A DNA stretch of 64,000 nucleotides, taken from an uncultured Alphaproteobacteria bacterium. GTDB taxonomy: Bacteria > Pseudomonadota > Alphaproteobacteria > HIMB59 > GCA-002718135. The notes below the pieces were generated by a model. The model was not told the DNA's origin. It did not search any database and was given only the letters and a program-made list of their open reading frames with translations. This document shows positions 1 through 64,000 of this stretch, piece by piece. Made by a program: the position numbers and the translations under genes. Every line of letters starts with the position of its first letter. Position 1 is the first letter of the stretch. Location of the stretch: NCBI GenBank assembly GCA_902597015.1, contig CACJWQ010000002.1:28383-92382 (forward strand), in the 5' to 3' direction.

Positions 1-97
1 GAAAAAAAACAAAAAAAGAGCATTATGAACCACATTAGTTCGGTGCTAAGTGAATTAAGTATTGTTGTTAATTCAAAGAAAAAACCCATTACAAAAT

Positions 98-379
98 TTA
101 ATTAGATTTTAATAGAATAGTTTTTTTTAATTTTTTAGCCTTTAAGGGCAATTTAGAGTTTGGTGTATTGATGAGGAATTCATCTAATCCACCCTTTTTT
201 TCTACTGTACGTATAGTACTGACTGCAACTTTAAGTTGAAATTTTTGTCCCAATACTTCACTAACAAAAGTAATATTCTGAAGGTTTGGTTTAAAACGTC
301 TTTTTGTTCTATTTTTGGCATGACTGACGTTGTTACCAGTTTGAAAGGATTTTCCGGTTAATTCACATCTCATTGACAT
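98..379 (-). CDS. rpmB: 50S ribosomal protein L28
   Basis: 93 aa. The N-terminus MSMRCELTGKSFQTGNNVSHAKNRTKRRFKPNLQ matches the canonical L28 signature. Confidence 0.9.
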   Translation of the reverse strand: MSMRCELTGKSFQTGNNVSHAKNRTKRRFKPNLQNITFVSEVLGQKFQLKVAVSTIRTVEKKGGLDEFLINTPNSKLPLKAKKLKKTILLKSN

Positions 380-422
380 AATGAGTTTGCATGTAAATAT
401 AAATATTACTTTGTCAAGTATT

Positions 423-1259
423 CTAAATACTAAATTTATCTATAATATAAGTTGGGGTTATTTGATGATTTTTAATTAAATTATTTATTTGATTTAAATC
501 TTTATGAATACCAGATTTTACTAAAACACTATCTATTTCAAAATTATTAGCTCCTTGAATGTCATGAAACAATGAGTCTCCAATAGCTACTGTTCTTTTT
601 TTTTCTAAATTAATTTGATTAGTGGTTGCAGTGTATATGCTTACATCAGGCTTACCTTTTATAATAACATTTCCACCCATTTTTTTGTATATTTCGCCAA
701 TAGCACCCATACAGAAAATATTTTTTTTACTATTACTTTCAACTGTTTCAAAGTCAGGGTTTGCACAATACATTGTTATTTCTTTATTGTAAGCTACTTC
801 TAGTAATGGAATGTAGTCTATTGGTTGTAACTTTATAAAAGGAGTACAAGCTAAAATTAAATCTGCTTCTTCTACTTTTTCTACAAAATTAAAATTTAAA
901 CCATCTCTAAAATTTAGACCATCCTCTTTTTCTTTGTCATAAATATGAAAACAATTTTTTTTATTTTTATCATCTAAAAATTTTTTTTTAAGTAATTGCC
1001 AAATCATTTCTCCACTTGTGACTGTATTTATAAAAGAATTTTTTTTAAAACCAAGTTTTGGCAACCTATCTATGGATGATTTTGATCTTTTTGATGAATT
1101 TGAAATTATAAACAAATTTTTATTTTTACTATTCAGAAAATTAATAGAATTAAAAGCATGCTCATATCCAAATGTTCCATCATGCATTACACCCCATTGA
1201 TCAATTATAAAATTATCATAATCATTAATAATTTCTTCAATCGATTTTATTTTTTTCAT
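423..1259 (-). CDS. HAD superfamily class IIA hydrolase (TIGR01459-like)
   Basis: 278 aa. Motif I-like IIDQWGVMHDG, then ISNSS and a C-terminal IGDSLFHDI motif typical of HAD-IIA proteins. Confidence 0.7.
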   Translation of the reverse strand: MKKIKSIEEIINDYDNFIIDQWGVMHDGTFGYEHAFNSINFLNSKNKNLFIISNSSKRSKSSIDRLPKLGFKKNSFINTVTSGEMIWQLLKKKFLDDKNKKNCFHIYDKEKEDGLNFRDGLNFNFVEKVEEADLILACTPFIKLQPIDYIPLLEVAYNKEITMYCANPDFETVESNSKKNIFCMGAIGEIYKKMGGNVIIKGKPDVSIYTATTNQINLEKKRTVAIGDSLFHDIQGANNFEIDSVLVKSGIHKDLNQINNLIKNHQITPTYIIDKFSI

Positions 1260-1261
1260 TA

Positions 1262-2317
1262 CTATACTGATTTACCAATAACTTCAGTTATATTTTTATA
1301 TCCATCAGTTTTAATTAGATCAATCATATCACTTTTCATACTATTGATTAAATCTGGGCCAGAATAAACCAAAGCAGTATATAGCTGAACTAAAGAAGCA
1401 CCGGATTTAATTTTTTCATAACAGTCCTTTCCACTTGATATACCACCCACACCTATTAATGGTATTTGACCATTTGTTAATTCATACATTTTTTTCAAAA
1501 TAATATTTGAGTTACAATATAATGGTCTGCCACTTAAACCTCCTTTTTTTTCTTTATTCAATGAAATTAAATTGGTCTCTCTTTTGATAGTACTATTTGT
1601 AAGTATTAAACCATCAATGTTATTAGCCAAAGAAATTAATGCTATATCTCTAAGTTGATCTTCATTTAAATCAGGTGAAATTTTTATTAATATTGGCTTT
1701 GTATTAATATTTTTAATTTCATCTCTTTTGTCTATAATTTTTTTAATTAATTTTTCTATATTTCCTCTTAATTGTAAATCCCTTAACCCTTCAGTATTTG
1801 GTGATGATATGTTTATAGTTATATAGCTTGCTAAATCGCCTAACTCTTCTAAACCAATTAGATAATCATCAATAGCTTCACTTGAATTTTTATTTTTTCC
1901 AATATTAACTCCTACAATTTTATTATTTAAGTACGATTTTTGGTGTTTAATTAAATTTTTTTTTACTTTTTTAATACCCTTATTATTAAAACCTAAACTA
2001 TTAATGATAGCTTTATCTTCAGTTAATCTAAATATTCTAGGTTTAGAATTACCACTTTGAGGTTGTGGAGTAATGGTACCAACTTCAAGAAATCCAAAAC
2101 CAAATGAAAACATGGAATGCATCACTTCAGCATTTTTATCAAAACCGGCAGCGAGTCCTATAGGATTTGTAAAATCTAAACCCATTAGATGTTGTGCAAG
2201 AATAGGATCCTCAATATTTTTTTGTCTTACTTTAAAGTATTTTAAAAAATTAATTGTAATAGTATGAGATAACTCGGGAGGTAATAATCTTAATATTTTT
2301 AATGAACTATTGTACAA
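1262..2317 (-). CDS. pyrD: Dihydroorotate dehydrogenase (quinone), class 2
   Basis: 351 aa. Contains GLAAGFDKNAEV, GFGFLEVGTITPQPQSGNSKPRIFRL, ISSPNT and GVGGI motifs. Confidence 0.92.
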   Translation of the reverse strand: MYNSSLKILRLLPPELSHTITINFLKYFKVRQKNIEDPILAQHLMGLDFTNPIGLAAGFDKNAEVMHSMFSFGFGFLEVGTITPQPQSGNSKPRIFRLTEDKAIINSLGFNNKGIKKVKKNLIKHQKSYLNNKIVGVNIGKNKNSSEAIDDYLIGLEELGDLASYITINISSPNTEGLRDLQLRGNIEKLIKKIIDKRDEIKNINTKPILIKISPDLNEDQLRDIALISLANNIDGLILTNSTIKRETNLISLNKEKKGGLSGRPLYCNSNIILKKMYELTNGQIPLIGVGGISSGKDCYEKIKSGASLVQLYTALVYSGPDLINSMKSDMIDLIKTDGYKNITEVIGKSV

Positions 2318-2321
2318 TAAA

Positions 2322-3905
2322 TTAATTATCTATTAATTTTTTTAGATAATCAATAGTTTCTCTTAAGCCAAATAATTTAAAAAATGATCCTAGTCTAGGG
2401 CCTTGATCCTGACCAAGCATAACTTGATATACTAGTTTAAAAAAATCTTTTAAGTTTTCAAATTGATGCTTTTTTCCTACTTCGTATAATAATGTTTGAA
2501 TATCTTCAGATGAGCTGTGTTCAGTAACATCATTTTCTAAAACATTAATAATATCAATAAATACCTCTTTATTACTACTATCAATCTCTAAAAATTTCTT
2601 TTTAGGCAAAATAAAATCTTCATAGTAATTAAGTGCGAAGTCTATGAGGCGATCAAATTCAGGATTATTATCTGCGTTAATTTGATCATCATATTTATTA
2701 ATAAAAGACCATATTACTTTTTTATCATTAGAATTAGAAACATTTACTAGGTTAGTAAGGGTATTGAAATTTATTTCTGATTTAAATTCTTTAGGTTTTC
2801 CTGAGTGAATATGCCAAATTGGATTATCATACTGTTTATTTTTATCTAATTTAGAGTATGCATTATAATGAGAAAGATAATCATCTACAGTTTTAGGGAT
2901 TACATCAAAGTGAAGTTTTTTTGCTGATTTTGGTTTTTGGAACATATAGAGTGCAAGACTTTCAGGAGAGGCATAACGCAGCCACTCATCAACACTAATA
3001 CCATTGCCGACTGACTTAGAAATTTTTTCACCCTTTTCATCTAAAAACATTTCATAAATTAGATTAGTAGGTGACTTTTTATTTAATGCTTTACAAATCT
3101 TCGATCCTAAATCAACACTTTCTGTAAGATCTTTACCACACATTTCATAATCAACATCAAATGACATCCATCTCATTGCCCAATCAACTTTCCACTGTAA
3201 CTTACATTTTCCATTAATTACTTCTGTTTCAACTAACTTGTCTAAAGATGGATCCTTGTAAATAATTGTTTTTGAATCCATTTTATATTCTTCAATTTTT
3301 ACCTGAAGTACTTGACCTGAATTTTCACTTATTGGGAGAAATGGACTATAAGTTTCTTTTCTCTCTGCTCTTAAAGTAGGCAAAATAATATCTAATATTT
3401 TTGGATAGTTTTCAAATATACTTAATATTGTTTCATTAAAATCTCCATTTTGATATTTTTCTGTTGAACTTACAAATTCATATTCGAAATTAAATTCATC
3501 TAAAAAACTTCTAAGTTTTGCATTATTATGATGTCCAAAACTTTCAAATTTACCAAATGGATCTGGTATAGAAGTAAGTGGCTTACCTATAAATTTTTCT
3601 AACATTTCTTTATTGGGAACATTTTCAGGAACTTTTCTTAATCCGTCCATATCATCAGAAAATGTGATCAGTTTTGTTGGGCAATCAATTATGGAGCTAA
3701 ATGCATTTTTTACCATTGATGTTCTTACAACTTCACCAAAAGTTCCAATATGTGGCAAACCTGAGGGGCCATAACCGGTTTCTAGTAACACATATCCCTT
3801 GGATGGAATTTTAAAGTTTTGTAAACCACCATTTTTTTTAATGATTTGTAATGCTTCTTTAAAAGGCCAAGCTTTTAAGGATTGTACTAATTCTTGATCA
3901 ATCAT
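2322..3905 (-). CDS. lysK: Lysyl-tRNA synthetase, class I
   Basis: 527 aa. GYGPSGLPHIGTFGEVVRT (HIGH-type motif) and KISKSVGNG (KMSKS-type motif). The class I LysRS architecture is typical of alphaproteobacteria. Confidence 0.9.
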   Translation of the reverse strand: MIDQELVQSLKAWPFKEALQIIKKNGGLQNFKIPSKGYVLLETGYGPSGLPHIGTFGEVVRTSMVKNAFSSIIDCPTKLITFSDDMDGLRKVPENVPNKEMLEKFIGKPLTSIPDPFGKFESFGHHNNAKLRSFLDEFNFEYEFVSSTEKYQNGDFNETILSIFENYPKILDIILPTLRAERKETYSPFLPISENSGQVLQVKIEEYKMDSKTIIYKDPSLDKLVETEVINGKCKLQWKVDWAMRWMSFDVDYEMCGKDLTESVDLGSKICKALNKKSPTNLIYEMFLDEKGEKISKSVGNGISVDEWLRYASPESLALYMFQKPKSAKKLHFDVIPKTVDDYLSHYNAYSKLDKNKQYDNPIWHIHSGKPKEFKSEINFNTLTNLVNVSNSNDKKVIWSFINKYDDQINADNNPEFDRLIDFALNYYEDFILPKKKFLEIDSSNKEVFIDIINVLENDVTEHSSSEDIQTLLYEVGKKHQFENLKDFFKLVYQVMLGQDQGPRLGSFFKLFGLRETIDYLKKLIDN

Positions 3906-4359
3906 TTAATTTTGCTCTAATTCTAATTTTTTTACCCAATAACAACTTTAATGAATTTGTGAAATTAAAAATTTCGGATCCTAATTTATTAAATAATTCA
4001 TTTTCTAAACCTACAATATTATCAATAATATTATTAATTAAATCATTCCCTGCTGCAGTTAAAATTAAACTATCAGATCTTTTATCTTGTGGTTGTTGTT
4101 TTGATATTAATTTCTTTTCTTCTAGTTTAGAAACACGTAAGCTAACAACTGATCTATCAATAGATGCATTTTTGCATATATCCTGTTGAGTAATATTTAT
4201 GTTTTCTTGCCGTAATAAATAAATTGTCTCGAGAATAAGATATTCATTTAATGTGATTTGACTCTCTTTTAATTTATTTCTTACTTTGGATTGCCATAAG
4301 TTTGAAGTTTGCCAAATTAATAATGCTAATCTGTTCTCATTAAGAGAAGTGTCTGCCAT
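3898..4359 (-). CDS. MarR family transcriptional regulator
   Basis: 153 aa. Winged-helix region (LTQQDICKNASIDRSVVSLRVSKLEEKKLISKQ...DKRS) is typical of MarR. Overlaps the lysK start by 8 nt. Confidence 0.75.
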   Translation of the reverse strand: MADTSLNENRLALLIWQTSNLWQSKVRNKLKESQITLNEYLILETIYLLRQENINITQQDICKNASIDRSVVSLRVSKLEEKKLISKQQPQDKRSDSLILTAAGNDLINNIIDNIVGLENELFNKLGSEIFNFTNSLKLLLGKKIRIRAKLND

Positions 4360-4365
4360 AGTTTT

Positions 4366-4384
4366 TATACAAACTGTTTGTATA
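4366..4384. promoter_or_regulatory. Perfect 9-1-9 palindrome TATACAAAC-T-GTTTGTATA, 7 nt upstream of the marR start; candidate MarR operator
   Basis: Read directly from the sequence. MarR dimers commonly autoregulate through palindromes overlapping their own promoter or 5' UTR. Confidence 0.4.
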
Positions 4385-4407
4385 CAAATTAATAATTGAT
4401 GTCAATA

Positions 4408-4719
4408 CTATTCTGGTGCAATTTCTATCTTTAAGCCATCAAGCTCTTCAGAAAGATCGATTTGACAAGATAATCTTGAATTATTTTTAACATCAAAAGC
4501 TTGATCGAGCATAGATTCTTCATCATCATTCATATTTTTTAGCTTGTTTGTCCATTCTTCATCAATATAAACATGACAAGTAGCACAAGCACAACATCCT
4601 CCACATGAAGCTTCAATATCGTAACCATTGTCCCTAAGGGTTTCCATTAATGTAAAATTACTATCATATTCAATTTCAGACTTTTTACCTGATCTATCTG
4701 TGATTATTAACTTCGGCAT
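4408..4719 (-). CDS. [2Fe-2S] ferredoxin, adrenodoxin/putidaredoxin type
   Basis: 103 aa. Cluster ligands sit in CGGCCACATCHV plus a distal SRLSCQ. The start shares 1 nt with the upstream stop (TAATG). Confidence 0.88.
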   Translation of the reverse strand: MPKLIITDRSGKKSEIEYDSNFTLMETLRDNGYDIEASCGGCCACATCHVYIDEEWTNKLKNMNDDEESMLDQAFDVKNNSRLSCQIDLSEELDGLKIEIAPE

Positions 4720-5729
4720 TAAACGCCTAGTTTTTTCTGAAGTTCTTTAGAAGATGTTGTATATCTAAAAATGTTTTTCTTATCAGGAAAACAATACTTG
4801 AATACTTCTTGAGCCATTAAGGCAGACTCGTGAAATCCTGATAAAATAAGCTTAAGTTTTCCTGGATACCAATTTATGTCACCAATCGCAAAGATTGAAG
4901 GTGTAGAGGTTTCAAATTTTTCAGTGTCCACTTTAATTAGGTTCTCGTGTAAGTTTAAACCCCATTCCGCAATTGGACCTAGTTCCATTTTTAAACCAAA
5001 AAACGGTAAAAGATAATCTACTTCAATATTTAATTTTTCATCATCATTTTCGTATTCTAACATTATTTTATTATCTTGAATTTTTGAAATCTTTTTTATT
5101 TGTCCCTTTAAAAATTTAATTTTTCCTTTTGTTTCTAATTCTTGCATTTTTGAAACGGAATCAGGTGCTGCCCTAAACTCTTTTCTTCTGTGTATTAGAG
5201 TTACATTGGAATCTTTAGATAGTTCATTTGTCCAATCTAAAGCAGAATCTCCTCCTCCTGCAATTAAGAGTTTTTTATCCTTAAAAATTGATTTGTCTCG
5301 AATTGCATAAAAAACACTCTTGTTTTCGAAACTCTCAATATTCTCAATCGGAGGTTTTCGAGGTACAAAGCTTCCTGCTCCTGCGGCAATAACTATACAT
5401 TTTGCTTCAACTTTTGTTCCAATATTAGTTTCTACAATCCAACCATGTTCTGTTTTAGCAATTTTCTCAACTTGTTGGTTAAGATGAAATTTAGGTTTAA
5501 ATGGGTCTATCTGTTTAATTAACTCGTCAGTTAATTCTTGTCCTGTTACAACTGGTCTTGAGGGAATGTCGTAAATTGGTTTTTCTGGGTACAATTCGGC
5601 GCACTGACCTCCGACTTTATCTAAATTATCAACTAAATGACATTTTATATTTAAAAGACCTAATTCAAAAACAGCAAACAATCCTACTGGACCTGCCCCA
5701 ATAATTACTACATCAGTTTTTTCAATCAT
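4719..5729 (-). CDS. Ferredoxin-NADP+ reductase, thioredoxin-reductase-like type
   Basis: 336 aa. FAD motif DVVIIGAGPVGLFA, second Rossmann motif LIAGGGDSALDW, no CxxC redox pair. YumC-type FNR pattern. Confidence 0.82.
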   Translation of the reverse strand: MIEKTDVVIIGAGPVGLFAVFELGLLNIKCHLVDNLDKVGGQCAELYPEKPIYDIPSRPVVTGQELTDELIKQIDPFKPKFHLNQQVEKIAKTEHGWIVETNIGTKVEAKCIVIAAGAGSFVPRKPPIENIESFENKSVFYAIRDKSIFKDKKLLIAGGGDSALDWTNELSKDSNVTLIHRRKEFRAAPDSVSKMQELETKGKIKFLKGQIKKISKIQDNKIMLEYENDDEKLNIEVDYLLPFFGLKMELGPIAEWGLNLHENLIKVDTEKFETSTPSIFAIGDINWYPGKLKLILSGFHESALMAQEVFKYCFPDKKNIFRYTTSSKELQKKLGV

Positions 5730-5782
5730 ATATGGAAAATAACAACTTTTTTTATTAATTCTAGAGATTATATATATCCTGA

Positions 5783-6838
5783 ATGAATTACGCTAATACT
5801 TCTGAATATTATAACTCTTCTGTTTATATATGGCTATTAACAATAACTGCAATGGTTTTCTTAATTATAGTAATAGGAGGTCTTACAAGATTAACCGACT
5901 CTGGACTTTCTATGACTGACTGGCGTCCAATTTTAGGCGTAATTCCACCACTGAGTTTAGAAAGTTGGTTGGTTGTTTTCGAAATGTATAAACAAACACC
6001 AGAATACAAAATAGTTAACAAAAATATGACGTTAAATGAGTTTAAATATATTTTTTGGTGGGAGTGGTTTCATAGAATATTTGCAAGAGCCATAGGAATT
6101 GTCTTTTTAATACCCTTAATTTACTTCAGTTTTAAAAAGCAAATTCAATCATCACTGTATACAAGGCTTGGTATTGTGTTTTTGTTTGGTTTGTTTCAAG
6201 CAGTTATTGGATGGTGGATGGTAAAGAGTGGTTTGACAGAAAATCCTTATGTAAGCCCTTATAGACTTACTTTTCATCTTTTAAATGCTCTTATAATTTT
6301 CTCTATGTTATTATGGATAGCAATGGATTACAGATATTCTTCTAATATAAGTTTTTTATCTAATCCAATGACAATTGAGTTTTATATTTTAATTGCTGTA
6401 ATCTTAATATTTATTACAATTGCAACAGGTGGATTTATGGCAGGAACGAACTCTGGACAATCTTTTAATACTTTTCCACTAATGAATGGAAAAATTATAC
6501 CTGATGATTACATTATTGATGATTTAGGTATTTATAATATTTTTGAAAATACAGTTGCAATAAATTTTAACCATCGCTGGTTATCAATATTTGTTTTTTT
6601 TTACATCCTATTTGTATGTTTTAGATTTATTAAATTTGATAATAAACACGTTTCAAGTACTCTTGTGTATTTAGTTATATTCTTTCTAACCTTACAAGTA
6701 ATTTTAGGAATTATAACTCTTTTAAGTAATGTCTACTTACCAGTTGCAAGTTTACATCAAACTAATTCAATTTTGTTATTATCAACTTTATTAATTAGTT
6801 ATCATCAAATTAAAATTAGAAAGGTTAAGAATGTCTAA
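5783..6838 (+). CDS. ctaA: Haem A synthase (COX15/CtaA family)
   Basis: 351 aa polytopic membrane protein. GGLTRLTDSGLSMTDW signature, with conserved His in FHR and NHRW segments. Confidence 0.88.
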   Translation: MNYANTSEYYNSSVYIWLLTITAMVFLIIVIGGLTRLTDSGLSMTDWRPILGVIPPLSLESWLVVFEMYKQTPEYKIVNKNMTLNEFKYIFWWEWFHRIFARAIGIVFLIPLIYFSFKKQIQSSLYTRLGIVFLFGLFQAVIGWWMVKSGLTENPYVSPYRLTFHLLNALIIFSMLLWIAMDYRYSSNISFLSNPMTIEFYILIAVILIFITIATGGFMAGTNSGQSFNTFPLMNGKIIPDDYIIDDLGIYNIFENTVAINFNHRWLSIFVFFYILFVCFRFIKFDNKHVSSTLVYLVIFFLTLQVILGIITLLSNVYLPVASLHQTNSILLLSTLLISYHQIKIRKVKNV

Positions 6839-7556
6839 TAAAAATATATTTGTCTTTGGGGGAACAGGTTCTATCGGAAAAGCATTATCAAAAAAACTGA
6901 AGAGCAATAATTATGACCCAATAATTATTTCTAGAAATGAAACAGAATTAAAACAATTATCTGAAGAAATTGGTTGCGAATATAAAGTTTGTGATGTTTT
7001 AGATTTTGATAAAGTTAAAAGCATTTCGGAAGAATACAAAGATCGATTATGCGGTATTGCTTTTTGTGTTGGTTCTATAAATTTAAAACCTCTCAAAATG
7101 ACTAAAGATGAGGATTTTATTGATTCTTTTAAAATAAATACACTTAGTGCCATAAATGCTATTAAGTTTAATCAAGAAACTCTAGCTAAAAATAATGGTA
7201 GTATTCTACTTTATTCAACTATTGCAGTAAAACAAGGTTTTACTAATCACACAATAGTTTCGACCGCAAAAGGTGCCATTGAAGGGCTTACTTTGAGCTT
7301 AGCTGCTGAATTTGCGCCAAAAATAAAAGTAAATTGTATAGCGCCAAGTTTAACTGACGCAAAAATGACACAAAAATTACTTAATAATGAAACTATTAAG
7401 AAAGCAATTGAAAATATGCATCCTCTACCTAAAATTGGATCTGGTGATGATTTCTCTGATATTGGAAGTTTTCTATTAAATGATAAAAATAGTTGGATAA
7501 CTGGACAAATATTTCATATAGATGGGGGGAGATCATCATTAAGAATTAAATCGTGA
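6831..7556 (+). CDS. Short-chain dehydrogenase/reductase (SDR)
   Basis: 241 aa. GGTGSIGKA cofactor motif and an SDR fold pattern. Overlaps the ctaA stop by 8 nt. Confidence 0.8.
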   Translation: MSNKNIFVFGGTGSIGKALSKKLKSNNYDPIIISRNETELKQLSEEIGCEYKVCDVLDFDKVKSISEEYKDRLCGIAFCVGSINLKPLKMTKDEDFIDSFKINTLSAINAIKFNQETLAKNNGSILLYSTIAVKQGFTNHTIVSTAKGAIEGLTLSLAAEFAPKIKVNCIAPSLTDAKMTQKLLNNETIKKAIENMHPLPKIGSGDDFSDIGSFLLNDKNSWITGQIFHIDGGRSSLRIKS

Positions 7557-8236
7557 AATATATCTTTGTAATTTGTTTATCTGTTTTTTCTTTAAGCGTT
7601 TTTAGTCAACCATTTCCAATACCAGAAGATAATGAAGTAAGTTATGATGTTATTAGAAAAAAGAAAAATATTGGAAGCTTAATATCAAAATTTGAAAATA
7701 ATGAAGATAGTGTCGTTATACATTCAGTTTTAAAGATAAATGTTAAGGTTTTATTTATTCCAGCATACAAATTTTTTCAAGAAACTAAAGAAACTTGGAA
7801 AAATGGTGAGTTTGTATCAATAGATGGATTTACAGACTTCGAAGATGATCGAGAGTATAAAATAATTGGAAATGATGAAAACAATTTTTTTATTGCTAGT
7901 GGTATGGATGGAGAATTAAAATTAGATAAAAATATAGTACCATTAAATTATTGGAATATTGAAATGTTAAATGAGAAAGAAGTATTTGACACTCAAAAAG
8001 GTATTGTAAGAACTATAGAAGTAAAGCAACTTGAAGATGAAAAAATAAAAATCAATGACATTGAAATATTAGCTAATAAGTATGTTTTCAATGCATCAAA
8101 AAATCCAAAAGATAAAGGTCCATTCCCTGAGTATACACTTTGGTATTTTGAAAAAGAGCTCATGAAAATGGAATTTAAAAATCCTAATGATAAAAAAAAT
8201 ATTATAACAATAATTCGTAATGATTGGGGTCTATAG
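7553..8236 (+). CDS. Secreted hypothetical protein (beta-rich, DUF3108/DUF6134-like guess)
   Basis: 227 aa. The GTG start overlaps the upstream TGA (GTGA). N-terminal signal peptide MKYIFVICLSVFSLSVFS. No catalytic motif recognised. Confidence 0.5.
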   Translation: MKYIFVICLSVFSLSVFSQPFPIPEDNEVSYDVIRKKKNIGSLISKFENNEDSVVIHSVLKINVKVLFIPAYKFFQETKETWKNGEFVSIDGFTDFEDDREYKIIGNDENNFFIASGMDGELKLDKNIVPLNYWNIEMLNEKEVFDTQKGIVRTIEVKQLEDEKIKINDIEILANKYVFNASKNPKDKGPFPEYTLWYFEKELMKMEFKNPNDKKNIITIIRNDWGL

Positions 8237-8992
8237 TTGCAAACTATATGGATTACTGGTGGATCTTCAGGTATTGGTTTTGCTACAGCAAAAGAATTTA
8301 TAAAAAATAATTGGCAAGTTGTAATTTCTTCAAGTAATAAAATAAAACTTGAATCTGCAAAAAAAAAATTAGAACTAAATAATAAAAACTTAGTTCATGC
8401 TATTGTATGTGATATTTCTTCAAAAAATAACGTTGATGAAACGATTAATTCTATAGAAAAAAATATTGGTAAAATTGATATAGCATTATTAAATGCATCA
8501 GCTTATAGTCCAAATAAAAATCAAATATTTGATATTTCAAACTACGAATTGCTAGTAGATGTAAATATCAAAGGCACTTTGTATTGTGTTAACAAATTAA
8601 AAGATGTTATGAAAAATAGAAATAATACGATTGCTATTATTTCTTCACCGTTGGGATATAGAGGTTGGCCAACAGCTGGGGCGTATGGTATTTCTAAGGC
8701 AGCTCAATTAAGCTTGAGTGAAAGCTTGTATTTTGATTTCAAAAAGTTGAACATTAATGTTAGAGTAATATGTCCAGGTTTTATTGATACTGAAGCAACC
8801 AAAAAAAATAGCTTCAAGATGCCTTTTTTAAAAAGTGCTGAATATGCAGGAAAAAAAATATTTGATAGATTAACTAAAGGTAAAGAATTTGAAATAATTT
8901 TTCCCTATTTGATTGTATACTTTTTTAAATTTACAAGGATATTACCTTACAAAATATATTTTTATATATGGAAAAAATTAGGGAATTTTTAG
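8237..8992 (+). CDS. Short-chain dehydrogenase/reductase (SDR)
   Basis: 251 aa. TTG start directly after the upstream stop. TGGSSGIGFA cofactor motif and catalytic YGISKAA (YxxxK). Confidence 0.8.
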   Translation: MQTIWITGGSSGIGFATAKEFIKNNWQVVISSSNKIKLESAKKKLELNNKNLVHAIVCDISSKNNVDETINSIEKNIGKIDIALLNASAYSPNKNQIFDISNYELLVDVNIKGTLYCVNKLKDVMKNRNNTIAIISSPLGYRGWPTAGAYGISKAAQLSLSESLYFDFKKLNINVRVICPGFIDTEATKKNSFKMPFLKSAEYAGKKIFDRLTKGKEFEIIFPYLIVYFFKFTRILPYKIYFYIWKKLGNF

Positions 8993-10074
8993 TTTGTTTC
9001 ACCAATATAAATTCCAAGTCCTTCAGCTACTTTAATCAAAGGATCATTTTTTTGAACAGTTTTTGAATATCCAGCAACTTGACTAAGCATCAAATCTTGT
9101 ACTCCTCTGTCTTTCCATACAACTACTCTATTAAATTTTTTCTTTGCAATTAAATCAACCGCATAAACCCCAAAGGCACTTGCAATTAAACGATCTCTAT
9201 GAGTTGGTTGAGCACCTCTTTGAACATGTCCTAGAACTGTAACTCTTGTTTCAGAGTCTGTTATTTTATAGATTTCATCACCAAGATAATTTCCAATCCC
9301 TCCAAGGCGCACCTCTCCATCAACATATTTCACTGTAGCTTTTTTACCGTTTTCTTTTTTTACAGCTTCTGCAACAACAATTAATGCATGATTTCTTCCT
9401 TTAGATCTAAGTTTCTCAATATGGTCAGCAATAGATTTTATAGAATATTGAATCTCCGGAATCAAAATAACATCTGCTCCTCCAGCTATTCCTGCATTCA
9501 AAGCAATGTGACCTGCATCTCTGCCCATTACTTCTAAAATCATTACTCTTCTGTGGCTAGCAGCTGTTGGTTGAAGCATATCTAATGCATTTGTTGCAAC
9601 ATCAACTGCAGTATCATATCCTATAGAAAGCTCATTATGCTTTACATCATTGTCTATAGTCTTTGGAATACCAACAAAATTTATATTACCTTTTTTTGTA
9701 ATACTTTGCAGAATTTTTAAACTTCCATCTCCACCGATACCTATTAGTGCATCTATTTCTAATTTTTTAAAACCTTCTATAACTAAATCAGATGAGTCTA
9801 TTTTTTTTCCATTCCTTATAATTTTTTTAAAAGGGTTGCCTTTGTTATTTGATCCCAAAAAAGTTCCACCCATTCTCATTAAGCTACCCTCAAAATTTTT
9901 AGGATTTAATTTGATAACGTCCAGTGGCTCTTTCAACAGGCCTAGTGTTCCATCTTTAATTCCATAGACTTCCCAATTATACTTATTATGTGCTCTCAAG
10001 GTAACAGCTCTAATTACTGCATTTAAACCTGCACAATCTCCACCACTTGTTAAAATTGCTATTTTTTTTACCAC
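8989..10074 (-). CDS. pfk: 6-phosphofructokinase (ATP or PPi specificity unresolved)
   Basis: 361 aa. LTSGGDCAGLNAVIR, GIGGDGSL, IPKTIDNDV and MGR motifs of the PfkA family. Confidence 0.9.
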   Translation of the reverse strand: MVKKIAILTSGGDCAGLNAVIRAVTLRAHNKYNWEVYGIKDGTLGLLKEPLDVIKLNPKNFEGSLMRMGGTFLGSNNKGNPFKKIIRNGKKIDSSDLVIEGFKKLEIDALIGIGGDGSLKILQSITKKGNINFVGIPKTIDNDVKHNELSIGYDTAVDVATNALDMLQPTAASHRRVMILEVMGRDAGHIALNAGIAGGADVILIPEIQYSIKSIADHIEKLRSKGRNHALIVVAEAVKKENGKKATVKYVDGEVRLGGIGNYLGDEIYKITDSETRVTVLGHVQRGAQPTHRDRLIASAFGVYAVDLIAKKKFNRVVVWKDRGVQDLMLSQVAGYSKTVQKNDPLIKVAEGLGIYIGETN

Positions 10075-10118
10075 AGGGCGTTTATATACTATTATTATAT
10101 TTTTACTTATTTATTTTC

Positions 10119-10319
10119 ATGGATGACATAAACAAACTTATAGAAATTTTAAAAAATTTTGAACAAGAACACAGAGATCTTGATGAAATACTCATTCAGC
10201 TTCAAGAAAAAAATACTGTAGATTTTTTACAAATTCAAAGGTTAAAAAAAAGAAAATTAATCCTCAAAGATAAAATATTAGAAATTCAAAATAAATTAGA
10301 GCCAGATAGTATAGCTTAA
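10119..10319 (+). CDS. DUF465 (YdcH-like) small protein
   Basis: The conserved part starts at the internal Met (MDDINKLIEILKNFEQEHRDLDEIL...RLKKRKLILKDKI). The 24-codon upstream extension in the ORF track overlaps pfk and looks spurious. Confidence 0.7.
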   Translation: MDDINKLIEILKNFEQEHRDLDEILIQLQEKNTVDFLQIQRLKKRKLILKDKILEIQNKLEPDSIA

Positions 10320-10933
10320 GCTAAAAAACTTTTTAAAAATTTGGGAGCGTTATCCTTAATAAAAGATATTCTTTCCTTAATTCTTGGAATTTTTGATATT
10401 CTCTTAAGATTTTTATCAATATTTTCTTCAACATGCTTCATTTCTTTTGAAAAAAAAACGAACAAGGCATTAGTATATACTCCTGATAAAATCAGTCTTT
10501 TTGTATAAAAATTGAAATCTGTTGAATTATCTCCAGCTAAATACCACATTGTACTAACTGAATTATACAAACTCTTTTTTGATATTTTGTTATTTGTGGG
10601 TAGCAAAAGATGGTTAAAGGTTTTTTTATAAAATTCTTTATCTTCATTTAATATATCAAATCGTAATAATAATATTTTTTTTATTCTTTTATTAATTGGA
10701 AAATTAATTAAATTAATTTTTTTTAATTTATATTCAAGTTTTTCATTAATATTTTGTAAAGCATATTCTAATAAATTTTTATATCCATCAGGGAAAAAAT
10801 AGAATAAATCATTTTTTTCTATATTTTGTTTTTGTAATTTTGAAAATATTTCTGATGACCAACCTTCAATTGATACGATTTTTTTTGTTTTTTTGAGAAT
10901 ATCTTCTTTTTTTTTAATTTCTGTTTTGTTCAT
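10316..10933 (-). CDS. COQ9 family protein (rpsU-divergently-transcribed protein family)
   Basis: 205 aa. DFNFYTKRLILSGVYTNALFVF resembles the COQ9/TIGR02396 core. Lies near rpsU on the opposite strand. Confidence 0.6.
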   Translation of the reverse strand: MNKTEIKKKEDILKKTKKIVSIEGWSSEIFSKLQKQNIEKNDLFYFFPDGYKNLLEYALQNINEKLEYKLKKINLINFPINKRIKKILLLRFDILNEDKEFYKKTFNHLLLPTNNKISKKSLYNSVSTMWYLAGDNSTDFNFYTKRLILSGVYTNALFVFFSKEMKHVEENIDKNLKRISKIPRIKERISFIKDNAPKFLKSFLA

Positions 10934-11444
10934 TTTTCCAATATGTAGTTATTTCTTTTTCAAAGCCAAAAGCATTTTTATGTGCTAAGCGTGATGTATA
11001 CAAGATGCCGTTTAAATGATCTACCTCATGTTGTACTACCCTTGCGTGTAAGCCTTCAACTTCATTTTCAATTTCTTTACCATCAAGGTCAAATCCAGAA
11101 TATTTGATTTTTTTAAATCTTCTAACCAAACCCTGCATACCAGGTATTGATAGACAACCTTCCCAATCATCCTCAGTTTCTTTTCCCATGGGTGTAAAAA
11201 TAGGATTTATTAATGGTGTTATCTCAATTTTATCTTTCTCTTCATTATCTGGATTACGAAATACTATTATTTTCTTTGAAATATGTACTTGGGGTGCAGC
11301 TAAACCTATACCGTTATAGTCAAGCATTGTTTCAGACATATCATAAACTATTTTTTTTAGAGAATCTGAAGAGAATTCTTTTATCTCAGAACATTCTTTT
11401 AGCAAGATTGGATGTCCGATTTTTGATATTTTGAGAATAGACAC
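10914..11444 (-). CDS. def: Peptide deformylase
   Basis: 176 aa. GIGLAAPQV, EGCLSIPG and HEVDHLNG metal-site motifs. Confidence 0.93.
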   Translation of the reverse strand: MSILKISKIGHPILLKECSEIKEFSSDSLKKIVYDMSETMLDYNGIGLAAPQVHISKKIIVFRNPDNEEKDKIEITPLINPIFTPMGKETEDDWEGCLSIPGMQGLVRRFKKIKYSGFDLDGKEIENEVEGLHARVVQHEVDHLNGILYTSRLAHKNAFGFEKEITTYWKNEQNRN

Positions 11445-11538
11445 ATAATAAATATAAGTATTTTTTCTAATATACCAATAGATTAATTCAATATATCCGT
11501 TTGCAAATAATATGAGTTTGTGTTACTAGCCCGTCCCA

Positions 11539-11736
11539 ATGACACTTTTTGTAAATGTAAAAGATAATAACGTAGAGCAAGCAATTAGAACACTTAAAAA
11601 GAAAATGCAGCGTGAAGGTTTGTATAAAGAAATGAAACTACGTAAACATTACGAAAAACCTTGTTTGAAACGCGCTCGAGAAAAAGAAGAAAATATTAGA
11701 AGAGCAAGGAAGTCTGCAAAAAGAAATAACGATTAA
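11539..11736 (+). CDS. rpsU: 30S ribosomal protein S21
   Basis: 65 aa. [40 protein letters not shown] is typical of S21. Confidence 0.92.
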
Positions 11737-13127
11737 GCTGAAAGACTTTTTACGATATCCTCACACATTTTTTTAGCATCTCCAAATAGCATAGTTGTAT
11801 TATCTCTATAAAACAACTCATTATCAACACCAGAATAACCAGTTGCCATTGAACGTTTTACAAATAGAACGCTCTGAGATTTTTCTACATCTAAAATAGG
11901 CATACCAAAAATAGGAGATGACTCATCTGTTTTTGCAGCTGGATTTGTTACATCATTTGCTCCAATAACAAAAGTAACCTCTGTCATAGGAAAATCATGA
12001 TTAATTTCATCAAGCTCCAAGACTTCTTCATAAGGAACATTAGCTTCAGCTAGTAAAACATTCATATGACCTGGCATTCTTCCAGCTACTGGATGTATTG
12101 CATATCTTACTTCTATTCCTTCTTTTTTTAATATGTCACCCATTTCTCTTAAAGCATGTTGAGCTTGTGCTACAGCCATTCCATATCCTGGTACAATAAT
12201 TACAGAGTCTGCGTTTTTCATTATATATGCCGCATCCTCTGCATTACCTTGTTTAACAATTTTGTCTGAGTTGTCCTTACTAGCACTAGTGTCTTGCTCA
12301 CCACCAAAACCTCCTAGAACAACATTAATAATGGATCTATTCATCCCTTTACTCATTATATAACTCAATATTGCACCAGACGCTCCAACAAGAGCACCAG
12401 TTATAATTAAGAGATTATTACTTAGGGTAAATCCTATGCCACAAGCTGCCCAACCTGAATAAGAGTTTAACATAGAAACGACAACTGGCATGTCAGCTCC
12501 ACCAATAGGAATTACTACAAGAAATCCTAGTAATATTGATACAATGACTATTGTCCAAAAGATTGTTGGAGATTGATTAATTACAAATAAAACAATCAAG
12601 AAAATAATTAGCAGGAAAATTAGTGCATTTATAAGATGCTGGAACTTAAATACTATTGGTTTTCCTGAAATTGTACCTTGTAATTTTCCAAAAGCTAAAA
12701 CAGAACCAGAAAAAGTAATAGCACCAATAAATGTTCCAATACTCATTTCAACTAAACTAGCAGTTTTAATTGAACCAACTTTTCCAATACTAAATGCTAC
12801 GGGATCATAGAATGCAGCTGCAGCAACAAAAACAGCTGCTAGACCTACTAAGCTATGAAAAGCTGCTACCAACTGAGGTAATGCTGTCATCTCAATTCTG
12901 AGAGCAATAAATGACCCTATGGCACCTCCAATTAATATCGCGGCTCCAATTTCATAATAACTAAGAACAGATTTAAACATTAGAGTTGTAAACACCGCTA
13001 TAATCATTCCAATGATACCAAAAATGTTACCCATTCTTGAGGATTCAGGGTGAGATAAACCTCTTAAAGCAAAGATAAATAATAACGCAGAAATTAAATA
13101 TAATATCGCAACCATATTGGAAGACAT
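11733..13127 (-). CDS. pntB: NAD(P) transhydrogenase subunit beta
   Basis: 464 aa. N-terminal polytopic membrane domain plus the C-terminal NADP(H) domain ([38 protein letters not shown]). Confidence 0.93.
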
Positions 13128-13444
13128 TATTCTTTTTCCTTTGTTTTTTTATTTTTTTTCTTAAACATCGAAAGCATTCGATATGTAACTAAGAAACCTC
13201 CAAAAATATTAACTGATGCTAACACAACACCAATTAATCCAAAAATTTTTGAAGTATCAAAACCTTGAGGACCAGCTGCCAATATGGCCCCAACTATAAT
13301 TACACTTGATATGGCATTTGTCACACCCATCAATGGACTATGTAAAGCAGGAGTAACAGACCAAACTACATAATAGCCAATTATACAAGCTAAAAAAAAT
13401 ACAGTTAGTCCAATAACAAAAACTTCTGAAGAATGTGCTTCCAT
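13127..13444 (-). CDS. pntA: NAD(P) transhydrogenase subunit alpha, part 2 (membrane)
   Basis: 105 aa with three hydrophobic helices. Sits between pntAA and pntB with 1-nt junctions, the classic split-alpha arrangement of alphaproteobacteria. Confidence 0.85.
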   Translation of the reverse strand: MEAHSSEVFVIGLTVFFLACIIGYYVVWSVTPALHSPLMGVTNAISSVIIVGAILAAGPQGFDTSKIFGLIGVVLASVNIFGGFLVTYRMLSMFKKKNKKTKEKE

Positions 13445-13445
13445 A

Positions 13446-14567
13446 TTACTTAAATTGCTCCAATCTTACATCCCCATCATGCGTTAGCAAAACAGAATTA
13501 ATTATTTCATCATTAAAATCAAAATTTATTTTTTTATTTTCTTTATCTATTAACAAGCTTAGGAAGTTAAAAATATTTTTTGCATACAGAGCTGATGCAT
13601 CTTTGGCTACTCTTCCAGGAACATTTCCATACCCAACGATTTTTACTCCATTATGCACTACTATTTCATTCATTTTACTTAAAGGGCAATTACCACCAGC
13701 TTCCACTGCTAAATCAATTACTACTGAACCCGGTATCATGGAAGAAACCATGTCTTCTGTGATTAAAACTGGAGCTTTTTTTCCAGGAATTAGAGCAGTA
13801 CAAATTACAATATCTTGTTTTGAAACTGTTTCAGCTATCAATTGAGCTTGTTTTTTCTTATAATCCTCACTCATTTCCTTTGCATACCCGCCTTCAGTTT
13901 CAGCATTTTGAGCTTCATCATCTTCAACCATTATGAATTTTCCACCAAGACTTTCAACTTGTTCCTTAGTTGCTGCTCTTACATCAGTGGCAGACACTAC
14001 TGCGCCAAGTCTTTTTGCTGTTGCAATTGCTTGTAAACCAGCAACTCCTACACCAAGTATCATGACTTTTGCTGGATTTACTCTACCAGCAGCAGTCATC
14101 ATCATTGGAAAAGCCTTTCCAAATTGCTCCGCTGCATCAATTACACTTCTATATCCCGCTAAGTTAGCTTGGGATGATAGAACATCCATACTTTGTGCTC
14201 TACTTATTCTAGGAATTAATTCCATACAACATGATGATATTTTGTTTTTATTTAAATTAGAAAATTCAGATTTATTTTCATAAGGGTTTAAAATTCCAAT
14301 AAGTAATGAATTATTTTTTAAGTTATTTATGTCATCAGTGCTTGGCATTCTAACACATAAACAAACATCAGCCTTCAAGCATTCAGATCTAGTACCAATC
14401 TTAGCTCCAGCTTCTTCATAATTTGAATTTTGATATCCTGAAGTTTCTCCAGCTCCATTTTCAATTATAACTTCAAAACCCAGTCTAGAAAAAAGTTTTA
14501 CTGATTCAGGGGAGATAGAGACTCTTGTCTCATTGTTATCATTTTCTTTTATTGCAGATAAGAGCAT
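13446..14567 (-). CDS. pntA: NAD(P) transhydrogenase subunit alpha, part 1 (AlaDH-like dI domain)
   Basis: 373 aa. RVSISPESV, SQANLAGY and VMILGVGVAGLQAIATAKRLGA motifs. Confidence 0.92.
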   Translation of the reverse strand: MLLSAIKENDNNETRVSISPESVKLFSRLGFEVIIENGAGETSGYQNSNYEEAGAKIGTRSECLKADVCLCVRMPSTDDINNLKNNSLLIGILNPYENKSEFSNLNKNKISSCCMELIPRISRAQSMDVLSSQANLAGYRSVIDAAEQFGKAFPMMMTAAGRVNPAKVMILGVGVAGLQAIATAKRLGAVVSATDVRAATKEQVESLGGKFIMVEDDEAQNAETEGGYAKEMSEDYKKKQAQLIAETVSKQDIVICTALIPGKKAPVLITEDMVSSMIPGSVVIDLAVEAGGNCPLSKMNEIVVHNGVKIVGYGNVPGRVAKDASALYAKNIFNFLSLLIDKENKKINFDFNDEIINSVLLTHDGDVRLEQFK

Positions 14568-14573
14568 GAGTTC

Positions 14574-15920
14574 TTATATTGATAGGTCAGCTAAATTTAA
14601 AGCTTTTTGTTGGTTTTTCATTAATTTTTTTGAGTTAAAATCTTCAATGAGCTCATGAAATATTCTGTACCAATTAACTTCAGCTTTTAAATGCATAAAT
14701 ACTGAACCTAGCCCTACTGCTGCTCTATCCATGAACACAAATTCTTTTGGAGGTTTAACACCGCCTAGTTTTTTAAGCTCTTGATGAACTTCAGATGCAA
14801 TTTGTGCTCCATATATACCACTATCGCTTTCTTGTATTTTTTGAACTTTATCTTCCATCAAAGGTGAATATAAAAATCCTGCCCATTTATTTAATACTTT
14901 TAATTTCTCTTTTGTTATGTCAGTAAATCCCCATTGCTCATATGCATGAATTGCCTTTGAATTGTCTTTTTCTTGAAGAGCAAAATATAAGTCAATAACA
15001 CCTTGAATGAAATTACCATTAAAAATTCTCATACAACCAAAGTCATATATATTAATACTAAGGTCTTTTTTTTGTACAGAATAATTTCCTAAATGTGGAT
15101 CACCGTGAAGCACTCCGTATTCAAAGAATGGTTTATACCACGCTTTATACATATTAGCAGCTAATGTATTTCTTGTTTCTTTAGAAGATTTTTTAAAATT
15201 CAAAATTGGCTCACCATCTAGCCAACTCATAGTTAGCAATCTTTTTGTAGATAATTTATCATAGGTTTTTGGAACATGAACAAAATTTATATTTGAAAAT
15301 ATATTTCTAAATACAGCCATTAATTTTTTTTCTCTTTCGTAATCTAGCTCTTCTTTAAGTCTGTCAGTAATTTCTTTGTATACTTCATCAGTTTTGATCG
15401 CTTTATTATAGGACTGATAAATTGAAAAAATCATTTTTAATTGTGAAAGATCAGCACTAACTGCTGAAGCCATGTCTGGGTATTGGAGTTTGCAAGCTAC
15501 TATATCATCATTTTTTATTTTAGCTTTATGAACTTGTCCAAGAGAAGCTGCTCTTGTTGCTTCTTTATCAAACTCAATAAAATTTTTTTGCCAGTCCTGC
15601 TTTAATTCTGCAGCCATTCTTCTTTTAACAAACAACCATCCCATCGGTGGAGCATTAGACTGTAAATGCATAAGCTCTTGTGCGTACTCATCAGGAAGTA
15701 AGTCAGGTATAGTTGCTGATAATTGTGCCACTTTCATTAATGGCCCTTTAATACTTCCAAGAGCAGCTCTTATTTCTGAAGCATGTTTTTCTTTATCTAA
15801 CTTAACACCTAAATATCTTTGACTTGCAAGTTTAGTGGCTAATTTTCCAACAACACCCCCAACTTTCGCATACCTAGTAAGTTGTTTTGTTAGAGATTTT
15901 GCTTCTTTATCTTTCATCAA
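14574..15920 (-). CDS. ABC1/AarF/UbiB family atypical kinase
   Basis: 448 aa. AASLGQVHKA and HGDPHLGN motifs of the ABC1 family. No C-terminal TM helices seen. Confidence 0.8.
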   Translation of the reverse strand: MMKDKEAKSLTKQLTRYAKVGGVVGKLATKLASQRYLGVKLDKEKHASEIRAALGSIKGPLMKVAQLSATIPDLLPDEYAQELMHLQSNAPPMGWLFVKRRMAAELKQDWQKNFIEFDKEATRAASLGQVHKAKIKNDDIVACKLQYPDMASAVSADLSQLKMIFSIYQSYNKAIKTDEVYKEITDRLKEELDYEREKKLMAVFRNIFSNINFVHVPKTYDKLSTKRLLTMSWLDGEPILNFKKSSKETRNTLAANMYKAWYKPFFEYGVLHGDPHLGNYSVQKKDLSINIYDFGCMRIFNGNFIQGVIDLYFALQEKDNSKAIHAYEQWGFTDITKEKLKVLNKWAGFLYSPLMEDKVQKIQESDSGIYGAQIASEVHQELKKLGGVKPPKEFVFMDRAAVGLGSVFMHLKAEVNWYRIFHELIEDFNSKKLMKNQQKALNLADLSI

Positions 15921-15922
15921 TT

Positions 15923-17719
15923 TTATTCTTCTAATTGGTCAATCAGATTCTCAATAACATTAACTCCTTTTTGCCAGAAATCTTTTTTCTTCGGATTTAA
16001 TCCAAAAGGTTTCAATAGTTTATCATATGTATCACTACCACCACTTTCTAACAAAGTAATGTATTTGTCTTCAAATTTAGGGAGTTTGCTCTCGTAAACA
16101 TTAAAAAGAGAATTAACAAGACAATCACCAAAAGCATATGCATAAACATAAAATGGTGAATGAATAAAATGGGGTATGTAGCTCCAAAAATATTTGTAAT
16201 CATCATTAAATTTTATTGATGGTCCTAAACTTTTCTTTTGAACATCAATCCAAATTTTACAAATCTCATCAACACTTAATTCTTTAATTTTTCTTTGATG
16301 GTGAATACGTTTTTCAAATTCAAAAAATGCAATCTGCCTCACAACAGTGTTTAGCATATCTTCGACTTTGTTTGCTAAAAGGCCCTTACGTTCATTTTCT
16401 TTTGTCGTAATAGATAAAAGAGATTTAAAAGTTAACATTTCTCCAAAAACACTTGCAGTTTCAGCAAGTGTTAACGGTGTTGAAGAGTTAAAATAAGTTT
16501 GTTTTTGTCCTGCTAAATATTGATGAATTCCGTGTCCTAGTTCGTGAGCAAGAGTTGCAATATCTCTTGCTTTACCCTGATAATTAACAAGTATAAATGG
16601 ATGAACTGATGGGACAGTAGAAGCAGCAAACGCACCAGGAGATTTACCTGAAATTACTGGGGCGTGTATCCATGAATTATCAAAAAATTTATTTACAATA
16701 TTTCCAGCTCTCTTATCAAAATTTGAATAAGCATCAGATACAATTTGTCTTGCATCTTTCCAGGAATAAATACTCTGTGATTGAAAAGGAAGAGGTGCAT
16801 TTCTGTCCCAATACATTAAAAATTTCTTTTTTAACCATTTAGATTTTATTTTATAATAACGATGAGCAATTTTTGGATAATTTTCTTTTATTGTTTCAGT
16901 TAAGGCTTCTACAACTTCATCTTCAACAACATTAGATAAATTTCTTGAACTGACTGGATTTGGCAATCCTCTCCATTTATCATTGATTGATTTATCTTTT
17001 GCAAGATTATTAGTAATAGATGTAAACAAACTAATATTATCTTTTAAGACACCAGATATTACCTCAGCTGATTTTTTACGATTTGATTCTTTTTTATCAG
17101 AAAGAAAATTAAAAATTTCAGCACTAGATAAATTTTTTCCCTTGAAAGGAAATTTAAGTGATGCAATTGTATCATCAAATAGTCTGATCCAGGCTGATCT
17201 TGAAGTAATACTTTTTTCTTGAAGTAATTTTTCTGTTTTAACGTCTAACTGATAAGGTTTGAATTTTCGAATATTTTTTATCCAGTTTTTGTAAATTTTT
17301 AGTTTTTTATCAGCATAAATTTTTTTTAAATTTTTTTCAGAAATTTCATTTATCTCAAGACTAAAGAAGACAATTGAGGCGGCAATATTTGTTATTTGCT
17401 CCTGCATTTGCTGATAAAAGATTTTATTCTTTTCATTATTACCATCCTCTGCAACTAATAAATGCGCATAAGACATAATTTTATCTATTTTTGTATCAAT
17501 ATCCTCTAATTCAATAATGGCTTTTAAGAGTTGATTAGAGCTAATCTTGGTAATTTTGGAGGCGTATTTTTTCTCAAATTTTTTAGTTGATATTCTGAGC
17601 TTATTTAAATCATTATTCAGCTTTTTAGCTTTTGGGGATTCATATAAATCCTTTAAATTCCAAATGGGTAGTTTACCAAGGGTATTTTTTGTTGAATTTT
17701 GATAATTTTTTTGTTTCAT
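15923..17719 (-). CDS. pepF: Oligoendopeptidase F (M3 family)
   Basis: 598 aa. HELGHGIH zinc motif and M3B-like length and layout. Confidence 0.87.
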   Translation of the reverse strand: MKQKNYQNSTKNTLGKLPIWNLKDLYESPKAKKLNNDLNKLRISTKKFEKKYASKITKISSNQLLKAIIELEDIDTKIDKIMSYAHLLVAEDGNNEKNKIFYQQMQEQITNIAASIVFFSLEINEISEKNLKKIYADKKLKIYKNWIKNIRKFKPYQLDVKTEKLLQEKSITSRSAWIRLFDDTIASLKFPFKGKNLSSAEIFNFLSDKKESNRKKSAEVISGVLKDNISLFTSITNNLAKDKSINDKWRGLPNPVSSRNLSNVVEDEVVEALTETIKENYPKIAHRYYKIKSKWLKKKFLMYWDRNAPLPFQSQSIYSWKDARQIVSDAYSNFDKRAGNIVNKFFDNSWIHAPVISGKSPGAFAASTVPSVHPFILVNYQGKARDIATLAHELGHGIHQYLAGQKQTYFNSSTPLTLAETASVFGEMLTFKSLLSITTKENERKGLLANKVEDMLNTVVRQIAFFEFEKRIHHQRKIKELSVDEICKIWIDVQKKSLGPSIKFNDDYKYFWSYIPHFIHSPFYVYAYAFGDCLVNSLFNVYESKLPKFEDKYITLLESGGSDTYDKLLKPFGLNPKKKDFWQKGVNVIENLIDQLEE

Positions 17720-17775
17720 ATTTTACTATTTCGATATAGGTCTAATATCAAAGCTTTGTAGGGAGGATAGAAAGC

Positions 17776-19578
17776 ATGATTGTTAATTTTGACGAATTTA
17801 ATAGCATACCGGGTATATTTTATCATCAAGCAAATGATCTAAAAGATCAACCATATTTATGGAAGAAAGAGAATGATAAATACGTTTCTTTAAGCTGGTC
17901 ACAAGTAAAAGAACAAGTCGAAAGTTTAGCAACATACTTAAAAGATCTGGGAATTTTAGAAGGAGATAGAGTACTAATTTTATCTGAAAATAGACCTGAA
18001 TGGCAAATCACTGATTTAGCAATAATGTCGATAGGAGCAATTTCAGTTCCTGCTTATACAACGAGTACAACCAATGATTATAAATATATTATTGAGCATT
18101 CTGGTGCTAGATGTGCCATCGTATCATCACACGAGTTAATGAAAAAAGTTCTACCTGCAATAGAAAAAATTTCACATTGCCAAAACGTAATAAAAATTAA
18201 TGATGATAATGAAACTTATGCAGAAGTTGTAAATATTTTATCATACAATAAAATTATAAATGATAATTTAGAAAAAAGTAAAAATTCTAAGGAAATAGAA
18301 GAACTATCAAAAAATTATAAAAGAAAAGATACAGCATGTATTATTTATACATCAGGTACTGGGGGCAATCCTAAAGGAGTGATGTTAAGTCATGGAGCAA
18401 TGCTGAGAAACTGTGCTTCCTGTGATAAATTACTTGAGAGTCTTACTAGTGATTTAACAAAAGAAATTAGATATTTATCATGGTTGCCATTATCTCATTC
18501 ATATGAGCATACTTTACAATTCTTAGAAATGGGGCAAGGCGCACAAATCTATTACGCTGAAAGTATAGATAAATTATTAGTAAATATGGCTGAGGCAGCG
18601 CCACATTTTATGACAGCTGTTCCAAGGTTTTATGACTCTTTACACACACGCATTTCACAAGGTCTAAAAAACCAAAGTAAATTAAGTCAACGCTTCTTTG
18701 CAATTACATTAAATCTAGGAAAGAAAAAATATTTTGGTGAGCAGATGAGCTTCTCTGAGAGATTTATTAATGGATTGATGGATAGAATAGTAAGAAAAAA
18801 AGTTAAGAAAAGATTTGGCGGAAGTCTCAGAGCATTGATATCTGGAGGCGCAGCACTAAATTTTGAAGTTGGATTATACTTAAGCGCCCTTGGCCTTCCA
18901 CTACTTCAAGGATACGGACAAACTGAAACTGCTCCTGTTATTTCTGCAAACCCTCCTGAAAAAATTAAATTAGATACTGTTGGAAAAGTTCTTCAAGGAA
19001 ATGAAGTGAAAATTTCTGAAGATGGAGAAATTTTAGCTCGTGGTGAACTAATTATGAATGGTTATTGGAATGATCCTGAGTCAACTAATAAAACTATAAT
19101 AGATGGGTGGGTTCATACAGGTGATATTGGTGAATTTGATGAAGAAAATTATTTAAAAATAACAGATAGGAAAAAAGATATTATTGTAAATGCTGGTGGA
19201 GATAATATTTCTCCTTCAAGAATAGAGGCAAAACTAGATATTGAACCTGAAATTGCTCAATCAATGTTATATGGAGATTTCAAAAATTACCTAGTTGCAA
19301 TCCTGGTTCCTAATAAAGACTTAGCTTTAGAATGGGCAAAAGAAAATAATGTTGAGGGTGATTTAAATAAAATAATTCAAGATTCTTCATTTAATAAAAA
19401 GATGAAGGAAGTTGTAGATAAAGTCAATAAAAGCCTCTCTAGTATTGAACAAATAAGAAAATTTATTCTCATTGATCACGAATTTACAATTGAAAACAAT
19501 ATGATGACTCCTTCCATGAAAGTAAGAAGATTTAAAGTAAAAGAGATGTATGGAGAGAATTTAGAAAAACTATATTAA
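17776..19578 (+). CDS. fadD: Long-chain acyl-CoA synthetase (AMP-forming)
   Basis: 600 aa. IIYTSGTGGNPKGVMLSH AMP-binding motif, GYGQTE, and TGDIG...DRKKD. Confidence 0.88.
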   Translation: MIVNFDEFNSIPGIFYHQANDLKDQPYLWKKENDKYVSLSWSQVKEQVESLATYLKDLGILEGDRVLILSENRPEWQITDLAIMSIGAISVPAYTTSTTNDYKYIIEHSGARCAIVSSHELMKKVLPAIEKISHCQNVIKINDDNETYAEVVNILSYNKIINDNLEKSKNSKEIEELSKNYKRKDTACIIYTSGTGGNPKGVMLSHGAMLRNCASCDKLLESLTSDLTKEIRYLSWLPLSHSYEHTLQFLEMGQGAQIYYAESIDKLLVNMAEAAPHFMTAVPRFYDSLHTRISQGLKNQSKLSQRFFAITLNLGKKKYFGEQMSFSERFINGLMDRIVRKKVKKRFGGSLRALISGGAALNFEVGLYLSALGLPLLQGYGQTETAPVISANPPEKIKLDTVGKVLQGNEVKISEDGEILARGELIMNGYWNDPESTNKTIIDGWVHTGDIGEFDEENYLKITDRKKDIIVNAGGDNISPSRIEAKLDIEPEIAQSMLYGDFKNYLVAILVPNKDLALEWAKENNVEGDLNKIIQDSSFNKKMKEVVDKVNKSLSSIEQIRKFILIDHEFTIENNMMTPSMKVRRFKVKEMYGENLEKLY

Positions 19579-19865
19579 GTTTTTCCTTTATCAAACTTTT
19601 CTTTTTGTTCAGGAGTAATTTCTTTTTGAAATTTTGTTTTCCACTCTAAGTATGGCATACCATAGATTATTTCTCTTGCCTCATCGTATGAAATAGAAAT
19701 ATTTTTCTTCTCTGCTGCACTAACGTACCATTTTGAAAGACAGTTTCTGCAAAAACCTGACAAATTCATTAAATCAATATTTTGAACATCTGTTCTATTT
19801 TTTAGATGATGAATCAATCTTTCTGCAACATCAGCAAGTAAATCTCTATCAAAGTTTTTGGTCAT
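19575..19865 (-). CDS. DUF1244 family protein
   Basis: 96 aa. NLSGFCRNCLSKWY motif characteristic of DUF1244. Confidence 0.72.
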   Translation of the reverse strand: MTKNFDRDLLADVAERLIHHLKNRTDVQNIDLMNLSGFCRNCLSKWYVSAAEKKNISISYDEAREIIYGMPYLEWKTKFQKEITPEQKEKFDKGKT

Positions 19866-19918
19866 ATTACGTAAATAAATTATATAAATCTTTTTTTGTG
19901 ATATATATATAATAATTA

Positions 19919-21355
19919 ATGAAACGTAACAGAAAAGCTAAAATTTTAGCTACCTTAGGACCTGCATCATCAGATAAAAACATAATAGAAGATTTGTTTG
20001 TGGCTGGATGTGATGTTTTTAGATTAAATTTTTCACATGGTGATTTAGAAACTCATAGAAAAAATTATGAAACTATTAGATCTCTTGAAGAAAAGCATAA
20101 TCATGCATCATGTATATTAGCTGACTTACAAGGGCCCAAGTTAAGAGTTGGTACATTTAAAAATACAAAAGAAAATTTAGTTAAAGGTCAAAATTTTATA
20201 CTTGATCTTTCACCTGAACCGGGAGATAATAATAGGGTTAACTTTCCCCATGAAGAAATATATGATTTTTTAACACCTAATTCTATTTTATTAGTAAATG
20301 ATGGGAGGATTAGATTACAAGTTGTTGAACAAAAAAAAGATAGTTTAATAACAGAGGTTTTAAATGATGCTGAAATCTCAAATAACAAAGGTGTAAATAT
20401 ACCTGATGTAATTCTTCCTATAGATGCTCTTACCAAAAAAGACAAATCTGATCTAATGAAGGCATTAGATATGGGAGTTGATTGGGTTGCACTATCTTTC
20501 GTGCAACAAGCAGAGGATATTCTCAAACTAAAAAAAATAATTAACAATAAAGCACTCGTAATGGCAAAAATTGAAAAACCTTCAGCAGTAAAAAATATTG
20601 ATGATATTATAAATGCTGCAGATGGTATTATGATAGCCAGAGGTGATTTGGGTGTTGAAATGCCAACAGAACAAGTTCCTATAGTTCAAAAAAATATTAT
20701 TAAGAGATGTAGGCACTTTGGTAAACCAGTAGTTGTTGCTACACAAATGCTTGAAAGTATGATTGAAAATCTTGTTCCAACTAGAGCTGAAGCATCTGAT
20801 GTTGCTAATGCTATTTATGACGGAGCAGATGCTGTAATGTTATCTGGTGAATCTGCCGTTGGAGCGCATCCAATAGAAGTAGTAAGAACTATGAATAAAA
20901 TAATAGAAAATGTTGAAAATGATAAAAATAATTATGATTTACAAATTATACAAGAAAATATTGATGATGTTGATAATACAGATGCAATAACATTAGCAGC
21001 TTACTCAATTGCAAAAAAATCAGATGCAAAAGCAATAATTACATTTTCTGTAAGTGGTAGAACAACGACTAGAATGGCTAGAGAAAGAGCACCAGTTCAA
21101 ATTGTTGGTTTATCTCCAAATATTAATACAACAAGAAAAATGCAATTATATTGGGGGGTAAACTCCTGTCATACACAAGAAGATGCTCAAAATGCTCAAG
21201 ATATGGTTAATATAGCTTGTTCAATTGCTAAAAATAAAGAATTAGTAAAACCAGGAGATAACGTGGTTATTTCGGCTGGTGTTCCATTTGGAAGTGCTGG
21301 AACTACTAACCTACTTAGGTTGGCTGAGATAATTGCTGATAAAGATCTTAAGTAA
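19919..21355 (+). CDS. pyk: Pyruvate kinase
   Basis: 478 aa. KILATLGPAS, FRLNFSHG, IMIARGDLGVE and MLSGESA motifs. Confidence 0.94.
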   Translation: MKRNRKAKILATLGPASSDKNIIEDLFVAGCDVFRLNFSHGDLETHRKNYETIRSLEEKHNHASCILADLQGPKLRVGTFKNTKENLVKGQNFILDLSPEPGDNNRVNFPHEEIYDFLTPNSILLVNDGRIRLQVVEQKKDSLITEVLNDAEISNNKGVNIPDVILPIDALTKKDKSDLMKALDMGVDWVALSFVQQAEDILKLKKIINNKALVMAKIEKPSAVKNIDDIINAADGIMIARGDLGVEMPTEQVPIVQKNIIKRCRHFGKPVVVATQMLESMIENLVPTRAEASDVANAIYDGADAVMLSGESAVGAHPIEVVRTMNKIIENVENDKNNYDLQIIQENIDDVDNTDAITLAAYSIAKKSDAKAIITFSVSGRTTTRMARERAPVQIVGLSPNINTTRKMQLYWGVNSCHTQEDAQNAQDMVNIACSIAKNKELVKPGDNVVISAGVPFGSAGTTNLLRLAEIIADKDLK

Positions 21356-22550
21356 GCTTATTACAAGCTTCTTTTATTCTGTTGCAGGCATCTTCCAGAA
21401 TTGCATCACTAGTTGCATAAGATAATCTAAAATAAGGAGATAACCCAAATGCAGCACCATGAACTCCTGCTACACCTTGATCCTCTAAAAGGTATGTCAT
21501 GAAATCTTCATCATTGGAAATATCTTTTCCATTCGGTGTCTTTTTTCCAATTATACCCTCGCAATTTGGATAAACGTAAAAAGCTCCTTCTGGTTTTTGA
21601 CAAGTAATTCCATTAATAGCATTTAATTTATTCAATACTAAATCTCTGCGTTTCAAAAATTTTTTATTATGATCGTTTATAAAATCCTGAGGACCACTTA
21701 TTGCTTCAACTGCAGCAGCCATTGTAATTGAAGAAGTTGATGTTGTGCTTTGTGATTGTATTTTGTTCATAGCAGCAATAATCTCTTTTGGAGCTCCACA
21801 ATATCCAAGTCTCCATCCTGTCATGCAATATGATTTTGAAACTCCATTTAGTGTTAAACATCTGTCTTTAAGTGAAGGTTCAATAGAAGCAAGAGTATGA
21901 AATTCTACTCCATCATAAATGATTTTTTCGTATATATCATCACACATTATAAGAACATTAGGATATTTTTTTAAGATAAGTGCTAAGTCTTCTAACTCTT
22001 TTTTTGAATAAACTGAGCCAGTTGGATTACTGGGACTATTCAACATTAACCATTTTGTTTTAGAGTTTATATTTTTTTCTAATTGTTCTGGTGTAATTTT
22101 AAAATTCTGTGATTGAGGACACTCAACTATCACAGGTTTCCCTTCTGCTAATAAAACAATATCTGGATAACTAACCCAAAAAGGAGCTGTTATAATGACC
22201 TCATCTCCTGGATTAATTGTTGCCATCATAGCGTTATAAATAATGTGTTTTCCTCCGACACCACATATGATTTCATCTAATTTATAATCTATATTATTAT
22301 CTTCTCTAAATTTTTTCTGAATTGCTTTTTGTAACTCTGGTGTACCTTTACCAGGTACATATTTAGTTTTACCCTCTTCCATCGCTTTACTAGCAGCATC
22401 TCTTATATTTTTTGGTGTGTTAAAATCTGGCTCACCTGCTGCAAGAACAATTACATCTTTACCCTCGTCCTTCAAAGCTTTGGCTTTGACATTTATACCT
22501 ACGGTCATTGAAGGTTTTATTTTACTTAGTCTATCTGCAACAAAATTCAT
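21348..22550 (-). CDS. Aspartate aminotransferase (class I PLP aminotransferase)
   Basis: 400 aa. LAAGEPDF, NSPSNPTG and the SKSYCMTGWRLGY PLP-lysine motif. Confidence 0.9.
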   Translation of the reverse strand: MNFVADRLSKIKPSMTVGINVKAKALKDEGKDVIVLAAGEPDFNTPKNIRDAASKAMEEGKTKYVPGKGTPELQKAIQKKFREDNNIDYKLDEIICGVGGKHIIYNAMMATINPGDEVIITAPFWVSYPDIVLLAEGKPVIVECPQSQNFKITPEQLEKNINSKTKWLMLNSPSNPTGSVYSKKELEDLALILKKYPNVLIMCDDIYEKIIYDGVEFHTLASIEPSLKDRCLTLNGVSKSYCMTGWRLGYCGAPKEIIAAMNKIQSQSTTSTSSITMAAAVEAISGPQDFINDHNKKFLKRRDLVLNKLNAINGITCQKPEGAFYVYPNCEGIIGKKTPNGKDISNDEDFMTYLLEDQGVAGVHGAAFGLSPYFRLSYATSDAILEDACNRIKEACNKLT

Positions 22551-23360
22551 TTAAATTATAAAATGTTCAATAATTAGACTAGCACAAGTTAACAACAAAA
22601 AAAAAGCAAAAATCTTTCTTAATACTAACTTATCTATATTTGATGAAACTTTTGCACCAATTCCCGCAGTAAATATACTAGTTAGCGATATAAAAAAAAC
22701 TATTATAATATTTACATAACCAAGAGAATAAATAGGAAGTTCATTTATATTTAACCCAGTATACATAAATGTAAGTGTTCCTGGAAAAGCAATTAAAAAA
22801 CCAAAAACAGCTGAAGTACCAACTGCTTCATGAATCTTTTTCGAAAACATTGTTAAAGTTGGAACACTAAAACTTCCACCACCTATACCAATGGTTGCAG
22901 ATAAAAAACCAATAGAAGAGCTTATTAAAAAATTAACTATATTAGATGATGGTATATCGTTACTTACAACTATTGGATTTTGTTGAAACAGCATATTTAA
23001 TGAAATCAAAAATGCCAGAATTACAAAAAGAATAACTAAACTCTGTCCTGAAATAGCACTCGCTGCAAGTGAACCTATAATTGATCCTATTATTATTCCT
23101 ATTGCCCATTTTTTTACAATTATCAAATTTGTATTTTTAAGCTTAATATGGGATCTTATAGAGGAAATTGAAGTAAAACAAATTACACCAAGAGAAGATG
23201 CTACAGCAACATGCATGACAATTTCAGAGCTGTAACCAAGATTAAGTAAAATAAAGTAAGTTACAGGTACAATTATTATTCCACCTCCAACTCCTAATAA
23301 TCCTGCAATAAAACCAGATATAAGACCTGTTAATAAAAAAATAAATACTATTGAAGTCAA
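22551..23360 (-). CDS. TauE/SafE (DUF81) family anion exporter
   Basis: 269 aa polytopic membrane protein with a duplicated GVGGGII / GIGGGSF motif. Confidence 0.8.
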   Translation of the reverse strand: MTSIVFIFLLTGLISGFIAGLLGVGGGIIIVPVTYFILLNLGYSSEIVMHVAVASSLGVICFTSISSIRSHIKLKNTNLIIVKKWAIGIIIGSIIGSLAASAISGQSLVILFVILAFLISLNMLFQQNPIVVSNDIPSSNIVNFLISSSIGFLSATIGIGGGSFSVPTLTMFSKKIHEAVGTSAVFGFLIAFPGTLTFMYTGLNINELPIYSLGYVNIIIVFFISLTSIFTAGIGAKVSSNIDKLVLRKIFAFFLLLTCASLIIEHFII

Positions 23361-23425
23361 ATAAATTACCGTATTTTAAGTTTCATTAATGTAGTAAACA
23401 ATTTAATATAAAAGTAAATAAGACT

Positions 23426-24553
23426 ATGAAACATGTACATTGGATAGGAACTGGACTATCTTCTATACCAGGAATTAGAAGATTAGCTAAAAATTTAGAT
23501 AATTTTACAGTATGGAATAGAACATTAGATAAGGCTATAAAGAGTATTGACCATGTAGATAAAAACAATGTGAAAGCAAAACAGTTTGATGTTGATTTAT
23601 TATTTAACGAAACAAATCCAGGTGATATTGTTATTTCTCAACTTCCAGCAAACAAACATTTAGAAATAGCTGAACTTTGTTTAAAACATAAATGTCATTT
23701 TGCATCTACTAGTTACCTTAATCCAGAAATAAATATGCTAAATCCAGATGTAAAAAAAGAAAATTTAGTATTTATCAATGAGGTCGGTTTAGACCCAGGT
23801 ATTGATCATTTTTTTTCTCATTTACTTGTCAGTGATCTTAAAAAAATCTCGACTGAAAAAACAGAAGTGGTTTATGAATCATATTGTGGGGGTTTTCCAG
23901 CAATTCCAAATGATTTCAAATATAAATTTAGTTGGTCTCCAGCTGGAGTAATCAAAGCCTTAAACAATGATGCAAAATATATAACAAAAGGAAAAATAAA
24001 TACCGTAACTCCTTACAAATCTATTAGTTCTTATTCAATATCTGATGAAAATTTTGAAGCTTATCCAAACAGAGATTCAACACCATATGTAAGTGAATAC
24101 TTGTTTGATGAGAAATGGAAAGTCAAAGAGTTCGTAAGAGGAACTTTGCGACTTGATGGTTGGAAAGAGGCATGGCAAGATATTTTTTCAATGCTTGAAA
24201 ATAGATCGGATAATATAGAAGCTGAAATCAATGAAAAAAGTGAAGAATTATTAAAAGATAATAAATATTTACCTGAGGAAGAAGATCGCGTTGTACTTTC
24301 TGTAAAACTTAAAGCTTTTGAAAATCATAATAAAATTTATGATAGTTCTTATTTTTTAGATGAAAAAGGAAGTGGTGAAAATACTGCAATGGGCAAACTT
24401 GTATCAATTACTTTATCAGCTGCGATTGATCTAATTTTGGATAATAAAATTGAGACTGGTGTTAAAACTGCACCACATAAAACAGAAGATATAATGTATT
24501 TTTTTAAAATTTTAAAAGATTATAAAATTAATATCCAACAAGAGAATGGATAA
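23426..24553 (+). CDS. Saccharopine dehydrogenase/reductase-like protein (Sacchrp_dh family, LYS9-like half)
   Basis: 375 aa. The INEVGLDPGIDHF motif is typical of saccharopine reductases. N-terminal Rossmann-like WIGTGLSS. Confidence 0.72.
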   Translation: MKHVHWIGTGLSSIPGIRRLAKNLDNFTVWNRTLDKAIKSIDHVDKNNVKAKQFDVDLLFNETNPGDIVISQLPANKHLEIAELCLKHKCHFASTSYLNPEINMLNPDVKKENLVFINEVGLDPGIDHFFSHLLVSDLKKISTEKTEVVYESYCGGFPAIPNDFKYKFSWSPAGVIKALNNDAKYITKGKINTVTPYKSISSYSISDENFEAYPNRDSTPYVSEYLFDEKWKVKEFVRGTLRLDGWKEAWQDIFSMLENRSDNIEAEINEKSEELLKDNKYLPEEEDRVVLSVKLKAFENHNKIYDSSYFLDEKGSGENTAMGKLVSITLSAAIDLILDNKIETGVKTAPHKTEDIMYFFKILKDYKINIQQENG

Positions 24554-25775
24554 GCAATTAACCAATATTGGTATTATTAGAGAGTCTAGAAATGATGAAA
24601 ATAGAACTCCTCTAGTTCCAAAACATATTAAAAAATACAAAGAAAGCAATCCAAATATTAATTTCATTATTCAGCCATCAAATAGTAGATGTTTTTCTGA
24701 TGAAGAATATGAATTATGTGGTGCTAAAATTAATGAAAATTTAAATGAATGCTCAATCATATTCGGAGTTAAAGAAATTGATCCAAATATTTTAATTAAT
24801 AATAGGACATATCTTTTTTTTTCTCACACTTTTAAAATTAATAAACAACAAAAAAATATTGAAAAACATAAGAAAGACCTACTCTTATCAATTTTAAATA
24901 AAAAAATTACATTGATTGATTATGAAAATATCAGAGGTAAAAATGGTACAAGATGTTTAGGTTTTGGAAGATTTGCAGGTATTGTTGGTTGTTATAATAC
25001 CTTAAATTTATTGCTTAAAGTGCTTGGAAAACAATCTCTTGCTAGTGCCTATAAAATTAATGATTATAAAAGATTAATATTAAATTTAAAAAATTTATAT
25101 TTTCCTAAAACTAAAATTCTAGTTACTGGTGATGGTAGAGTTGCAAAAGGAGTAGTTGAACTTTTAAATCTAACAAACATTAAAGCAGTATCAAAAAAAG
25201 ACTTTTTGGAAAAAAAATTTGATCAACCTATTTTTTGTAATTTAGAAACTAAAGATTATGTTACAAATAATTCTTCCAACAACTTTAACCTTGAACATTT
25301 TATTGATAATCCTCAAGATTATTCTAGTTCTGCATTACAATATTTAAAAGAAACTGATATACTTATAAGTGCACATTACTGGGACCCATCTTCTCCAAAA
25401 ATATTTGAGAATGAAGACTTGAAAGTTTTACAAAATCTAAAAATTGTTGGCGATATTACTTGTGACATTAATGGCTCTGTTCCAACTACAATACGATCAA
25501 CAAAAATTGAGGAGCCAAATTATTGGATTGAACGATATACTTTAAAAGAAATAGATGAAAATAATGATGGAATTGCTGTTATGGCAGTTGATAATTTACC
25601 ATCTGAATTACCACGTGACTCAAGTACAGAATTTAGTGAAGGTATTATCAAAGAAGTTCTGCCTTTTTTATTAAAAGAAGATGATGGAAGAATATTAAAT
25701 GGGACAATAACAACAGATGGTAGTTTTTTAGAAAAGTACAATTATCTAAATGATTATATTAGAATCAATGAATAA
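24546..25775 (+). CDS. AlaDH/PNT-fold lysine-ketoglutarate reductase-like protein (LYS1/LKR-like half)
   Basis: 409 aa. N-terminal IGIIRESRNDENRTPLVP of the AlaDH/PNT family and the central VTGDGRVAKG dinucleotide motif. Overlaps the upstream gene by 8 nt. Confidence 0.68.
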   Translation: MDKQLTNIGIIRESRNDENRTPLVPKHIKKYKESNPNINFIIQPSNSRCFSDEEYELCGAKINENLNECSIIFGVKEIDPNILINNRTYLFFSHTFKINKQQKNIEKHKKDLLLSILNKKITLIDYENIRGKNGTRCLGFGRFAGIVGCYNTLNLLLKVLGKQSLASAYKINDYKRLILNLKNLYFPKTKILVTGDGRVAKGVVELLNLTNIKAVSKKDFLEKKFDQPIFCNLETKDYVTNNSSNNFNLEHFIDNPQDYSSSALQYLKETDILISAHYWDPSSPKIFENEDLKVLQNLKIVGDITCDINGSVPTTIRSTKIEEPNYWIERYTLKEIDENNDGIAVMAVDNLPSELPRDSSTEFSEGIIKEVLPFLLKEDDGRILNGTITTDGSFLEKYNYLNDYIRINE

Positions 25776-27822
25776 AGCAGAAAAAAAACATCATCTCTCT
25801 TCCGAAATCACAGCACCTTTTAAAATTGTCAGTGATTTTAATCCAAGTGGTGATCAACCTGAGGCAATTAAAAGCATTGTTAAAAGCCTGAATGAAGGAG
25901 AACAAGAACAAGTTCTTTTAGGTGTCACTGGATCAGGTAAGACCTTTACAATGGCTAAAGTAATTGAAAAAGTACAGAAACCGACTTTAATAATGGCACC
26001 AAATAAAACATTAGCAGCACAACTTTATGGAGAAATGAAAAATTTGTTTCCAAATAATGCTGTTGAATATTTTGTCAGTTATTATGATTATTACACACCA
26101 GAAGCATATGTACCAAGAACTGATACATATATTGAAAAAGAATCTTCAATAAACGAACAAATTGACCGTCTAAGACATTCAGCTACTAGATCTTTAGTGG
26201 AAAGAAGAGATACAATCATAGTAGCATCAGTTTCTTGTATTTATGGTATTGGATCAGTTGATGCTTATTCTTCAATGTCTTTTACTTTAGATAAAAATCA
26301 ATCAATAAGTAGAGAGATAATTATCAGAAAGTTGGTAGAACTTTTATACAAACGTCGTGACATGGACTTTAGAAGAGGTAGCTTTAGGGCTAAGGGAGAT
26401 ATTTTAGAAATTTTCCCTTCTCACTATGAAGATATTTCTTGGAAAATATCTATGTTTGGAGATGATATAGAGAGTATAACACAAGTGGACCCACTTACTG
26501 GAGAGAAGCTCGGAGAACTTGAACAAATAAGAATCTTTGCAAACTCTCATTATGTAACCCCAAAGCCAACAATAAAAAAAGCAATTACAATGATTAAAAA
26601 TGATCTAAAAAAACAATTAGAGATTTTTGAAAAAGAAAAAAAATACTTAGAAAGACAAAGGTTGGATGAGAGAACTACATTTGACTTAGAAATGATGGAA
26701 ACTACTGGAAGTTGTAGTGGTATTGAAAATTATTCTAGATATTTGTCAGGAAGACAGCCGGGAGAGCCTCCTCCTACACTTTATGAATATATTCCAGAAG
26801 ACTCTTTATTGTTTATAGATGAAAGCCATCAGACATGTGGTCAAATAGCAGGAATGTATAAAGGTGATTTTTCTAGAAAATCAACTTTAGCTCAATATGG
26901 TTTTAGACTACCAAGTTGTGTTGATAATAGACCTTTAAAAAGAGAAGAATGGGATGCAATGCGACCACAAACTATATTTGTAAGTGCAACGCCAGGAGAT
27001 TATGAACTTCAAAAGACAGGTGGTACCTTTGTTGAACAAGTAATTAGACCAACAGGTTTAATTGATCCACCTATTGAGATAAGACCAACTAAACATCAAA
27101 TTGATAACTTAATTGATGAATGTAAAAAGACTATAGACAAAGGTCATCGTGTTCTAATCACAACACTTACAAAAAAAATGGCCGAAGATCTTACTGAATA
27201 TATCAATGAAGAAGGATTAAAGGTAAGGTATCTTCACTCTGATATCGATACATTAGAAAGAATAGAAATTATTAGAGATCTAAGACTAGGAGTTTTTAAT
27301 GTTTTAGTAGGAATAAATCTTCTTAGAGAAGGTTTAGATATTCCTGAATGTGCTTTAATGGCTATATTAGATGCTGACAAGGAAGGTTACCTTCGTTCTA
27401 GAACTAGTTTAATTCAGACTATTGGTAGAGCTGCAAGAAATGTTGAGAGTAAAGTCTTAATGTATGCTGATAACATTACCACTAGTATGAAAGAAGCAAT
27501 CGAAGAGACAGATAGAAGACGAACAAAACAACTAGAATATAACAAAATAAATAAAATAACACCGATTAGTATTAAAAAGAATATTCAAGAAATAATTGAG
27601 AACACAGCTGAACAAGATCATGTTACAGTTGAAATTGATAATGCTAAAGAATTAGTTGGTAAGGATCTTAATAAACATATTAAAAATTTAGAGAAAAAAA
27701 TGAATGAATTTGCTTCAAAACTTGAATTTGAAGATGCAGCAAGATTACGAGATGAAATTAATAGATTAAAGGCAAAAGAAGTGGGTCTTTCTAATAAAGT
27801 TTTGCAGTTTAAAAAGAATTAA
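25750..27822 (+). CDS. uvrB: Excinuclease ABC subunit B
   Basis: 690 aa. GDQPEAI, GVTGSGKTFT, DESH, helicase motifs and a C-terminal UVR domain (FEDAARLRDEI). The start could also be the Met at 25768. Confidence 0.95.
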   Translation: MIILESMNKAEKKHHLSSEITAPFKIVSDFNPSGDQPEAIKSIVKSLNEGEQEQVLLGVTGSGKTFTMAKVIEKVQKPTLIMAPNKTLAAQLYGEMKNLFPNNAVEYFVSYYDYYTPEAYVPRTDTYIEKESSINEQIDRLRHSATRSLVERRDTIIVASVSCIYGIGSVDAYSSMSFTLDKNQSISREIIIRKLVELLYKRRDMDFRRGSFRAKGDILEIFPSHYEDISWKISMFGDDIESITQVDPLTGEKLGELEQIRIFANSHYVTPKPTIKKAITMIKNDLKKQLEIFEKEKKYLERQRLDERTTFDLEMMETTGSCSGIENYSRYLSGRQPGEPPPTLYEYIPEDSLLFIDESHQTCGQIAGMYKGDFSRKSTLAQYGFRLPSCVDNRPLKREEWDAMRPQTIFVSATPGDYELQKTGGTFVEQVIRPTGLIDPPIEIRPTKHQIDNLIDECKKTIDKGHRVLITTLTKKMAEDLTEYINEEGLKVRYLHSDIDTLERIEIIRDLRLGVFNVLVGINLLREGLDIPECALMAILDADKEGYLRSRTSLIQTIGRAARNVESKVLMYADNITTSMKEAIEETDRRRTKQLEYNKINKITPISIKKNIQEIIENTAEQDHVTVEIDNAKELVGKDLNKHIKNLEKKMNEFASKLEFEDAARLRDEINRLKAKEVGLSNKVLQFKKN

Positions 27823-28826
27823 TGGATATTGTATTTTCAGAAACTAACCAAACTGGAATCATTAAACTAAATCGTCCTAAAGCTTTAAATGCTCTCAATT
27901 TAGAAATGGCAAAAAAATTCCATGACAAATTATTAGAATGGGAAGAAAAAGATAATATCTTAAGAGTATTGTTAGTTGGGGAAGGTAAACATTTTTGTGC
28001 AGGAGGTGATGTAAAATCTCTTGTTCTTGCTGGAAAAGAAAACTCTTTAAAAAATGATTTTTTTAAAATTGAGTATAAACTTAATTATTTAATAAGCCAA
28101 TTTAGTAAAGAATTTCTCTCAGTTTGGAATGGTGTAGTGATGGGAGGCGGGGTTGGTTTATCAATCTATGGTGATCACAGATTGGCAACAGACAATTCAA
28201 AATTTGCAATGCCAGAATCTGCAATTGGCTTTTTTCCAGATGTTGGCGGAAGTTATTTTTTATCAAATCTTCCAGGTAACATTGGTAAGTATATTGGTTT
28301 AACGGGTGAGGTATTAGGGTTAAATGAATTAATTTTTTTCGGATTAGCAACTCATTACTTTAAAAGTAATAAAATAGAAGATGTTAGAGAAAAATTTATT
28401 ACAAGAGGAGAAATTTCACACGATAATTTTGAAGTTAAGAATGATACATATCTAATTAAAAATATGAATTTAATAAATGAACTATTCAATGGAAATATTC
28501 AAACAATCATATCAAATTTAAAAAATCATAACTCAGAGTTTTCAAAAAAAATTTTAGATATTCTTCTAGTTAAATGTCCAATGAGTCTTGCGATAAGCAC
28601 TAAACTTATAGATGATGCAAAAGGTAAACCGTTAAAAGAATGTTTAGAAACTGAATATCAATTAAGTCAAAAAATAGTATACCGTAGTGACTTTGATAAT
28701 GGTGTAAATTCTGTACTAATTTCAAAAGATCATAATCCTATTTGGGAACCATCAAAAATAGATGAAATAAATATAGAAGATCTAGATTTTTATTTTGAAA
28801 CTCATACTGAAAATCTTTATCTATAA
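27822..28826 (+). CDS. 3-hydroxyisobutyryl-CoA hydrolase / enoyl-CoA hydratase family (ECH_2)
   Basis: 334 aa. FCAGGDV, VMGGGVGLS and MPESAIGFFPDVGGSYFL motifs. The start overlaps the uvrB stop (TAATG). Confidence 0.83.
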   Translation: MDIVFSETNQTGIIKLNRPKALNALNLEMAKKFHDKLLEWEEKDNILRVLLVGEGKHFCAGGDVKSLVLAGKENSLKNDFFKIEYKLNYLISQFSKEFLSVWNGVVMGGGVGLSIYGDHRLATDNSKFAMPESAIGFFPDVGGSYFLSNLPGNIGKYIGLTGEVLGLNELIFFGLATHYFKSNKIEDVREKFITRGEISHDNFEVKNDTYLIKNMNLINELFNGNIQTIISNLKNHNSEFSKKILDILLVKCPMSLAISTKLIDDAKGKPLKECLETEYQLSQKIVYRSDFDNGVNSVLISKDHNPIWEPSKIDEINIEDLDFYFETHTENLYL

Positions 28827-28834
28827 TATTACAA

Positions 28835-31282
28835 ATGAGTAATAAAATTCCTACTTCTTCAAAAGTAGTTGTAATAGGCGGTGGTATAGCTGGATGTTCT
28901 GTAGCTTATCATTTAGCAAAATTTGGATGGAAAGATGTGGTCTTGCTAGAAAGAGATCAATTAACTTCTGGAACTACTTGGCATGCAGCAGGACTGATTG
29001 GTCAGATTGGTGCATCAGCAACCATTACAAAACTTAGAAATTATTCGTTAAATTTATATAAAGACTTGGAAAAAGAAACAGGATTAGCAACAGGTTTAAA
29101 GCAAAATGGCTCTTTAACTATTGCAACAACTAATGATCGATTAGAAGAATTAAAAAGGCAAGCTACTTTTGCTCAAAGATTTAATATAGAAGTTAATGAA
29201 TTAGAAAAAAATCAGATTAAGGATATTTATTCTCTTATAAATACTGATGATATTGTTGGTGGAATATTTATTCCAAAAGATGGTCAAGCAGATCCTGTTG
29301 GTATAACAAATGTTCTTGCTAAATCGGCAAAAATGTATGGTGCTCAAATATTTGAACATTGTTCTGTAAATAAAATCCTTACTAAAAATGGATCAATAGA
29401 TGGTGTAGATACAAAACATGGAAAAATTAAATGTGAGTATATTGTTCTAGCATCTGGAATGTGGTCTAGGCAGATAGCAAATGATATTAACGTTAGTATA
29501 CCGCTATATCCAAATGAACACTTCTATATATTAAGTGAGCCATTAAAAGAAATTTCTAAATCACTTCCAGTTCTTAGAGATTATAATAATTGCTTATATC
29601 TAAAAGAGGATGCTGGAAAAATTTTAGTAGGAATTTTTGAGCCTAAAGCTAAACCTGCATTTACTGATACGTATAAAGTGCCCAATGATTTTTCTTTTGG
29701 AGAATTACCTGAAGATTTTGATCATTTTGAACCGCATTTAAAAAATGCTATGAAAAGAATACCAGCCCTTGAAAATGTAGGTATAAGAAAATTCTTTAAC
29801 GGTCCTGAAGCTTTTACTCCAGATACAAATTATCTTTTAGGAGAAACACCAGAAATAAAAAACTTTTATGTTTGTTGTGGATTTAATAGTATTGGTATTC
29901 AGAGTGCTGGTGGTGCAGGTAAGGTAACTGCAGAATGGATGATGAACGGTGAGGTTAATGATGATCTTTACTCCTTAGATATTTCAAGATTTGAAAAATT
30001 TCACTCTGAGACAAAATTTATAACTGAAAGAGTTACTGAGTCATTGGGAGATTTATATGCAATGCACTGGCCTTACAAACAACATAAATCTTCCAGAAAT
30101 ATTAAACTACTTCCTTTTCATAATGATTTGAAAAAAGAAGGGGCATGCTTTGGTCAAGTGGCCGGTTTTGAAAGACCAATGTGGTATGCTCTAAATGGTA
30201 AGAAACCAGAATATGAGTATAGTTATGGCTATCAAAATTGGTATGAGGCAGCAAAGTATGAAACAATAAACACAAGAAAAAACGCTGGTTTATTTGACTT
30301 AAGTGCCTTTGCTAAATTTGAAATTAAGGGAGTCTCTGCCTTCAACGATCTTCAACGATTATGCTGTAATAATATTAAAAATAATCCCGGTATTACAACT
30401 TACACGCAAATGCTTAATTCAAATGGTGGCATTGTTGCTGATTTAACAGTTACTTGTATTGATACTAATTCTTTTCGTATTGTAACGGGTTCATCTGTGA
30501 GAGAACATGATAAAAAACATATTTCAGAAAATTTAAGTAAAAACACAACTTTAATTGATATCACTGAAAGTTTAGCTTGCTTTGGTATTTTTGGTCCTAA
30601 AAGTAGAGAAATTCTAACAGAAATATTTGGAGAACATTTTTCAAACGACAAGTTTAAATTTGGAACTGCTAAAGAAATATCATTGAAAAATAATAAATTA
30701 ATCTTCCAAAGATTATCTTTTGTTGGTGAACTTGGTTGGGAAATTTATGTTCCTATAAATATATCTAGAGAAATTTATTTAGAGTTAGTTAAAGTTGGAG
30801 AAAAATATAATCTTTCACATGCTGGTGCCCATGCACTAGATATCATGAGAATGGAAAAGGGATATTTACATTGGGGTCATGATATTTCTCCAGCTGAAAA
30901 CCCTTTTGAAGCTGGATTAGAATTAACTGTTAAATTAAATAAAAAAATAGATTTTATAGGTAAAGATGCTTTAAAAATCAAGAATAGAATTAAAAAGAAA
31001 CAACTAACAAATTTTGTTTTAGAAAAATCTACACCAGGAAATCCTCTCTTATTACATGATGAGCCTATTTATTATAAAAATAAAATTGTGGGAGAAACAA
31101 CTTCTAGCAATTATTCATTTTGTTATAATAAAAATATGGTTTTTGGATATATAGATTCAGAAATAGATTTAAAAAAATTAAATGGAAGTAATTTTGAAGT
31201 TGAGGTTGCTAAAAATAAATATGTTATGTCTGTTCAATTTAATCCATTGCATGATCCTGAAAATAATTTTACAAAAATATAG
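28835..31282 (+). CDS. Dimethylglycine/sarcosine dehydrogenase family (FAD oxidoreductase + GcvT folate domain)
   Basis: 815 aa. VVVIGGGIAGCSVAYHLAK, TSGTTWHAAGL (covalent-FAD His context) and a C-terminal aminomethyltransferase-like domain. Confidence 0.87.
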   Translation: MSNKIPTSSKVVVIGGGIAGCSVAYHLAKFGWKDVVLLERDQLTSGTTWHAAGLIGQIGASATITKLRNYSLNLYKDLEKETGLATGLKQNGSLTIATTNDRLEELKRQATFAQRFNIEVNELEKNQIKDIYSLINTDDIVGGIFIPKDGQADPVGITNVLAKSAKMYGAQIFEHCSVNKILTKNGSIDGVDTKHGKIKCEYIVLASGMWSRQIANDINVSIPLYPNEHFYILSEPLKEISKSLPVLRDYNNCLYLKEDAGKILVGIFEPKAKPAFTDTYKVPNDFSFGELPEDFDHFEPHLKNAMKRIPALENVGIRKFFNGPEAFTPDTNYLLGETPEIKNFYVCCGFNSIGIQSAGGAGKVTAEWMMNGEVNDDLYSLDISRFEKFHSETKFITERVTESLGDLYAMHWPYKQHKSSRNIKLLPFHNDLKKEGACFGQVAGFERPMWYALNGKKPEYEYSYGYQNWYEAAKYETINTRKNAGLFDLSAFAKFEIKGVSAFNDLQRLCCNNIKNNPGITTYTQMLNSNGGIVADLTVTCIDTNSFRIVTGSSVREHDKKHISENLSKNTTLIDITESLACFGIFGPKSREILTEIFGEHFSNDKFKFGTAKEISLKNNKLIFQRLSFVGELGWEIYVPINISREIYLELVKVGEKYNLSHAGAHALDIMRMEKGYLHWGHDISPAENPFEAGLELTVKLNKKIDFIGKDALKIKNRIKKKQLTNFVLEKSTPGNPLLLHDEPIYYKNKIVGETTSSNYSFCYNKNMVFGYIDSEIDLKKLNGSNFEVEVAKNKYVMSVQFNPLHDPENNFTKI

Positions 31283-31300
31283 TTTTTGACGATCTAATAT

Positions 31301-32179
31301 ATGAAAACAATTAGATTATTTTTTTCTATAGTAGTAATTATATTAATAATTTTATCTATCTTTATTTATATTTTTCTAAATAATTTTGAAAAAGAAAAAA
31401 TAATTAGTGATATCGAGAAGAAATTTGAAATTAAAATTAATGAAAAAAATAAAACTAAAATAAATATTTTTCCAGTTGTGAAGCTTAACACAAATTTAGA
31501 AATTAAAGATTACAAAAATAATTTATACTTTGATAATATTAGAATTGATATTTCTCAGCCCGTATTTCAAGTTTCAGGAAATTTAAATATTCTAATTGAT
31601 AATTTGAATATTAATAATATAAATTTCAGTGAAGTAAATATGAATGGAAAAGTCAATTACATTGAAAATTATCTTAAATATAGTGATAATTTAGAAAATT
31701 TATTCGACTCAATTTATAAAATTAATGGAAAAATAACTTTAGAAACAACTAATGAAGAAAAATTTCTTATTTCATTTTTAAAATTATTCTTTGAAAAATT
31801 GGAAAATCAAAAAAATCAAAAATTTGCATTTTCTGAACTTATAAATGCTTTTGGTAATGAAAGTTCTAATTTTAAAGGCGCAATAAATAAAAATAATAAT
31901 ATTTTAGAAACTAGCAACATTGAAATTAGCAATAAAAACAACAGAATTCTTATAAAAGGTGAATACAATTACAGTAATAATTTTATAGATATTATTTTAA
32001 ACTTATCTCAAAATAATGAAATATATTTAACTACTTTGATAAAAGGAAACTTAAATAATCCTAATATAAGTTTTGATAAAAATTCAAAATTTTTTCAAAA
32101 TTCAAACTCAAATGAAAATAATATAATTGAAGAAAGTGTCATTCAATTTTTAAATAATTTTTTTGATTTCAATGATTGA
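31301..32179 (+). CDS. Membrane-anchored hypothetical protein, Asn/Ile/Lys-rich (possibly AsmA-like)
   Basis: 292 aa. A single N-terminal TM helix (LFFSIVVIILIILSIFIYIFL), then low-complexity sequence. No motif recognised. Confidence 0.4.
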   Translation: MKTIRLFFSIVVIILIILSIFIYIFLNNFEKEKIISDIEKKFEIKINEKNKTKINIFPVVKLNTNLEIKDYKNNLYFDNIRIDISQPVFQVSGNLNILIDNLNINNINFSEVNMNGKVNYIENYLKYSDNLENLFDSIYKINGKITLETTNEEKFLISFLKLFFEKLENQKNQKFAFSELINAFGNESSNFKGAINKNNNILETSNIEISNKNNRILIKGEYNYSNNFIDIILNLSQNNEIYLTTLIKGNLNNPNISFDKNSKFFQNSNSNENNIIEESVIQFLNNFFDFND

Positions 32180-33110
32180 CTTATTAAATATAGTTAGCAG
32201 TGTGTTTGGATATATCCTTTTTGGATTTTTTGTAAATAAATTACAAATACTTCCAAAAAAATATATTGATTATTTTGATTTTACTGGTTTTAACATTCTT
32301 TTACCTTTAGCTTTAATTATATATTTTTGGCAAGTCTCATTTCCTCAAATTAATTCAATTGGCCTGATCATCGCATTTTTTGCTTCAGGAATTTTTATAT
32401 CCATGACTGGATTTTTAATTAGCAAACAATTTTTAAATTTTAAAACAGATGACTCTGCACTTTTTGGATTAGCTGCTTGTTTTGGTAACACAGTAGCAAT
32501 GGGAATACCTCTTATGTATGCAGTTTTGGGTCCAATAAATACAATTCCTTATATGATATTAGTTTTTTTTCATGGTATTGTTCATTTTAGCTATACTGTT
32601 ATTATAATAGAAGTTTATAGAAATAGACAAAAAAGCATTGTCGAAATTTTTTATCAAATATTATTAGGTATAATTAAAAATATTGTACTTTTTGGAATGA
32701 TAATTGGTATCATTCTTAATTACTCTAATCTTATTGTTCCATCTATTATGAAGCAGCCCTTAGATATTTTTATAAGCCTTGCTCTTCCAATGGTTCTCAT
32801 TTCTTTAGGCCTTGCATTAGGAAATTTTAAAATTAGAGAAAATATTTATGGCGCAATACTATTGACTATATTAAAAAATTTTGTTCACCCTATAATTGCA
32901 TTTTGTTTAGCGAATTTTATACTAGAGCTTGATAATCTCTTGGTAATTATTGTTACTATGGCTGCAGCTTTACCAAGTGGCTCACAATCATATTATTTTG
33001 CATATAGATATAATTCGCTAAAAGCTGTTGTTTCTTCAAATGTAGTATTAAGTACGTTTGTTAGTTTTTTTACACTATCTTTATTATTAGTATTTTTTGA
33101 TGTTACGTAG
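32163..33110 (+). CDS. Auxin efflux carrier (AEC) family transporter
   Basis: 315 aa, about 10 TM helices, with a layout and C-terminal LPSGSQSYYFA-type segment typical of Mem_trans/AEC proteins. Confidence 0.75.
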   Translation: MISMIDLLNIVSSVFGYILFGFFVNKLQILPKKYIDYFDFTGFNILLPLALIIYFWQVSFPQINSIGLIIAFFASGIFISMTGFLISKQFLNFKTDDSALFGLAACFGNTVAMGIPLMYAVLGPINTIPYMILVFFHGIVHFSYTVIIIEVYRNRQKSIVEIFYQILLGIIKNIVLFGMIIGIILNYSNLIVPSIMKQPLDIFISLALPMVLISLGLALGNFKIRENIYGAILLTILKNFVHPIIAFCLANFILELDNLLVIIVTMAAALPSGSQSYYFAYRYNSLKAVVSSNVVLSTFVSFFTLSLLLVFFDVT

Positions 33111-33657
33111 ATTGAGAAATAAACGATTGTATTCTTTCTTTCTTATCCATAGTTTTAACACTAAAAGGAAAAATCTCTAACATCTTATCATATACATCAA
33201 TTGCCTGTTGAAACTGGCCTTGATGAATAAAAATTAGACCCATTCCATCTAGGGCACCAAAATGTCTTGGTTCTAATTCAAGAGTTTTAATAATGTCTTG
33301 CATTGATTGATCAAAATTACCCATCATAAAATGAACTGTTGCTCTCTTATTCCAACCCTCTGCAAAATTAGGATCTTCTTCAATTAAATTATTAAAAAAT
33401 CTAATTGCTAGTGGATAATTTCTCAAATTCATAGCTTGAATACCTTTCTCAAAATATTCAATTACTTTTGGATCATCAACTTCATACCAAATATTCCAAA
33501 TGTCAGATATCAAATCTCTGATTTCATCCTGATTTTCAGTCTCATTTAATTTTTTAAACAAATTATTTAGCCGTGGATCATTTTGATCTGCTAATGCTAT
33601 CTTACTAGCAAACAAAAGACTTATACTGACAATTAATATTTTAAAGAAAACTCTCAT
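33103..33657 (-). CDS. Periplasmic TPR-repeat protein
   Basis: Start placed at the internal Met that begins a signal peptide (MRVFFKILIVSISLLFASKIALA); the ORF track extends to 33696. TPR-like repeats are present (AEGWNKRATVHFMMGNFDQSMQDIIKTLELEP). Confidence 0.68.
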   Translation of the reverse strand: MRVFFKILIVSISLLFASKIALADQNDPRLNNLFKKLNETENQDEIRDLISDIWNIWYEVDDPKVIEYFEKGIQAMNLRNYPLAIRFFNNLIEEDPNFAEGWNKRATVHFMMGNFDQSMQDIIKTLELEPRHFGALDGMGLIFIHQGQFQQAIDVYDKMLEIFPFSVKTMDKKERIQSFISQST

Positions 33658-33874
33658 ATTTAAATGATTTTTCGGATAGATTTCTTTTCTTTTCATGTTT
33701 TCTCGTTCTCCCTGTTACTCTAGTTCTCCATAACTTAAATGATCTAGGTTTTAGATTTGTTCTCATTATTTTTATAACCTCTGATTCGGTTACACCGTGA
33801 ATTCTTTTTATTTTTTCAAAAGAGGTTTTATCGCACCAGGCTAATTTAATAATATTATCTATATTCTCGTGCAT
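33641..33874 (-). CDS. TIGR03643/DUF2805 family small protein
   Basis: 77 aa. IIKLAWCDKTSFEKIKRIHGVTESEVIKIMRTNLKPRSFKLWRTRVTGRTRKH matches the family consensus as I recall it. Confidence 0.65.
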   Translation of the reverse strand: MHENIDNIIKLAWCDKTSFEKIKRIHGVTESEVIKIMRTNLKPRSFKLWRTRVTGRTRKHEKKRNLSEKSFKYESFL

Positions 33875-33914
33875 ATTATGAATATAGTTCTTAATTAATT
33901 AAATTCTAAAAAAA

Positions 33915-34538
33915 ATGATTGATTTGTATTCATCACCTACCCCTAATGGTCGAAAAATTAGCATTATGCTTGAAGAATTAGGTGTGGATTTTAATCCTAT
34001 TTTAATAAATTTAGATAAAAAAGAGCAGTTTAGTGAATATTTTTCAAAAATATCTCCTGCAAATAAAATTCCTGTAATTGTAGATAATGATAACAACCAA
34101 ACATTATTCGAATCCGGGGCTATCCTTCTTTATCTGGCAAAAAAATATGATAAATTTCTAAATAAAGATAAGTATTGGGAAATAATACAATGGGTTTTTT
34201 TTCAAATGGCTTACGTTGGGCCAATGCTAGGCCAAGCTCATCAATATTTATTTTATCATCCTGGTAAAAGCAAATTTGCAGAAGATAAAACAAAAGGCTA
34301 TGCACAACATATATATTCAATTTTGGATAAAAGACTCTCTAAACAAGAATATTTTTCGGATAGCTATTCAATAGCTGATATTTCAATTTGGCCTTGGACA
34401 GCTCGTTATGAAAGACATCAAATAAATTTACATGATTATCCAAATGTTTTGAGATGGTATAAAGAAATATCAACAAGACCTGCGGTTATTAAAGGATATA
34501 ATTCTTTAGGCGAATTTTGTGAAATCCCTAAACCTTAA
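33915..34538 (+). CDS. Glutathione S-transferase (YfcG/Nu-class-like)
   Basis: 207 aa. N-terminal SPTPNGRKISIMLEELG and ESGAILLYLA motifs. Confidence 0.83.
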   Translation: MIDLYSSPTPNGRKISIMLEELGVDFNPILINLDKKEQFSEYFSKISPANKIPVIVDNDNNQTLFESGAILLYLAKKYDKFLNKDKYWEIIQWVFFQMAYVGPMLGQAHQYLFYHPGKSKFAEDKTKGYAQHIYSILDKRLSKQEYFSDSYSIADISIWPWTARYERHQINLHDYPNVLRWYKEISTRPAVIKGYNSLGEFCEIPKP

Positions 34539-35143
34539 GCGTTGTAAAATAATACTGAGCCTGCGGTTATAATTAAAAGGATTGCTAAAAACCATTCAAC
34601 AATTTTTTTTAATTTTTCATTATTAAGATATTGTCTGATAACACTTCCTCCATATGCCCATATGCTAATTGAAGGAATATTGACTATTGTAGACATAATA
34701 ACCATAAATAGTGTTCCAATTATTATATTTTCATCTTTTGGATAATATAATGTTACTGCAGTTGAACAGATTACCCAAGCTTTTGGATTTACAAATTGAA
34801 ACAATATTGCTTCATGATATTTTAATGGTCTTGATCTATCTTCTGTCTTTGAAATATTTAAAGACCCAAACATTTTATATGCTAAATAAAGAATGTAGCC
34901 TGCTCCAACATATCTTAAAATATCATAAAGTATAGGATAGGTGATAAACAAAGATCCAAGACCTAGACATACGAGTGCTAATTGCAAACCATGACCAGAC
35001 GGAATGCCAAAAATATTAGGTATAGATCTTATAAATCCAAATTTTATACCTGATGCAGTTAAAATACTATTGTTTGGACCTGGAGTTACGTACATAACAA
35101 AATTATACACTGCTAAAGCAGCTATTAATTCCCATGTAATCAT
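34535..35143 (-). CDS. LysE/RhtB family amino-acid exporter
   Basis: 202 aa, 6 TM helices, with the N-terminal VTPGPNN motif. Confidence 0.85.
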   Translation of the reverse strand: MITWELIAALAVYNFVMYVTPGPNNSILTASGIKFGFIRSIPNIFGIPSGHGLQLALVCLGLGSLFITYPILYDILRYVGAGYILYLAYKMFGSLNISKTEDRSRPLKYHEAILFQFVNPKAWVICSTAVTLYYPKDENIIIGTLFMVIMSTIVNIPSISIWAYGGSVIRQYLNNEKLKKIVEWFLAILLIITAGSVLFYNA

Positions 35144-35146
35144 TTT

Positions 35147-35632
35147 TTAATCTCTAAAATTTACAAATTGGACTGGTATACCTATCTTAGCATCCTCAAT
35201 AAGCTTCATTACACTTTGTAAATCATCTTTTTTCTTTCCTTCAACACGAAGTTCATTCCCATTGATCTTTACTTGAACTTTTAATTTAGAACTTTTGACA
35301 TCAGAAGTAATTTTTTTGCACAGTGATTGCTCAATTCCTTCTACTAATTCATACGTCTGACGAATTTTATTTCCCCCAGCTTTTTCCATATCATTTTTTT
35401 TTAAACATAAAGGATCAACTTTTCGTCTAACAAAATGAGTAACGAGCATGTCATTTACTTGACCAGCTTTCATTTCATCATCAGTAATAACAACTATAGT
35501 ATTTTCTTTTTTTTCAATTGAAGTATCTGATCCTTTAAAATCGTACCTAGTAGTAATTTCTCTTGTAGCATTTCCTAGTGCGTTATCAATTTCTTGATGA
35601 TCTAATCTGTTTACAATATCAAAACTAGGCAT
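35147..35632 (-). CDS. yajQ: YajQ family nucleotide-binding protein (UPF0234)
   Basis: 161 aa. MPSFDIV...EIDNA...RYDFKGS signature. Confidence 0.88.
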   Translation of the reverse strand: MPSFDIVNRLDHQEIDNALGNATREITTRYDFKGSDTSIEKKENTIVVITDDEMKAGQVNDMLVTHFVRRKVDPLCLKKNDMEKAGGNKIRQTYELVEGIEQSLCKKITSDVKSSKLKVQVKINGNELRVEGKKKDDLQSVMKLIEDAKIGIPVQFVNFRD

Positions 35633-35636
35633 TTAT

Positions 35637-36599
35637 TTAGTTTATTACATCGTCATTTATATCTGGCAACTGTTTTTTAGTGCTTAATCTTCCTAATTTT
35701 TTCATCTTTTCTACTTTTTTAGTCAAACTTCCTGAACCATCTTGCAATCTTTGTTTAGCTTCATCCATTTTTGATTTAGCTAAATCTATTGACTGATTAG
35801 CTTTTACAAACGACTCATATACACTGACTGTTTTATCATAAATATCTGATGCAGCTGATGCTATATCTTTTATTGTTTTAGATTGTTTATCAACCCGCCA
35901 CATATTTTCTACAGCTTTAAGTAAAAAGGGTAAAGTTGATGGACCAACAATAATTATTTTATTGTTCCATGAATCTTCTATAAGTTTATTTGCCTCATTA
36001 TATAAAGTAAGTAATGCTGGTTCTATTGGAACAAACATTAAAACATTATCAATTGTATTGATTCCATATATATTTGAATAATTATCTTTACTCAGACTTC
36101 TAATCGAAGTTTTTGTTGAATCCAAAAATTTTTTCAAAAATATCTTCTTTTGTTGATTGTCATTTGTATTAGAATAATCATGCCAAGAATCTAAGGACAC
36201 TTTTGAATCTATAATTATGTGTCTATTACCTGGCATATGAACAATTACATCGGGTTTTTGTAAATTGCCATCTTCATCTCTAAAAGTTTTTTGAGTTGAG
36301 TACTCTTCTCCTTCTCTTAAACCAACACTATCTAAAATATTTTTAAGTACAAATTCTCCCCAAGGACCTTGTTGAAGTGCACCACCTCTAATTAATGTAT
36401 TTTCAATTCTATCTTGAGCTAAGTTAAAATTTTGTAAAGATTGCTGAATTGATTGCATGTGATTTTTTAATGAAGTAAGATCAGTATCATCTTTTATTTC
36501 AGAACTTTTTTGTTTGCGAAGAAAAAATAAAATTGCTAAAAAACCGACTCCAGATAAAAAACCAATAATGAAAACAAATATAAGATTTTCAAACATCAC
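35637..36599 (-). CDS. rmuC: DNA recombination protein RmuC (short form)
   Basis: 320 aa. N-terminal TM/coiled coil and the PDVIVHMPGNRHIIIDSKVSL nuclease-like core. Confidence 0.83.
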   Translation of the reverse strand: MMFENLIFVFIIGFLSGVGFLAILFFLRKQKSSEIKDDTDLTSLKNHMQSIQQSLQNFNLAQDRIENTLIRGGALQQGPWGEFVLKNILDSVGLREGEEYSTQKTFRDEDGNLQKPDVIVHMPGNRHIIIDSKVSLDSWHDYSNTNDNQQKKIFLKKFLDSTKTSIRSLSKDNYSNIYGINTIDNVLMFVPIEPALLTLYNEANKLIEDSWNNKIIIVGPSTLPFLLKAVENMWRVDKQSKTIKDIASAASDIYDKTVSVYESFVKANQSIDLAKSKMDEAKQRLQDGSGSLTKKVEKMKKLGRLSTKKQLPDINDDVIN

Positions 36600-36602
36600 T
36601 AT

Positions 36603-37019
36603 TTAGATAAGATATAAATATATTAACAAATATCTAGCAATTTTCCCAATAGATACAAATATAAAAAAAAAAGTAATATTATATTTTACTGTACCTGCTG
36701 CAAATGCGATTGGATCTCCAATAATAGGTACCCATGAAAATAATAATGACCATTTTCCATACTTTTTGAAAATATCTGTAGCTTTCTGTAATAAGTATTG
36801 ATTTACTGGAAACCAAGGTTTCTTAATAAGAAAATTTACAAAGTAACCACATATCCAACTTATTAGAGATCCTAAAATATTACCTGCTGAAGCAAAAAAT
36901 AATAATAAAAATGGATTATACTTATTAGATAATAATAGTGCTGATAAATATGTCTCTGAAGCAAAAGGAAAAAAAGTACCTAAAGACAAACAAAAAATAA
37001 ATAATGATGAATAGATCAA
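36603..37019 (-). CDS. YqaA/DedA-related (SNARE-associated) membrane protein
   Basis: 138 aa, 4 TM helices, with the WVPIIGDPIAFAAG motif. Confidence 0.72.
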   Translation of the reverse strand: MIYSSLFIFCLSLGTFFPFASETYLSALLLSNKYNPFLLLFFASAGNILGSLISWICGYFVNFLIKKPWFPVNQYLLQKATDIFKKYGKWSLLFSWVPIIGDPIAFAAGTVKYNITFFFIFVSIGKIARYLLIYLYLI

Positions 37020-37068
37020 AGTATTTCTTATTGTTAATTTATGTTATTGTTATGTTACTTATCAATTT

Positions 37069-38211
37069 ATGAACGATTTTCCAAAAGAAGAATTTATTTC
37101 CAGAATTGAAAAAATAAAAATACATATTGAAAAAGAAAATATTGATGCTGTTATTATAACTTCACCGTCAAATTTTAGATATTTTACTGGACTTGATAGT
37201 AATTTTTGGGAAAGTCCTACAAGACCTTGGTATTTAATTATTTCAAAAAAAAATCCAATTAAAGCTATAATACCATCTATTGGTATTACAGCTATGCAAA
37301 ACACATTAGTCAATGATATCGAAACTTGGGAGTCTCCAAATCCGAAAGATGAAGGAATATCTTTATTGAAAAAAAACATCAAAAGTTTTCCTAAAAATTC
37401 AAATATTGGTTTTGAATTAGGAAATGAAACTTTTTTGCGAATGAGTATTAACGATTATCAGGATATTCAAAAAAATTTATCAGAATATAATTTTGTTGAT
37501 GCTAGTAAAATACTTTGGAGTATAAGAAAAATAAAATCTGAAATAGAGATCAGTAATATTAAAGAAATTTGTTCTATTACAAGTATGGTGTTTGATAATT
37601 TTCCTGAAAAAATTAATTTAGGAATGAGTGAAAAACAAATTACATCAACATTTAAAAAAGAATTAATTGAGGGTGGTGCAGATTATATTCAATATATGGC
37701 GTGTGCTTCGGGACTTAATGGTTATAATCAGATTATCTGTAACCCAACAGAAAGGGTAACTAAAGATGGTGATATTCTAATTATTGATACCGGAGCAACT
37801 TTAAATGGTTATTATTCAGATTTTGATAGAAATTTTGGCTTTGGAAGAATTAACAAACAAGTTCTAGATGCATATAATAAATTGTGGGAAGCAACTGAGA
37901 GAACTTTAGAAATTATAAAACCTGGAACTAGTTGTTCAGAAATATATTCTAAATTATCTTATAGTTTAACAGCTAACAACATATCAGTTGGAAGGATGGG
38001 TCATGGTTTAGGCTTACAACTGACTGAGCCGCCAAGTATTATGAAAAATGACAAAACATTACTTGAGGAAAATATGATTATAACTCTTGAGCCATCAATT
38101 GAAATGGACCAAAATAAAATATTAGTACAAGAAGAAAATTTATTGATAACTAAAGATTCCTATAAACTTTTGAGTACTAGAACTCCTGAAAATTTACCTA
38201 TTATTAATTAG
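37069..38211 (+). CDS. M24 family metallopeptidase (Xaa-Pro peptidase/creatinase-like)
   Basis: 380 aa. Creatinase-type N-domain plus pita-bread fold ligand positions (IIDTGATLNGYYSDFDRNF, MGHGLGL, ITLEP, QEEN). Confidence 0.85.
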   Translation: MNDFPKEEFISRIEKIKIHIEKENIDAVIITSPSNFRYFTGLDSNFWESPTRPWYLIISKKNPIKAIIPSIGITAMQNTLVNDIETWESPNPKDEGISLLKKNIKSFPKNSNIGFELGNETFLRMSINDYQDIQKNLSEYNFVDASKILWSIRKIKSEIEISNIKEICSITSMVFDNFPEKINLGMSEKQITSTFKKELIEGGADYIQYMACASGLNGYNQIICNPTERVTKDGDILIIDTGATLNGYYSDFDRNFGFGRINKQVLDAYNKLWEATERTLEIIKPGTSCSEIYSKLSYSLTANNISVGRMGHGLGLQLTEPPSIMKNDKTLLEENMIITLEPSIEMDQNKILVQEENLLITKDSYKLLSTRTPENLPIIN

Positions 38212-39930
38212 TTAAATAATTGATTCAATTTTAGGCATAAGTCTAATTAATTCCTTCGTATATTCATGCTCAGGATTATTAAACAATTCCTCTGTATCTT
38301 TTGTTTCACAAACAGCACCATTTTTTAGTACAATTATTCGGTTACACATTTGGCGAATTACAGGAAGATCATGGCTAATAAATAGCATAGTGAGATGAAG
38401 TTCATCTTGTATATCTTTTAATAAATTCAATATTTGTGCTTGTATACTAACATCCAATGCAGAAGTTGGTTCATCACATATTAATAATCTTGGTCTTGTT
38501 GCCAAGGCACGAGCAATAGATATTCTCTGTCTTTGCCCTCCTGAAAATTCATGCGGGTATCGATCTAGAGATTGTCTGGTCATTCCCACAATATCTATTA
38601 GGTCATAAACATTTTGTATAAGATCATTATTGCTAATATTTTTTTGAAAAAATTTAATTGGTTCTGCAATAATATCCTTAACTTTGAAGCGAGGATTTAG
38701 AGATGAGTAAGGATCTTGAAAAATCATTTGAATTTGACCTCTACTATTATGAATTTGATATTTTTTATTTGAATTATATAGAGGTTCCTTATTATAAATT
38801 AAATTACCTTTATTAGGACTAATTAATCCAGTAATAATTTTTGCAATAGTTGATTTACCTGAACCAGACTCTCCAACTAATCCAAGTGTCTCACCTTCGA
38901 ATAATTCAAAAGATACATTGTCGACAGCTTTAACTATTTTATCATTCGAACTTTTATTAGAAATAAATGAAAAACCACTACCTAAAGAATTATCATCAAA
39001 AACTTTTGTCACTTCCTCAAGATTTAATAATTTTTGATTTTTATTTTCCCTTATGCCCCATGTTTTAATAATATTTTTAGTCAAATCCTTGGAACTAGAT
39101 GTTATTTCCTTACCATCGGGGCTAATCAATTTAAATCTATCAATTTTCTTATTTGTTGGTGGTACTGAAATTACTAAGCTTCTTGCTTCTGTTGATTTTG
39201 GATTTGTTAATAATTCTTTAGTCTCACCTTGTTCAACAATATGTCCGTATCTCATGACAATAACTTTATCAGTCGTCTCTGCTATGACTCCCATATCATG
39301 CGTAATAATTATAACACCAAGATTTCTTTTTTTTGTAAGATCTTTAAGAAGTTCTAATATTTGATATTGAATACTTACATCTAAAGCTGTTGTTGGTTCA
39401 TCTGCAATTATTAAGTCAGGTTCACAACTTATTGCTAAAGCTATAACAACTCTTTGACGCATACCGCCACTAAATTGGTGTGGATAGTCTTCAATTCTTT
39501 TTTCAGCGTTCTCTATTCCAACCTCTTTAAGTAGTTGAATTGATTTTTTAAGTGAATCTTGATAACTTAAATTTAAATGAGCCTGAATAGTTTCAATTAA
39601 TTGATCTTTTATTTTAAATAGAGGGTTTAATGAAGTTTGAGGGTCTTGAAAGACAAATCCTATTTTTTTTCCTCTAATATTTTGAATTATTTCTTCATTA
39701 CTTCTTAATTCAATATTATCTATTTTTATTGAGCCATCTGTGATTTCACCTGGAGGATCAATCAAGTTAATTATCGCATTTGCAATTGTAGATTTTCCAG
39801 ATCCAGACTCACCGACAATTCCTAATATTTCGCCTCTTTCTAAAGAAAATTCTACATTTTTGCTTGCAACAATAGTTTCCTTTCGTGTTGGATAACTTAT
39901 GTTTAAATTTTTTACTTCTAAAAAACTCAT
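38212..39930 (-). CDS. Peptide ABC transporter, fused double ATP-binding protein (DppD-DppF-like)
   Basis: Two Walker A motifs (GESGSGKST, twice), two LSGG signatures (FSGGMRQR, FSGGQRQR) and two Walker B motifs. Start placed at MSFLEVKNL, whose ATG overlaps the permease TGA (ATGA). The ORF track extends to 39969. Confidence 0.9.
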   Translation of the reverse strand: MSFLEVKNLNISYPTRKETIVASKNVEFSLERGEILGIVGESGSGKSTIANAIINLIDPPGEITDGSIKIDNIELRSNEEIIQNIRGKKIGFVFQDPQTSLNPLFKIKDQLIETIQAHLNLSYQDSLKKSIQLLKEVGIENAEKRIEDYPHQFSGGMRQRVVIALAISCEPDLIIADEPTTALDVSIQYQILELLKDLTKKRNLGVIIITHDMGVIAETTDKVIVMRYGHIVEQGETKELLTNPKSTEARSLVISVPPTNKKIDRFKLISPDGKEITSSSKDLTKNIIKTWGIRENKNQKLLNLEEVTKVFDDNSLGSGFSFISNKSSNDKIVKAVDNVSFELFEGETLGLVGESGSGKSTIAKIITGLISPNKGNLIYNKEPLYNSNKKYQIHNSRGQIQMIFQDPYSSLNPRFKVKDIIAEPIKFFQKNISNNDLIQNVYDLIDIVGMTRQSLDRYPHEFSGGQRQRISIARALATRPRLLICDEPTSALDVSIQAQILNLLKDIQDELHLTMLFISHDLPVIRQMCNRIIVLKNGAVCETKDTEELFNNPEHEYTKELIRLMPKIESII

Positions 39931-40850
39931 CTCTTTTTTAATTTTGGATTTAAAGCATCTCTCATCCAATCCCCTAATAAATTAATTGATAATGCTAAAA
40001 CAATTAAGAAAATTGCTGGAAAAAAAGTAATCCACCACTCTCCTGAAAATAAAAAATTATTTCCAAACCTTATTAGAGTCCCAAGGGAAGGTGTTGTTGG
40101 TGGAACGCCAACACCTAAAAAACTTAAAGTAGACTCTGTAATAATTGCAAGTGCTAATCCGATTGTAGCAATTACTAAGATAGGCCGAAGTATATTTGGT
40201 AAAATATGCTTAAACATAATTAATATATTTGATAATCCAATAATTCTTGAAGCTGAGACATATTCTTTATTTTTTTCAACTAAGGTTGATGCTCTCGATA
40301 CTCTTGCAAACTGAGGCCATTCTGAGATACCAATGGCGAAAATCAAAACATAAATTGCCATTTCATCATGCATTGATTGTGAGATAATTGCCCTTGCAAT
40401 TCCATCAACAAGTAAAGCCATTAAAATACTTGGAATAGTTAACTGCACATCTGTAAGACGCATTACAATAATCTCATACCTACCACCAATATATCCAGCT
40501 GTTATTCCAAGAAAAACTCCAAGTATCATTGCAAAAATTATAGATGCAAAACCAACGATCAGTGAAATTCTTGAACCATAAATCATTGTTGAAAACATAT
40601 CTCTTCCCTGTTGATCAGTTCCTAATATGAAGCTAAAACTTCCTCCCTCTGACCATACTGGTGGGGTAAAGGCGTCCATTAAAGAAACTGATGCTGGATC
40701 AAAAGGATTATAAGGTGCAACTATCCCGGCAAATACAGAACAAAAAAGTATAATAAAAAATATTGTTGAAGAAATTATTGCTAATTTAGAATTAAAGAAA
40801 CTGTATCCAATATCAGTATCATATATTTTATTGTAAGTTTTAAGTAGCAT
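39927..40850 (-). CDS. Peptide ABC transporter permease (DppC/OppC-like)
   Basis: Polytopic BPD_transp_1 protein. Start placed at the Met (MLLKTYNK) immediately after the upstream stop. The ORF track extends to 40889. Confidence 0.87.
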   Translation of the reverse strand: MLLKTYNKIYDTDIGYSFFNSKLAIISSTIFFIILFCSVFAGIVAPYNPFDPASVSLMDAFTPPVWSEGGSFSFILGTDQQGRDMFSTMIYGSRISLIVGFASIIFAMILGVFLGITAGYIGGRYEIIVMRLTDVQLTIPSILMALLVDGIARAIISQSMHDEMAIYVLIFAIGISEWPQFARVSRASTLVEKNKEYVSASRIIGLSNILIMFKHILPNILRPILVIATIGLALAIITESTLSFLGVGVPPTTPSLGTLIRFGNNFLFSGEWWITFFPAIFLIVLALSINLLGDWMRDALNPKLKKR

Positions 40851-40851
40851 T

Positions 40852-41829
40852 TTAACTACCCTCTTCCTTAAGCCTAATTCTAGGATCAATAAAATAATAT
40901 GTGATGTCTACAATAAAATTTATCATAACAAATATAAAGGCTACCATGATCATGTATGCTGACATTATAGGAATATCGACAAAGTATACTGCTTTGATAA
41001 ATAATGACCCCATGCCTGGCCATTGAAAAACTGTTTCTGTAATAATTGAAAAAGCAATTAATGTTCCGATATTGATACCTGTAATAGTAATAACTGGAAT
41101 TAATCCATTTTTGAGCGCATGCTTATAATTAATAACACTTCTTTTTATACCTCTTGCTTTTGCAAATTTAATATAATCTGTTTGTAAAATTTCCATCATT
41201 TCAGCTCGAACTAATCTAATCACATAAGTCATTTGAAATAAACTTAACGTAACAGATGGGAGTATCAGTGCTTTTAAACCAGAAGTGGTTAAAAATCCTG
41301 TAGTCCAAAAACCTAATTGTGTGACTTCACCTCTTCCAAAGGATGGAAGAACTCCTAAAATTACTGAAAACAAATAAATTAACATTATTCCTATAATGAA
41401 TGTTGGTAAAGAAACCCCTGCTAGGGAAATCACAAGAATAATATTAGAAATAAAACTGTCTCTGTGAATACCAGTATATACACCCAAGATAACACCACTG
41501 ATGATTGCAATTAAAGCGGAGACAAAAACTAATTCTAAAGTTGCAGGCATTCTTTCTGCAATTAAATCTGAAACTTCTCTTTTTAATTGGTATGATATTC
41601 CAAAATCACCTTGAATTACATTTCCTATAAAACGTGAAAATTGAACGTAAACAGGATCATTTAAACCCAATACTTCTCTAACCTCAGCACGTCTTTCATC
41701 AGAAGCATCTTCTCCAGTCATACTATTTACTGGATCACCAACAAAATTAAATAAGGAAAATGAAACAAAAGCTACAACAATCATTACAAGAATAGATTGA
41801 AAGAGTCTTTTAAAGAAATAGTTAAACAT
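40852..41829 (-). CDS. Peptide ABC transporter permease (DppB/OppB-like)
   Basis: 325 aa. The N-terminal MFNYFFKRLFQSILVMIVV opening and the EAA-loop region (DYIKFAKARGI) are typical of DppB. Confidence 0.9.
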   Translation of the reverse strand: MFNYFFKRLFQSILVMIVVAFVSFSLFNFVGDPVNSMTGEDASDERRAEVREVLGLNDPVYVQFSRFIGNVIQGDFGISYQLKREVSDLIAERMPATLELVFVSALIAIISGVILGVYTGIHRDSFISNIILVISLAGVSLPTFIIGIMLIYLFSVILGVLPSFGRGEVTQLGFWTTGFLTTSGLKALILPSVTLSLFQMTYVIRLVRAEMMEILQTDYIKFAKARGIKRSVINYKHALKNGLIPVITITGINIGTLIAFSIITETVFQWPGMGSLFIKAVYFVDIPIMSAYMIMVAFIFVMINFIVDITYYFIDPRIRLKEEGS

Positions 41830-41874
41830 GGTTTAATTTCTGGCCAGATTACTGGCCAGAAAATATAAAAATTA

Positions 41875-43449
41875 TTAGTTTACGTTTGCAAATCTAAATA
41901 ATGGCTCGTTGTTCATTCTAATTGGAACATCGACATTACTTTTTGATGCTTGGTTGACAACTTGGTGATGTAAAGGAAGATATGTTACATCATCTTGAGT
42001 AATATCCCAAGCTTCAGCAATCATAGCATTTCTTTTATCTTGATCTGTTTCAACACCCATTGCCGCTACTAACTCATCAACTCTAGCATTACTGAAATTA
42101 ACTTTATTCCAGCTACCAGCACTATCAAATAAGTACGAGTATACGTAATGACTATCAAAAGTTGGAACACCCCAACCTAACATGTACATGTCACTTGTCA
42201 TACCGTTTGCGTCACCTTCTTTAACTTCTGAGAAGTGTTGACTTTTAGTTTTTGCATCAAGAGTTACATCAACTCCTATTTTAGCAAACATACCAATTGC
42301 AGCAACACAGATTGCTTCATCATTAATATAACGATCATTTGGACAATCTAGTGTAACCTCAAATCCATCTGGATAACCAGCTTCTGCTAATAGTTTTTTT
42401 GATAGCTCTGGATCATAAGGTAATCTTTCATCACGTGCAGCTGTATGACCGTTTACACCAGGAGCAGTGATAATTCCTGCAGGAACACTTTGTCCTCTCA
42501 TTACCTTATCCTTAATAGCTTCCATATCTAAAGCATGGTACATAGCTAAACGAACTCTTTTATCTGCAAAAGGATTTTTACCTTTGATATTAGATGAATT
42601 TAATTCAGCAGAACCCTGATCCATTCCAAAAAATATTGTTCTATTTTGAGGAGTCATTTTTACACCATGTCCAGCGGAAGATTTGATTCTCTCAATATCT
42701 TGAACAGGAACAACGTTTGTGTAGTCAATTTCTCCAGATAGAAGTGCTGCAACTCTTGTTGCATCATTTGCAATTGGAAGTAATTCAATAGTATCTACAT
42801 TGAAAGTACTATCATCGCCCCACCAATCATTATTTTTTTCAAAAACAGTTCTTACGTCCTGTTCTCTAAAAGTAATTTTGAAAGGTCCAGTTCCGTTTGC
42901 ATTAGAAGCACAATAAGATGTTTCACCTGCATCCCAGTTGTATGAAACTTCACAACCATTTGCTTTTGCCCAATCTTCAGACATTACAAATATCTGAGTT
43001 AATTGATTTAAAAGAATTGGATTTGGTCCATCTGTTACAATCTGAACTGTGTGATCAGTTAATGCCGATGCTGATTTAATGCTTTTAATTAAATCTACCA
43101 TATCAGATGGAGCAGTTTTTGCTCTATTGATACTAAAAGCAATATCACTAGCTGTTAAATCTGATCCATCATGAAATTTTACACCTTTACGAATTGTAAA
43201 TATCCAAGTGTCATCAGCAGTTGTTTTCCATGATTCAGCAAGCTGAGGAAGTATTTCCATATTAATACCTGGAGTTACTAAACCTTCATATACTTGACGC
43301 GAAACCATGTGAGTTGGTCCTTCGTTTTGTGCATGCGGATCAAGAGTTAAAGAGTCACCAGGCATTGACCATTTAATAGTGTTTGCAAATGCTGGTGAGA
43401 AAATACCCATGAAAAGCAAAGACAAAACAATGCTTAAAGTCTTTTTCAT
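41875..43449 (-). CDS. ABC transporter substrate-binding protein, family 5 (DppA/OppA-like)
   Basis: Start at MKKTLSIVLSLLFMGIFSPAFA (signal peptide), preceded by GGAGGAAATAAT. SBP_bac_5-like body. The ORF track extends to 43485. Confidence 0.9.
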   Translation of the reverse strand: MKKTLSIVLSLLFMGIFSPAFANTIKWSMPGDSLTLDPHAQNEGPTHMVSRQVYEGLVTPGINMEILPQLAESWKTTADDTWIFTIRKGVKFHDGSDLTASDIAFSINRAKTAPSDMVDLIKSIKSASALTDHTVQIVTDGPNPILLNQLTQIFVMSEDWAKANGCEVSYNWDAGETSYCASNANGTGPFKITFREQDVRTVFEKNNDWWGDDSTFNVDTIELLPIANDATRVAALLSGEIDYTNVVPVQDIERIKSSAGHGVKMTPQNRTIFFGMDQGSAELNSSNIKGKNPFADKRVRLAMYHALDMEAIKDKVMRGQSVPAGIITAPGVNGHTAARDERLPYDPELSKKLLAEAGYPDGFEVTLDCPNDRYINDEAICVAAIGMFAKIGVDVTLDAKTKSQHFSEVKEGDANGMTSDMYMLGWGVPTFDSHYVYSYLFDSAGSWNKVNFSNARVDELVAAMGVETDQDKRNAMIAEAWDITQDDVTYLPLHHQVVNQASKSNVDVPIRMNNEPLFRFANVN

Positions 43450-43591
43450 ATTATTTCCTCCATAGAAATTTGATGGTAGACCCATACAACTTCAATGGAA
43501 ATATTCAATATTATTAGTATTAATAAGTGCTATATTTTGTCATAATTATTAGTATTTATTTAAACATACACCTTAGAGGAGGCTTGATATA

Positions 43592-44242
43592 GTGAAAAAA
43601 ATAGAGAAGGCACAAGAGATCTCTAGAATACTAAATCGTATATACAGAAAAGTACCTATTCCCCTTAACCACAAAAATAAATTTGAATTAGTTGTAGCTG
43701 TACTTCTTAGTGCTCAATGTACAGATGAAAGAGTTAATCAAGTCACACCAATACTATTTAAAAAAGCTAACACAGCTATAAAAATGACAAAAGTGCCAAA
43801 AAAAACAATTTATAATATTATTCGTCCTTGTGGTTTGGCACCCCAAAAATCAAAAGCAATTTTTGAACTATCAAGAATTCTTGTAAAAAAATTTAAAGGC
43901 AATGTTCCAGAAAGTTTTGAGGAATTAGAAAAATTACCAGGTGTTGGTCACAAAACAGCCAGTGTTGTTATGTCTCAAGGATTTGGTCATCCAGCATTTC
44001 CAGTTGATACACACATTCATCGTTTAGCTCAACGTTGGGGTTTAACAAATGGTAAAAATGTTGTGCAAACAGAAAAAGATTTAAAATATCTTTTTCCAAA
44101 AAAATCTTGGAACAAACTTCATTTACAAATAATATTTTATGGAAGAGAATTTTGTCAGGCAAGAAGTTGTTATGGTTTGGAGTGTGAAATATGCAAGGTT
44201 TGTAATCCAAAGAGAAAAACACCTATTAAAACAAAAAAGTAG
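43592..44242 (+). CDS. nth: Endonuclease III
   Basis: 216 aa. GTG start with GGAGG upstream, LPGVGHKTASVVM HhH-GPD motif, and a C-terminal Cys cluster (CQARSCYGLECEICKVC). Confidence 0.92.
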   Translation: MKKIEKAQEISRILNRIYRKVPIPLNHKNKFELVVAVLLSAQCTDERVNQVTPILFKKANTAIKMTKVPKKTIYNIIRPCGLAPQKSKAIFELSRILVKKFKGNVPESFEELEKLPGVGHKTASVVMSQGFGHPAFPVDTHIHRLAQRWGLTNGKNVVQTEKDLKYLFPKKSWNKLHLQIIFYGREFCQARSCYGLECEICKVCNPKRKTPIKTKK

Positions 44243-44245
44243 TAA

Positions 44246-44665
44246 TTAAAAAGGCTGAAATACAACAAGTATAAGTATAAAAATCAATATTACTGCTGGC
44301 GCTTCATTTGTAATTCTAAAAAACTTAGTGGAGTATTTATTTTTATCATTTTTAAAATCATTAAGACATTTTAAACAAAAAAAATGATAACCGGATAATA
44401 AAATTACAAATAAAATTTTTAAAAGCAACCAAGTATCAATACCCACATAATGTGTAAGTGTAAAACCTGATATCCACGTCACTATAAAAGCTGGAAACAT
44501 TATTATTCTATACAATTTTCCTTCCATTAGTTTGAATGTTTCTGAGGTTTCTTTTGTAATTTCAGGATTAGCATGATTTACAAACAAACGTGGCAGATAT
44601 AAAAGTCCAGCCATCCAAGCTATGATACTAAAAATATGAATAACTTTCAGAGTATTAAATAACAT
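44246..44665 (-). CDS. hemJ: Protoporphyrinogen IX oxidase HemJ (UPF0093/CopD-like)
   Basis: 139 aa, 4 TM helices. KVIHIFSIIAWMAGLLYLPRLFV signature. Confidence 0.83.
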   Translation of the reverse strand: MLFNTLKVIHIFSIIAWMAGLLYLPRLFVNHANPEITKETSETFKLMEGKLYRIIMFPAFIVTWISGFTLTHYVGIDTWLLLKILFVILLSGYHFFCLKCLNDFKNDKNKYSTKFFRITNEAPAVILIFILILVVFQPF

Positions 44666-44668
44666 TAT

Positions 44669-45487
44669 TTATTCCCATACCGCGTGAGGAGGCATTGACA
44701 TTAATATAGCATCAACATTCCCACCAGTCTCTAGACCAAATTTTGTACCTCTATCATATAATAAGTTAAATTCAGCATAGCGACTACGCTTAACTAATTG
44801 TATCTTTTTTTCCTCTTCATTCCACTTCTCATCCTTAAGTGCAATTAAAGTATTTTTGATAAACTGATGAAAATAAGTACCTACACCTTGGACAAATTCA
44901 AAATCTTTTCCCCAATCGCCAGTTTGAAGGTAATCAAAAAATATGCCTCCAACACCTCTTGGTTCGTTTCTATGTTTAAGAAAAAAATAGTCATCACACC
45001 ATTTTTTAAATTTAGGATAATATGATTTATCATATTTATTACACAAAACTTCTAAACCACGATGATATTTTTTCTCATCTTCAAATATTAAACAAGGTGT
45101 AATATCCATGCCTCCACCAAACCATTCCTGAGTTGTTTTAATAAATCTCGTATTAAAATGCATAGAAGGAATTTTAGGTGAAACAGGATGCAAAACAACG
45201 CTGATGCCGGTTGCATCATAATTTGGATCTTCTTTAGCACCTGGAATAGCATCTCTCATATTTTCGTTAAATACCCCAGAGACGGTAGAAATATTTACTC
45301 CACCTTTTTCAATAATATTACCCTTAATTTTACTCATTTTACCACCACCATCGCCTTTGTGATCCCAGTTACTTATTTCAAATTGATTTTCATCAATGTT
45401 TTGAATAGTTTCAACTAAGTTATCTCGTAATTTCTCAAACCATTCTTTTGCAGTATTAAATTTGGGATCAGCAATCATAATGGCCAA
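44669..45487 (-). CDS. hemF: Oxygen-dependent coproporphyrinogen III oxidase
   Basis: 272 aa. GGVNISTV, HPVSPKIPSMHFNTRF, WFGGGMDITP and RGVGGIFFD motifs. Confidence 0.93.
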   Translation of the reverse strand: MAIMIADPKFNTAKEWFEKLRDNLVETIQNIDENQFEISNWDHKGDGGGKMSKIKGNIIEKGGVNISTVSGVFNENMRDAIPGAKEDPNYDATGISVVLHPVSPKIPSMHFNTRFIKTTQEWFGGGMDITPCLIFEDEKKYHRGLEVLCNKYDKSYYPKFKKWCDDYFFLKHRNEPRGVGGIFFDYLQTGDWGKDFEFVQGVGTYFHQFIKNTLIALKDEKWNEEEKKIQLVKRSRYAEFNLLYDRGTKFGLETGGNVDAILMSMPPHAVWE

Positions 45488-46500
45488 CCTTGAGTATGTT
45501 TTTTTATCAGATTTACAAAAACATCTATGTGATCATCGTGATCATTCAAGCAAGGTATATAATGATAATTTTCTCCACCTGACTCCATAAAATATTCTTT
45601 ATTTTCTTCTTCAAGTTCTTCAAGTGTTTCAAGACAATCACTACTGAAACCAGGAGATATTATATGTATATTTTTAATCCCTTGTTTTGGTAATTCTTTT
45701 AATGTTTCACTTGTATATGGCTTTAACCATTCCTCTCTTCCAAATCTACTTTGGAAAGTAGTCATTATCTCATCATCGGATAAACCCATCTGTTCTTTGA
45801 CAAGTCTTGTGGTTTTAAGACAAAAGCAATGATAAGGATCACCATTTGTCAAATACCGTTTTGGTATACCATGATAACTAAAAATAATTTTTTGTGGTTT
45901 TGAAGTTTTTTTCCAAAATGACTTTATTGAATTTGACAATGCTTCAATATAATTTTTTTCTTCAAAGTACTGATTGATAAAACGCATTTCAGGTATCCAA
46001 CGCCATTTTTGTAATACATTCGTTACTTCATCAAATGTACTACCTGTTGTTGCAGCACAATATTGCGGATACATAGGTAGAACTAATAATCTTCTTACTT
46101 GTTTTTTTTGAAGTTTTAACAAAGCATCTGGAATAGATGGATTGCCATAACGCATCCCAACTTCAAAAACTATATTTTCATTTTTTGAAGAAAAAGATGA
46201 TTGGATTTTATTTAGTTGTCTGTTTGCGATATCTAAAAGTGGAGAACCCTTATCAGTCCAAATTTGTTTGTATGCTTCTGCTGACTTTGATGGTCTTATT
46301 TGTAAAATTACTAACTTCAATATAATTTGCCATAAGATTTTAGGTAATTCAATTACTCTAGGGTCAGACAAAAATTGGTTAAGATAAACTTTTAGTTCTT
46401 TTTTATTTGGAGCATCTGGAGTACCTAGGTTAGTAATTAAAACACCAATTTTTTCTTTACTCCCGTGCTCATAATCTTTTTCACCTATATATTTAACCAT
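45475..46500 (-). CDS. hemH: Ferrochelatase
   Basis: 341 aa. GVLITNLGTPD, LPMYPQY, SYHGIP and SPGFSSDCLETLEE motifs. Confidence 0.93.
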   Translation of the reverse strand: MVKYIGEKDYEHGSKEKIGVLITNLGTPDAPNKKELKVYLNQFLSDPRVIELPKILWQIILKLVILQIRPSKSAEAYKQIWTDKGSPLLDIANRQLNKIQSSFSSKNENIVFEVGMRYGNPSIPDALLKLQKKQVRRLLVLPMYPQYCAATTGSTFDEVTNVLQKWRWIPEMRFINQYFEEKNYIEALSNSIKSFWKKTSKPQKIIFSYHGIPKRYLTNGDPYHCFCLKTTRLVKEQMGLSDDEIMTTFQSRFGREEWLKPYTSETLKELPKQGIKNIHIISPGFSSDCLETLEELEEENKEYFMESGGENYHYIPCLNDHDDHIDVFVNLIKKHTQGWPL

Positions 46501-46505
46501 ATCTA

Positions 46506-47504
46506 TTAGCTAAATTCTTTTCTGATATTTTCTATAAATAAATGAACATTTTTTTCTGGAGTATTTTTGTTAATTCCATGTCCAAGGCCACAAATCCAGC
46601 CATTAAGATTTTCAATTGATTTCATTTTTTTAATAAAATCTTTTAAATCATTAAGATATATATCTGTTTCGCTTAACATTAATTGTTCATTAAAATTTCC
46701 TTGAATAAATCCATGTTTTTGATTTTCAAACATAAATTTAAGATCTATTGTGTGATCATAACCAAAACCAGCAAAGGGAAAACTGATGATAGAATTAAGA
46801 TCTGTTAAACTCTTACCTCTTGAATAATAGCCAAGTTTATTTGGAAAAGAAATTGCAATCTCTTCCAAAAATTTTGAATAAATTTCATGAAAATTCATTT
46901 TATCTAAATCATACAAGGAGCTATCAAAAATCATGACAAGTTCAACACCTGCATCTAATTGTAATTGAATATTTTTCTTAAGAAGGGGTAAAAGAATTTT
47001 TGAAATAAATTCTAAATTCATTTTAGTGTCGATTAAATCAGAGTTATTATTTCCAAATGCATATTTTGATAATGTCCAAGGTCCACCAACAAATCCAATT
47101 AAACTTTTATTATTAGGCAATTTCTCTTTTGTTATTTTTATAGCTTCAAATTGAAACTGCATATGCTCAATGCCACGATCAATATTACTGTAATTATTAA
47201 TGTTTTCTGAATTTATATAAGAATTAAATTTAGGTCCTGGGTCAAACTTTAATTCTAAACCAAGTCCCTCCAAGATAAATAAAATATCACTAAATAAAAT
47301 TGCAATATCGTAATCAAACTCTTGTATTGGACCAAAAGCGACTTCTGCGGCTAGATCCGGAGTTTTACAAAGTTCTTCAAAAGTATATTTTTCTTTTAGC
47401 TTGCGATAATGCGAATGGTACCTCCCAGCCTGTCTCATGAACCAAATGGGTGGTGTTTTTTGAATATTTCTTTTGATAGCATTTTTGAATAAAATATTTG
47501 TCAT
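46506..47504 (-). CDS. hemE: Uroporphyrinogen decarboxylase
   Basis: PPIWFMRQAGRY signature. Start placed at MTNILFKN, 2 nt after the hemC stop. The ORF track extends to 47534. Confidence 0.85.
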   Translation of the reverse strand: MTNILFKNAIKRNIQKTPPIWFMRQAGRYHSHYRKLKEKYTFEELCKTPDLAAEVAFGPIQEFDYDIAILFSDILFILEGLGLELKFDPGPKFNSYINSENINNYSNIDRGIEHMQFQFEAIKITKEKLPNNKSLIGFVGGPWTLSKYAFGNNNSDLIDTKMNLEFISKILLPLLKKNIQLQLDAGVELVMIFDSSLYDLDKMNFHEIYSKFLEEIAISFPNKLGYYSRGKSLTDLNSIISFPFAGFGYDHTIDLKFMFENQKHGFIQGNFNEQLMLSETDIYLNDLKDFIKKMKSIENLNGWICGLGHGINKNTPEKNVHLFIENIRKEFS

Positions 47505-47506
47505 TT

Positions 47507-49015
47507 TTAGGCTTTTAGTAATTTTTTCTTCCAACTATCATAAGATAGCTCAACAAAAAGATTTTTATCATTACCTAATATTTTACTAATCTCATTGTAA
47601 GTATTTCCTGGGCCACAAAAATGATATTTTTCTATAATTTTAGGATATTTATCAATACTCGCCTTAAAAGCTGAACTGCTCATCCAATAAAAGTACTTTT
47701 TCTTTTCTATATCTATTTCAAAATCAATAGACTCCAATTGATACGTTTCAATTTTATTTTTTATGGAACTTTCAGGAGATTGAGAATGAGTTAACTTAAC
47801 CCAAGGATTATTTGTAAGTGAATTAATATCTTTATCAAAATCCTCACCAAGACCATCTGAAGTTCCATTAACCCAAATACCTCTTTCAGATAAATTTTTC
47901 CATGTTCTTAAACCACTAGTCCAAATAACATTATTTGATTGGATTTTTGACTTATCTGGGATTGAGCTAATTCGTGAAACATAAATACATTTATTTTGTA
48001 AATTATTTAAATCATCAACATTTTTATTTAATTGTTTTCTAGAAAATATTTTATAATTTTTTAAATTTTCAGGATAAATTTCATCTGTTGTATTACTAGA
48101 AAAACTTATATCTTTTGGATCAATAAAATCCCAGCTCTCAAAATGATTGCCATTTTCATCTTCACCTCTTTTAGATACAACTAATCCTAATTTATGTGAG
48201 ATGTAAGATACTCCTATTTTTTGGTGACATCCTCCTCCATAATTTTTTAAAATATTTCTTTCTTGAATAACATTTGAATAATCTTTGGAAAAATTAATAT
48301 CATTTAAAATTTCGTTAAGTTTATTATCTTTAATTCTTGTTTCAATCGCTAGAGCTCCTTGTCCAGGAGAACAAGGATTTATAGACAATGGTAAAACAGA
48401 CCATAGACATTCGTTAATATATTTTTTTAGAGTTGTTTTTAATTCATTGAATTCAGAATAATTATTTAAAAGTAATCTATCAATTGCTGCCTTGGCAACA
48501 ATGAAACCATCACTATTAGGATCTTCCAAAAATTTTTTAAATCTAGTAGGTATGTTACCTCTTATATTTTCAAAGCAAACTTCATCAAACTTTTGTGGAA
48601 GATAATTTTCAATAAAATTTTCTAAATTATATTGTCTTCGAGGTGATGAGCAAAGAATAGTAATTTTCTTACTATCTAATGTTATATTTTTTTTTAAGAA
48701 TAATATATCTCGTTTATCAGCACGTTTTAATGTAGCAGCAATTTTAGTTTTCTCACCAACTTCAATTGGAAGATCCTTCCAAGAGTGGACAATTAAATCA
48801 CATTTGTTATTTATTAATTCATCTCTTAAATCATTAGTAAAAACACCTTCTGTTGGCATTTCAGAAAGAGGGGTCTTTAGATCTTTATCTCCAGAGGTAC
48901 TTCTCGTTAAAAATTCTATTTCTACAAATGGATGTTTTGATGCTAAGTAATCAGAAAACTCACGTGCTTGAATAATTGCTAAGTCACTTTTTCTCGATAA
49001 AACTCTAATTTTCAT
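47507..49015 (-). CDS. hemC: Porphobilinogen deaminase with a roughly 200-aa C-terminal HemD-like extension
   Basis: 502 aa. HemC motifs DLIVHSWKDLP, CSSPRRQ, IRGNIPTRF, PGQGALAIETR and the cofactor Cys in GGGCHQKIG (Cys263). Residues around 300-502 are extra and weakly resemble uroporphyrinogen-III synthase. Confidence 0.85.
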   Translation of the reverse strand: MKIRVLSRKSDLAIIQAREFSDYLASKHPFVEIEFLTRSTSGDKDLKTPLSEMPTEGVFTNDLRDELINNKCDLIVHSWKDLPIEVGEKTKIAATLKRADKRDILFLKKNITLDSKKITILCSSPRRQYNLENFIENYLPQKFDEVCFENIRGNIPTRFKKFLEDPNSDGFIVAKAAIDRLLLNNYSEFNELKTTLKKYINECLWSVLPLSINPCSPGQGALAIETRIKDNKLNEILNDINFSKDYSNVIQERNILKNYGGGCHQKIGVSYISHKLGLVVSKRGEDENGNHFESWDFIDPKDISFSSNTTDEIYPENLKNYKIFSRKQLNKNVDDLNNLQNKCIYVSRISSIPDKSKIQSNNVIWTSGLRTWKNLSERGIWVNGTSDGLGEDFDKDINSLTNNPWVKLTHSQSPESSIKNKIETYQLESIDFEIDIEKKKYFYWMSSSAFKASIDKYPKIIEKYHFCGPGNTYNEISKILGNDKNLFVELSYDSWKKKLLKA

Positions 49016-49057
49016 GGATTATATTTATTTAGATAGCACTATATAATAAAATTAGTA

Positions 49058-49621
49058 ATGGTTGAATTTAAAGGTACAAAATCTTCGTGGGGCTTGGTTG
49101 CAAAACTTTTTCATTGGTCATTAGCACTTCTTCTTTTTTGGCAAGTTGCAACAGGGATTAGCCTTCATAATATGGAATTTTCTCCTCTTAAAATGGGTTT
49201 TATTATTACTCATAAATTTTTTGGCACCTTAGTCTTTAGTTTAGTTGTACTTAGATTAATGTGGAAATACATATTTAATACTCATCCGAAATATGAAAAT
49301 ATTCCTTTATTTCATAAATTGGTTTCGAATTTAGTCCATTTTGTACTTTATGGTTTAGTTGTTCTTATTCCTATTCAAGGTACCTTTATGACATGGCTTG
49401 GAGGAGAAGATGTCCATCTCTTGGGATTAATTAAAATACCACCTTTAATCGAAGAGAACTTTTTTCTATACCCTCAAGCTCTAGCTATACACTACTACTC
49501 AGCACTTATATTAACAGCTCTTTTTTCACTTCATATTGCAGCGGCATTGTATCATAGATTTATGATTAAAGATAAATATGGTGTCTGGAAGAGAATGTCT
49601 TTTAGTAGACATAAGGTGTGA
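49058..49621 (+). CDS. Cytochrome b561 family protein (CybB-like)
   Basis: 187 aa, 4 TM helices, with conserved His positions (KLFHWSLALLL, THKFFG, HFVLYGL, AALYHRF). Confidence 0.78.
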   Translation: MVEFKGTKSSWGLVAKLFHWSLALLLFWQVATGISLHNMEFSPLKMGFIITHKFFGTLVFSLVVLRLMWKYIFNTHPKYENIPLFHKLVSNLVHFVLYGLVVLIPIQGTFMTWLGGEDVHLLGLIKIPPLIEENFFLYPQALAIHYYSALILTALFSLHIAAALYHRFMIKDKYGVWKRMSFSRHKV

Positions 49622-49676
49622 CAATTCATTCAATTAAATACTTACAATTAAAGATTGGGTAAGATATCTAATAAAT

Positions 49677-50912
49677 ATGCAATACAAAAGTTTCTTTAAA
49701 TCTGAATTAAAAAATCTTAAAGAACAAGGACTTTATAGAGACTTTAGAAACATAGACAGACCTATAAAAAGTTTTCCAAATGCAGATGAAAGTTTTAAAA
49801 ACAAAGAAAGAGAAGTTGAGGTTTGGTGCTCTAATGACTATCTAAACATGAGTCAGCATCCAGAGGTAGTAAATGAAATTGTAAAAACACTACTTGAATA
49901 TGGATCAGGTTCAGGTGGAACAAGAAATATTTCTGGTACATCAACTTATCATACTGAACTTGAAAAAAAACTGGCAAATGTTCACAATAAAGAAGCAGCA
50001 TTAGTTTTTGCTTCTGCGTATACAGCAAACCAATCTACTTTATGGACTTTAGGAAAAAAAATTAAAAATATTGAGATATTTTCTGATGAATTAAATCACG
50101 CATCTTTAATACAAGGTATTAAGAATAGTGGAGCTAAGTGTCATATATTTAAACACAATGACATTGATCATTTAGAACAGTTACTAAAAGAGTCAAATGT
50201 TGATAATCCTAAGTTAATCGTTTTTGAAAGTTTATACTCTATGGAAGGTATAAGATCGCCTATAGTTAAAATTGTAGAGTTAGCAAAAAAATATAACTGT
50301 ATGACATATCTGGATGAAGTTCATTCAGTTGGACTTTACGGTGAAGAAGGTAAAGGTATTGCAGTAGAAATGGGAGTTGAAGATAAAATAGATATTATTA
50401 ATGGAACTTTAGCAAAAGCATATGGTCAAATGGGAGGTTATATTGCAGCTAGTTCAGAAATAATTGATTACATTAGAAGTTTCGCTCCAGGTTTTATTTT
50501 TACAACTTCAATCTGCCCATCAATTGCTGCAGGAGCAGTTAAAGCAATAGATATTGTTTCTCTGGCAGAGCAATTAAGAATAAGAATAAAAGAAAATGCA
50601 GCTTTAATAAGAGAAAATTTAGATTCCTTAGCAATCCCTTATTTGGATACAAATTCTCATATTGTGGCAGTATTAATTAATGATCCTTTTTTATGCAAAA
50701 AAGTGTCTAAAGATTTAATTGATGATCATGGTATTTATGCACAACCAATTTTTTACCCAACTGTACCAAAAGGTTTAGAAAGACTGAGAATAACTGTTAC
50801 CCCAAAACACAGAAAAGAGCATATTGAAAAAATGATTAAGGCTCTTGATTCAGTTTGGTCTAAAAACAATTTACCAAGAAAAAATATTAATAAAGTTACA
50901 GCAAATATTTAA
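49677..50912 (+). CDS. hemA: 5-aminolevulinate synthase
   Basis: 411 aa. [29 protein letters not shown] and TLAKAYG (PLP Lys) motifs. Confidence 0.93.
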
Positions 50913-51811
50913 GTTTTAATATTCATATCAATCTGCCTAGCAGCAAAACCATAATAAACTACAGCTAAAGTTATTATGAAACCTCCGATTATTACAGTTG
51001 TACTTGGTACTTCATTAATTCCAAAAATAGGAAGCCAAACCCACAGAACTCCTCCAACAACTTCCATTAAAGATAAAAGTGCTAGCTCAGCTGAGGGTAA
51101 GTATTTTGCTCCAAGACTGTAAAGTATTAAGCCGGCTGCAACAATTATTCCATGAAGTATACTCAAATAACTATTTATTTCAGGCATCAGAATAAAAGGT
51201 TCAAAAGAGAAGCCTAAAATAAAGAACGCAAATATTGTACAAAATAGTCCCGCTAAAACAACTGTTGTGAATTTTGGTGTTTCAGGTTTCCATCTTATTG
51301 TTACCGTGTATAATGCAAAACCAGTTGCAGAAATAAATCCTATTATTGCACCTAAAGCAGTTCCAGAAATACTGTCATTTATAATCATTACGCACACACC
51401 TATAAATGCTACAACCATGGCAATTAATGTTGATCTTTTTAGTATTTCGCCAAGAACAAAATAACCAACAATGGCTGCAATAAAAGGCATCGCTGCTAAC
51501 ATAAATAATGTTACGGCAGCCGTAGTCATAGTAATAGAAAAAATGAACCCAGTAAAAGCTGTTGCTAGAAATAAACCTCCAAGTATAGATGGTATTCCTA
51601 TTTTGAGAAAATTTTTATAAAAAGCAAATCCTTCCCGAAAAAATAAATATACAAGAAGTATAATTGAAATAGTTAAGCCTCTATAAAATAAATATTGAAA
51701 AACATATTGATGACCATCCACCATATATCTAACAGTCAACGCTCCAAAACTCCAAAAAATTCCAGCAAGAAAAACTAAACTAAAGGCATATAGATAAGAA
51801 TTTTTACTCAT
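50909..51811 (-). CDS. EamA/DMT family transporter
   Basis: 300 aa, 10 TM helices, with the duplicated EamA-domain layout. Confidence 0.83.
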
Positions 51812-51857
51812 TGTTTAAAGGTCAAATCATTAAATTTGATAAAAGTAAATTAATAAT

Positions 51858-51953
51858 TTAGTTATTTATTTGAATACCAGTTTCTTTACTTCCTGAGATC
51901 TTAAAATTAACTTTATTATCATCATTTTTTTGTATTTCAGATACGTCTGACAT
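51858..51953 (-). other. 31-codon ORF in the largest intergenic gap (MSDVSEIQKNDDNKVNFKISGSKETGIQINN); coding status unknown
   Basis: ATG..TAA read by hand on the minus strand. No Shine-Dalgarno sequence and no recognisable family. Confidence 0.15.
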
Positions 51954-51985
51954 TTTGCAACTGGCAATAAAAAGAAATAAAATAA

Positions 51986-52489
51986 TTATTGGCAACTGCC
52001 TATAGAACCAAGAGCACATTTTTTACCGTCTATCCATATAGCATTTGACAAATTTGCTTCATCAAACATTGCTCCAGAAATATTAGCACCAAGTAGATTT
52101 GCCTCATATAGATTTGCACCTTTAAAAGTCGCTCCAAAGAGATTAGATCCCTCAAAGTTAACTTTTGCAAGGTTTGCATTATCAAAGTTAGCATTATTAC
52201 AATTAGCTCCCTGTAAATTTGAAGCATATAAATTTGAATTACTGAAATTTGAGAAGATAAAATTACCAATAGATAAATTTGAATTATTAAGTTGAGATTT
52301 TTCAAAATTAGATAAAGATAAATTAACTCCTGACATTTGAGAATTTGCCAAACCAGTACCAGAAAGATCGAGGTTTTCTACAAAATTACAATTAGTCCAA
52401 TCCACCTCATTTGCAGGTTGATCACTGCATGCAGCAAATACAGGATATGAGCTAAAGAAACTTAAGACAAATAAAATTAAAAATCTCAT
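51986..52489 (-). CDS. Secreted (possibly lipoprotein) pentapeptide-repeat protein
   Basis: 167 aa. Signal peptide MRFLILFVLSFFSSYPVFA followed by AC. About 20 consecutive A(D/N)LxX pentapeptides (ANLAKVNFEGSNLFGATFKGANLYEANLLGANISGAMFDEANL). Confidence 0.8.
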   Translation of the reverse strand: MRFLILFVLSFFSSYPVFAACSDQPANEVDWTNCNFVENLDLSGTGLANSQMSGVNLSLSNFEKSQLNNSNLSIGNFIFSNFSNSNLYASNLQGANCNNANFDNANLAKVNFEGSNLFGATFKGANLYEANLLGANISGAMFDEANLSNAIWIDGKKCALGSIGSCQ

Positions 52490-52530
52490 ACTTAATTTTT
52501 ATGATCAGTTTATGTTAAATTTAAGGCAAA

Positions 52531-54297
52531 TTAGCGTGAAGTGAGTTTTAATTCAATCCTTCTATTCTGTTGTAGATCACTCTCAGTTTCTCCATTACTA
52601 ATAGGATAAAACTCTCCATATCCTGCAGATGCTAATCTATTTGGTGGAAAACCAAGATCAAGAAGAAGTTTTAAAACTGTATTAGCTCTAGCTGAAGATA
52701 ATTCCCAGTTAGAAGGATATCTAATTGTTTGTATGGGTTTTTTGTCAGTGTGTCCTTCTACCATGATAATCCAGTCAATATCTGAAGGAATATCATTAGT
52801 AGTCTCTTTTAAAGTAAGGCCAATTTCACTTAACTTTTCTTTGCCAGATAATTGTAAATCTGCTGAAGCAGAATCAAATAATAGCTCTGATTCAAAAATA
52901 AATCTATCTCCTACAATCTTAATGTCTTTTCTATCACCTAAAATAGATTGTAATTTTCCGAAAAACTCAGATCTATATTTTTGGAGCTCAAATACTTTCG
53001 ATGTAAGGGCTTTGTTTAACTTTTCACCTAGCACCTCTATTTCTAAATCTTTAATCAAAGCCTGGCTTTCACTAGCTTCTAAAGCATCATTAAGTAAAGC
53101 TATTTCTTTTTGCAAAGTATCAATTTGATTAGAAAGAATTTCTACCTGTTGTAATGTTTTTGAAGCTTGTATTTCCATATTTTTAATTTCTTCAAGTGAT
53201 GTTTCTTTTTGTGTTTGACTTTCTTGTTCTAATGAAACAATTTGAGTTTGAAGTAACTCAAGTTTTTCTAGTTGTTGTTTTTGTTTATCTTCTGACAAAG
53301 AAAGAATATTATTTAGTTCAGATATTTTTCCTCGTAAATTAAAAATAGTACTATCTTTCTGAATTAAATCTTTATTTAATCTTGCTAATTCTTCATTTTT
53401 AAACCTAATTGCCTTAAGTTGTTCATTAAGTGATGCATCTTTTAAGCCAAGACTATCATTAATTTCTAAAAGATCATTCATTAGTTCTTGATATTGGGAT
53501 ATTTGACTTTGTAGTTCTTCATCTCTTAATGATAATTCAGTGTTTGTCTTTTCTAATTCATCATTTAAACTTAGAAGTTTTTCATTTTTATTTTTAATTG
53601 CAAGTAACTGCTCTTCAATTCCTCCTTCCTCTAAACCCAGACTTTCGTTAATGGCCATTAAATTTTCATTCTTTTCATTTAATTCTGCTATTGTAGATTT
53701 GAGAGATTTTTCACTTTCAAGTAGTTTAAAATTAGCATTATCTAATTCTTGATTAAGTATTTTTAGTTGATCAATTCTTTTTGCAAGTGCTTTATTAATT
53801 CGTTCTCCAAGTCCCTCGGTTTCAAGTAAAGTAATTTCTTGTCCTTCATAAGTTTCTAATGCATTTGCAACTATTCTCAGTTCTTTTAAAAGACTACTAA
53901 TTTGCTCGGATAAAGCTATTATATTTTGTTCCTGAACAAATATTTCTGATCGTTTTTTTGCAACATCAGTTTGTAATTGCTCACTTAATAATTGCTCACT
54001 TTGTAAATTTAATTCTGTATCTTCAAGTTTTTTCTCAGTTTCAGAAAGAGTTGAAAGAGCTTCTTCTTTATCTTTTGTTTCAATAACAAGTATTTTAGAT
54101 AATTCATTTATTTGTGTTCTTAAATCTTGAAGCGCCTTATCTCGGCCAGATATAGCATCACTCAGATATATTTGCGAAACAGTAAAAACCATTAGCACAA
54201 ATATGATTACTATTAAAAGAGTAGCTAGAACATCTACAAAACCAGGCCAAATATTTGTTGTATCAGCAAGTCTATTTCTTAAAGACCTAGTAGACAT
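52531..54297 (-). CDS. MotB/TolR-like membrane protein with a roughly 400-aa coiled coil and a C-terminal OmpA-type peptidoglycan-binding domain
   Basis: 588 aa. WPGFVDVLATLLIVIIFVLMVF (TM helix with stator-type Asp22). Residues around 50-450 are heptad-like and E/L/K/Q-rich. C-terminus carries YRSEFFGKL, MVEGHTDKKPI, NWELSSARANTV and NRRIELKL. Confidence 0.8.
   Translation of the reverse strand: MSTRSLRNRLADTTNIWPGFVDVLATLLIVIIFVLMVFTVSQIYLSDAISGRDKALQDLRTQINELSKILVIETKDKEEALSTLSETEKKLEDTELNLQSEQLLSEQLQTDVAKKRSEIFVQEQNIIALSEQISSLLKELRIVANALETYEGQEITLLETEGLGERINKALAKRIDQLKILNQELDNANFKLLESEKSLKSTIAELNEKNENLMAINESLGLEEGGIEEQLLAIKNKNEKLLSLNDELEKTNTELSLRDEELQSQISQYQELMNDLLEINDSLGLKDASLNEQLKAIRFKNEELARLNKDLIQKDSTIFNLRGKISELNNILSLSEDKQKQQLEKLELLQTQIVSLEQESQTQKETSLEEIKNMEIQASKTLQQVEILSNQIDTLQKEIALLNDALEASESQALIKDLEIEVLGEKLNKALTSKVFELQKYRSEFFGKLQSILGDRKDIKIVGDRFIFESELLFDSASADLQLSGKEKLSEIGLTLKETTNDIPSDIDWIIMVEGHTDKKPIQTIRYPSNWELSSARANTVLKLLLDLGFPPNRLASAGYGEFYPISNGETESDLQQNRRIELKLTSR
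53362..53667 (-). repeat. Internal duplication inside the coiled-coil gene (two ~40-codon units, 53548-53667 and 53362-53481)
   Basis: ENLMAINESLGLEEGGIEEQLLAIKNKNEKLLSLNDELEK aligns with MNDLLEINDSLGLKDASLNEQLKAIRFKNEELARLNKDLIQ. Nucleotide blocks such as ttcattttta and taattgc are shared. Confidence 0.6.
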
Positions 54298-54299
54298 TA

Positions 54300-55325
54300 T
54301 TATTTTTTAATTTTCTTTAGTTCTTTTTCAATTTTCTGAAAATACTCTTTAACTTTTTTTGCTTCTAATATTCCATTTTTGCTTAAAGCTTCTGTAAGGT
54401 TCATTAGTGTAGATTGTGTGTTTAATTGTGAAGATAAAAAATTTGATAATTGCTTATCAAGATTTGAAGAGTTGGAATTGATTTTGTTAAGTATTTCATT
54501 AAACTTCTCTAAATTGTTTGAAATTTTAGTTTGATTGTCAGATGATTTCTTAAAAGCATTTAGGAGGTTTTCTAAGTTGTCATAGATTTTTTGAATTGCT
54601 TCACCTGTAGGCTTATCTTCTACTTTAGAAAAATCTGGAGATGAATTGCTATTAAGTATTTTTTCAAAGTATTGACTAAATTTATTTTGAGCTTGTCCAA
54701 GATTTAAATCAAGTAATCCTAATATTAAAGAGCCAGCTAAACCTAATAAAGAACTGCTAAATGCAATACTCATTCCTTCAAGTGGAGCGTTTAATCCATC
54801 TTTAAGAGAATTAAAAAAACCTGCAACATTTGTATCATCTATACCTAAGCCGCTGATAACATTGCCAACAGATCCAATGGTTTTTAGAAGTCCCCAGAAA
54901 GTTCCAAGGAGTCCTAAAAAAACTAGCAAGCCTACCAGGTAACGAGAAGTTTCTCTTATGCTTATCAAAGTCATATCAGAATTCTCTATCAATCTATTTA
55001 TTGATGAACTTTTAAAAACAAATTTTCCGTCAAGATTTTTTAATTCAAGAGAAATATTTTTGTCTTGCCCTCTTAAAGTAGAGAATGCTTCTATAGAATT
55101 TGTAATATTAAAGTTCGAGAAAGATATATATTTGTTATTTAAGTTAATGAGATGAAAAAAATTAAATACAATTCCAGTTAATAGGGCTAATAAAATTATA
55201 ATGTTAATAAAAATATTTGATAAAAAAGCATTTTGTAAAACTGGGTATAATAAAACAACAATAACAAAGACAGCGACCAAGAAAATTGATGCTCTAATTA
55301 TATAATTATTTAAGGATAGCGCCAT
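54300..55325 (-). CDS. MotA/TolQ/ExbB-family proton-channel protein with a C-terminal coiled-coil tail
   Basis: 341 aa. Hydrophobic helices near residues 12-30, 36-57, 128-150 and 184-206. FLGLLGTFWGLLKTIG and SIAFSSSLLGLAGSLILGLL resemble the TolQ/ExbB channel helices. The last ~130 aa are coiled-coil-like. Confidence 0.72.
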   Translation of the reverse strand: MALSLNNYIIRASIFLVAVFVIVVLLYPVLQNAFLSNIFINIIILLALLTGIVFNFFHLINLNNKYISFSNFNITNSIEAFSTLRGQDKNISLELKNLDGKFVFKSSSINRLIENSDMTLISIRETSRYLVGLLVFLGLLGTFWGLLKTIGSVGNVISGLGIDDTNVAGFFNSLKDGLNAPLEGMSIAFSSSLLGLAGSLILGLLDLNLGQAQNKFSQYFEKILNSNSSPDFSKVEDKPTGEAIQKIYDNLENLLNAFKKSSDNQTKISNNLEKFNEILNKINSNSSNLDKQLSNFLSSQLNTQSTLMNLTEALSKNGILEAKKVKEYFQKIEKELKKIKK

Positions 55326-55334
55326 AAACGAAAG

Positions 55335-55361
55335 ATTATATTACCTGCCTTGGAAATTCAA
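55335..55361 (-). promoter_or_regulatory. Possible sigma70-type promoter for the stator-like operon (TTGAAT, 15-nt spacer, TATAAT)
   Basis: The minus strand reads TTGAATttccaaggcaggtaaTATAAT, ending 9 nt before the ATG at 55325. The spacer is short and the -10 is very close to the start codon. Confidence 0.2.
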
Positions 55362-55375
55362 TAAATATAAACTGT

Positions 55376-56560
55376 TTAGTTGTAGATATAATTTCTTGTG
55401 AGAGGCAAATTGTTAATATTTTTTGCGATTTGTATTTGGAAAACAACATTACCCATATTTACAAAGGAATACTTACTTGCTAATAGATAAAACTCCCACA
55501 TTCTAAAAAAACGCTGATCAAACATATTTATAATTTTATCTTTATTTTCAATAACATTTTGATACCATTTGGAAAGTGTGTGAGCGTAATGTAGTCTTAA
55601 TACTTCAACATCTGTTACATTTATATTAAGTTTTTGTGTTGCATTCATTACTTCAGATAATGATGGAATATAACCACCAGGAAAAATGTATTTTCTTATC
55701 CAAGGACTTGTAGCAGTTGGTTTACCCCTTTGACCAATTGTATGCAAAAGAAAAACACCATTTTCTTTCAGAATATTATTAGCTTTACTTAAATAAGTTT
55801 TAAAATATTTAACACCAACATGCTCAAACATACCAACTGATACAATGCGATCATATTTTTCGGTCTCATTTCTATAATCTTGTAGTGCAAAAGAAACTTT
55901 ATCAGCCAAACCTTCTTTTTGTGCTCGCTCAGATGCAGTTTTAAATTGATTTTCTGAAAGTGTAATTCCTTTAACTTTGGCGCCAGTAGATTTAGCTATT
56001 TCAATTGCCATTCCTCCCCAACCACACCCAATATCAAGAACATCCATATTTTCTGTAATTTGAAGTTTTTTAATTATATGTTGTTTTTTATCTTTCTGCG
56101 CTTGATCCAAACTCATATTGGGATTGTGAAAATATGCACAAGAATATTGCATATCCTGATCAAGAAATAATTTATATAAATCTTCATTTATATCGTAGTG
56201 GTGTGCTACATTTTTTTTTGAATTTACAAGCTGATTAATCTGCTGAAATGGCATAAAAATAGAAGATAAATATTCATAAAATTTATAAAACTTATTGTTA
56301 GAAATAAAGTCATCGTAACAATTAGTTATTAAATTAAGAAAGTCTTCTATAGTCCCTTTTTCAATAACTAACTCCTCATTCATATATGCTTCACCTATAT
56401 GAAGATTAGGGTTTAAGAATAGTTTTCTTTCTATAGATTTGTTTTTTAATCTTATACAAACGTGTGGATTTGAATTTCCAAATTTGTAAATCTTGTCATT
56501 AGAGTCTATGATTTCTAATGTTCCATCAAAGTTAAGTTTTTTCAGTACACTGAATAACAT
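55376..56560 (-). CDS. cfa: Cyclopropane-fatty-acyl-phospholipid synthase family SAM methyltransferase
   Basis: 394 aa. HYDINEDLYKLFLD, VLDIGCGWGG and FEHVG motifs. Confidence 0.87.
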   Translation of the reverse strand: MLFSVLKKLNFDGTLEIIDSNDKIYKFGNSNPHVCIRLKNKSIERKLFLNPNLHIGEAYMNEELVIEKGTIEDFLNLITNCYDDFISNNKFYKFYEYLSSIFMPFQQINQLVNSKKNVAHHYDINEDLYKLFLDQDMQYSCAYFHNPNMSLDQAQKDKKQHIIKKLQITENMDVLDIGCGWGGMAIEIAKSTGAKVKGITLSENQFKTASERAQKEGLADKVSFALQDYRNETEKYDRIVSVGMFEHVGVKYFKTYLSKANNILKENGVFLLHTIGQRGKPTATSPWIRKYIFPGGYIPSLSEVMNATQKLNINVTDVEVLRLHYAHTLSKWYQNVIENKDKIINMFDQRFFRMWEFYLLASKYSFVNMGNVVFQIQIAKNINNLPLTRNYIYN

Positions 56561-56646
56561 GTTTTATTATTTTAAGAAAAACGTCTCTTATGTCAATAAC
56601 TCTAAATTATTAACATTTGATGAGAAAATAATTTGTAGAGATTGAC

Positions 56647-56871
56647 TTAAGCAGCAATGCGACGATTTTTTTGAGCTTCTTTTTCTTTTTTAAGCTCTTT
56701 TTCGTCAATATACGCAACATCACAGTGACTCTGACAATAAGGCTTCCCAGCAACTGTATTAGCTTCACAAAAATGAAAATCTTTCTCTTGTGGATCTCCA
56801 ATTGGCCATTGGCAACTTGAGAAACTGTGCATCACACTGTTTTGTTTAAAATAGTTTTTTAATATAGACAT
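56647..56871 (-). CDS. Stand-alone GcrA C-terminal-domain protein
   Basis: CQWPIGDPQEKDFHFCEANTVAGKPYCQSHCDVAY matches the conserved C-terminal Cys motif of GcrA. No N-terminal HTH domain is present. The start is uncertain: candidate Met codons at 56928, 56871 and 56832. Confidence 0.6.
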   Translation of the reverse strand: MSILKNYFKQNSVMHSFSSCQWPIGDPQEKDFHFCEANTVAGKPYCQSHCDVAYIDEKELKKEKEAQKNRRIAA

Positions 56872-56934
56872 AATAATTTTGTTAATTTCGAGGTAGTTTA
56901 TATTTATGAAAAAACCAGTATTCAACATTAAATA

Positions 56935-56949
56935 TTAAAAAGTTGTTAA
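56935..56949. promoter_or_regulatory. TTAA-N7-TTAA (CtrA-box-like) upstream of the GcrA-like gene
   Basis: The plus strand reads TTAAAAAGTTGTTAA. The box lies 64 nt upstream of the 56871 ATG. This motif is frequent by chance in AT-rich DNA. Confidence 0.25.
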
Positions 56950-57025
56950 TTATCAATATGTTAGTATCTTAATCTTTTTGACCTACTATATGTTGATACA
57001 TAATTTATAAGAAAAACGAATCGGT

Positions 57026-57208
57026 TTATCGAAAAAATAAAATTATAAACAATAGTGCCAAAAAAAACAGATAGGATTTGATTATAAAACTTTTCGTTAA
57101 TTTGGATTTAGGAGGTTTTCTCAAATATATAAAGAAAACAATAGTACTCCAAAATAATAAAAGTATTACCCAGCCTGTTAAAAATGCATAATAAAAATCG
57201 ACAGACAT
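57026..57208 (-). CDS. Small two-TM hypothetical membrane protein
   Basis: 60 aa with two hydrophobic helices, 20 nt downstream of msrA. No homology recognised and could be spurious in AT-rich DNA. Confidence 0.3.
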   Translation of the reverse strand: MSVDFYYAFLTGWVILLLFWSTIVFFIYLRKPPKSKLTKSFIIKSYLFFLALLFIILFFR

Positions 57209-57228
57209 TAGTTCCTTAAAGAATTAAT

Positions 57229-57690
57229 CTATATAGCGCAGTGTAAACCTGTTTTTTGGATATATTTTTGATGATATTCTTCAGCTTTATAGAATTCCTT
57301 AGCTTCTGATATTTCAGTAACAATATTTAATCCTGTACTTTTAGCGTATTCATTTTTAGAATGAATAGATTTGTTTTTTTGATCTTCGTTATAATAATAT
57401 ATCGCTGATCTATATTGTGTTCCAATATCAGGACCTTGTCTATTTAAAGTTGTAGGATCATGGCACTTCCAAAAAATCTTCAAAAGATCTTCATAAGATA
57501 TTTTAGAATTATCAAATTCAACTAAAACAACCTCAGTATGATTTGTATTTCCTTGGCAAACACTTTCATAAGAAGGGTTAATAGTATCGCCTCCAGAATA
57601 ACCAACTAAGGTATTTATTACACCTGGAGTTTTACAAAATGTTTCTTCCACACCCCAGAAACAACCTGCGCCAAATAATGCTTTTTCCAT
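57229..57690 (-). CDS. msrA: Peptide methionine sulfoxide reductase MsrA
   Basis: 153 aa. GAGCFWGVE active-site motif, GYSGG and HDPTTLNRQG. Confidence 0.94.
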   Translation of the reverse strand: MEKALFGAGCFWGVEETFCKTPGVINTLVGYSGGDTINPSYESVCQGNTNHTEVVLVEFDNSKISYEDLLKIFWKCHDPTTLNRQGPDIGTQYRSAIYYYNEDQKNKSIHSKNEYAKSTGLNIVTEISEAKEFYKAEEYHQKYIQKTGLHCAI

Positions 57691-57730
57691 AATTATAAAT
57701 ATATATGTAATATAAAATATATCAATTTTT

Positions 57731-58312
57731 ATGAGCCCAAAATTTAAAATTTTAGATAAAAAGAATATTCACGAAGGTTTCTTTAAAATGAATGAAGTTA
57801 CTCTTAAATACAAAAAATATAATGGAGATTGGAGTAATGAAATAAAAAGGGAGTTATTTGGTGGTGCACAAGTATCTGCAGTCTTGCCATATGACCCTAT
57901 AAATAAAAAAATCGTTTTAATTCAACAGTTCAGAACAGGGACAATTTCTAGAAATAATCAAAATTATCTAGATGAAATAGTTGCTGGAATAATTGACCCT
58001 GGTGAAACTCCAGAAGATACCGCAAAAAGAGAATGCTTGGAAGAAACTGGATGTAAAGTAAGCAATCTTAGATCTATACAAGGTTACTTTCCTGCTCCAG
58101 GATCATCCGAGTCTTTTTATAATCTTTTTTTAGGTGAGGTAATTGCTCCTGATAAAGAAATTATAAGAGGTCTAGAGAATGAAAATGAAGATATATTGGT
58201 TAAAAGTTATAGTTTTGATGAGGTAAAAACAAAAATGAATAAGAAAGAAATTTTAAATGGGCTTACACTAATCGCATTACAATGGTTTTTTTTAAACATT
58301 GAACGAACCTAA
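57731..58312 (+). CDS. nudF: ADP-ribose pyrophosphatase (Nudix hydrolase)
   Basis: 193 aa. Nudix box AGIIDPGETPEDTAKRECLEETG and NudF-like flanks. Confidence 0.83.
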   Translation: MSPKFKILDKKNIHEGFFKMNEVTLKYKKYNGDWSNEIKRELFGGAQVSAVLPYDPINKKIVLIQQFRTGTISRNNQNYLDEIVAGIIDPGETPEDTAKRECLEETGCKVSNLRSIQGYFPAPGSSESFYNLFLGEVIAPDKEIIRGLENENEDILVKSYSFDEVKTKMNKKEILNGLTLIALQWFFLNIERT

Positions 58313-58644
58313 GTTCCTATACCTCTTTCATAAGGTTGAACTAATTCTTTACATATTAAGTTCATATCCAAAGTCTCAACATTTTTATCTATAGTTTGAT
58401 ATTCCTGACACTCATATACTTCGTTATCTTTTTGGAGAACTGTAACAAATAAGATTATTGTTAAATCATTTCCAACCTCTATGTCACTTATAGCATAGCT
58501 TTTTACTTCAAATCCTTCATTAATAAGATCTTTATAAGATTTCTCTGACTCTAGCCATTGATCTATATTTGGATTAGCTATTGAAAGGTTAGAAAAAAAC
58601 AAAAATATAGAGAATAAAAAAATATTTAGTTTTCTTTTAGCCAT
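58309..58644 (-). CDS. Secreted hypothetical protein
   Basis: 111 aa. Signal peptide (KLNIFLFSIFLFFSNLSIANP). No family recognised. Confidence 0.45.
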   Translation of the reverse strand: MAKRKLNIFLFSIFLFFSNLSIANPNIDQWLESEKSYKDLINEGFEVKSYAISDIEVGNDLTIILFVTVLQKDNEVYECQEYQTIDKNVETLDMNLICKELVQPYERGIGT

Positions 58645-59225
58645 TGTAGAACTTCATTTATATGTTTGTTAGGAGGAAAAATAGGGTAGAATACTTTTTT
58701 AACAATATTTTTTTCCACAATAAGAGTTAATCTTTTAAAATAAATTTTGTTTTCAATTTTAAAATATGGCATTTTTAATGAATTGAGCAAAATATTTTCT
58801 GAATCACTTAAAACATCATAAGGAATTACCAATCTATCTGTCATTTCCTTAATATAATCTATTGTTTGAGTCGATATTCCTATAGGCAGTGCATTTAGTT
58901 TGATTAATTCTTCATAGTTATCTCTAAAATTACAGTTCTCCACAGTACACCCGATGGCTCCTGGAGTTTGATTCCAATTTTTAGGTAAACTTATATTTGG
59001 ATTACCTGTCATAGGATAAAAATATAAAATTAAACGAAAAGTGTCAGATCTTTTTAATTTTAATAGATTTCCCTGTTGATTTTTAAGAGAAATATCTGGC
59101 AAAAACTTTTTTAAAAGATGATCAGCTTTTCCATCATTTTGTGGTTTAGGAAATTTGCTATAATCCATACTAATTTGTCTTGTATTATCCAACTCTATAT
59201 ACCATAAGATAGTTTTATGACTCAA
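58626..59225 (-). CDS. Peroxiredoxin/redoxin-like protein (Bcp-like)
   Basis: PGAIGCTVENCNFRD resembles the Bcp/Prx active-site context. The start may instead be the Met at 59168 (MDYSKFPKPQ), which would remove the head-to-head overlap with speB. Confidence 0.6.
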   Translation of the reverse strand: MSHKTILWYIELDNTRQISMDYSKFPKPQNDGKADHLLKKFLPDISLKNQQGNLLKLKRSDTFRLILYFYPMTGNPNISLPKNWNQTPGAIGCTVENCNFRDNYEELIKLNALPIGISTQTIDYIKEMTDRLVIPYDVLSDSENILLNSLKMPYFKIENKIYFKRLTLIVEKNIVKKVFYPIFPPNKHINEVLQWLKEN

Positions 59226-60155
59226 ATTAAACCACTATCTAGTATGGAAACCCCTCGCTTTGCTGATGTTGCTACTTTTTTTCGTTTACCCGTTGTGAAA
59301 GATTTAAATAAATTAGACTACTGTATTACAGGTGTACCATGGGATGGAGGGACTACCAATAGACCTGGTGCTAGACATGGTCCTAGAGAAATCAGAAATG
59401 CATCATCACTTGTAAGACTTTATCACCCTATTTCACTTAAGAGCCCTTATGATAAATTTAATGTTGCTGATATTGGTGATTGTCCGGTAAATCCAGCGGA
59501 CTTATATGATAGTTTAGATAAAATAGAAAAATTTTACTCAAATATTTATAATTCCAAAACAATACCGTTATCAATTGGAGGTGATCATTTAATTAGCCTT
59601 CCAATTCTAAGAGGTATTGCGAAAGAAAAACCAATAGGTTTGTTTCAGTTTGATTCTCATTCTGATACTTGGGATACCTATTTTGGAGGATTTAAATATA
59701 CGCATGGTACACCATTTAGAAGAGCTATAGAAGAAAATCTGATAGATCCAAAAAAATATGTAATCCTTGGTCTTCGTGGAGCCTTATATGACCCTGAAGA
59801 TTTGAGTTGGGCTAGAGAACAAGGTGTAACTATAATTACTATAGATGATTATTATGAAATGGGATTTAATAAATGTATTGAAAAAATTTATGAAGTTCTA
59901 GCGACAACAGATACTTATTTTACATTTGATATAGATGGAATAGACCCAACTTTCGCTCCAGGCACTGGAACTCCTGAAGTTGGGGGTTTTAATGTAAGAG
60001 AGGCACAAACTATTATAAGAGCACTAAAGAAAATTAATTTTGTAGGTGGCGATGTAGTAGAAGTTTCTCCTCCATTTGATGTTAATAATATGACTTCATT
60101 AGTTGGCGCAACAATTGCATTTGAAATACTTTGTACTATGACAAAGGCAAATTAA
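59217..60155 (+). CDS. speB: Agmatinase/guanidino-acid hydrolase (arginase family)
   Basis: 312 aa. GVPWDGGTTNRPGARHGP, GGDHLISLP, FDSHSDT, FDIDGIDP and EVSPPFD metal-site motifs. Confidence 0.88.
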   Translation: MTQIKPLSSMETPRFADVATFFRLPVVKDLNKLDYCITGVPWDGGTTNRPGARHGPREIRNASSLVRLYHPISLKSPYDKFNVADIGDCPVNPADLYDSLDKIEKFYSNIYNSKTIPLSIGGDHLISLPILRGIAKEKPIGLFQFDSHSDTWDTYFGGFKYTHGTPFRRAIEENLIDPKKYVILGLRGALYDPEDLSWAREQGVTIITIDDYYEMGFNKCIEKIYEVLATTDTYFTFDIDGIDPTFAPGTGTPEVGGFNVREAQTIIRALKKINFVGGDVVEVSPPFDVNNMTSLVGATIAFEILCTMTKAN

Positions 60156-60712
60156 AATTCTTCAAAATTAGAAGTTCCAACACATAAAACATTTTGTAAA
60201 TCTAGATATTTATTAATATTATCTTTATTGACTCCACCTGTTGGTATGAATTTTATATTCCTTAAAATATTTTTAATAGATTGTAATTTTTTATCCTCTC
60301 CATTTAAATTAGCTGGGAAAAATTTAATTATTTCATAACCTTTTTTACTAAGATGTATAAATTCACTAACCGTCTCAGCTCCTGGAATGTAGGATGGATT
60401 TTTCATTTCTAATATTTCTTCAATAATACCTGGCGAAACATAAAAATTAAAATTATGATCTTGACCTCTAATTAAATCTTCTTTTGTTAAAACAGAGCCA
60501 AGACCAAATTTACAATCTGAAAAATATTTTTTTAATTCTACAGCAATAGAAAAAGATTCTTTTTCTCTTAATGTTATCTCTATATATTCAATTGATTTAT
60601 TTTGATTTAAATATTTTTTTAATCTTGCAATATCACTCTCTAGATTTGTTGTATTTAAAATTGGTAATAATTGTTGTTTATGAAGATCAGATTTTAATTG
60701 ATTATTTAACAT
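60152..60712 (-). CDS. eda: 2-dehydro-3-deoxyphosphogluconate (KDPG) aldolase family
   Basis: 186 aa. IEITLRE, IKFFPA (Schiff-base Lys context) and FIPTGGV motifs align to E. coli Eda. Confidence 0.83.
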   Translation of the reverse strand: MLNNQLKSDLHKQQLLPILNTTNLESDIARLKKYLNQNKSIEYIEITLREKESFSIAVELKKYFSDCKFGLGSVLTKEDLIRGQDHNFNFYVSPGIIEEILEMKNPSYIPGAETVSEFIHLSKKGYEIIKFFPANLNGEDKKLQSIKNILRNIKFIPTGGVNKDNINKYLDLQNVLCVGTSNFEEF

Positions 60713-61598
60713 CTACAATAGCGCCTTTTTTCATTACTATTTTAGAGCCTAAACTGCTACCAGCTTTTACTGCTAAAACTGGATCATTATTTACAATAAA
60801 ATTAGATAAATAAGCAGCATTAAATCCATCACCAGCACCTGAAGTATCAACCACTGTTTTAAGAAATTTATTCTTAAAAACATACTTATTTTTATTAAGC
60901 AATACATAAGTAAATTTGGCATTTTTTCTGAATATACTGTGTTTAATTTTGTATTTCCTTACTATTTGTTCATAAGACTTGATACCGTTTTTGTTTTTCC
61001 AATAACTCATATCTTCACCAGATAAAAAACATATGTCTACAAATTTAAGCACTGAGTGTAAGAAATTATTTAAATTTTTTTTATTCCATCGAGTTGGGCG
61101 TATATTAAAATCAAAAACAATTTTTATTTTTTTTCTTTTTAATAGTCTTAATAATTTAATAAAATTATTTAGTTTTGATATATGTATTATTGAAAGAGTT
61201 ATGCCAGAAAAATATATGTAATCAAAATTTTTAAGCTCTTTATATAAATTTAAAAAATCAATATTATTGAAGTAATGTTTTGCTGCACTTTCATCTCTCC
61301 AATAAAAAAATTGCTTTTCTCCATTATCTTTATTTTTTATTAAATATAATCCTAATTCAAATTGATTAATTTTTTTAATATATTTTGTTGAAATTTTTTT
61401 AGATTTGACAAAATCTAAAAGCGATCGATTGATTTCAGATTTTCCTATGGCACTTAAAAAAAAAGCGTTTAATTTTTTCTTATCAAGATAATTACAAAAA
61501 TTAAGTGTGTCACCAGCAAATGATTGATTGTATAAACTATTATTTATATTTGAAATCTCAATCATAGCTTCACCGATTGAGCATACATTTATTTTCAT
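60702..61598 (-). CDS. kdgK: 2-dehydro-3-deoxygluconokinase (PfkB family)
   Basis: 298 aa. IGEAMIEIS, FAGDTLN, GEKQFFYWRDESAAK and DTSGAGDGFNAAYL motifs. Confidence 0.83.
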   Translation of the reverse strand: MKINVCSIGEAMIEISNINNSLYNQSFAGDTLNFCNYLDKKKLNAFFLSAIGKSEINRSLLDFVKSKKISTKYIKKINQFELGLYLIKNKDNGEKQFFYWRDESAAKHYFNNIDFLNLYKELKNFDYIYFSGITLSIIHISKLNNFIKLLRLLKRKKIKIVFDFNIRPTRWNKKNLNNFLHSVLKFVDICFLSGEDMSYWKNKNGIKSYEQIVRKYKIKHSIFRKNAKFTYVLLNKNKYVFKNKFLKTVVDTSGAGDGFNAAYLSNFIVNNDPVLAVKAGSSLGSKIVMKKGAIVDVK

Positions 61599-61607
61599 GT
61601 TTAAATA

Positions 61608-61931
61608 TTAATCGTGGTGAAAAACCTCTTCCATTATTGACCACCATTCACCTTTTTTCCTATTTGGATCTGGAACTTGACATGGTCCACATAAACTCCA
61701 CCATTCTTGTACCTTAGGATTTGCTGCCATTAATTTGTTGTCTCTTTCAAGATCGTCCCCATGATATTCCATATAACCAAATAGTGTGTTTTTATGTAAA
61801 TAGATAGAAAAGTTTTTAAAATTAAGTTCTGTTAAATTATCTAAAATTTCTGGCCATACATTTGCATGTAATTTTTTGTATTCATCAATTTTATCTTCTC
61901 TAACACCAAGAGTCATTCCTAATCTAATCAT
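61608..61931 (-). CDS. rhaM: L-rhamnose mutarotase family protein (RhaM/DUF718)
   Basis: 107 aa. MIRLGMTLGVREDKIDEYKKLHANVWPEI and WWSLC...EVFH are typical of RhaM. Confidence 0.82.
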   Translation of the reverse strand: MIRLGMTLGVREDKIDEYKKLHANVWPEILDNLTELNFKNFSIYLHKNTLFGYMEYHGDDLERDNKLMAANPKVQEWWSLCGPCQVPDPNRKKGEWWSIMEEVFHHD

Positions 61932-61933
61932 AA

Positions 61934-63412
61934 TTAGAATTCCTCTTTTCTAGTAATTTTAAAACAGCTTGCATGATCAGATGGTCTATCATCCGGTCTT
62001 TCAATGTGAAGACCTTCATTAGAGAGCTTCCAATTCAATTTTGATTTACTTCCTAGTAATTCTACTGATAACACTTCGTCAGAAAAAAATCTTTTACAAC
62101 TTTTTATTAAAAATTCTTTGCTAGGCCATCCAAGTGTTGTTGCATATAGGATATTATTTTTAGTTGTGAATCTAATGTCCTCAGGAGTATGTGTTAATTT
62201 TTCTTTATTGTCTGAAAAGGGGCCAATAGCTTTCATCTCTGTGGGTCCCTCTCCAAACTGATCCCATGGCTCTGTATCAAAAATAGCTTCACCATTTACT
62301 TCTAACCATTTACCAATACCTTCAAGTATTGATTTATCTTCATCTGGAATTATTCCATTTGGTTTAGGTCCAATATTAAGAAGCATAAATCCATTTTTAC
62401 TTACATTATCAATTAGATATTGAACTAGTTCAGTTGTAGATTTATATTTTGAATCCTTCATGTAAGCCCAAGCGCTGCCGTCATGTACTGTTGTATCAGT
62501 AATCCATTGATAATGGGTTAGTTCAGATTTTCTTCCTAACTCAATATCTAAAACACCTGATCCAACTGGTAAATCATGCCATTCTCCATGATCTTTATAA
62601 GATATAACGACTTCTTTATTCCATTCAGCTTCTTTATTATAATAGTAACTAAGAAATTCTTTTCTGTATTTTTCATGAAGATATCTAATACCAAAATCAA
62701 ACCAAATATAATCTGGCTCATAATTATCGACGACTTCCTTTAAACGATTTAACCAACGGTCATGAAATGCTTTGCTTGGTTTGTCTTGTGGTTCATTACC
62801 ATTCTGATCCCAGTGCTTTGGATAGGAAGCATTAGTTGGAGGATTTTTAATGTTATGAGGTTCACCATAAAGGCCCGAAAATTCAGGATTGGAAGTATCA
62901 AAAGTTTTATTCCAATGAGGATAAAAATACCAATTTTCAGCATGATGCATGGCTACCATATATTTTAATCCTTTAGCCCTTATAGATTTTTCAAGCTCTC
63001 CTACAATATCTCTTTTTGGACCCATTTTAGCTGCACACCATTTTGTATCTGCACAATTCCACATCGGGAAGCCATCGTGGTGCTCAGCAACTGGACCCGC
63101 AAATTTAGCCCCAGATCTTGCATATAAATCTGCCCATTCTTCAGCATCAAAATGCTCTGCCTGAAACATTGGTATAAAATCTTTGTACCCAAATTTTGAA
63201 GGATGGCCAAAATTTTTACAATGATAGTCAAACTGTGGACTTGGTTCTCTATACATCCAATAAGGGTACCAAGTAACATTTGGTCCCGCAGCAGGAACTG
63301 AATAAGGACCCCAATGAGCATATATTCCAAACTTAGCCTTTTGAAACCAACTAGGTGTTTTGTGTTTCCTGATTGATTCCCACGTTGGTTCATAATTATT
63401 ACTTGTGTTCAT
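61934..63412 (-). CDS. Alpha-L-fucosidase (GH29), no signal peptide
   Basis: PTWESIRKHKTPSWFQKAKFGIYAHWGPYSVPA, plus HHDGF, YIWFD and NIGP segments. Start placed at MNTSNNYEP (AGGA upstream). The ORF track extends to 63439. Confidence 0.88.
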   Translation of the reverse strand: MNTSNNYEPTWESIRKHKTPSWFQKAKFGIYAHWGPYSVPAAGPNVTWYPYWMYREPSPQFDYHCKNFGHPSKFGYKDFIPMFQAEHFDAEEWADLYARSGAKFAGPVAEHHDGFPMWNCADTKWCAAKMGPKRDIVGELEKSIRAKGLKYMVAMHHAENWYFYPHWNKTFDTSNPEFSGLYGEPHNIKNPPTNASYPKHWDQNGNEPQDKPSKAFHDRWLNRLKEVVDNYEPDYIWFDFGIRYLHEKYRKEFLSYYYNKEAEWNKEVVISYKDHGEWHDLPVGSGVLDIELGRKSELTHYQWITDTTVHDGSAWAYMKDSKYKSTTELVQYLIDNVSKNGFMLLNIGPKPNGIIPDEDKSILEGIGKWLEVNGEAIFDTEPWDQFGEGPTEMKAIGPFSDNKEKLTHTPEDIRFTTKNNILYATTLGWPSKEFLIKSCKRFFSDEVLSVELLGSKSKLNWKLSNEGLHIERPDDRPSDHASCFKITRKEEF

Positions 63413-63419
63413 ATTTATC

Positions 63420-64000
63420 CTATCTTTTAAGAGCTCCATCTACGAGCCCGCTTTGAATTTGATTTCTAAATATTAGAAATACTATCATTGGTGGCATTGT
63501 GGCTAACATTAAAGCTGCAGTTTTTAATGTTGTCTCTGCAACATATCTTCCTTGGAAGGACATCATTCCAAGAGTAACTGTTCTGAGATCCATGTCATTT
63601 AAATAAATTAAAGGCCACATAAAATCATTAAATATCCAAACAAAGTAAATTATTGCAACTGTAACAACAGCAGGTTTTGCTAAAGGAACCATGATTTGAA
63701 AAAATATTACTAAGTCAGATGCCCCATCAATTTTTGCAGCTTCAATTAAATCTTTTGGTATTCCGAGAAAATAGGCTCTGAAAAAAAATATAGCAAAAGG
63801 GACCCAGGCTAAGTAAGTAAATATTACCGCAAAATATGTATTAACCAAACCAATTGTATTCATTATTTTAAAGGCAGGAATTAATATTACTTGTGGGGGT
63901 ATCATCATTCCTAAAAGAAAATAAAAGAAAATTAACATTCTTCCTCTAAATTCAAAATGTGCTAATCCATATCCAGCAGCACCACAAAAAGTCACAATTC
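63420..64000 (-). CDS. Carbohydrate ABC transporter permease (MalG/CUT1-type), N-terminus outside the window
   Basis: The C-terminal part contains the EAA loop IEAAKIDGASDLVIFFQIMVPLAKP. The ORF is open to the window edge. Confidence 0.85.
   Translation of the reverse strand, partial: IVTFCGAAGYGLAHFEFRGRMLIFFYFLLGMMIPPQVILIPAFKIMNTIGLVNTYFAVIFTYLAWVPFAIFFFRAYFLGIPKDLIEAAKIDGASDLVIFFQIMVPLAKPAVVTVAIIYFVWIFNDFMWPLIYLNDMDLRTVTLGMMSFQGRYVAETTLKTAALMLATMPPMIVFLIFRNQIQSGLVDGALKR

Follow-up and report, generated by a model that had tools for sequence, protein, structure and literature searches.

A minus-strand operon at the end of a 64,000-nucleotide stretch of DNA (the window) places a GH29 glycosidase between a sugar permease and genes for a mutarotase, a sugar-acid kinase, and an aldolase. 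The arrangement raises the question of which sugar the enzyme releases and whether the kinase and aldolase take part in its breakdown. Judging from gene content and similarity, we consider it probable that the operon is the fucoside-uptake front end of a published two-operon nonphosphorylative L-fucose pathway and that kdgK and eda are neighbors from a hexuronate route.

Host and Operon Structure

The host is a member of GTDB genus AG-337-I02 ("Ca. Indicimonas," AEGEAN-169, order HIMB59), outside Pelagibacterales; its genome is 67% complete, which sets the scope of all genome-wide searches below. The earlier note had regarded the organism as a streamlined small-molecule specialist in which a glycoside hydrolase locus is unexpected. 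That expectation falls away with the placement of the host in AEGEAN-169 and not in canonical, or true, SAR11; the sugar range of AEGEAN-169 has already been described as wider than that of SAR11 (PMC10308909). The closest loci come from single-cell genomes (SAGs), which the supplement of PMC11366302, in the part listing them, places under g__AG-337-I02.

Open reading frames and Pfam matches agreed with the gene order read from the letters, and the further genes predicted upstream of the window end were found on the continuation of the contig, 43 kb of which lie past that end. The features are as follows, L001 coordinates being window coordinates minus 58000.

59217..60155, plus strand: agmatinase gene (PF00491, 4.9e-90; TIGR01230 above its cut-off)
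60152..60712, minus strand: Eda-like class I aldolase (KDPG/KHG aldolase family), 186 aa, last gene of the operon (PF01081, 6.5e-30)
60702..61598, minus strand: KdgK-like PfkB sugar-acid kinase, 298 aa (PF00294, 5.9e-31)
61608..61931, minus strand: RhaM-family mutarotase, 107 aa (PF05336, 3.5e-32)
61934..63439, minus strand: GH29, 501 aa, or 492 aa if the start is Met10 (PF01120, 1.3e-96; Fucosidase_C, PF16757, 3e-10)
63420..64000, minus strand: second CUT1 permease, C-terminal 192 residues in the window (BPD_transp_1, PF00528, 7.6e-22)
L001 6250-7134: first permease, upstream past the window, beyond the second permease
L001 7187-8485: binding protein, upstream past the window (SBP_bac_1)
L001 9822-10523: GntR/FCD regulator, upstream past the window
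L001 15433-16728, minus strand: L-fuconate dehydratase FucD, enolase superfamily (1YEY/2HXT, 1e-118; ENOSF1, 4A35, 2e-123)
Contig C13, second operon: SDR (2AG5-like, 4e-86), adjoining FAH-family hydrolase, then LldD (FMN-dependent L-lactate dehydrogenase)

With the second permease gene extending to window-equivalent position 64253, the operon comprises seven genes: those for the binding protein, two CUT1 permeases, GH29, RhaM-like mutarotase, KdgK-like kinase, and Eda-like aldolase. The genes are tightly packed, with gaps of at most 9 nt. The eda and kdgK genes overlap by 11 nt, kdgK and rhaM are separated by 9 nt and rhaM and GH29 by 2 nt, and GH29 overlaps the permease by 20 nt or, if it starts at Met10, lies 7 nt from it. 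The agmatinase gene is convergent with eda, their 3' ends overlapping by 4 nt. A hairpin, which may attenuate transcription, follows the binding-protein gene. Scanning the operon for promoters and terminators told us nothing further, as it gave 43 promoter-like sites where 52 were expected.

Importer and Cellular Location of GH29

Of the genes that the earlier note proposed to look for beyond position 64000, the binding protein, the second permease, a regulator, and fuconate enzymes are all there, while the ATPase is absent from the operon. The importer parts that are present, an SBP_bac_1 protein with a signal peptide and two BPD_transp_1 permeases, are of the CUT1 type, and the best NCBIfam matches of the second permease are UgpE, GlcU, and MalG. 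The nearest solved relatives of the binding protein bind xylo- and chito-oligosaccharides. Within the operon we found no cognate MalK/MsiK-type ATPase; genes for five MalK-type ATPases lie at other places in the genome, one of them on the same contig, and ATPase sharing is common among CUT1 systems.

The claim that GH29 has no signal peptide was borne out, as its N terminus contains no hydrophobic stretch: the maximum 12-residue Kyte–Doolittle value is –0.08, compared with 2.48 for the binding protein of the same operon. The same measure gave 0.1–0.86 in five GH29 alleles of the genus and two Chloroflexota homologues. As the operon begins with a signal-peptide-bearing, oligosaccharide-type binding protein and its GH29 carries no such peptide, the proposed import followed by intracellular cleavage is plausible.

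Predicted Fucose Catabolic Enzymes outside the Window

The link from the released deoxy-sugar to further catabolism, which the earlier note had left unresolved, is provided by genes beyond the window. A dehydrogenase, a lactonase, and a dehydratase are encoded ~9–12 kb upstream of GH29 on the same contig, and the remaining enzymes on contig C13; the pathway looks incomplete only because the window stops short of them. The three upstream genes, for an aldo-keto reductase (AKR) that is the candidate sugar dehydrogenase, a putative fuconolactonase, and FucD, sit behind a monosaccharide-type ABC system. The lactonase, a cog3618 amidohydrolase, has L-fucono-1,5-lactonase NF052480 as its only NCBIfam match (224 bits, under the cut-off of 400), and 4DLF/4DNM, which we take to be the L-fucono-1,5-lactonase BmulJ_04915, is its only solved match at E <= 1e-10 (E = 1e-36). 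The AKR had no match among equivalog models. Among solved structures it comes nearest to L-galactose dehydrogenases (1e-32 to 1e-23), which are closer to it than any characterized fucose dehydrogenase.

In the second operon, the FAH-family protein scored 392 bits on the 2,4-didehydro-3-deoxy-L-rhamnonate hydrolase model, under the cut-off of 500, and LldD likewise fell under its curated cut-off. The gene order agrees with that of the second operon in the published pathway, as the passages of PMC11366302 on it describe. The below-cut-off scores of these two proteins, the lactonase, KdgK, and Eda may be due to the proteins being AT-rich and divergent. With the predicted fucose enzymes upstream and on C13, neither KdgK nor Eda would be needed for a full nonphosphorylative L-fucose route.

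On our main explanation, the secreted binding protein and CUT1 permeases would import small fucosides or fuco-oligosaccharides, presumably driven by a MalK-type ATPase encoded elsewhere, and the cytoplasmic retaining GH29, whose family is evident and whose substrate is putative, would free alpha-L-fucose. The mutarotase would provide the beta anomer for the AKR dehydrogenase, and the lactonase and L-fuconate dehydratase would yield 2-keto-3-deoxy-L-fuconate, which the C13 SDR, FAH-family hydrolase, and FMN-dependent L-lactate dehydrogenase may turn into pyruvate. KdgK and Eda would serve as terminal steps of the mannonate/hexuronate route of uxuA and a UxuB-like gene.

Mutarotase, KdgK, and Eda in a Variable Sugar Island

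The mutarotase scored 48.7 bits on the L-rhamnose mutarotase (RhaM/YiiL) equivalog TIGR02625, under the cut-off of 99.6. Judged by gene context, its sugar is probably L-fucose rather than L-rhamnose; in genomes without GH29, rhaM directly follows the lactonase gene, and in the others it follows GH29. The best NCBIfam match of the kinase, leading the others by a wide margin, is 2-dehydro-3-deoxygluconokinase NF052444 (195 bits, under the cut-off of 400), and its PfkB membership is clear. The aldolase scored 123 bits on TIGR01182 (cut-off 156) and is the only PF01081 match in the 67%-complete genome. Aligned to E. coli Eda 1EUA and to 1MXS, it keeps EITLR, IKFFPA, and PTGG...S, which we take to be the Glu/Arg motif, the Schiff-base Lys motif, and the phosphate-binding loop of Eda, and its short 186-aa form is kept across the genus.

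The agmatinase, 79–98% identical and at the same position in every arrangement type of the genus, is the conserved right-hand anchor of a variable sugar island, and uxuA and the UxuB-like gene lie at the opposite island edge from kdgK-eda. The simplest content at the same site was seen in G002, with a Mannitol_dh gene, uxuA, kdgK, eda, and agmatinase and no fucose genes. Three genomes (G008, G067, and G056) add a CUT2 ABC system, AKR, FucD, the lactonase, and rhaM, still without GH29, which in most GH29-positive genomes is added between the lactonase gene and rhaM. This genome and four SAG loci (L015, L016, L018, and L019) additionally carry a CUT1-cassette block ending in GntR, PhyH, a small ORF, the binding protein, and two permeases; in the SAG loci, which have the whole arrangement, the flanks are 88–99% identical. 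Two further cassette members, the PhyH-like dioxygenase and the 102-aa ORF, had PDB matches at 3e-3 only and gave unnamed clusters only in the Atlas search.

These arrangements suggest that the fucose modules were inserted upstream of kdgK-eda, the direction, insertion or deletion, being our reading of the pattern; kdgK-eda would then lie downstream of GH29 because the modules entered between uxuA and kdgK. The synteny, in which a genome lacking fucose genes has kdgK-eda adjoining uxuA and a UxuB-like gene, likewise suggests that KdgK and Eda form the end of the mannonate/hexuronate route and do not belong to fucose catabolism. Whether or not a genome has GH29, the orthologues of kdgK adjoin eda and agmatinase. 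Since the 9-nt gap between rhaM and kdgK leaves no room for a separate promoter, kdgK-eda are probably cotranscribed with GH29, and this cotranscription could reflect a real functional link. Orthologues of kdgK of at least 66% identity occur almost solely in GH29-positive genomes; this co-occurrence is weak evidence, because those genomes are close kin.

Several cassette arrangements and deeply divergent GH29 alleles mark the locus as a hot spot of recombination. The allele in this genome is deep branching, 74–78% identical to all other alleles of the genus, although its flanks are 92–99% identical to those of congeners. It is 98% identical to a protein cluster of 134 members, and the nearest relatives outside the genus are from Chloroflexota. 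Against our main explanation, we count that most congeners have a cytoplasmic GH29 with no adjacent oligosaccharide importer.

GH29 Specificity and Alternative Explanations

The catalytic domain scored 324.5 bits on PF01120 (cut-off 25.2) and the C-terminal beta-sandwich domain 41 bits on PF16757 (cut-off 25.6), with no match among NCBIfam models. Residues D248, E300, H42, W43, E119, H120, H121, D315, and W324 are invariant among 98 homologues. The nucleophile Asp is conserved, D248 (IWFDF) aligning with the Asp of BpGH29 (IWFDW), and E300 (DIELG), aligned with DIERG of BpGH29, is the candidate general acid/base Glu at the subfamily-A position. The top solved matches, TmaFuc, FgFCO1, and BpGH29, all belong to subfamily A. 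On these sequence features, the product is a cytoplasmic, subfamily-A-like GH29 predicted to be an exo-alpha-L-fucosidase, with a presumed fucoside substrate.

The best solved relative is at the same time the starting point for a different, unlikely reading, in which GH29 is an alpha-L-galactosidase or a dual L-fucoside/L-galactoside enzyme and KdgK and Eda are truly coupled to it: AKR, lactonase, and FucD-type enzymes would oxidize L-galactose, and the 6-hydroxylated product would be converted to KDG, phosphorylated, and cleaved. BpGH29, an exo-alpha-L-galactosidase (7LJJ/7SNK), is by far the nearest solved structure (1e-111, 377 bits over residues 24–498), the solved relatives nearest to the AKR are L-galactose dehydrogenases, and kdgK-eda follow closely on GH29 and rhaM and are found mostly where GH29 is. 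Substrates derived from L-galactose are also accepted by FucD and cog3618 lactonases, and KdgK and Eda are the last enzymes of the bacterial L-galactose routes known. Asp327 of BpGH29 has been reported to hold O6 (PMC9774334). We dropped this O6-binding Asp as a marker of L-galactosidases, however, since its equivalent is also found in the genuine fucosidase FgFCO1 (4NI3) and thus does not discriminate them. The sequence cluster of BpGH29 is not isofunctional and includes fucosidases (PMC11189522), the minimal operon found in most congeners conserves neither an L-galactonate 5-dehydrogenase nor L-KDGal-to-KDG enzymes, and G002 has kdgK-eda beside uxuA without any of the genes concerned.

That KdgK and Eda stand in for the hydrolase and the dehydrogenase acting on KDF, so that fucose catabolism has a new lower branch of the phosphorylative kind, is highly improbable. 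They share the operon, and the window holds neither a KDF dehydrogenase nor a hydrolase, but 2-keto-3-deoxy-L-fuconate is a 6-deoxy acid and has no hydroxyl of the kind phosphorylated by KdgK-type kinases. Because C6 of such an acid bears no hydroxyl for a kinase to use, KdgK and Eda would not act on fucose intermediates. The phosphate-binding loop of Eda is kept, and the canonical SDR, FAH, and LldD operon exists on C13; the proposal is thus already contradicted. An assembly chimera or contaminant contig, which the earlier note had named as grounds for abandoning its reading, is scarcely credible. The G+C content of 0.30–0.37 in GH29 and the transporter genes against 0.23 in kdgK-eda, and a GH29 gene diverging from congeners far more than its flanks, would fit such an origin. 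Contradicting it, the two permease genes, this GH29 allele, and rhaM recur on a separately assembled metagenome contig (L103, 3355 bp) with 98.9% nucleotide identity across both gene junctions. The whole arrangement in four SAG loci and the size of the allele's protein cluster also argue against it, and the contig, 135 kb long and uniform in composition, extends ~47 kb past the locus even on its shorter side.

Comparison with Known Systems

Infant-gut bifidobacteria import fucosyllactose through ABC transporters and cleave it intracellularly with GH29 or GH95. Judged from the genes, the two systems would share one logic, in which a CUT1 importer with its binding protein takes up the substrate and an exo-fucosidase in the cytoplasm cleaves it, without extracellular hydrolysis; the phylum, the habitat, and presumably the ligand differ, and a search of the 67%-complete genome gave no beta-galactosidase of family GH2 or GH42. 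The L-fucose pathway of Xanthomonas campestris and Burkholderia multivorans, to which FucD (1e-118) and the lactonase (1e-36) match, has the same step order and ends in pyruvate and L-lactate. In contrast to that pathway, the dehydrogenase here is an aldo-keto reductase and not an SDR, the genes are split between two loci, and a glycoside hydrolase and an oligosaccharide importer are attached.

BpGH29, the closest solved and characterized relative (exo-alpha-1,3-L-galactosidase of the Bacteroides plebeius porphyran locus; 7LJJ, 7LK7, and 7SNK), has in common with this GH29 the nucleophile Asp, the invariant Glu, and an Asp and Trp around C6/O6. The BpGH29 chain aligns from residue 50–52, leaving an N-terminal extension. 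It is presumably the exported enzyme of a SusCD-type locus, where it works after a 6-O-sulfatase on porphyran oligosaccharides. The GH29 studied here is predicted to be cytoplasmic, is ~100 residues shorter, and is set among fucose catabolic genes. Contig C13 also has an operon with a CUT1 system and two cytoplasmic sulfatases; a formylglycine-generating enzyme for them was not found in the 67%-complete genome. A speculative and rather improbable extension is that, through the island and this sulfatase operon, sulfated L-fucose/L-galactose oligosaccharides are imported whole and then desulfated and cleaved in the cytoplasm, with a dual-specific GH29 and with kdgK-eda taking the L-galactose branch. 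If true, a streamlined oligotroph would practice "selfish" use of algal glycans in a cytoplasmic form that does without SusCD.

The fucose pathway of the genus is already known: GH29 and a two-operon nonphosphorylating L-fucose pathway were published for "Ca. Indicimonas" (PMC11366302, ISME J 2024, wrae155), and the passages on substrate use conclude that free or small fucose-containing substrates, not polymeric fucoidan, are used. As described there, the AKR, mandelate-racemase-type dehydratase, amidohydrolase, mutarotase, and GH29 behind ABC transporter genes are alike, as are the second operon (SDR, FAH hydrolase, and L-lactate dehydrogenase) and the single GH29 per genome. Relative to that description, this genome shows a less common arrangement, its CUT1 cassette directly before GH29 separating GH29 from the catabolic genes, and a GH29 allele as distant from the others of the genus as reported above. 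The pathway passages of that paper make no mention of kdgK-eda, the CUT1 cassette, or the affinity to Chloroflexota. Added here are the CUT1-cassette variant, the divergent allele, the explanation of the gap at the window end, and the reading of kdgK-eda as probably neighbors by insertion.

That an abundant, streamlined open-ocean bacterium appears able to take up and use fucose-containing compounds bears on the question of which organisms consume algal fucans in the oligotrophic gyres, a point on fucose use already made in 2024 for the same genus in the passages of PMC11366302 concerned.

The operon and its upstream continuation

The window (C2:28383-92382) was cut from a 135-kb contig of a 1.2-Mb assembly (58 contigs, 67% complete), and the operon at its end continues on that contig. 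We numbered the source locus, L001, as window coordinate minus 58000 and annotated the following genes.

Window 60152-64000, minus strand: Eda-like aldolase, KdgK-like PfkB kinase, RhaM-family mutarotase, GH29 with a C-terminal domain, CUT1-type permease (C-terminal 192 residues)
Upstream of the truncated permease: first CUT1 permease and 432-aa SBP_bac_1 protein
L001 8555-9816, divergent from the binding-protein gene: 102-aa ORF without a family and PhyH-like Fe/2-oxoglutarate dioxygenase
L001 10636-12452: SDR and BKACE enzyme
L001 12791-13801: fatty-acid-hydroxylase-family membrane protein
L001 13825-14586: 3-hydroxybutyrate-dehydrogenase-like SDR, above the PRK12429 cut-off
Upstream of the window: GntR/FCD regulator
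Behind a CUT2 (ribose-type) ABC system: Amidohydro_2 lactonase, enolase-superfamily dehydratase, aldo-keto reductase (AKR)
Further upstream: uxuA (divergent), Ldh_2-family gene, Mannitol_dh-family (UxuB/UxaB-like) gene

The earlier note's gene identities, minus-strand order and gaps of at most 9 nt agree with our ORFs and family hits, and the further genes it expected beyond 64000 are seen on the contig (permease, binding protein, GntR/FCD regulator and fucose enzymes). Spacing among the five genes ranges from an 11-nt overlap to a 9-nt gap, making co-transcription of kdgK-eda with GH29 likely. The GH29 had been read as lacking a signal peptide, and its N-terminus, like those of the other checked clade members, indeed has no hydrophobic segment, in contrast to the operon's binding protein, whose signal peptide is clear; the solved structures closest to this protein are of proteins that bind xylo- and chito-oligosaccharides. 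Between the binding-protein and first permease genes, which are 52 nt apart, a perfect 10-bp palindromic hairpin with six G–C pairs, GAAAGGACGC TTA GCGTCCTTTC, occupies L001 7145-7167 (window-equivalent 65145-65167). Such a hairpin is unusual for a 29% G+C genome; it probably acts as an attenuator within the operon or stabilizes the mRNA, giving more binding protein relative to permease.

The 102-aa ORF and the PhyH-like gene accompany the CUT1–GH29 cassette in all contexts seen (L015-L019, L104-L111), and it is conceivable that the pair modifies the imported sugar. The SDR and BKACE genes (the latter exceeding the cut-off of the 3-oxoadipate:acetyl-CoA acetyltransferase model with 428 bits) are missing from otherwise collinear single-cell genome (SAG) loci and look like a 1.8-kb private insertion in the source genome. 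The 3-hydroxybutyrate dehydrogenase and fatty-acid-hydroxylase-like genes lie inside the island, with the lactonase on one side and the CUT1 cassette on the other, and have no evident link to fucose.

Host and fucose catabolism

Among public genomes, the closest GH29 loci come from GORG SAGs, several of which the supplement of PMC11366302 places in o__HIMB59; f__GCA-002718135; g__AG-337-I02, "Ca. Indicimonas." As the flanking DNA is 88 to 99% identical to the SAG loci, the host is AEGEAN-169 (formerly SAR11 subclade V), a group that PMC10308909 sets apart from SAR11 in metabolism, particularly in its use of sugars. The earlier surprise at a GH29 in a streamlined oligotroph came from a mistaken assumption about its taxonomy. 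According to PMC11366302, about 20% of Ca. Indicimonas genomes have a single GH29, as a member of a conserved non-phosphorylating fucose operon with a second operon besides, and transcripts of the system were detected in the South Pacific Gyre. The fucose system is therefore already published for this genus. In our search of species-representative genomes, 36 of 116 family members had a GH29 above the cut-off, every one in this genus.

The dehydratase aligns with solved L-fuconate dehydratases at 1e-118, the lactonase matches both a structure and a model of L-fucono-1,5-lactonase, and L-galactose dehydrogenases are the nearest relatives of the AKR. The genome's sole FAH-family gene is on another contig, C13, with a DHRS6-like SDR on one side and an L-lactate dehydrogenase of the FMN-dependent type on the other, the second operon of the published pathway. 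With that operon present, the predicted route from fucose to pyruvate and L-lactate is complete without KdgK and Eda. The mechanism proposed in the earlier note was largely right, and the gap it left between fucose and KdgK/Eda was an effect of the window end: lactonase, dehydratase and reductase lie upstream and the remaining steps on C13.

Arrangements at the chromosomal site

We compared how genomes of the genus are arranged at this chromosomal site.

G002: Mannitol_dh gene, uxuA, kdgK, eda, agmatinase; fucose genes absent
G008, G067, G056: CUT2 system, AKR, L-fuconate dehydratase, lactonase and rhaM between uxuA and kdgK; GH29 absent
Commonest GH29-positive form: GH29 added between lactonase and rhaM
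Source genome and four SAG loci: extra 9- to 11-kb block between lactonase and GH29, ending in the CUT1 cassette
G092 (G092:C4, L099 10873-11391): between lactonase and GH29, only a permease remnant, 173 residues of the second CUT1 permease
Another form: CUT1 cassette, GH29, rhaM, kdgK, eda; catabolic genes not nearby
Another form: GH29 and an AKR paralogue alone
GH29-less form, L137 9409-14448 (G064) and L138 (G007): agmatinase, eda, kdgK, AKR paralogue

The G092 remnant is direct evidence that the CUT1 cassette can be deleted. In L137, the next gene upstream of the AKR paralogue is divergently transcribed and encodes a sulfatase without a signal peptide. The product of UxuA is KDG, and the 6-deoxy acid derived from fucose offers no hydroxyl at C6 for phosphorylation. 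Given this chemistry, the series of arrangements and the phosphate-binding loop retained in Eda, kdgK-eda are most economically read as the end of a mannonate/hexuronate route, left downstream by successive insertions, with the direction of events inferred.

The earlier note had named an assembly chimera or contaminant contig as an outcome that would refute the locus. An independent metagenome contig, L103, matches it over 3355 bp at 98.9% identity, from the two permeases through the same GH29 allele to rhaM, reproducing both GH29 junctions, and we reject misassembly. The composition step seen earlier is real and modest: G+C is 0.30 to 0.37 (GC3 0.18 to 0.22) in GH29, rhaM, the permeases and the binding-protein gene against 0.23 (GC3 0.08 to 0.15) in kdgK and eda, which fits a mosaic origin.

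Origin and specificity of the GH29

In a midpoint-rooted tree of 98 homologues, the genus GH29 sequences form one clade (support 100), sister to a marine Anaerolineae/Phototrophicaceae (Chloroflexota) clade whose genes have a homologous lactonase as neighbor, joined at some of the loci by an AKR. The sister relationship and shared neighbors point to a single transfer between Chloroflexota and Pseudomonadota, in either direction. The window's allele (protein cluster of 134 members) and cluster P0002 branch ahead of all other genus alleles, to which the window's allele is 74 to 78% identical. Against the nearest SAGs (L016, L019), nucleotide identity falls from 92 to 99% on both flanks to 68 to 86% across the GH29 ORF (L001 3934-5439, window 61934-63439). 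Divergence so confined to one gene suggests either that recombination replaced the allele or that distinct alleles have long been maintained.

Asp248, the catalytic residue, does not vary among the 98 homologues, nor do other residues of the pocket, and all strong solved matches belong to subfamily A. The best of these (1e-111), BpGH29, is an exo-alpha-L-galactosidase of a porphyran locus. The O6-binding residue reported for BpGH29 is not confined to L-galactosidases; the fucosidase FgFCO1 has it as well, and the BpGH29 sequence cluster contains mixed activities, so specificity is not readable from sequence, and an L-galactosidase or dual-activity enzyme is a minority possibility.

GH29 is the operon's only exo-glycosidase, and GH2 and GH42 were not found in the 67%-complete genome; the simplest ligands would therefore be those that GH29 could reduce to fucose unaided, small fucosides or homo-fuco-oligosaccharides. 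C13 also carries, about 17 kb from the second fucose operon, another CUT1 importer (510-aa binding protein and two permeases) followed by two sulfatases (L136 2-5925). Both sulfatases lack a signal peptide, and the first has a CTPSR formylglycine motif; an FGE gene was not found in the 67%-complete genome. Orthologues of the first, 96 to 100% identical, occur in 36 of 105 genomes of the genus: in 27 of the 36 with GH29 and in 9 of the 69 that lack it; as the genomes are close kin, this co-occurrence is only a lead towards the use of sulfated oligosaccharides.

The locus leaves two points that can be tested at the bench: the specificity of the GH29 and any role of kdgK-eda alongside it.
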